From positions 1 to 24,259 of the IMG/VR virus record IMGVR_UViG_3300008255_000462: 24,259 nt of DNA; one strand, given 5' to 3'. The stretch is from a virus (taxonomy: Duplodnaviria > Caudoviricetes). Shown piece by piece: positions 1 to 24,259 of this stretch. Position numbers and translations under genes: made by a program. Below the pieces are notes generated by a model. That model worked only from the letters and a program-made list of their open reading frames with translations, did not search any database and was not told the origin of the DNA. Position 1 is the first letter of the stretch. Every line of letters begins with the position of its first letter.

Positions 1-941
1 GATAAGGATGGTGACTCAGAAGAAGAAGGAACTGGTTCAGTATAATAAACTTGAATGCTTATATAATCTACTTTTGCATAAGATGGATTTAAAGAGAAAT
101 TATGTACTAAAATATCATCTGCAAAGAAATTATTGTTTTTCTCTATTTTTAAAGTGAAAACTGAATCATCTATTAATTCTGATTTAATCTTATTTATTGT
201 TATTTCTCTATCTCTTTTTATTAAAATATCACCTGGCAATAAATCTTCCATTTTTTTATAACCATTAGTGGTATAAACTTTATGATCTCCAGTAATAACT
301 ATTTTTTCAATTCCTTCATTAGATGTAATTTTGTACATCTTACGAGGAGTTTTTTCATATATAAAAACATCTAAAACAGTATCTTCAACTAATTTTCCAG
401 TAGAATTATCTCTTGATAAAACTTTATCTCCAATTTTTATATCTCTAATTAATTTTTCTCCATCTGGAGTTAAAATCATAGAGTTAGATAATAAACACGC
501 TGTTGTAGAGCTTTTTCCTTCTACACGAACTATAATTCCATCAATAGTAGATCCAGTTGGAATTGAAAATCCATAATTAGTTGCTTCTAATGGATCTGAT
601 CGGTCAGAAATTATTATTTGTGTTCTAAAACCAAAATTTGAAGCATTTATATCTTCTGCTGTCCATGTTAATCCCCAAAGTTCAGTAGAGTCTCCATATG
701 TCCAAATTGAATCTGAAGTAGAAAAAACATTAGAACCAGTAGATAGATCTGTTCCAGATGCAATTCCTCCTTTTACCATTTGTGCAAGAGTGTCGTATGG
801 ACTTCCTGTACCTAAAGTAGAAGCAGTAGTAGCATAAGCATCATCACCAGTACCAGTAATATTTGAAGGATTATTCCAATCAATATTAGCACCAGCTATA
901 CTTGTTCCAGTTCCAGCATAGACCTGACCCGTATCAGACAT
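1..941 (-). CDS. Virion-associated beta-rich protein with an inserted Hint domain; 3' end runs off the window; missing from the ORF track
   Basis: Manual translation from ATG at 941 (SD AAGGAG, overlaps the SET gene stop) is open for 313 codons to the window edge: MSDTGQVYAGTGTSIAGANIDWNNPSNITG...TYGDSTELWGLTWTAEDINASNFGF...ATNYGFSIPTGSTIDGIIVRVEGKSSTTA-[Hint]-FSLNPSYAKVDYISIQVYYTEPVPSSSESPSLS. Confidence 0.85.
   Translation of the reverse strand, partial: MSDTGQVYAGTGTSIAGANIDWNNPSNITGTGDDAYATTASTLGTGSPYDTLAQMVKGGIASGTDLSTGSNVFSTSDSIWTYGDSTELWGLTWTAEDINASNFGFRTQIIISDRSDPLEATNYGFSIPTGSTIDGIIVRVEGKSSTTACLLSNSMILTPDGEKLIRDIKIGDKVLSRDNSTGKLVEDTVLDVFIYEKTPRKMYKITSNEGIEKIVITGDHKVYTTNGYKKMEDLLPGDILIKRDREITINKIKSELIDDSVFTLKIEKNNNFFADDILVHNFSLNPSYAKVDYISIQVYYTEPVPSSSESPSL
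99..497 (-). other. Hint (intein/BIL-like) domain, 133 aa, no endonuclease
   Basis: Block A CLLSNSMILTPDGEKLIRDIKIGDKV, block B ITGDHKVYT (TxxH), blocks F/G VFTLKIEKNNNFFADDILVHN. The +1 residue is Phe. Confidence 0.9.
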
Positions 942-1380
942 TACCAACTCCTTTTATTATTTTTATATGATCTTGGGATATTTTTTTTAAAATCTTATAA
1001 TAAAAATTATAGTTAGAAAATATTTCTTCTCCACATTTTATTAATTTATTTGTTTTACCAGTAGATAAATCATAATTTTCATTATTGGAATGATTCATAA
1101 ATTTTGATATATCTGCATCAGCATTAGGTGAATGAAAGCTTATGTTATCATCTACCCATGCATTCCTATCTAAAATTATTTCTTGAATAGATTTATCTAG
1201 TTTTAAAAAATACTCTTCATTAAGAATAAAATCTTCTTGTAAAAGAGTATCGCATACTAAAACCGTACCTTCTGGAATATCTCTTATAGCAAAAACACCA
1301 ACACCATGAATAGAAGAAGGAACTAATCTAGTCCAAACAGTACTATTCAAGCGATCAACTATCTGTTGCATCTGTACCAT
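934..1380 (-). CDS. SET-domain protein (putative protein-lysine methyltransferase)
   Basis: SET motifs PSSIHGVGVFAIRDIPEGT, FMNHS and IKCGEEIFSNY. Confidence 0.85.
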   Translation of the reverse strand: MVQMQQIVDRLNSTVWTRLVPSSIHGVGVFAIRDIPEGTVLVCDTLLQEDFILNEEYFLKLDKSIQEIILDRNAWVDDNISFHSPNADADISKFMNHSNNENYDLSTGKTNKLIKCGEEIFSNYNFYYKILKKISQDHIKIIKGVGNV

Positions 1381-2408
1381 CAGTTCCCTTCAGCATCGTT
1401 ACTAATCTCAAGAACCCTAACCTCATTCCCATTTGTTTCAGCTATTGCATACACTTTCATGTATTGGCCAGCATCAATTGGAGGAGAGTATCCCTGGTCC
1501 ATAACTGGCATACCATTAGCAACTGTTACATCAGCACCTCCAATAAAGATTGGACTTCCTGAATTATTGAATACAAGTAATGATCTTCTTTGGCTTAATG
1601 CTGTAGCTGGCAAAGGTACTGCTGTTGTGCCAACAGTAACCACTGTAGAAAGTGGAACTCCTCGTAAACTATTAATGTTAATGTTTGTAACTGGTGTTGG
1701 AATGTGTTGTGGTGGGAAGTTAGTAACTTCAACCTTACCGCTTGAACCTCCACTTCCACCAACTTCTATCTCTTTTATTACTTTAGATAAAGCAACTAAG
1801 TCATCACTGATGGTTTCTTCCATCTTTTTGACAGCTTTTTTAATATCATCGCCCTCTTTCATTGAAAATTGCTTAGGAAACTTGAATTCTGGGAATTCAT
1901 TTGGTTTTAAGCCTGGTAGTAAATCATTTATCTTTTTTAAACCCGTTTTTAGGTCGCTAAAACCCTTCACTAGAGGGGAAATATCTACTTTTTCTTGCTT
2001 TTCTGCCTTTGGGAACTTAATATCGTCAAAATTAGTGATCTCAAAGGCTGTAGTTGATAATGGAAAATTAGAAACTTCAAAAGATTTTGGGAATTCTGGA
2101 AAGTTTAGCACTTCCGCTTGAACTCTGCCAGTTATAGTACGATCTTTTCCAACTTCTTTATCTCTAATTTGTTGAAGTGTCTCTTCTATCTTTGACAGAG
2201 ACACTTCCTTGTTAATCAATTTGTCTATTCGTTCTTTTACGCCACGTGTATTCTTGGCCACTTCCTTGTGTAAGTTAGTGTCCTGATTTTCGACCTTAAC
2301 TGAAAGAGTCTTTTTAAAGTATTTCTCAAATAGATCAGAAAAGTAATCCTTAACATTCTTTAATATTAAAGACTGTAGTCTTTTTTGAACCAATTCCTCT
2401 TTCTCCAT
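1380..2408 (-). CDS. Putative virion protein: charged/coiled-coil N-terminus and beta-sandwich C-terminus
   Basis: 342 aa ORF with SD GAAAGG. A GGSGGSSG linker precedes VTVGTTAVPLPATALSQRRSLLVFNNSGSPIFIGGADVTVANGMPV, a pattern typical of phage structural beta-domains. It lies downstream of the capsid gene. Confidence 0.6.
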   Translation of the reverse strand: MEKEELVQKRLQSLILKNVKDYFSDLFEKYFKKTLSVKVENQDTNLHKEVAKNTRGVKERIDKLINKEVSLSKIEETLQQIRDKEVGKDRTITGRVQAEVLNFPEFPKSFEVSNFPLSTTAFEITNFDDIKFPKAEKQEKVDISPLVKGFSDLKTGLKKINDLLPGLKPNEFPEFKFPKQFSMKEGDDIKKAVKKMEETISDDLVALSKVIKEIEVGGSGGSSGKVEVTNFPPQHIPTPVTNININSLRGVPLSTVVTVGTTAVPLPATALSQRRSLLVFNNSGSPIFIGGADVTVANGMPVMDQGYSPPIDAGQYMKVYAIAETNGNEVRVLEISNDAEGN

Positions 2409-2417
2409 CTGGCCTTT

Positions 2418-2690
2418 CTATTGTCTAGAAGCTATTACGTGGATTGTTGGAGTTCCTGTATCAGCCATATAGTTTAATTGACTAAATGAAATGTCAAAAC
2501 TAACTGGAGTATCAGCTACCAATCTAAATCTTCCTTCTGCTGTAACTGCTTTATCAAAATTGACAAAACAAGCTCCACTAGCTACTAATGTGACATGTGT
2601 TCTTACTAAGAGCATGTCCTCTTTTTGGTTTGCATCTGAACAGGTTAAGACTTTAACAAAAGCTGTATCATGATTATTATTTACTGCCAT
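2418..2690 (-). CDS. Small beta-rich protein, possible capsid decoration/virion protein
   Basis: 90 aa, SD AAGGA, alternating beta-strand pattern, located in the head module. Function is inferred from position only. Confidence 0.55.
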   Translation of the reverse strand: MAVNNNHDTAFVKVLTCSDANQKEDMLLVRTHVTLVASGACFVNFDKAVTAEGRFRLVADTPVSFDISFSQLNYMADTGTPTIHVIASRQ

Positions 2691-2701
2691 AATTTCCTTT
2701 T

Positions 2702-3319
2702 CTATAATGTATATATACTATAACTACCGTTATTCATTTCTCGTTTTGGCATTTCTTTGCACCTATAGTGATCTCCATGCCAGCCTTCCAGCACCGTTAT
2801 CGGGTATTGTTTGGCTTTTATGTAGAAGAAGAGTGAATCGTGTCCACCGAACTTCTTTCCTACATTTTCTTTAGGTATCTGTACTATCTTAAATCCATCA
2901 TCCACGAAGTTGAGGTTTTTATCAACTTCAAACCATGGTTCTGGTATGTTTTCAAATACCTCTCTCTTAATTAATGTACATCCAATTCCACACCAAGCTG
3001 GCTTCCCATCTATTTCATAGACGTGGGATTTTCCAGCTCCGACTGTGTAGTCCATGGTGACAATTGGATTTCCTTTTTCTGCAACTCTAAGTAATTCTTT
3101 AAGCACGCCATCTGGTAATTCGTTATCTTCCTCGACCATCCAAATGTAATCAGCTCCATTATCAAGAGCAATCCTGACACCATCATTAAAACAATTAGGC
3201 ATAGGTAAACCAATGGAAAATATAATATCTCTTTGATTAATGTTTTTAAGCAAGCTGGAGATAGTTTTAGCATAAATTAAACCCCTTGTTGGGAGAACTG
3301 CTTTAACTATTTTATTCAT
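2702..3319 (-). CDS. GT-A fold (GT2-like) glycosyltransferase in the head module
   Basis: AVLPTRG N-terminal strand, ADYIWMVEEDN (DxD-equivalent), CGIGCTLIKREVFE..PWF and GGHDSLF. SD GGGAG. Confidence 0.75.
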   Translation of the reverse strand: MNKIVKAVLPTRGLIYAKTISSLLKNINQRDIIFSIGLPMPNCFNDGVRIALDNGADYIWMVEEDNELPDGVLKELLRVAEKGNPIVTMDYTVGAGKSHVYEIDGKPAWCGIGCTLIKREVFENIPEPWFEVDKNLNFVDDGFKIVQIPKENVGKKFGGHDSLFFYIKAKQYPITVLEGWHGDHYRCKEMPKREMNNGSYSIYTL

Positions 3320-3334
3320 GTTTGGTCTCCCAAG

Positions 3335-3360
3335 GAGGGAGGTCCTTACGGACCTCCCTC
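3335..3360 (-). terminator. GC-rich hairpin after the capsid gene (3' stabiliser or partial terminator; no U-tract)
   Basis: Perfect 11-bp stem GAGGGAGGTCC/GGACCTCCCTC with a GTAA (GNRA) loop on the minus strand. It is followed by CTTGGGAG rather than a U run. Confidence 0.6.
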
Positions 3361-3369
3361 TAATTAAAA

Positions 3370-4242
3370 TTAAACCTTGGTTGAACGGATCTCAACACCG
3401 AATTCTGGACGAAGTGTCTTAACACCATAAATGATGTCAGTGACAACTTTGTCAGCAAGCATGTCTAAATCGTATTCCATTTGGACTCTTGGAGCTAATT
3501 GCATAGCTAAGGCCCAAGCTTCTTTGTGGATCAACACGTTATGTACGTAGTTGGTTGTACCTGTTGAGATAGCTACATTATTAGTGTAGTAAACAGGGAT
3601 ACCATACAAAGTACCGAACATAGATCTACTTGAAGGACCATCTTGAACTCTTGTTGGGAGATCATATTGGCCTAGGAAGTCAGCTTTAACGAACTTGTCG
3701 ATTGCCATTAATGCAGTCATTTGACCAGCATGAATGATGAAACAACGATCTTCCATAGGAACATCTTGTAGTTCTAGTTGCTGAATACCAGCTAGGATAG
3801 ATGCATCAGTGATGTCGGATTCGTAAGAACCTACGTCAGTATTAGTGAACCCTGTATAGAGTGCTAATAGGTCAGTGTCGACTGCCTTTGCGATCTGATA
3901 GCCTGCTCTTGAAGTGTACTCACTTGTGAGGTCATATTTGGATTGTTTAGCCAATTTGTCCTCGATAGCAAATGCAACATACTTGTGTTGATCGATAGAA
4001 ATATCTACTGAAGTTTCAGTGATAGTGTCTAAAGTAACATTAGTGTTAGCAGACTTATCTCTAGCGGAATCAAAGTTAGAAATATTAGGTACGTGAATCA
4101 CGTCTCCATATTCTGCTGACTCAGCATCAAATCTTTTTACTTTTGGAGCTACGACTAATGCACTTTCGGTTGCAACGATGGTCGATTGACTCCATACTTC
4201 TGGTATAAAACTAGCAGAAGTTGTGGTTGTAAAATTTGCCAT
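3370..4242 (-). CDS. Major capsid protein (HK97 fold; P22-coat/N4-gp56/T7-like family)
   Basis: FIPEVWS, GDVIHVP, ISIDQHKYVAFAIED, AGYQIAKAVDTDLL, GTLYGIPVYYTNN, HKEAWALAMQ and DIIYGVKTLRPE. Strong SD GAAAGGT; follows the scaffold gene. Confidence 0.92.
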   Translation of the reverse strand: MANFTTTTSASFIPEVWSQSTIVATESALVVAPKVKRFDAESAEYGDVIHVPNISNFDSARDKSANTNVTLDTITETSVDISIDQHKYVAFAIEDKLAKQSKYDLTSEYTSRAGYQIAKAVDTDLLALYTGFTNTDVGSYESDITDASILAGIQQLELQDVPMEDRCFIIHAGQMTALMAIDKFVKADFLGQYDLPTRVQDGPSSRSMFGTLYGIPVYYTNNVAISTGTTNYVHNVLIHKEAWALAMQLAPRVQMEYDLDMLADKVVTDIIYGVKTLRPEFGVEIRSTKV

Positions 4243-4262
4243 TTTACCTTTCTTTTAAAAAG

Positions 4263-4982
4263 TTATTCCAGTTGGCCCTGCATCTTTAGAATCTTCTCTC
4301 TGTTCTTAGTAAAGAATTCTTTTCCGTCTGGCTGTCTAAGCCTTTCAGCAAGTGATTCTCTGGTCCAAGGTTGGGATGTCCCGATTCTTGATTTAGTACC
4401 TTCTGTTTTAACAACTTTTTGTTTTTTACTTGTTAATTTATCTGCCTCGTAAGCTACTATTTCATCGTGATACATATCTCGATAAACAGCTCTTGGATTC
4501 CAATTTTGAGTTCTTTTCATTTCCCTCTCAATTTCATCCCGATCATACTTTGGCAACCCACTTTGTGAAGATATATCTCTGGCTAAGTCATTGTGTAACT
4601 GATCGAAGTACATTCGATCCTCAATAGCCTTGAGTTTTTCATTCACTTTTTTATCTACATAGCTTTGATTAGCTACGCCAAGTTCTTGAAGTCGGTTAAA
4701 AGCTCGGTTCTCTTCGTCAGTCATGTTGTTAGTTTTTGGCATTGGAACTCTTTGATTTGACTCAAGGACTTCTAACCTCAACTGGAGTTTTTCTCTTTCT
4801 AGCTTTTCCTTTTGAGCTATTGTTTCAGCTTCTCTTTTAAGGTTAGCTAGTTTTTGAAATCTCTCCTGTGACTTTCCGTCAAGTGAACTCCACTCTTCTG
4901 GGGTTTCAACTTCTTCTACTTTTGAAAGTTCTTCTGTTGGAGAAACAGTCTGGACTTCTTCCAGTTGCATGTCATCTGACAT
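4263..4982 (-). CDS. Capsid scaffolding protein
   Basis: Acidic N-terminus, QERFQKL coiled coil, helical and charged throughout. Lies between portal and capsid. SD GAAAGGGAG. Confidence 0.75.
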   Translation of the reverse strand: MSDDMQLEEVQTVSPTEELSKVEEVETPEEWSSLDGKSQERFQKLANLKREAETIAQKEKLEREKLQLRLEVLESNQRVPMPKTNNMTDEENRAFNRLQELGVANQSYVDKKVNEKLKAIEDRMYFDQLHNDLARDISSQSGLPKYDRDEIEREMKRTQNWNPRAVYRDMYHDEIVAYEADKLTSKKQKVVKTEGTKSRIGTSQPWTRESLAERLRQPDGKEFFTKNREKILKMQGQLE

Positions 4983-5009
4983 AGGCTTACTCCCTTTCTT
5001 TTTATATTT

Positions 5010-5099
5010 GTAACGTCAATTATCGGTTACGAACCGTCTTGGTGGGCCAAGTGGCTTCAGAGTACAAATATGTATTACTGAAGCCAATAAGCCCACCAA
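5010..5099 (-). promoter_or_regulatory. Structured RNA element upstream of the scaffold gene
   Basis: Long interrupted hairpin at 5039-5099 (TTGGTGGGC/GCCCACCAA, TGGCTTCAG/CTGAAGCCA, TACA/TGTA), plus CGGTT-CGT-AACCG (5024-5036) overlapping an alternative GTAAC/GTTAC stem. Confidence 0.6.
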
Positions 5100-5110
5100 A
5101 ATAGCTAAGG

Positions 5111-5254
5111 CTATACTGTACCACCCTTTCTCGATTGAGGATAGCGATTTGCGATTCGCTTAACAGGTGGATTTTTTCTGTCTGATTTGGACATTGCGGA
5201 CATTCCTTTAGCAGATACTTTTCTGCCTGGGGAAACGCTTTTACTGTCTGTCAT
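5111..5254 (-). CDS. Small basic protein, 47 aa (not in the ORF track)
   Basis: SD GAAAGGA then MTDSKSVSPGRKVSAKGMSAMSKSDRKNPPVKRIANRYPQSRKGGTV*. It fills the portal-scaffold gap. Confidence 0.65.
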   Translation of the reverse strand: MTDSKSVSPGRKVSAKGMSAMSKSDRKNPPVKRIANRYPQSRKGGTV

Positions 5255-5290
5255 GCATTCCTTTCTATACTATTTACTACTGTCTGACAT

Positions 5291-7612
5291 CTACGATGTA
5301 GGCATTTGATTACCTGGCCCTCCTAATAATGCTGATGCTGTTGGAGGTAATTCTGGTACTCCAGCACTAAATTGAGCTATGTCTGGAACTGATGGTGGCA
5401 TTGGTGGCATCATGTTTGGAGCTGGTTGTGCTAATCCCATTGTAGGATCTTGCATAACTGGAGGTGGTAATGGACCTGTTGGTGGCATTGGTGGCATCTC
5501 GTTAGCTACAGGAGCTTGGGTTGGCTGGATTGATGCTCCACCGCCCTTCTGTGCTCTTCTATGTTCCTGTACATGTGACATTATCTGCTTCTTGTTTTCA
5601 TCTTCAATAATAGAAGTATGAATAGCAATATGTAGTTCATGGTCATCTGTCTCAGGATCAACTGGAACTGGAGAACCTTCCATTAACATCTCATTCTCTG
5701 CCAATGCTAACTGCTCCTGGCTAATACCACTTGGCATCTCTGGAGCTTCTTTTCTCTTCATCTCGACTAAGGCCTCAACCCTTGTCTTGTCCACAATATC
5801 TTGGATATCTGGGAACTCGAAGTATTTTAGCACTGTTTCTTTATCAATCAATCCTGCTTCTGCCATATCTAATAAGACTTTTTGTCTACCTTCTTTGGTG
5901 TAAGCTAACCATGATCCAATACTGACACTTAACTCATTATTATAAGCAATCTGGGCCAATGGATATTTCTCTTCACCAATGGTCCACTTCTCTTTATCTT
6001 CAGCAATGAAGCCTTCACCGACAACTGCAAAGTGTTCAACTAATCTACCTGTACCAACAACCTTCTTGACTCTTGGTGTGTCGTAGTGTTTAGCAACTTT
6101 TTTAAGAACCTTGTCTCCAAGTCTCATTAAACATTCCTCAAGGTTCTGTACCAAGTCATCTTGGTTAGTAGAATCTGATTGTTTAAGTTCAGCAATTCCA
6201 ATACCAGATTTAATAGCTGAAGGAACTCTACCTAGAGTTGCATCGTGAACTCCAGCAATATCTTCCATGTTGGTTCTTGTTCTAGCTAATTGTTGTTCAA
6301 AAGAAGAAGGTAATGGAGTTATTGGTAAACCTTTAACTTCTGCTCCCCTATTCTTTTCAATAATAGATCCATGTTCATTAACAATAGCTCTGACTCCAGA
6401 GTTCTTATCAATAACTAGTCTACCCTTAGCAAATCTATAGTGGTAATCAAACATTGAGGATTCTAAAGCATTGTAAACTCTGTTCATTGCAATGACGTGT
6501 CTACTCCATGATTCACCATACATTTCAAGAGGATTCATATCAGCCTGGAAGATCTCCATGTCGTAATACTCTTGGTCAATGGTCTCAAATCTTAGAGGTT
6601 CTGGGATCTCATTGGTCCAGGTAAGAACCTCTATCTTTACATTACCATCATCATCAAATGTCTTTTCTTGTAGTTCATAAAGAATAGTAGTTTCATTATC
6701 AACTGTTTGTTGTTGGCTATCTTGGATAGTCTGAATCAAGAACTGTTTGTATTCACTCTCAGCTCTCTTTAAAGTACCACCTGTTACTGAGTCTCTTATC
6801 TTGTCTTTGTATCTAGGATCTGTCTTAATCTTATCAATGTCTGTTCTAACAGCCTTAATAACAAATGAGGCTTCTTCCAGGTCTGTAGCATTTGGATCAA
6901 AGTATATATCATAGGGATCATGGAGTCTGATTCTAACTTCTCCCCTTGGTTGATTCTTACCGTTATCAAAATCTTCATCCCAATATGTCTCGAATGGGCC
7001 ACCAACTGAAAAGAATAATCCTTGAGTAACAGCATCTTTAACTAACTTGGTTAAGTTATTTATCTTGAATATGTGGTCCAAGGTCTTACCAGCTAATCTA
7101 GCATTACTCTCTGATTTCTTTCCTTTAAACTCTGGAAGAACTTCCCATTTAGGCTTGAATGATGTTACCTGGTTCTTAATAGATCTAGCGAAGGCCCAAG
7201 TCAAGTTGACTGGAATTTTAGAGTTAGCTTTAGAACTCATGGTGATAGAACCTGTTCGTTGGTTATTAGATACGAATTGATACCCTCTTCTGAACAAGTC
7301 TCTACTTAACCATTCTCTATCATACTTACGTCTAGCATTCTTAGCATAGGCAAGTAATCTCTTAGCACGTTCTAGTTTCTCAAGGCCCTTAGCTTTCTTA
7401 GCCTCTTCTTCATCTTCTTTTTCACCCATGGCATTCTTAATAGCCTCTTCATCTACTTCTTCTTTATCTTCTGATTCATCTTCTGTAGATTCTTCTACTT
7501 CACTCTCAACTGGTTTAACTTCTTCTTTGTAAGATTGATCTTCAACATCTTGAGTCTCTTCGATCTCTGTTTCTAATTCTTCTGGTTTGATTTTGGTGGA
7601 TTTTTTAGGCAT
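5291..7612 (-). CDS. Portal protein (P22-like)
   Basis: 773 aa after TerL. KIPVNLTWAF, HDPYDIYFDPNA, YGESWSRHVIAMNRVYN, MEDIAGVHDATLG..PSAIKSGIGIAELKQ, DDHELHIAIH and a Pro-rich tail. Confidence 0.9.
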   Translation of the reverse strand: MPKKSTKIKPEELETEIEETQDVEDQSYKEEVKPVESEVEESTEDESEDKEEVDEEAIKNAMGEKEDEEEAKKAKGLEKLERAKRLLAYAKNARRKYDREWLSRDLFRRGYQFVSNNQRTGSITMSSKANSKIPVNLTWAFARSIKNQVTSFKPKWEVLPEFKGKKSESNARLAGKTLDHIFKINNLTKLVKDAVTQGLFFSVGGPFETYWDEDFDNGKNQPRGEVRIRLHDPYDIYFDPNATDLEEASFVIKAVRTDIDKIKTDPRYKDKIRDSVTGGTLKRAESEYKQFLIQTIQDSQQQTVDNETTILYELQEKTFDDDGNVKIEVLTWTNEIPEPLRFETIDQEYYDMEIFQADMNPLEMYGESWSRHVIAMNRVYNALESSMFDYHYRFAKGRLVIDKNSGVRAIVNEHGSIIEKNRGAEVKGLPITPLPSSFEQQLARTRTNMEDIAGVHDATLGRVPSAIKSGIGIAELKQSDSTNQDDLVQNLEECLMRLGDKVLKKVAKHYDTPRVKKVVGTGRLVEHFAVVGEGFIAEDKEKWTIGEEKYPLAQIAYNNELSVSIGSWLAYTKEGRQKVLLDMAEAGLIDKETVLKYFEFPDIQDIVDKTRVEALVEMKRKEAPEMPSGISQEQLALAENEMLMEGSPVPVDPETDDHELHIAIHTSIIEDENKKQIMSHVQEHRRAQKGGGASIQPTQAPVANEMPPMPPTGPLPPPVMQDPTMGLAQPAPNMMPPMPPSVPDIAQFSAGVPELPPTASALLGGPGNQMPTS

Positions 7613-7890
7613 TATCTGATTATGTTAATGGGTTTCTTCACTCCGTCTACTACTACCTCTGATACTTTTCTGATATCAAAATCTTCTCCTGGAGTTGCTA
7701 AATCATTCTGTTCCATAACAACATTTTCAGACGGAGATTTAACCGTTTCTGATTTCCTAGCTCTATGATATTCAGTAATATCTACTGATTTGAGTAGTTC
7801 TTGGAGTTTTGTGACTTGTAGAAAATGTATTATTTCTCTCAAGGTCATGAATGTTATTAGTGATATGATCGTGACAATTTCAAAGTTCAT
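7612..7890 (-). CDS. Hypothetical protein with an N-terminal hydrophobic segment
   Basis: 92 aa beginning FEIVTIISLITFMTL. TAATG coupling to the portal gene. First gene after the attenuator. Confidence 0.7.
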   Translation of the reverse strand: MNFEIVTIISLITFMTLREIIHFLQVTKLQELLKSVDITEYHRARKSETVKSPSENVVMEQNDLATPGEDFDIRKVSEVVVDGVKKPINIIR

Positions 7891-7896
7891 ATGTAT

Positions 7897-7932
7897 AAAA
7901 AAAGACAGCTCTAGATAAATTCTAAAACTGCC
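7897..7932 (-). terminator. Intrinsic terminator (attenuator) in the head-operon leader
   Basis: GGCAGTTTTAGA-ATTTA-TCTAGAGCTGTC followed by T7. The 12-bp stem has 3 G.U pairs that only form on the minus strand. Confidence 0.85.
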
Positions 7933-7951
7933 TACGGTTTCTCCGACAAGC
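7930..7951 (-). promoter_or_regulatory. Candidate antiterminator hairpin overlapping the terminator 5' arm
   Basis: GCTTG(T)CGG-AGAAA-CCGTAGGC. Its last GGC is also the first 3 nt of the terminator stem. Confidence 0.6.
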
Positions 7952-7962
7952 TACTTTATTTA

Positions 7963-7992
7963 AGTATATACTGATTATATTCAAAATGTCAA
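7963..7992 (-). promoter_or_regulatory. Sigma70-type promoter for the head operon
   Basis: TTGACA (7987-7992, overlapping the upstream TGA) - 18 nt - TATACT (7963-7968). Confidence 0.75.
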
Positions 7993-8195
7993 TCTTTTTC
8001 CCTAATTGGTGGAGGGTTCATCTTATAGATGCTTTCCTCTGACACCTTCATTGTGGCTATTTTTCCATTCTGGGCAGAGAAAATCAATGTTACAGTACCC
8101 CATCTTCGATCAATTAGTTTATCCAATGACTCAGCAACAAGCCTATTAGCCTGTATTAATTCTGGATTTGTCTTTAATTTATCTTGAATAGGCAT
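7989..8195 (-). CDS. Small protein resembling DUF2292/YezD; candidate RNA-binding antiterminator
   Basis: 68 aa with a helix followed by RWGTVTLIFSAQNGKIATMKVSEESIYK, similar by eye to the (F/Y)GSVxIxV..xGKVxxI pattern. It sits directly upstream of a promoter/attenuator. The ORF is solid; the family call is tentative. Confidence 0.55.
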   Translation of the reverse strand: MPIQDKLKTNPELIQANRLVAESLDKLIDRRWGTVTLIFSAQNGKIATMKVSEESIYKMNPPPIREKD

Positions 8196-9040
8196 TAAAA
8201 GTATTCTCCTATGCTCATTCCTTTATCTCTCATAATGTCATTAACTCCGCCTGTTTGTTCAGATCCACCAACAATAGGAGCTAGTTCTAGGAAGTTAGTA
8301 AGTAAGTATTCCATTGAGTCAAAGATATTATCATAATAGTTATCTTTCAGTGGTTCTTCTTTTAGTGGCTGGCCCTGCTTCTCTTCTGGGAATCTATATC
8401 CACCCTTAAATCCATTAATGATTCTCTTACAATCTGGATGGATTAATAACCCAACCTTACCATCATTTCTTCTCAACAATCTCTGTCGAACAATTTCTAG
8501 TTTCTCCTGGATATTACTTGGCTTACTAGTTGGATATATTCCTAATGAATTAAGAACCTCAACACTTGTAAACTCACTCTTATCAGTCTTTTGATGGCCA
8601 GCTGGATCGCAAGCATCTAGCCATTTAGCATTAGGGAACTCATTATTGCTAATATTCAGAACTCTAGTTCCAAAGTCTTTAATACCTTCATCTTCTCCTA
8701 GGATCTCACGTCTAACTAAGAACTGGTCCTCTTCATTCATCCATCCAATAGTAACTGCTGGCCTATGATAGCCAAAGTCCCAACCACGATATACAAACTT
8801 AGTAGGCATTGGTTCAAAATCAAAGTTAGCTATATGAAGATCTTCTTTAAACATCTCAAAGACTGGCTTACCTTCAAATGTATCGTAGTCTATTTCATAC
8901 TCACGATTCCAAGATCTATCAGAGATACCACGCTTGGCATTTTCTATCCATTCTTTATTGTTCTTATCAGGATCAACAGAATAGTGTAGTCGTAATACAC
9001 AAAACTTATTCTTGGGATTCCAGCGTGGTTTAAGAATCAT
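8195..9040 (-). CDS. terL: Terminase large subunit, C-terminal part (lid + RNase H-like nuclease)
   Basis: LHYSVDPDK, WNREYEIDY..FEGKPVF, YRGWDFGYHRPA, ACDPAGHQ and KDNYYDNIFDSMEY. Confidence 0.85.
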   Translation of the reverse strand: MILKPRWNPKNKFCVLRLHYSVDPDKNNKEWIENAKRGISDRSWNREYEIDYDTFEGKPVFEMFKEDLHIANFDFEPMPTKFVYRGWDFGYHRPAVTIGWMNEEDQFLVRREILGEDEGIKDFGTRVLNISNNEFPNAKWLDACDPAGHQKTDKSEFTSVEVLNSLGIYPTSKPSNIQEKLEIVRQRLLRRNDGKVGLLIHPDCKRIINGFKGGYRFPEEKQGQPLKEEPLKDNYYDNIFDSMEYLLTNFLELAPIVGGSEQTGGVNDIMRDKGMSIGEYF

Positions 9041-9249
9041 ATGTTCTCCTCGAATATCTTCTTGATTTTATCCACATTAACATCAATACCTTTATCTTCA
9101 GCATTTAAGAACTCACAAGCATTCTCATACTTTGATTCAATCTCTCCAGCCATCATCCCCCTAATAACTTCAATTGGTATAGAATATCTAGCTCCATTTG
9201 GAGTTTCTATTTTCACGTGGTATTTATCTTTAATTACTTTAAGTTTCAT
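9037..9249 (-). CDS. Hypothetical 70 aa protein inserted between the two TerL halves
   Basis: Likely start is ATG 9249 (MKLKVIKDKY), overlapping the ATPase gene end. It ends with an ATGA overlap onto the nuclease gene. Confidence 0.65.
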   Translation of the reverse strand: MKLKVIKDKYHVKIETPNGARYSIPIEVIRGMMAGEIESKYENACEFLNAEDKGIDVNVDKIKKIFEENI

Positions 9250-9904
9250 CGTAGACCGTTCTCCAAAACCACTCTCTTCCATTTGGTGTACTTAGAGCCA
9301 TAAACTTACCACCACCAATTAGTGATGGTTGGGATGCTTCAAATACCTTCTCAGCCTTATCCTGGAACGAAGCTTCGTCAAGAATAATCAGTGAAGAGGT
9401 ATAAGAACGAACCTGGTCTGGACCTTGAGGAATACCTTGGATGATAGAACTTCTCTTAGACCATTTCATCTCCAGATATTTATCTGGATCTCTGTTATAT
9501 CTCTCTTTCATTTGTTCTGGTAATCTCTCATAGATAATCTTACATCTATCAATAAGAGCATTGGCATCCTTCTCTTTCTTACTCATTAAGAAGGTTCTTC
9601 TTCCCTCTTTAAACATTGTATCCCAAAGAGCAATTGCACAAGCAATCCATGAGGCCATCATCTGTCTAGTTTTCTCAATAACAATTAAGTCCTCAGTCAT
9701 GAAAATATCACAAATGTCTCTGATATATTCCTTCTCTGGAATTAAATTAAATGGAGATTCTAATCCTTTGCTCTTCCAGTGTTCATCCTGGGTATAGCAA
9801 AAACGTGTTAGAAAGAAGTAGGGATCACGAATAGCACGATCAATCTCTATTCGTGTAGTAAGTTTTCCAGCTTGTTTGATTAATTGGCTTAATGTATCCG
9901 TCAT
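9239..9904 (-). CDS. terL: Terminase large subunit, N-terminal ATPase part
   Basis: DPYFFLTRFCYT, IVIEKTRQMMASW (Walker A variant), MSKKEKDA, LIILDEASF (Walker B) and LSTPNG (motif III). Confidence 0.88.
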   Translation of the reverse strand: MTDTLSQLIKQAGKLTTRIEIDRAIRDPYFFLTRFCYTQDEHWKSKGLESPFNLIPEKEYIRDICDIFMTEDLIVIEKTRQMMASWIACAIALWDTMFKEGRRTFLMSKKEKDANALIDRCKIIYERLPEQMKERYNRDPDKYLEMKWSKRSSIIQGIPQGPDQVRSYTSSLIILDEASFQDKAEKVFEASQPSLIGGGKFMALSTPNGREWFWRTVYDET

Positions 9905-10278
9905 CCCATTACCTTATCGCTTTGATACATCTTACCACCTCGTTCAACATTATACTTAATTCCCTTCTTACCTCTCAAAACAGTTCCATCTTCTGTAACA
10001 GCTCTAGATCTAATATCAGCTAAGTGAGCTCGACTAATCTTTCTCTCTTGTGTTCCATCCCAATAATGAACCATGTCTCCTGTTGAGTATGATTCATTCT
10101 TTGGTTTAGCCATCTTCTGACGTCTTAAAAAATAGCCACCATCAATAAACTGGTAGCTAACATAGAAAGCTGTATAGTGATTTGGATTAGTACATTTAGC
10201 AAGCCAGAGATTATTCCTAATCTTCTCATAAGATAATTCAAATATCTTTCCAATTGAATAACAGGATTTACAAATCAT
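9901..10278 (-). CDS. Hypothetical protein with an N-terminal CxxC...CxxxxH Zn ribbon
   Basis: 125 aa; CKSC and CTNPNH; ATGA coupling to TerL. Confidence 0.7.
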   Translation of the reverse strand: MICKSCYSIGKIFELSYEKIRNNLWLAKCTNPNHYTAFYVSYQFIDGGYFLRRQKMAKPKNESYSTGDMVHYWDGTQERKISRAHLADIRSRAVTEDGTVLRGKKGIKYNVERGGKMYQSDKVMG

Positions 10279-10279
10279 T

Positions 10280-10522
10280 TTATTCCCAAGGTTCTTTTAA
10301 CTTAGAGCCCCTATATTCTTCTATAAATTCTATTTGTTTAATTGTATGGTCGACATAAGCATTAACTTCATCTTCAGTCGGTTTCTTGCTTCTTCTCTTT
10401 TGTCTGAACTTACTAACAGACTTTCTGTTTCTAACCAAAACACATTTGGAACAGAACATTTTGTTTTTTCTTTCAGCTTTAAACTCTTTTCCGCATTGTT
10501 CACACTCGTTATTTATCTTCAT
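10280..10522 (-). CDS. Basic Zn-finger protein
   Basis: CEQCGKEF...FCSKC followed by an Arg/Lys-rich helix. Confidence 0.75.
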   Translation of the reverse strand: MKINNECEQCGKEFKAERKNKMFCSKCVLVRNRKSVSKFRQKRRSKKPTEDEVNAYVDHTIKQIEFIEEYRGSKLKEPWE

Positions 10523-10937
10523 CCTGTAGCTTCTTTATTCTTTCAAGAATATTACTCAACTCCTCTTCAGGTGAATCACCCATATCATTTACATCAACAT
10601 CTAGATTAGTATTCTTATTCTCTGTACTAACCTTATCTGAGTATCCATGATTAGCTAACATCAGCTTAGAAATATTAGAATTATATTGACCTTTCAAAGC
10701 TTTTTGCCAGACCTCATTCTCTTGAAACATCATCATTAAATCATACGAGTCGGAAAAGGCTTGATGTTTCTTTCTCCATTCAAAAACAGTATCTCTATTT
10801 ATCCCGATGAATAGGCCTAATCCAGCAGACGTAGGAACTTCCTCACCGTCAATACAAGCTTGGATATATTCCACTAGTTTTAGTGGCATATCATCTTCAT
10901 ATTTAGTTGGTCTACCGCCTATATCTGGGAACTTCAT
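10509..10937 (-). CDS. terS: Terminase small subunit (P22 gp3-like DNA-packaging protein)
   Basis: GGRPTKY, PTSAGLGLFIGINRDTVFEWRKKH..FSD (HTH) and ALKGQYNSNISKLMLANHGYSDK. Confidence 0.85.
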   Translation of the reverse strand: MKFPDIGGRPTKYEDDMPLKLVEYIQACIDGEEVPTSAGLGLFIGINRDTVFEWRKKHQAFSDSYDLMMMFQENEVWQKALKGQYNSNISKLMLANHGYSDKVSTENKNTNLDVDVNDMGDSPEEELSNILERIKKLQDEDK

Positions 10938-10938
10938 T

Positions 10939-11079
10939 CTATTGACTTTCTACCTCATATGCGATGTATGTATTAGCTACAAATGCTATAAACAATATAA
11001 AAGCTAAATCGCTACCAGTATTGGCTAGATATACTAGCTCATATATACTAAGTAATCCAAATGCTATTGTTGCTATCAT
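10939..11079 (-). CDS. 46 aa two-TM membrane protein (not in the track)
   Basis: MIATIAFGLLSIYELVYLANTGSDLAFILFIAFVANTYIAYEVESQ*; ATGA coupling upstream. Confidence 0.6.
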   Translation of the reverse strand: MIATIAFGLLSIYELVYLANTGSDLAFILFIAFVANTYIAYEVESQ

Positions 11080-11180
11080 TCTTTCCCTTGGTTTATATAA
11101 TCTATAATTTCATTAATCTTAATCTCAGCCATGTCTTTAGGAAGTTCTATCTTCTCTATTTTAATCATTATCTTTTTCAT
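11076..11180 (-). CDS. 34 aa hypothetical protein (not in the track)
   Basis: MKKIMIKIEKIELPKDMAEIKINEIIDYINQGKE*; SD GGAGG; TAATG coupling. Confidence 0.65.
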   Translation of the reverse strand: MKKIMIKIEKIELPKDMAEIKINEIIDYINQGKE

Positions 11181-11359
11181 TACCATACCTCCCTAAATAC
11201 TTCCTTACCTTCTTCACTTAAATATCTATCATCAACGTATGTAATTATCTCACCTGTTAAAGCCATTTTTAATGCAAGAATAAACCTATTAGTAATAACA
11301 GCTCTAACTGGCATAGCGTGGTAAGATGATTTTTCAGTAATTGATTTACATTCTGTCAT
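11180..11359 (-). CDS. 59 aa hypothetical protein (not in the track)
   Basis: MTECKSITEKSSYHAMPVRAVITNRFILALKMALTGEIITYVDDRYLSEEGKEVFREVW*; coupled at both ends. Confidence 0.65.
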   Translation of the reverse strand: MTECKSITEKSSYHAMPVRAVITNRFILALKMALTGEIITYVDDRYLSEEGKEVFREVW

Positions 11360-11520
11360 AATTTCTTTCCATGATGATTATTTTTATTTAATCCATGCTT
11401 TCTACAAAACTTACCAACATTTTCTTGACATACTCCAATTTCAAGAGAAATATCAAAATAAGACATAGGTCGTTTTCTACTTCTTAATTCAATAATCTTT
11501 TTTTCATCTTCTCTATCCAT
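11356..11520 (-). CDS. 54 aa helix-turn-helix protein (not in the track)
   Basis: MDREDEKKIIELRSRKRPMSYFDISLEIGVCQENVGKFCRKHGL...; SD AAGGAG. Confidence 0.7.
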   Translation of the reverse strand: MDREDEKKIIELRSRKRPMSYFDISLEIGVCQENVGKFCRKHGLNKNNHHGKKL

Positions 11521-11623
11521 TTTTAATATTCTCCTTTATCAAAAAAATCATGGACTTTAATTGAGATAATATTGTCTTATAAGTAAGTTTAATAATCATT
11601 TTAATATATTTAATATCAGCCAT
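11513..11623 (-). CDS. 36 aa hypothetical protein (not in the track)
   Basis: MADIKYIKMIIKLTYKTILSQLKSMIFLIKENIKNG*; TAATG coupling; fills the gap between neighbours. Confidence 0.45.
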   Translation of the reverse strand: MADIKYIKMIIKLTYKTILSQLKSMIFLIKENIKNG

Positions 11624-11964
11624 TATTCTAATTTCCCTTTAATAAAGTCTATTAGCTTTTCCATCTTCATTCTATAAAAGACTTCAAAGTCTCCAATCTT
11701 ACCCTCTTGCTCCCATAGTATAAATATTACTGCTCTAAGTCTGCTTGATGGTGATCTACCATCATCAATCTTCTCTTTAATTTCTAAAACCTGCTCTGAT
11801 CCATCTTGTGGTTCTAATAATGCATTTACTAGTAGTTTACTTATTTTTCTAAATTCTCCTAGCTCTTCGTCTGTCAAAGATGGAGTAATAGCAGTAAACG
11901 AGATAGAGTCATCTTTCTTAATAGACACTCTATTAATCTGAAGTTCTATCTTGATTGCTTTCAT
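11623..11964 (-). CDS. Phage hypothetical protein
   Basis: 113 aa with C-terminal SPSSRLRAVIFILWEQ...FEVFYRMKMEKLIDFIKGKL, a pattern I recognise from phage proteins of unknown function. Confidence 0.75.
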   Translation of the reverse strand: MKAIKIELQINRVSIKKDDSISFTAITPSLTDEELGEFRKISKLLVNALLEPQDGSEQVLEIKEKIDDGRSPSSRLRAVIFILWEQEGKIGDFEVFYRMKMEKLIDFIKGKLE

Positions 11965-11966
11965 CT

Positions 11967-12164
11967 CTATTTATTCTTTACCTCTAGATATTTAATAAAC
12001 ACCTTCAGATTAGCTATCTGTTGTTCAAGATCTCTCTTGTTCTTCTCAAGGTTTTCATTACCTGGAGCTTCAATTAATCTCTGAATAACAAAACCAAGCA
12101 TGATTTCATTTCTAGCTAAAGCCTCTTGGTTCTCTTCAAGAACCTGTTTTAATATTTTTTTCAT
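11967..12164 (-). CDS. Small coiled-coil protein
   Basis: 65 aa, heptad pattern, SD GAGGTG, ATGA coupling. Confidence 0.7.
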   Translation of the reverse strand: MKKILKQVLEENQEALARNEIMLGFVIQRLIEAPGNENLEKNKRDLEQQIANLKVFIKYLEVKNK

Positions 12165-12493
12165 AGTTTTTTCACCTCTCTGGTGTCTAACTGCTTATTA
12201 CATCTATTACACATAGCTATATAAAAGTGTTTCTTCTCTACGTCTATCTCTAGAGTAGTAATAGGACCAGCACAATCTGGACACTGGCCCTTATATAAAT
12301 AGGTTAATTTAATTGGAGTTTTAACTGGAGTTGAAGTTGAAAGAACTATTTGTCCTGGTTTAGCTTTAAGTTCTTCCTTTTTAAGTGGTTCACTTTTAGC
12401 AATTATATGTTTTTTCACGTGGATTATTAAATCGTCTTTAGAAGCAAATTGTGCTTCACACTTACTACAACCCCAAGATTTATTAATTGGCAT
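12161..12493 (-). CDS. Double Zn-finger protein (classical C2H2 plus C4 ribbon)
   Basis: CSKCEAQFASKDDLIIHVKKH matches C-x2-C-x3-F-x5-L-x2-H-x3-H; also CPDC...CNRC. Confidence 0.8.
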   Translation of the reverse strand: MPINKSWGCSKCEAQFASKDDLIIHVKKHIIAKSEPLKKEELKAKPGQIVLSTSTPVKTPIKLTYLYKGQCPDCAGPITTLEIDVEKKHFYIAMCNRCNKQLDTREVKKL

Positions 12494-12717
12494 TAGATTC
12501 CTTTAAAAATCTCTTCCTTTTTAGTTTTTAGTTCTGGATTTTTTGCTACAACTTCATCATATGCCATCTTTGCACACGTATTAGAACAGAATGAACCTGC
12601 TCCTGCTCCATATTGGACATATAAATTCTTTATTGGTTGAGTTGGTCCAATTATTCTATGACACTTATGGCAAGACACGTTCATTTGTGCTTTTGTTATT
12701 CCTTTAAAATTCATCAT
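12493..12717 (-). CDS. Treble-clef (TRASH/MYM-like) Zn-finger protein
   Basis: CHKC...FCSNTC. Confidence 0.7.
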   Translation of the reverse strand: MMNFKGITKAQMNVSCHKCHRIIGPTQPIKNLYVQYGAGAGSFCSNTCAKMAYDEVVAKNPELKTKKEEIFKGI

Positions 12718-13736
12718 TTTAGTTCCTTTAGAAACTTGTCTATTAATTTAGCTTCTTTTTCAAAATTAACATTTTCTTTAAACCTAGTGTATGAGAGTTG
12801 ACTCATTGTTCCGTTGATTTCTTCTCTATTCCTAACTATACTAGCTAATTCTTTTACTGTCAATCCATCCATAATAATGCTTGATTTATCATCCATAAGT
12901 GTGCCTCCAAGCTTACCTTCGTAGTACCTCTTATTAGCAATTAATGGTCTACCAACAGCGAAGGTATTAAATAAAACATGGCCATACCCATCACCACCTG
13001 GTTTAACATGGAATATCCACCTAGCCTTCTTCATTGACTTAGCCAGGTTGTCTATACCAGTAACACAACCATCTCTGTTTTGAGATCCAAACATCTTAAA
13101 TGTATATTCTGGAAGGGCTTTCTCTAGTTCTAAGAAGTAGTCTAATGCTTCTGGATAGTTCTTCATGACGTTCATATAGCTATGAATCTCTTTACTCTTC
13201 ACTGGTTTCTCATAAGAGAATACATTTGTATCAAACTCCTGGTGATAGAACACACTATGACAAGGAACATTAGAAGGCATAGTGGAGCTCATTAGGTTTG
13301 GGATATCATTTATATTAAAATTAGGGAAGTGATTACCAACTTGAAATACAAACTTAGCACCCTTCATCTCAGCTAGTTTTTTGAATGGTTCTATGTGGTC
13401 TGGAATAGATGCAATGATTACATCAAAGTCCATCTCCATAAAAGTCTTAAACTCTATAGCTTTATGAATCTGTCCAGTGTTTGGATCTCTTGAGTAGTAG
13501 ATTCCGTCTTTAACCCATTGGACCTGATTAAGTGATGGAGTACCATCTGTTGGGGTATATCCATAAGTGGCTAAGTACTGAGCTATAGTGTCAGCCTGTC
13601 TATTAATCTTCCAAAATCCTTTACTAAACCAGTCCTCTCCTATCTGTCTATATACTTCATGGCCTAGTCTGGATTCAAGCGTATAGAGATAGCTACTGTA
13701 TAGTGACGAATGATGAAAGTCAGCTAATATTTTCAT
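12714..13736 (-). CDS. GT-B fold (GT4-like) glycosyltransferase
   Basis: MKILADFHH..LGHEVY, FDVIIAS, IFHVKPGGDGYGHVLFNTFAVGRPLI, and a C-terminal FKENVNF..EAKLIDKFL helix. Confidence 0.8.
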   Translation of the reverse strand: MKILADFHHSSLYSSYLYTLESRLGHEVYRQIGEDWFSKGFWKINRQADTIAQYLATYGYTPTDGTPSLNQVQWVKDGIYYSRDPNTGQIHKAIEFKTFMEMDFDVIIASIPDHIEPFKKLAEMKGAKFVFQVGNHFPNFNINDIPNLMSSTMPSNVPCHSVFYHQEFDTNVFSYEKPVKSKEIHSYMNVMKNYPEALDYFLELEKALPEYTFKMFGSQNRDGCVTGIDNLAKSMKKARWIFHVKPGGDGYGHVLFNTFAVGRPLIANKRYYEGKLGGTLMDDKSSIIMDGLTVKELASIVRNREEINGTMSQLSYTRFKENVNFEKEAKLIDKFLKELK

Positions 13737-14121
13737 TTAATTTTTTAATTACCTTTGCTGGAACACCTCCTACTAATGTATATGGAGGTACATCTTTAGT
13801 AACAACTGCACCAGCACCAACTACAGCGTGTTCTCCGACAGTTACCCCTCCTAATATGATGCATCCAGTAGCTAACCAAGCACCCTCTTTAATTGTGATT
13901 GGTTTTTTTATACTAGATATTCTTCTTTCTTCTCCAAATTTCATTGGATCGTGAGCATTTGTAAGAAGGTATGTCATGTGACCAGTAAAGACATCTTTCT
14001 CAATTACTACCTTCTCACTACAATCTATAACTCCATTAAAAATAACATTGTCTGCTATCTCTGGCTCAATTCCAGCTTCTCTATTAATAAACTCTATTCC
14101 TGGAACTAAGTGTTGACTCAT
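13720..14121 (-). CDS. Hexapeptide-repeat (LbH) sugar acetyltransferase, maltose/galactoside O-acetyltransferase-like
   Basis: LLTNAHD and KPITIKEGAWLATGCIILGGVTVGEHAVVGAGAVVTKDVPPYTLVGGVPAKVIK. Start moved to the coupled ATG at 14121. Confidence 0.9.
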   Translation of the reverse strand: MSQHLVPGIEFINREAGIEPEIADNVIFNGVIDCSEKVVIEKDVFTGHMTYLLTNAHDPMKFGEERRISSIKKPITIKEGAWLATGCIILGGVTVGEHAVVGAGAVVTKDVPPYTLVGGVPAKVIKKLNENIS

Positions 14122-14669
14122 AGATAGACAACTCCACAACCAGTAGCAGTTGGTCCTACTTTATCCTTATAACTAATAGTTTTAGTTTTGTAGTCTTTCT
14201 TAATTAGTTCCCATGCTCTATGTACTTCACAAGTATCATTTCCTCTTATTATTACATCATGAAAAGCAATGATTCCACCTTCTCTAACTAATTCCTTATA
14301 CATCTTAAAATCTTCAAGAACATCATCCAGGTAGTGAGAACCATCTATAAATAAGAAGTCAAAGTATCTCTTCTTATAATCTGAATTAAGAATCTTTTGC
14401 ACGTCTGAAAATACTTCTTTTGATTGGCTTTTACCTTCTATTAAGATAGCCTTTTTAACCTCATTTGCCTCTGGTAATATTTGAGTATCAATCCCAACTA
14501 ATATTTCTGGTTTTAGTGCTTCATCCCAAACCCCAAGAGATCCACCTCGGTGAACACCTATCTCAAGTACATTTTTAATACTTATTTTTTCTAACTCAAT
14601 AAGTAAATCGTTCAATTCTTCATGCTGTTGACTTGGATTACATTTTTCAATTATTTCTTTATATTTCAT
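14118..14669 (-). CDS. Class I SAM-dependent methyltransferase (Methyltransf_24-like; probable sugar O-methyltransferase)
   Basis: VLEIGVHRGGS, VGID, FDFLFIDGSHY..V..DF..Y..LVREGGIIAFHDV. Start moved to ATG 14669 (SD GGAG). Confidence 0.88.
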   Translation of the reverse strand: MKYKEIIEKCNPSQQHEELNDLLIELEKISIKNVLEIGVHRGGSLGVWDEALKPEILVGIDTQILPEANEVKKAILIEGKSQSKEVFSDVQKILNSDYKKRYFDFLFIDGSHYLDDVLEDFKMYKELVREGGIIAFHDVIIRGNDTCEVHRAWELIKKDYKTKTISYKDKVGPTATGCGVVYL

Positions 14670-15348
14670 CACATCTCTCCATTTCTTTTTTCCAATAGTC
14701 ATTCATTGGAGTAACTTCTTTACATAAATCGTTATATTTTTTAAACTCTTCTAGACCAGCATATGGTTTAGGAGCAAAGTAATTGTCTGTTAGACCTCTC
14801 ATATGACTCCAGTCTCTATGTTCTAATAGATCTAAGCTTTCAAGAGTAGCAATATTAATCTTCATTCCCTTTAGTTCTTTACTAACCTCAGAAAAATGAT
14901 CTCTTCCCTGCCCCATTACACTAAAATCTCTCTTAGTCTTTTTAAGAACGTCTTTCTTAACAAACATACATGCTGGATGGAATCTGTTTCCTTCGTTATA
15001 AATAATAACGTCATTATTCTCCATTGCTTTCTTAATAGTGTTGAAAAAATGTGGATAATTATTAATAAAGAAGTCCTGTTCTAGAGATAGAATCCAATCT
15101 CCAACAGAAGCATCTATCATATAATTTGTTGATTGATTACGCCAATCTCCATATTTATCACCCTTATCTTCTACGTCTAAAAAGACAACTCCTGGAATAT
15201 TGGCTCTAAGCCACTTTCTAAGGGGATGATTTCCATGTTGAGTAAAACAAATAATTACTTCATCTACATGTTCCAACAATTCTGGCATATTATTCCTGAA
15301 TAGAGGAAAATCAAACGAGTCTGGCCAACTAATAATTACTGATATCAT
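14659..15348 (-). CDS. Divergent GT-A glycosyltransferase (paralog 3)
   Basis: MISVIISWP, VDEVII, GDWILSLEQDFF, RFHPACMFVKKDVLKKT, RDHF and WSHMRG. Confidence 0.7.
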   Translation of the reverse strand: MISVIISWPDSFDFPLFRNNMPELLEHVDEVIICFTQHGNHPLRKWLRANIPGVVFLDVEDKGDKYGDWRNQSTNYMIDASVGDWILSLEQDFFINNYPHFFNTIKKAMENNDVIIYNEGNRFHPACMFVKKDVLKKTKRDFSVMGQGRDHFSEVSKELKGMKINIATLESLDLLEHRDWSHMRGLTDNYFAPKPYAGLEEFKKYNDLCKEVTPMNDYWKKEMERCDEI

Positions 15349-15560
15349 ATCTTCTCCTTAATATCTTTAGGTTTTACTTTTCTATCTTTAAGTTCTTCTT
15401 TTCTTCCACCAGATAAAAAATCACTAATATTATTTAGAAGTCCAATTGTTAATTTACTAAAAGTGGTCCAAGATGAACCTTTATAGCTTACTATTGTTTT
15501 TTTGCCAACAACCCTAACTTTTAAGTCTAGATTTTTGTCAATCTTCTGTTTGTTTGTCAT
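15345..15560 (-). CDS. Small basic hypothetical protein inside the glycan cluster
   Basis: 71 aa, SD AAGGAGGT, overlaps both neighbours. Confidence 0.65.
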   Translation of the reverse strand: MTNKQKIDKNLDLKVRVVGKKTIVSYKGSSWTTFSKLTIGLLNNISDFLSGGRKEELKDRKVKPKDIKEKI

Positions 15561-16512
15561 CTATAACCTCCTTATATAATTTATTCCAAGCCACTACTTC
15601 TTCATTTTTAACTCCACTTATTCTCTTAAATCTCTCAAGGGCTTTATAATATATTTTATCAAAGTCAAATCCCTTATTTTTTTCATAACAACTAAGCCAC
15701 CACATATATCTCTTTTGCATTTCTTTATCTTTTGGAATTGGTTGTGGATTGTTAGCTCTAATATTTTTCTCTCTATCAGTTAGAGGAACTTGATTATCAT
15801 CTAATAGATATGATTCAATTCCAGATGAAAGAGAACCAAGGTGCATATATCCACACTCACCATCAAAAATACCCAATTTAGCCTCCTTATTATAAAAATC
15901 ATCTGGAGAACAATGGTATTGAGGGATCTCTAAAATATTACTGGTTAAACGTCTAAGCTGAACAGACATCCAACAAAATGTATCCCCCCAATCAGTTGGA
16001 TCAAAGTTTCTATCAGTTTTAAGTAATAGTTCCTTATGAGTAAATAAAAAACAAGGCCAGAAGTTTGGTCCTCTATCACCCCATCCCTCATAATTAAGAT
16101 TGAATTCTTCCTTTAGTTTTTGTGCTACTTCTGCTGAACAACTCATTCTAGGTGATCCAAGTACATCATACGTATCCAATAGATTAAAATATTTAGTGAC
16201 AATCCCTTTTTTAAAGATAATTGAGTCATCTTCTAATAATAGAACATCACCCTTTGGAGAACATTCGAGTAATAGATTTAGTGGTTTACCATAACCAAGT
16301 CTTTGATTTAGGTATATAAACTTTACTTTTTTTGGAAATCTACTAATAAGATCTAGCACAACTTTCTTCTCCATCGTGGAGTTTAATGCTATCCATAATT
16401 CATCAACTTCATCATGCCATACTGTTTCATAGTAATGTAATGCATTGAGTAAACAATATGGATCTCCACTTGAGGTCATGAAGGCTGATCTTAGATTTTT
16501 TTGTTTGTCCAT
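15538..16512 (-). CDS. Divergent GT-A glycosyltransferase (paralog 2)
   Basis: VDELWI, GYGKPLN, GDVLLLEDDSII, TYDVLGS, NFWPCFLFTHKELLLKT, GDTF and YMHLGS. Start is probably ATG 16512. Confidence 0.72.
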   Translation of the reverse strand: MDKQKNLRSAFMTSSGDPYCLLNALHYYETVWHDEVDELWIALNSTMEKKVVLDLISRFPKKVKFIYLNQRLGYGKPLNLLLECSPKGDVLLLEDDSIIFKKGIVTKYFNLLDTYDVLGSPRMSCSAEVAQKLKEEFNLNYEGWGDRGPNFWPCFLFTHKELLLKTDRNFDPTDWGDTFCWMSVQLRRLTSNILEIPQYHCSPDDFYNKEAKLGIFDGECGYMHLGSLSSGIESYLLDDNQVPLTDREKNIRANNPQPIPKDKEMQKRYMWWLSCYEKNKGFDFDKIYYKALERFKRISGVKNEEVVAWNKLYKEVIDDKQTED

Positions 16513-17510
16513 ACCTCTGGTGCTTTCTTGTTTGGTAATTCTAGTTTGTCTAAATAGATAAATTCTTGAGGGCCTTGTTCTTTTGCCCACTTTGCCATTC
16601 TTTCAATTCCTTCTTCTAAGGTATATTTATCTTCGTATCCAAGAATTTCACGTGCTTTTTTAGTATTACAATAAGCCATTTTAACTTCGTGAGGTCGTTC
16701 TTCTATATGTTCGGGAACAAGATCACTATTCATAGCTTTTAAGACGATTTTAGACAGCTCATTGACTGTAACTGGTCTTTCTGGACCGATGTTGAATGTT
16801 TCTCCAGATACTTCATCAGTCATTGCTTTTACAAAGCAGGGCAAGATATTCTTTATATAACTAAAAGCTCTAACCTGAGTACCATCACCATAAATTAATG
16901 GTGCTTTTCCTTGCATGATTCTATTCATGAAAATACCAGCCACGTTTCTATATGGATCTGAAAGATTCTGTAGCTCACCAATTATATTGTATGGTCTAAA
17001 AATTACATACTCCATATCATGGACATCTCCAAGAATTTTAAGAACTTCTTCTGAAGCACGCTTATTAACTGCATATATATCAATTGGTTTTGGGTTCATA
17101 TCTTCTGTAAATGGTGGAACTTGATCTCCATAAACAGCAATGCTTGAAGTAAATATTATTCTCTTAATCTTATATTTAATTGCCGAGGTAAAAACATTAA
17201 CTGCTGACTGTAGATTGTTCTCAGTAGCACTAACTGGTGTAAATTGGCTTCTTGATTCTGTAGCATCTGCTGAAAAGTGAAAGACTATATCTGGTCTTTC
17301 CATATAGAAAATGTTATCCATCCTCTGCTTATTACGACAATCAGCATGATAAAACTTAGTTGATTTTAAGATATTATTTTGATTACCCCAACTAAGGTTA
17401 TCAACACCAACAACCTCATATCCAAGAGAGGTTAGTTCTCTTTCTAAATTAGCTCCTAAGAAGCCAGCAGAGCCAGTTATTAATACTTTTTTTATATCTT
17501 TTTCAGCCAC
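16491..17510 (-). CDS. NAD-dependent NDP-sugar epimerase/dehydratase (extended SDR, GalE-like)
   Basis: VLITGSAGFLG, VGVDNLSWG, FTSSIAVYG, YAVNK (YxxxK), FRPYNIIG and IYGDGTQVRAFSYI. Likely GTG start at 17510 with SD AAGAGGG. Confidence 0.93.
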   Translation of the reverse strand: MAEKDIKKVLITGSAGFLGANLERELTSLGYEVVGVDNLSWGNQNNILKSTKFYHADCRNKQRMDNIFYMERPDIVFHFSADATESRSQFTPVSATENNLQSAVNVFTSAIKYKIKRIIFTSSIAVYGDQVPPFTEDMNPKPIDIYAVNKRASEEVLKILGDVHDMEYVIFRPYNIIGELQNLSDPYRNVAGIFMNRIMQGKAPLIYGDGTQVRAFSYIKNILPCFVKAMTDEVSGETFNIGPERPVTVNELSKIVLKAMNSDLVPEHIEERPHEVKMAYCNTKKAREILGYEDKYTLEEGIERMAKWAKEQGPQEFIYLDKLELPNKKAPEVWTNKKI

Positions 17511-18433
17511 AAATAGTACCCTCTTAGTTCTTCTATATACTTTAACCATTGTTCTTTAGATACATTAAAATCATTTAACACTGGCCAATATTCTTTACTC
17601 CAATCCTCTTTAGCCATTTCATCATATAGCCATTGCCAAGATAAAAGCCTCATTACCTCTGTAAATGGCATTGTACTTTTACGTCTATCATAAGCATCTC
17701 TTTGAACTTTAAACTCTTTTAACATTGAAAGTCCAACACTAGAGTTTCTAATGTGGTAATATCCAAGATCTTTTAGTTTGTCATGAGGAGAGGACCACTT
17801 ATATGCAGGGCCATCCAACCAAGTATCTTTACTAAACTCAAAGTTTTCATCCATTCTAAGAGTATTTCTATCATCTTCAAACTCCTTATATGTTGCACCC
17901 TTCTTCATAATTTCATGAGTAACCAATCCCATTGAATCATATTTTCCAAGTACTGGAGTAAAGTCTATTCCCTTAATTAATTCTGTTTTAATAAAAGTCA
18001 TATATGGAGTAAATCTTCTTCTAACCCCACGATTTTCATTAGCCTTAAACAAATTAAACTCTTCTTCTAATGGCAAAGTAGCTGAATTATCTAATATGCC
18101 AGCTACATCATAAGTCTCTAATGCTTTAAAGCCCTTTTTAACTACTTCTGGATCGTAGACTAGAATGTCTGGATCTAAATAAAGAATAGCATCTTCTTTC
18201 ACCATGTCGGTTAACTTGTTTAGATAATACCAATGAGACTGCATATCTTCGTTAAGTACAGTTACATTATCTGGTAAATTATCAAACTCCCAACCGCCAT
18301 TAGCTAAATAAAAATGGTCTATTTGATCTGACCATTTTGCTACTTGCTCAAAGAATACTTTTCCCTGAGTTTTATATTGTTTGTCTGTTCTTGGAAAATA
18401 TTGAAAAAATACTAATATACATGCTTTTGTCAT
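17492..18433 (-). CDS. Divergent GT-A glycosyltransferase (paralog 1)
   Basis: IDHFYL, DAILYLDPDILV (DxD), TYDVAG, RFTPYMTFIKTELIK, YDSM and YYHIRN. Confidence 0.7.
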   Translation of the reverse strand: MTKACILVFFQYFPRTDKQYKTQGKVFFEQVAKWSDQIDHFYLANGGWEFDNLPDNVTVLNEDMQSHWYYLNKLTDMVKEDAILYLDPDILVYDPEVVKKGFKALETYDVAGILDNSATLPLEEEFNLFKANENRGVRRRFTPYMTFIKTELIKGIDFTPVLGKYDSMGLVTHEIMKKGATYKEFEDDRNTLRMDENFEFSKDTWLDGPAYKWSSPHDKLKDLGYYHIRNSSVGLSMLKEFKVQRDAYDRRKSTMPFTEVMRLLSWQWLYDEMAKEDWSKEYWPVLNDFNVSKEQWLKYIEELRGYYLWLKKI

Positions 18434-19443
18434 AAGTTTTTTAGGAAGTTATCCCAACCCTTCATTGTTTTTGATCTATCAAATAAAGCTATTGCTGTTT
18501 TTCTAGCGTTATCAGATATCTGAGCTCTTAAAGTAGATCTATTTAACAGCATCTTAACATACTCTCTAAGCTCTTTAACACTATCGCTGACAAATCCGTT
18601 ATATCCATTTTTAATGATATCTGGTATTTCATATGAATGTTGGTTTTCAAATATTTTATGACATCCATGTAAATCTTCACCTAGAGCTACGATTGGTACT
18701 CCCATCATCATCATCTCAATAAATGTTAGGGTATATGATGCTGGAACAGTTCCAGTATATATGGCAACATCAGCTCTTTTATAACTTTCCTTTAGCTCTT
18801 CAAAAGATAAAACTCCATCTGACCAATCTGTATCTTCATTTCCAGGACCATACATAACTCTTGGATAGCCCTTGGTTATTTCATCAGCAACTTCATAATT
18901 AAGAAATTTACCCCTAGATTTAAATGCTTGGCCATATAGATGAACTTTATTATTTCCACCTGTCCAGCCAATATATTCTCTTGGATCTACTCCAAATCTA
19001 ATAACATCATCTGTTCCAGCATATCTAGGAATTCTATCTTCATATGGTGAATATCTAACAATTTTAAGTCCTTCTGGCTTCATATGTTTGGCCATAACTT
19101 CCCATTCTTGTATTGATTGGCCTATTGATCTCCAAACTGTTTTAATTCCTCTTTCTCTAATTCTTACCCAATTAGATTTTAACCAATCTAACCGATGCAT
19201 ACAGATAATTACATCTGCCCAATCTAGTAGTTCATCATGGATATTATCTTTAGAACACTGGAGAGCTATATCGTTTAGGCGTTGGTTGAATGGAATTGGT
19301 AGAGGGTTTCTCTTTGGATCTCCAGGTTTCTCTGGATTCTGGTAAGCACCACCAAGTGAAAATACATTATGGCCTAACTCATGAAAAATTGAGAGTTCAG
19401 CTTCTTCTAATATTGAATGGCATGATAAATACAAAATGTTCAT
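18430..19443 (-). CDS. GT-B fold (GT4-like) glycosyltransferase
   Basis: MNILYL..LGHNVF, WADVII, SYKRADVAI, YTLTFIEMMMMGVPIV, IIKNGYNGFVSD and ISDNARKTAIALF. Confidence 0.88.
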   Translation of the reverse strand: MNILYLSCHSILEEAELSIFHELGHNVFSLGGAYQNPEKPGDPKRNPLPIPFNQRLNDIALQCSKDNIHDELLDWADVIICMHRLDWLKSNWVRIRERGIKTVWRSIGQSIQEWEVMAKHMKPEGLKIVRYSPYEDRIPRYAGTDDVIRFGVDPREYIGWTGGNNKVHLYGQAFKSRGKFLNYEVADEITKGYPRVMYGPGNEDTDWSDGVLSFEELKESYKRADVAIYTGTVPASYTLTFIEMMMMGVPIVALGEDLHGCHKIFENQHSYEIPDIIKNGYNGFVSDSVKELREYVKMLLNRSTLRAQISDNARKTAIALFDRSKTMKGWDNFLKNL

Positions 19444-20562
19444 TTAAAATCCTTGTTCTCTATATATTTCTTCTATTCTATCCTTCATTAAGTTTCCAAC
19501 CGTTTTAAAGTTAAACTTTTCTCTTACTTCTTTTCTACCACGAAGTGCACAATTTTTGGCTTCATCTCTATTAGTATAAACATGTCTCATTTTTTGTCTT
19601 AACTCAGTTTCATCTATTTCTGCCCACTTATTTCCAGGACAATTATATTGTTCAGCCCAACTCATTCCAAAAACATCTATTAGTTTATATCCAACCTTAT
19701 ACATTCCACTATCTGAAATCCACTCATGAACTCCACCAATATTAGTACTAATAACAGGTTTAGCATGTACTAGAGACTCTGCTATAGGAATACCCCAACC
19801 CTCAAACCTATGAGTAAATACCATTGCATCATAACTTTCATATAATTCATGAACTTCTTTAGATGTTAATAAATAGTCAATGATTAGTGTGTTTGGATAT
19901 CTTTCCTGTTTAAATTCTTTTTTCCACTCTTCTATTTGATTATAAATCTTATCTGTTTCATGTTTTTCAAATCCCAACCCATATGTTTTTATAACCAGAG
20001 TTACATCAACATCATTCTCAAATTCTTTCCAATAGGCCTTTAAAAGAGCTTTTGGGTTCTTTCTTTCTGTCCATTGGAATACAGATCCAAAAATAAACCC
20101 TCTAGCATGTTCAATTTGCTTTGGTTTTTCATCTCTATTTACCTCAAGTGGTTGAGGAAACTTAAAGATCTTTCCAACAAACCCCATTTCTTTAAATGTA
20201 TTAACATTAGCTTCACATCCAGTCCATATCTCACGAACTTCGTTTAAATACCATGCCCACTTATCACTCATTCTGGTTGTTTCCCAAAACAAGTGGCCAA
20301 TATTATATTTACCTACTTCTTTATGTTTTTGATATACATTTGGGGTTATATGGAGAACTTTGATTGGATAGTTTCCATGTTTATTTTGTCTTAATTTTGC
20401 TATATTAAATTGATTTCCATAATCGGTTTGATGGTTAGCATATACTTGCAATTCGGTTACAAGATCAACATTGGTTTCACTAATGGCTTGAATTATGTTT
20501 CTATTTGCTTGTGCATATCCTGAAGCCTCAGCCCAAGGACCGCTATATTTTATTGATACCAT
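19444..20562 (-). CDS. GT4-family glycosyltransferase
   Basis: SGYAQANR, FWET, VFQWTERKNPKALLKAYWKEF and HRFEGWGIPIAESLVHAKPVISTNIGG (Ex7E). Start moved to ATG 20562. Confidence 0.92.
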   Translation of the reverse strand: MVSIKYSGPWAEASGYAQANRNIIQAISETNVDLVTELQVYANHQTDYGNQFNIAKLRQNKHGNYPIKVLHITPNVYQKHKEVGKYNIGHLFWETTRMSDKWAWYLNEVREIWTGCEANVNTFKEMGFVGKIFKFPQPLEVNRDEKPKQIEHARGFIFGSVFQWTERKNPKALLKAYWKEFENDVDVTLVIKTYGLGFEKHETDKIYNQIEEWKKEFKQERYPNTLIIDYLLTSKEVHELYESYDAMVFTHRFEGWGIPIAESLVHAKPVISTNIGGVHEWISDSGMYKVGYKLIDVFGMSWAEQYNCPGNKWAEIDETELRQKMRHVYTNRDEAKNCALRGRKEVREKFNFKTVGNLMKDRIEEIYREQGF

Positions 20563-20563
20563 T

Positions 20564-20797
20564 TTAAACAATCCTAGTTTTAAAAGTTTTTCTTTCTTGT
20601 TGTTTAGTGTTGCTTTTAACCTGTATTTGACTGGTTGTCTTAGTTTGATACTGAGCTCCTCTATCATATTCAGGATAGTATTTTTTAACTTCAAACTGTT
20701 TCTTCGTAATTTGAATTGCACCCATTGATAACATTGATTCAAGCATTTTATCAGGTATTTCTTTAGCTCCACCCCTAGTGTTGACAACATATTTCAT
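20564..20797 (-). CDS. Hypothetical basic protein
   Basis: 77 aa; abuts both neighbours. Confidence 0.65.
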   Translation of the reverse strand: MKYVVNTRGGAKEIPDKMLESMLSMGAIQITKKQFEVKKYYPEYDRGAQYQTKTTSQIQVKSNTKQQERKTFKTRIV

Positions 20798-21142
20798 TTA
20801 AACTCTTTCTAATGTAATTTTATATTTAGAGTCTTTCCCATATTTATCTTTAAATAATTTCCATTTTAGTCTCCAAATTCCTGTTTCATATCCTTTGACT
20901 TCAACAAACTCTATTAAACCATCTAAATGAGTAATAACAAAGTCTATAGCATAATTACATATTCTAGTACCATTTTCACCAAATAGCTCTATCTTCTTTT
21001 CATATTCCCAAGATTTTATTTCTTTATCCTTGAGTCTTTGATCTAGATACATAGCATATTTTACTTCAGCTTTTGATCTATAACTTCTGCTTTTATAGGT
21101 TTGTTTTACTGAATTAGTATATCTCCAATTAAAATTACCCAT
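20798..21142 (-). CDS. DUF1064-like PD-(D/E)xK endonuclease
   Basis: YRSKAEVKY, YAIDFVI, FVEVKGYET..WRLKWKLF. ATG 21142 is preferred to TTG 21151. Confidence 0.8.
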   Translation of the reverse strand: MGNFNWRYTNSVKQTYKSRSYRSKAEVKYAMYLDQRLKDKEIKSWEYEKKIELFGENGTRICNYAIDFVITHLDGLIEFVEVKGYETGIWRLKWKLFKDKYGKDSKYKITLERV

Positions 21143-21329
21143 TTTTTTCAACTTCTTCTCTAAGTTTTTCTAACTCTTCAACGGTAAGATCTTTGGTATT
21201 ATGCCACATCTGCCAACAAGATTGTCTAGTTCCACCAACCTTCTTAGCTATTTCTGTAAATGACCAACCTTGATTCTTTAGTTTTACAACCTCGATTCTT
21301 TTATCAAAGTTCATACAATCTGTTCTCAT
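21135..21329 (-). CDS. Helix-turn-helix protein
   Basis: VVKLKNQGWSFTEIAKKVGGTRQSCWQMW. Confidence 0.8.
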   Translation of the reverse strand: MRTDCMNFDKRIEVVKLKNQGWSFTEIAKKVGGTRQSCWQMWHNTKDLTVEELEKLREEVEKNG

Positions 21330-21355
21330 ATTGTTCTTTCTTTTTTAATACTTAG

Positions 21356-21388
21356 TTCCGCCTCCCAAATAGCAGGTGAGAAGCGGAA
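21356..21388 (-). other. Intergenic hairpin without a U-tract
   Basis: TTCCGCTTCTCA-N9-TGGGAGGCGGAA, a 12-bp stem with 2 G.U pairs on the minus strand. Confidence 0.6.
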
Positions 21389-21394
21389 TGAATG

Positions 21395-21667
21395 TTAAAA
21401 TGGAATATCGTCTGCAATTCTCTCAGCACTATATTCTTGTGATTTATTAATACCCAAGGCTTCTCTTGCTGTTCCAAGATTATCATCTTCATTAACTACA
21501 TCATATGCTTTAAAGTCTGGTCTAGCTTGATTATCTCCCTTATCATTTGAAAAGAAGTTAATACTCTCTCCCTCTTTAATATCTCTAGATGCTTTAAATC
21601 CTAGGTATGTATTACCGTTTTTATCTTTTTTCTTCCAAATTGCTCCATGATTAATATATTTTTTCAT
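21395..21667 (-). CDS. SSB-like protein (DUF736-like fold with DDIPF tail)
   Basis: GAIWKKKDKNGNTYL, NDKGDNQARPDF and the acidic SSB-type C-terminus ADDIPF. Adjacent to the annealase. Confidence 0.7.
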   Translation of the reverse strand: MKKYINHGAIWKKKDKNGNTYLGFKASRDIKEGESINFFSNDKGDNQARPDFKAYDVVNEDDNLGTAREALGINKSQEYSAERIADDIPF

Positions 21668-21679
21668 TTTTATCCCTTT

Positions 21680-22087
21680 CTAGTGGATTTGTTCTTTATA
21701 TTTTGCTCCTACTGGTGTTTTAAACTCTACTGGTGCATCAACTATTCTAACTCCTTCATCTAATTCATCACCTGTAAATTGAGTTCCATAACCACATAGA
21801 GCTAATGCTCTTCCAATTGCTCCAGTTTCAGCTTTTTCTAAGTAATCACTAAAACTAATTTTATTCTCTGATTTATGCCCTTGAGCTAATATCTTTCCAT
21901 CTTTATCTCTAATAGTAGCTTTCATTTGAACTGCTCCTGGTGCTGAATTAGCAATTTCAGTTTCAATTCCCCAATCTTGATGTTCTGATCGCATCCAAAA
22001 GATACGCCATTTTACTTCTAAATAGTCCTTACCTTTTAACTTAATTAGTTTCTCTTCTGGTTTAAATTTAATTGTTGATGTGTTCAT
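21680..22087 (-). CDS. ssDNA-annealing protein, Rad52/Sak-like
   Basis: LKGKDYLEVKWRIFW, ATIRD..G.ILAQGH and YLEKAETGAIGRALALCGYG. Confidence 0.75.
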   Translation of the reverse strand: MNTSTIKFKPEEKLIKLKGKDYLEVKWRIFWMRSEHQDWGIETEIANSAPGAVQMKATIRDKDGKILAQGHKSENKISFSDYLEKAETGAIGRALALCGYGTQFTGDELDEGVRIVDAPVEFKTPVGAKYKEQIH

Positions 22088-22395
22088 TTTTCCTTTCTTA
22101 TTGTAAATACTAAGTTTGCTGGTGCTGTCTCTTGTTTGGCAACTCCAGATATTTCTTCCTCTTTTTTCATGTAGTTTAATTTTTCTTTAATTTGTTTCTC
22201 TTTCATAATAAGATCATTAGAGTAAACCCATTTTGGCCTACCGTTTCTTAGTTCAAATCTTCCCCATTCTGTATCTAGCTTTTCACCTTCTTCATCAAAT
22301 ACCAAGCTAGTAACATCAGCTTTTAGATTATTAATCTCTTGTTCAGCATTAAATATTATTTGTTTTAGTTCAGCGTATCGTTTTAATTTATTCAT
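22084..22395 (-). CDS. Hypothetical protein (coiled coil plus beta; possibly Gp157/Gam-like)
   Basis: YAELKQII..AEQEINNLK, TEWGRFEL and KWVYS; lies just upstream of the annealase. Confidence 0.6.
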   Translation of the reverse strand: MNKLKRYAELKQIIFNAEQEINNLKADVTSLVFDEEGEKLDTEWGRFELRNGRPKWVYSNDLIMKEKQIKEKLNYMKKEEEISGVAKQETAPANLVFTIRKEK

Positions 22396-22594
22396 CTTGA
22401 CTCCTTTCTACAATATCAATAGATTCTAATATTCCATTGGTGTAACCTTGAGCTTTTGTATAGTGTGCATAATTAACAGAATATTTACCAAGGTCTTTGG
22501 TATCAGTATCTTCATATTCTTTCTTTGCAAAATATTCTTTAATCTCAGCAGTTTTTAATTCTTTTTTTAGTTCTTTGAGAATCTTTGATTTCAT
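22388..22594 (-). CDS. Hypothetical 68 aa protein, first gene of the leftward operon
   Basis: True start is ATG 22594 (MKSKILKELKK) with SD GAAAGGA. The track's TTG start is the -35 hexamer. Confidence 0.75.
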   Translation of the reverse strand: MKSKILKELKKELKTAEIKEYFAKKEYEDTDTKDLGKYSVNYAHYTKAQGYTNGILESIDIVERSQDE

Positions 22595-22616
22595 ATTTTC
22601 CTTTCTTTCTTCATCT

Positions 22617-22645
22617 AGTATCTCTTTATTTAATGTAATTGTCAA
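22617..22645 (-). promoter_or_regulatory. Leftward sigma70-type promoter
   Basis: TTGACA-N17-GATACT, preceded by TGCTTAATTTACCTA. Confidence 0.8.
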
Positions 22646-22665
22646 TAGGTAAATTAAGCATTAAA

Positions 22666-22733
22666 GAACCCCCAGTAAGAGAAAGTTTGGAAAAATGAAA
22701 AAAGGACTCTTCGTTTTTATATACTGAGGGTTC
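22666..22733 (-). ncRNA. Candidate small RNA: stem with a pyrimidine-rich anti-RBS loop
   Basis: 12-bp stem GAACCCTCAGTA/TACTGGGGGTTC with a 44-nt loop containing TCCTTTTTTCATTTTTCCAAACTTTCTC. TATACT lies at 22742-22747. Confidence 0.45.
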
Positions 22734-22762
22734 AAAAATTGAGTATACACTATTATTAAACG

Positions 22763-22789
22763 AAAAACCCCTCACAAATTGTGAAGGGT
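22763..22789 (-). terminator. Intrinsic terminator
   Basis: ACCCTTCAC-AATTT-GTGAGGGGT followed by TTTT. Confidence 0.8.
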
Positions 22790-22840
22790 ACGTAACTTAA
22801 TACGAATGAATTTTGGGTTTATACCTATTAAGATTTTTGT

Positions 22841-22869
22841 AAATTACCTAATAATATTTGATATGTCAA
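22841..22869 (-). promoter_or_regulatory. Possible leftward promoter overlapped by TACCTA sites
   Basis: TTGACA-N17-TAATTT. Confidence 0.5.
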
Positions 22870-22879
22870 TAAGAAATAT

Positions 22880-23240
22880 TTTTTTGATAGGAAAGAATGT
22901 ATGAGTTATAGACTCCCCTTTAATAGATATATACTCTAATTTAGTGACATATCTTAATCGTTTAATCAGTTTTATCTCTGACGATGGCAGATCAAACAGT
23001 TAAAAGCACCTTACTCTCATTGTTTATGTAGCGGTTGCTTCTAATCTTCCCCTGGCCCTGTTTAATCTGTGACCAAGCATAATGTTAATTTTCTTGCCGA
23101 TGGTGTGCGAGTACGGCTCTCGGTGTCCTTTTTACCCTAGACTTGGGAATGTTCTAGTTATGTTATTAACTAGGTGTAGAGGTGATGTCAGCTTGCCCAG
23201 CTTTATACTAACCTCTACACTTAATCAACAACTATTAAAG
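22880..23240 (-). ncRNA. Candidate long structured non-coding RNA / origin region
   Basis: No credible ORF, visibly richer in GC than the flanks, and a long hairpin at 23161-23230 (GTGTAGAGGT/ACCTCTACAC core). Lies downstream of an attenuator. Confidence 0.4.
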
Positions 23241-23243
23241 TAC

Positions 23244-23314
23244 AAAAAAACCGCTATATTCTGGCAAGCTTAAAACAAGCTTTGGCAAGCATTGACTTAC
23301 CAGAATAAAACGGT
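23244..23314 (-). terminator. Long-stem attenuator terminator with regulatory sites in its loop
   Basis: ACCGTTTTATTCTGGTAAG ... CTTGCCAGAATATAGCGGT followed by a T run. Confidence 0.75.
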
Positions 23315-23319
23315 CTGTT

Positions 23320-23412
23320 TTACTTGTTTTAAAAGACCCCCGCTTGCCTATGGGGTTTGAGTATTCTCTCAAAATATTATTTTAAGTCGCAGTCTATCCA
23401 AATGGGCGACTG
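23320..23412 (-). ncRNA. Structured leader / antisense-type RNA (C4/CI-like architecture)
   Basis: Hairpins AGTCGC/GCGACT, TTTGAG/CTCAAA and ACCCC/GGGGGT with loop GGCAAGC. GGCAAGC and TTAAAACAAG are complementary to sites in the downstream terminator. Confidence 0.55.
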
Positions 23413-23417
23413 TAATT

Positions 23418-23447
23418 ATTATTAGCACATAAAAAAACGAATTGCAA
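23418..23447 (-). promoter_or_regulatory. Leftward promoter for the leader RNA
   Basis: TTGCAA-N18-AATAAT, back-to-back with the rightward promoter. Confidence 0.5.
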
Positions 23448-23478
23448 TAGTGAAAATAAATTGCTTATAAATTACCTA

Positions 23479-23507
23479 TTGACAATACATATTATTTAAT
23501 CTATACT
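23479..23507 (+). promoter_or_regulatory. Rightward sigma70-type promoter
   Basis: TTGACA-N17-TATACT, preceded by TGCTTATAAATTACCTA. Confidence 0.88.
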
Positions 23508-23535
23508 TGGCTTAGAAAGTTAAAAGAAAGGAAAA

Positions 23536-23727
23536 ATGGAATATACAATTAATATATCAGATTATAATCAATACTTATTTTATTCTAAGCTAAAGACATG
23601 TGATGTATGTAATAAAGAATATTCCCAATCAATATTTTTTAGAAATGTTGATAATAATCAATTATGTGATGAATGTTATTCAGAACATCAATTAACAATG
23701 GGAGATGATATTTTATTTGAAAAATAA
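23536..23727 (+). CDS. Small C4 Zn-finger protein
   Basis: CDVC...LCDECY; SD GAAAGGA. Confidence 0.75.
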   Translation: MEYTINISDYNQYLFYSKLKTCDVCNKEYSQSIFFRNVDNNQLCDECYSEHQLTMGDDILFEK

Positions 23728-23737
23728 AAAGGAAATT

Positions 23738-24259
23738 ATGCAAAAACTAGCTAAATCTAGATTAAAAAGACCACATAATTATGGATTAACAAGAGTAAAA
23801 AATAGTCTTGATGGAAGGTATACTTATGTTAAAGGAGATAGATTTACAGCACCAAAAGCTCTTTTTCTTAGTATCCTTATGGGTATTGGTATTAGTGCTT
23901 TGTCTCATAATGATGGCGGACATGGGATCGCAAATGCAGAAGGAACTGGAACGACAGAGATTATTACAGAGTCCTCCAAAAGACCCATTGACCAGGATGT
24001 TGAAATAACTCCAACTCCAAAACCTACTTTACAAGTAACTCCTGAGCCTACTAAACAGCCAATTCAGGTTTCAAATGAGATAGAAGCATATATTCTCGAA
24101 GTGTTTGGTAAAGATGCCCAAAAAGCTTTAAACATTGCTAAATGTGAAAGTAGATTAAACCCAGAAACAGTTGGTGATAAACACATTATGGTACTAGATC
24201 CCAAACACGATGAAATGGTTGGAGATAGTATCGGTATCTTTCAAGTTAGATCAGGTGGC
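23738..24259 (+). CDS. Membrane-anchored lytic transglycosylase (SLT/lysozyme-like); runs off the window; missing from the track
   Basis: MQKLAKSRLKR...ALFLSILMGIGISAL (TM)...ITPTPKPTLQVTPEPTKQP (linker)...IEAYILEVFGKDAQKALNIAKCESRLNP...DSIGIFQVR. Has the catalytic ES and a GIFQ (GLMQ-like) motif; SD AAAGGA. Confidence 0.85.
   Translation, partial: MQKLAKSRLKRPHNYGLTRVKNSLDGRYTYVKGDRFTAPKALFLSILMGIGISALSHNDGGHGIANAEGTGTTEIITESSKRPIDQDVEITPTPKPTLQVTPEPTKQPIQVSNEIEAYILEVFGKDAQKALNIAKCESRLNPETVGDKHIMVLDPKHDEMVGDSIGIFQVRSGG

Follow-up and report, generated by a model that had tools for sequence, protein, structure and literature searches.

How the head genes of a phage are switched on when they stand behind both a promoter-like site and, directly after it, a predicted intrinsic terminator is the question raised by the locus described here, together with the part that a small protein encoded immediately ahead of this leader might play. 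The window, that is, the whole stretch of DNA that was analysed, is a 24-kb piece of the genome of an uncultured tailed phage (46% complete). A first-pass annotation had read the arrangement as a switch, in which a DUF2292/YezD-like protein binds a hairpin overlapping the terminator and turns on portal and capsid expression. The RNA half of that interpretation is well supported by the sequence comparisons presented below; the protein half, in which the 68-aa protein is the antiterminator, we infer from adjacency, from co-occurrence, and from the hairpin found behind DUF2292 genes.

Gene order and leader elements in the window

The genes of the minus strand run in the order terminase small subunit, ATPase, nuclease, 68-aa ORF, a gap of 98 nt, 92-aa ORF, portal, and major capsid protein (Table 1), and all of the elements that the first-pass annotation had listed on this strand are found where it had placed them. 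The start of the 68-aa ORF overlaps the stop codon of the terminase nuclease gene. The product of the 92-aa gene has no Pfam or PHROGs family, and homologues of this gene are seen by eye in related loci.

Table 1. Genes and leader elements around the intergenic gap (window coordinates).
Feature	Position	Strand	Remark
Terminase large subunit, ATPase half	9239..9904	(-)	family search
Terminase large subunit, nuclease half	8195..9040	(-)	separate gene directly 5' of the small gene
68-aa small protein gene	7989..8195	(-)	candidate hairpin-binding factor
-35-like hexamer TTGACA	7987..7992	(-)	contains the TGA stop of the small gene
-10-like hexamer TATACT	7963..7968	(-)	18-nt spacer after the -35
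Hairpin (predicted antiterminator)	7930..7951	(-)	lower stem of 4 bp and upper stem of 3 bp on either side of a 2x1 internal loop; A-rich loop of 5 nt
Predicted intrinsic terminator	7897..7933	(-)	12-13 bp stem and U7
92-aa gene	7612..7890	(-)	hydrophobic N-terminus, first gene behind the leader
Portal protein gene	5291..7612	(-)	P22/SU10-like, behind the leader; family search
Major capsid protein gene	3370..4242	(-)	further along the same strand; family search

The terminase large subunit is split, with an 81-aa ORF sitting between the ATPase and nuclease genes (window 9904-8195, minus strand), and the split is also present in the related loci L002 and L025. Stand-alone terminase nuclease genes of about 280-300 aa form a large family (95 matches), and nuclease genes of 610-650 aa occur in L002 (895-2727), L038 (2560-4434), L046 (3250-5208), and L112 (3287-5128), the insert in L002 resembling an intein. 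Elsewhere on the minus strand of the window, a cluster upstream of the packaging genes (20790-13720) encodes glycosyltransferases, a nucleotide-sugar epimerase, a methyltransferase, and a hexapeptide-repeat transferase, perhaps for virion or DNA modification; a SET-domain gene (1380-934) and a Hint/intein-containing gene (947-3) follow the head genes; and a long non-coding stretch (23380-22650), with stem-loops carrying U-tracts and with TTGACA sites, lies upstream of the early genes.

The two promoter-like hexamers agree with the consensus at 11 of 12 positions and form one of three equal-best sites among 24 in 10 kb. Looser promoter sites number 24 in comparison with 34.9 in shuffles, so that the hexamers by themselves match no better than chance would give in DNA this rich in AT; the site carries weight because it is conserved across loci. 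With the usual sigma-70 spacing, transcription starts 7 nt past the -10 hexamer, and a start at this place would give a terminated RNA of about 60 nt, the length that the first-pass annotation had proposed and that the positions of promoter and terminator bear out.

The terminator stem (7933-7903) consists of 12 bp and a closing A-U pair and folds at -15.7 kcal/mol (z -4.70), a stability equalled by 0 of 200 shuffles, and it alone among 11 terminator-like sites has 13 pairs. Its U7 tract (7903-7897) is followed 6 nt later by the ATG of the 92-aa gene at 7890, and no purine-rich ribosome site was found between the two. The hairpin ahead of the terminator is modestly stable in relation to shuffles (-8.4 kcal/mol, z -2.45), and the 3' arm of its lower stem is formed by the first four bases of the terminator. 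The overlap between the two structures, already noted in the annotation, is real, but the shared stretch is AGGC, of 4 nt, and not GGC. Moreover, the G-U pair and bulged U that had been drawn in the hairpin give way to a 2x1 internal loop, which fits better because this position reads A.A or A.C in four of the seven loci of the family. No Rfam family was matched by the window at the gathering score or by the leader at E below 4, no RNA holder was listed for the leader, and the window contains no second copy of the hairpin and terminator.

The hairpin in related loci

DNA of the family was reached through protein scans, which led to L002 and L025, and through scans with an alignment of the terminase nuclease, from which the best 80 of 157 viral loci, and 3 genome contigs, were taken. 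The family profile detects the small protein in the window and in L002, L025, L031, L032, L044, and L046. In all seven, a TTGAC/TTGAT promoter pattern is located at the end of the small gene, the hairpin is made of a 4-bp stem, a 2x1 loop, a 3-bp stem, and an A-rich loop of 5-6 nt, the 3' arm of this hairpin opens the terminator, and a tract of U7-8 stands directly behind the terminator stem. The bases between the -35 and -10 hexamers are not conserved among the loci. Three further loci considered as relatives (L027-L029) turned out to be chance peptide matches.

The covariation for which the first-pass annotation had proposed a test is present in the hairpin. On a MAFFT alignment of the seven loci, 49 of 49 cells are paired and six of the seven pairs have changes on both sides, a covariation score reached by 0 of 500 shuffles, with slid registers being 18-45% paired, although these controls flatter the structure, which was derived from the same seven sequences, L002 and L025 being close kin. 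RNAalifold recovers the same hairpin helix unaided. The shared tetramer varies among the loci (AGGC, AGGA, AGAC, UGGC), yet both of its pairings are kept. The alignment holds four G-U cells and no A-C cell, which points to the RNA of one strand and not to a DNA palindrome.

A descriptor made from the seven loci finds one site in the window, where 0.1 would be expected; elsewhere in the loci it picks up two stray matches, both AT-rich. An exact scan of viral contigs for the hairpin gave a single match, within an unrelated coding region; the combined pattern of promoter and hairpin gave 18 matches, one of them real (the L002 contig) and 17 with the upper stem unpaired; and a second pattern, of hairpin and terminator, gave five, three already known and two unpaired and without the small gene. 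Outside the terminase-defined set, no further locus came from these pattern scans of viral contigs.

Regarding energetics, the terminator is the minimum-energy fold of the full leader in all seven loci, forcing the hairpin form costs 1.3-6.2 kcal/mol, and the pair probability of the hairpin's lower stem in the full leader is at most 0.08. In the nascent piece alone, the hairpin with its lower stem is the best fold. The 3-bp upper stem is compatible with the terminator in six of the seven minimum-energy folds. Shuffles of the upstream bases fold equally well onto the terminator arm in 0-4 of 300 cases (six loci, stricter finder), and a loose overlap test is passed by 11 of 41 terminator-like sites taken as controls. 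Overlap of an upstream hairpin with a terminator is thus common as such, and the argument rests on the conserved geometry.

The small protein, its possible DUF2292 relatives, and its co-occurrence with the terminator

The family of the small protein has 20 members in a large protein search, the window's included, and for four of them the DNA was covered as well. The model of the 68-aa protein (pLDDT 85) shows two helices (residues 3-9 and 12-30) and then a beta-hairpin (34-42 and 45-54), and the model of DUF2292 shows a helix (15-27) and a beta-hairpin (32-39 and 42-50), the comparison being one of secondary structure only. A helix and beta-hairpin are seen in both, but the Pfam model itself is not matched: PF10055 (cut-off 22 bits) finds 0 of the 20 members at E up to 10, which leaves the proposed DUF2292/YezD membership unconfirmed. 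DUF2292 has no match in the window's record, the 68-aa protein has no Pfam or PHROGs family, and no OscA model (NCBIfam) is among the 4 families listed for the 20 members at E up to 10. The best PF10055 score among 13 small ORFs of related loci is that of L110, at 15.5 bits (E 0.013). In profile-profile comparisons with 8 bacterial DUF2292 proteins, the close family reaches a probability of 10% (P 0.003) and the broad phage set one of 65% (P 6e-5), and a profile of 8 bacterial DUF2292 proteins places 12 of 19 phage small ORFs among the best 5% when 933 ORFs are ranked, with the 68-aa ORF at rank 12, an enrichment in which the small ORFs are homologous and, therefore, not independent. The 68-aa protein looks like a remote relative of DUF2292 and not a member.

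Net charge ranges from -3 to +4 over the 20 members and is +2 in the window, near neutral and not basic; the 68-aa protein is without cysteine, and the family has no conserved Cys set. The nearest named atlas cluster, DUF2292 (30% of members), scored 0.79, with nothing at 0.9, and serves as a lead only. No relative of the small protein was found in the species genomes or GenBank phages searched, a DUF2292 query returned nothing from the phages or plasmids searched, and a fold search gave 0 viral matches at E 0.001, the best solved structure having Z 4.3. In L110 (1120-1370), a 44-aa ORF with a weak DUF2292 match starts at a promoter-like site and is apparently leaderless, and a different bulged hairpin lies behind it, overlapping a long terminator; a promoter before the gene would permit self-amplification.

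In the phylum of G001 (Actinomycetota by label), 7 of 151 genomes carry true DUF2292 genes, as do 26 of 113 genomes of one class, tallies that include five unpublished genomes whose loci were left out; the 201 genomes searched from the phylum of G002 yielded none. A hairpin lies within 200 nt downstream of 20 of the 22 DUF2292 genes of one class; two 3-bp stems in it flank a 3x2 inner part and the loop has 4-6 nt, the same geometry as in the phage hairpin, and random windows drawn from these loci match a loose descriptor of it in 63 of 440 cases. In the wider phylum sample, six of eight DUF2292 loci are without such a hairpin (by eye). When scored with a sequence-only profile of the bacterial hairpins, the window's hairpin comes 3rd among 20,360 positions and four other phage hairpins come at 4/17662, 6/15518, 42/9258, and 168/10388, all in the top 2%. 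The profile misses two of the seven (L002 and L025), and, being GC-rich, it favours any GC-rich spot in AT-rich DNA. The hairpin behind the DUF2292 genes of L118, L119, and L127-L150, as far as these come from published genomes, is nearly invariant in sequence.

None of the 20 bacterial leaders has a stem and U-tract terminator behind the hairpin, and in 10 of the 20 the predicted fold pairs the 5' strand of the hairpin with the GGAG that precedes the start codon or with bases next to it (by eye). The bacterial hairpin is likely a translational switch for the next gene. In phage and bacteria alike, the ON state would be the one with the hairpin formed; this supports a protein that holds the hairpin and, at the same time, keeps alive a translational role for the phage leader.

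To follow the leader together with the small protein, 53 of 83 terminase loci were kept (27 near-copies and 3 short or broken loci were dropped), and L025 and the window were added. Of the 19 loci with such a small gene, 16 have a terminator separating nuclease and portal, versus 2 of the 36 that have no such gene, or 2 of 22 of the latter when only gaps of at least 150 nt are counted. The terminator is found in 12 of the 15 loci with a profile-detected small protein (seven of seven in the window's own family, five of eight in a sister family) and in four of four distant loci with a small ORF picked by eye, two of which were judged similar after the terminator had been seen. The 15 profile-detected loci group with L038 in a single clade of the nuclease tree. 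Across this tree only four changes of the label are needed, which makes about four independent events, so that a Fisher value overstates the co-occurrence. Far from the window's clade, three lineages gain or lose protein and terminator jointly (proteins by eye). A merged profile of the three protein sets does not raise L063, L086, L110, or L112 above background, so that the small proteins of these four are recognised by eye only.

The sister-family protein and that of the window's own family compare at 5% in profile-profile terms, and the sister-family leader keeps only a hairpin of 3 bp with a 5-nt loop at the foot of the terminator, in which 21 of 21 cells are paired, with two both-side changes and 7 of 500 shuffles scoring as high (L038 included). 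The joint change of protein and RNA between the sister families counts as one event on the tree. In two sister-family loci, L036 and L040, the U-tract that accompanies the hairpin is weak, and L035 keeps the sister-family protein with no terminator before the portal gene. Homologues without the hairpin and terminator, which the first-pass annotation had named as evidence against its reading, are thus missing from the own family, where seven of seven loci keep both, but the sister family includes one (L035, of eight loci). The leader of L035 seems to have been lost while the protein was retained; after its small gene (2510-2560), an extended -10-like site is followed 5 nt later by an ATG, with no hairpin or terminator. 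In L038, promoter and terminator are present and there is no small gene on its 6.8-kb fragment. In L034 (5090-5860) and L039 (5399-6050), extra genes lie between the small gene and the promoter-leader, and the leader stays beside the head genes. In L099 (6146-6250), a terminator-like hairpin is followed directly by tRNA-like sequence before the portal gene (by eye).

Readings of the leader and comparison with known systems

In the preferred reading, the leader would work as an attenuator that the neighbouring 68-aa protein opens by holding the hairpin. Transcripts from the leader promoter, as well as read-through from the terminase genes, would stop at the U-tract by default. The small protein, encoded by the last gene of the terminase transcript and presumably translated in tandem with the nuclease, would bind the nascent hairpin and withhold four bases from the terminator, and the held hairpin would leave a shorter stem, four bases back from the U-tract, for which poor termination is predicted. 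Expression of the terminase operon would in this manner turn on the portal and capsid genes, in a cascade and not in a self-amplifying loop because the promoter lies at the end of the small gene. On sequence evidence, we give this reading somewhat better than even credence; that the leader is an attenuator, whichever factor opens it, seems quite probable. The main points against the preferred reading are the near-neutral charge of the protein and the loci L035 and L038. The leader is a real, uncatalogued RNA element of a known logical kind, with a plausible, putative protein partner.

The same protein and hairpin might instead act mainly on the translation of the first gene, with the foot of the long stem left unpaired near the ATG. 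This is suggested by the distance that separates the ATG from the tract's first U, which is 7-13 nt in six of the seven loci (22 nt in the seventh), by the window having no purine-rich ribosome site, by the bacterial leaders without a U-tract and the pairing at or beside GGAG in half of them, and by the precedent of Mu Com on mom mRNA, as given in the accessible text of PMC6483171; nevertheless, it is unlikely, since the U7-8 tract directly follows the stem in all seven phage loci, the terminators of L063, L086, and L112 end 19-22 nt before the portal start, and a switch acting purely on translation would reach a single gene, whereas the entire head cluster stands behind the leader. It is also fairly unlikely that the attenuator is opened by a host protein or by a phage zinc-binding protein and that the 68-aa gene has another job, for example in packaging or head assembly. 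Small Cys-rich ORFs are located upstream (12493-12161, 12717-12493, 10522-10280, and 10278-9901), L038 has the leader without an adjacent small gene, and the 68-aa protein is not basic; however, none of the four zinc-protein stretches scanned matches the Com family at E up to 10, a related hairpin stands behind bacterial DUF2292 genes, and protein and terminator co-vary in the three distant lineages, in which the proteins were recognised by eye.

The leader could also lack any switch, the terminator ending the terminase operon or leaking and the RNA of about 60 nt, or its hairpin, being the product, as a decoy or an assembly RNA. Promoter and terminator do delimit a short transcript in which the upper stem coexists with the terminator in six of seven minimum-energy folds, but the lower stem covaries though incompatible with the terminator (probability at most 0.08), and selection on a helix excluded from the terminated RNA calls for a second state, which makes the lack of a switch very unlikely. 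Finally, the protein might act on promoter DNA or on the polymerase in the manner of lambdoid Q, the hairpin being a DNA operator or a pause signal. Q, too, has a terminator close to the promoter and ahead of the late genes, and the promoter overlaps the end of the small gene in all seven loci, but such an action is scarcely probable in view of a hairpin with G-U and no A-C pairs, of a spacer whose bases are not conserved, and of a 68-aa protein for which no Q-like family was found, there being no similarity to Q in Pfam or PHROGs. A structural comparison with 48,161 solved chains gave none that reached Z 5, which says little about a Q-like fold either way.

Beyond the proposed opening of the attenuator by the 68-aa protein, DUF2292 and a wide range of unrecognised helix-plus-hairpin proteins of 45-80 aa might tentatively, at somewhat less than even credence, be one superfamily of stand-alone RNA-binding switch proteins, each with a cognate hairpin of about 22 nt, that would release a terminator ahead of the head genes in phage and free a ribosome site in some bacteria, protein and hairpin co-diverging. 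This superfamily, if true, would include a minimal phage late switch unrelated to Q, N, and RinA-type activators. If right, the proposal would also give a function to DUF2292-like small proteins, add a protein-held RNA hairpin to the short list of phage head-gene timing devices, and provide a very small part set consisting of a 68-aa protein, a 60-nt leader, and natural base-pair-swapped variants.

In phage lambda, Q works with pR'/tR', where a strong promoter is followed by a nearby terminator, the default RNA is short, the late genes lie behind, and the regulator gene is upstream, and this layout resembles that of the window's leader. Q loads on the polymerase through a DNA element; unlike in Q, the conserved element here is a covarying RNA hairpin that overlaps the terminator. 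The 68-aa protein is like DUF2292/YezD (PF10055) in its size, in its helix and beta-hairpin, in the geometry of the downstream hairpin, and in the aromatic-Gly that opens strand 1 and the Gly at the turn, and unlike it in a strand 1 that is two residues longer in the 68-aa family, in a helix-strand link that is three longer, and in an N-terminal NPEL helix cap specific to this family. Moreover, the sampled bacterial DUF2292 leaders are, unlike the phage leader, without U-tract terminators. DUF2292 is mentioned in passing in the accessible text of PMC7921472, DUF2292 and OscA are absent from the accessible part of a 2025 review of RNA-binding antiterminators (PMC12591593), and the element is not described in the literature covered on DUF2292, YezD, OscA, and phage antitermination leaders, which was drawn mostly from journals outside subscription and from main texts.

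As in the Com/mom system of Mu (PMC6483171), a small phage protein, whose binding is predicted here, would meet a short hairpin that adjoins a competing structure close to a start codon; unlike Com, which is a zinc finger and a translation activator, the 68-aa protein is cysteine-free, and the competing structure has a terminator U-tract. In the BglG/SacY/LicT-RAT systems, as presented in the accessible parts of PMC5393181 and PMC12591593, an internal-loop hairpin whose 3' end starts an intrinsic terminator is found, as in the leader studied here, and hairpin and terminator are mutually exclusive, as predicted here in all seven loci, the terminator winning unless the hairpin is held by a protein. 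The RAT hairpin to which LicT binds has 6-10 nt in common with the terminator, and the loss of its basal stem decides the outcome (PMC5393181, accessible part). Unlike RAT, which has two conserved internal loops, the leader described here has one 2x1 loop and shares 4 nt, and it precedes a phage head cluster. Unlike BglG, SacY, and LicT, described there with a four-stranded CAT domain of 55 aa and PRD domains, the 68-aa protein is predicted to have a helix and a beta-hairpin and no regulatory domain, and it has no Pfam match to CAT or PRD domains. Neither the protein nor the RNA is part of the LicT-RAT family, though the logic of the leader would match that of these systems.
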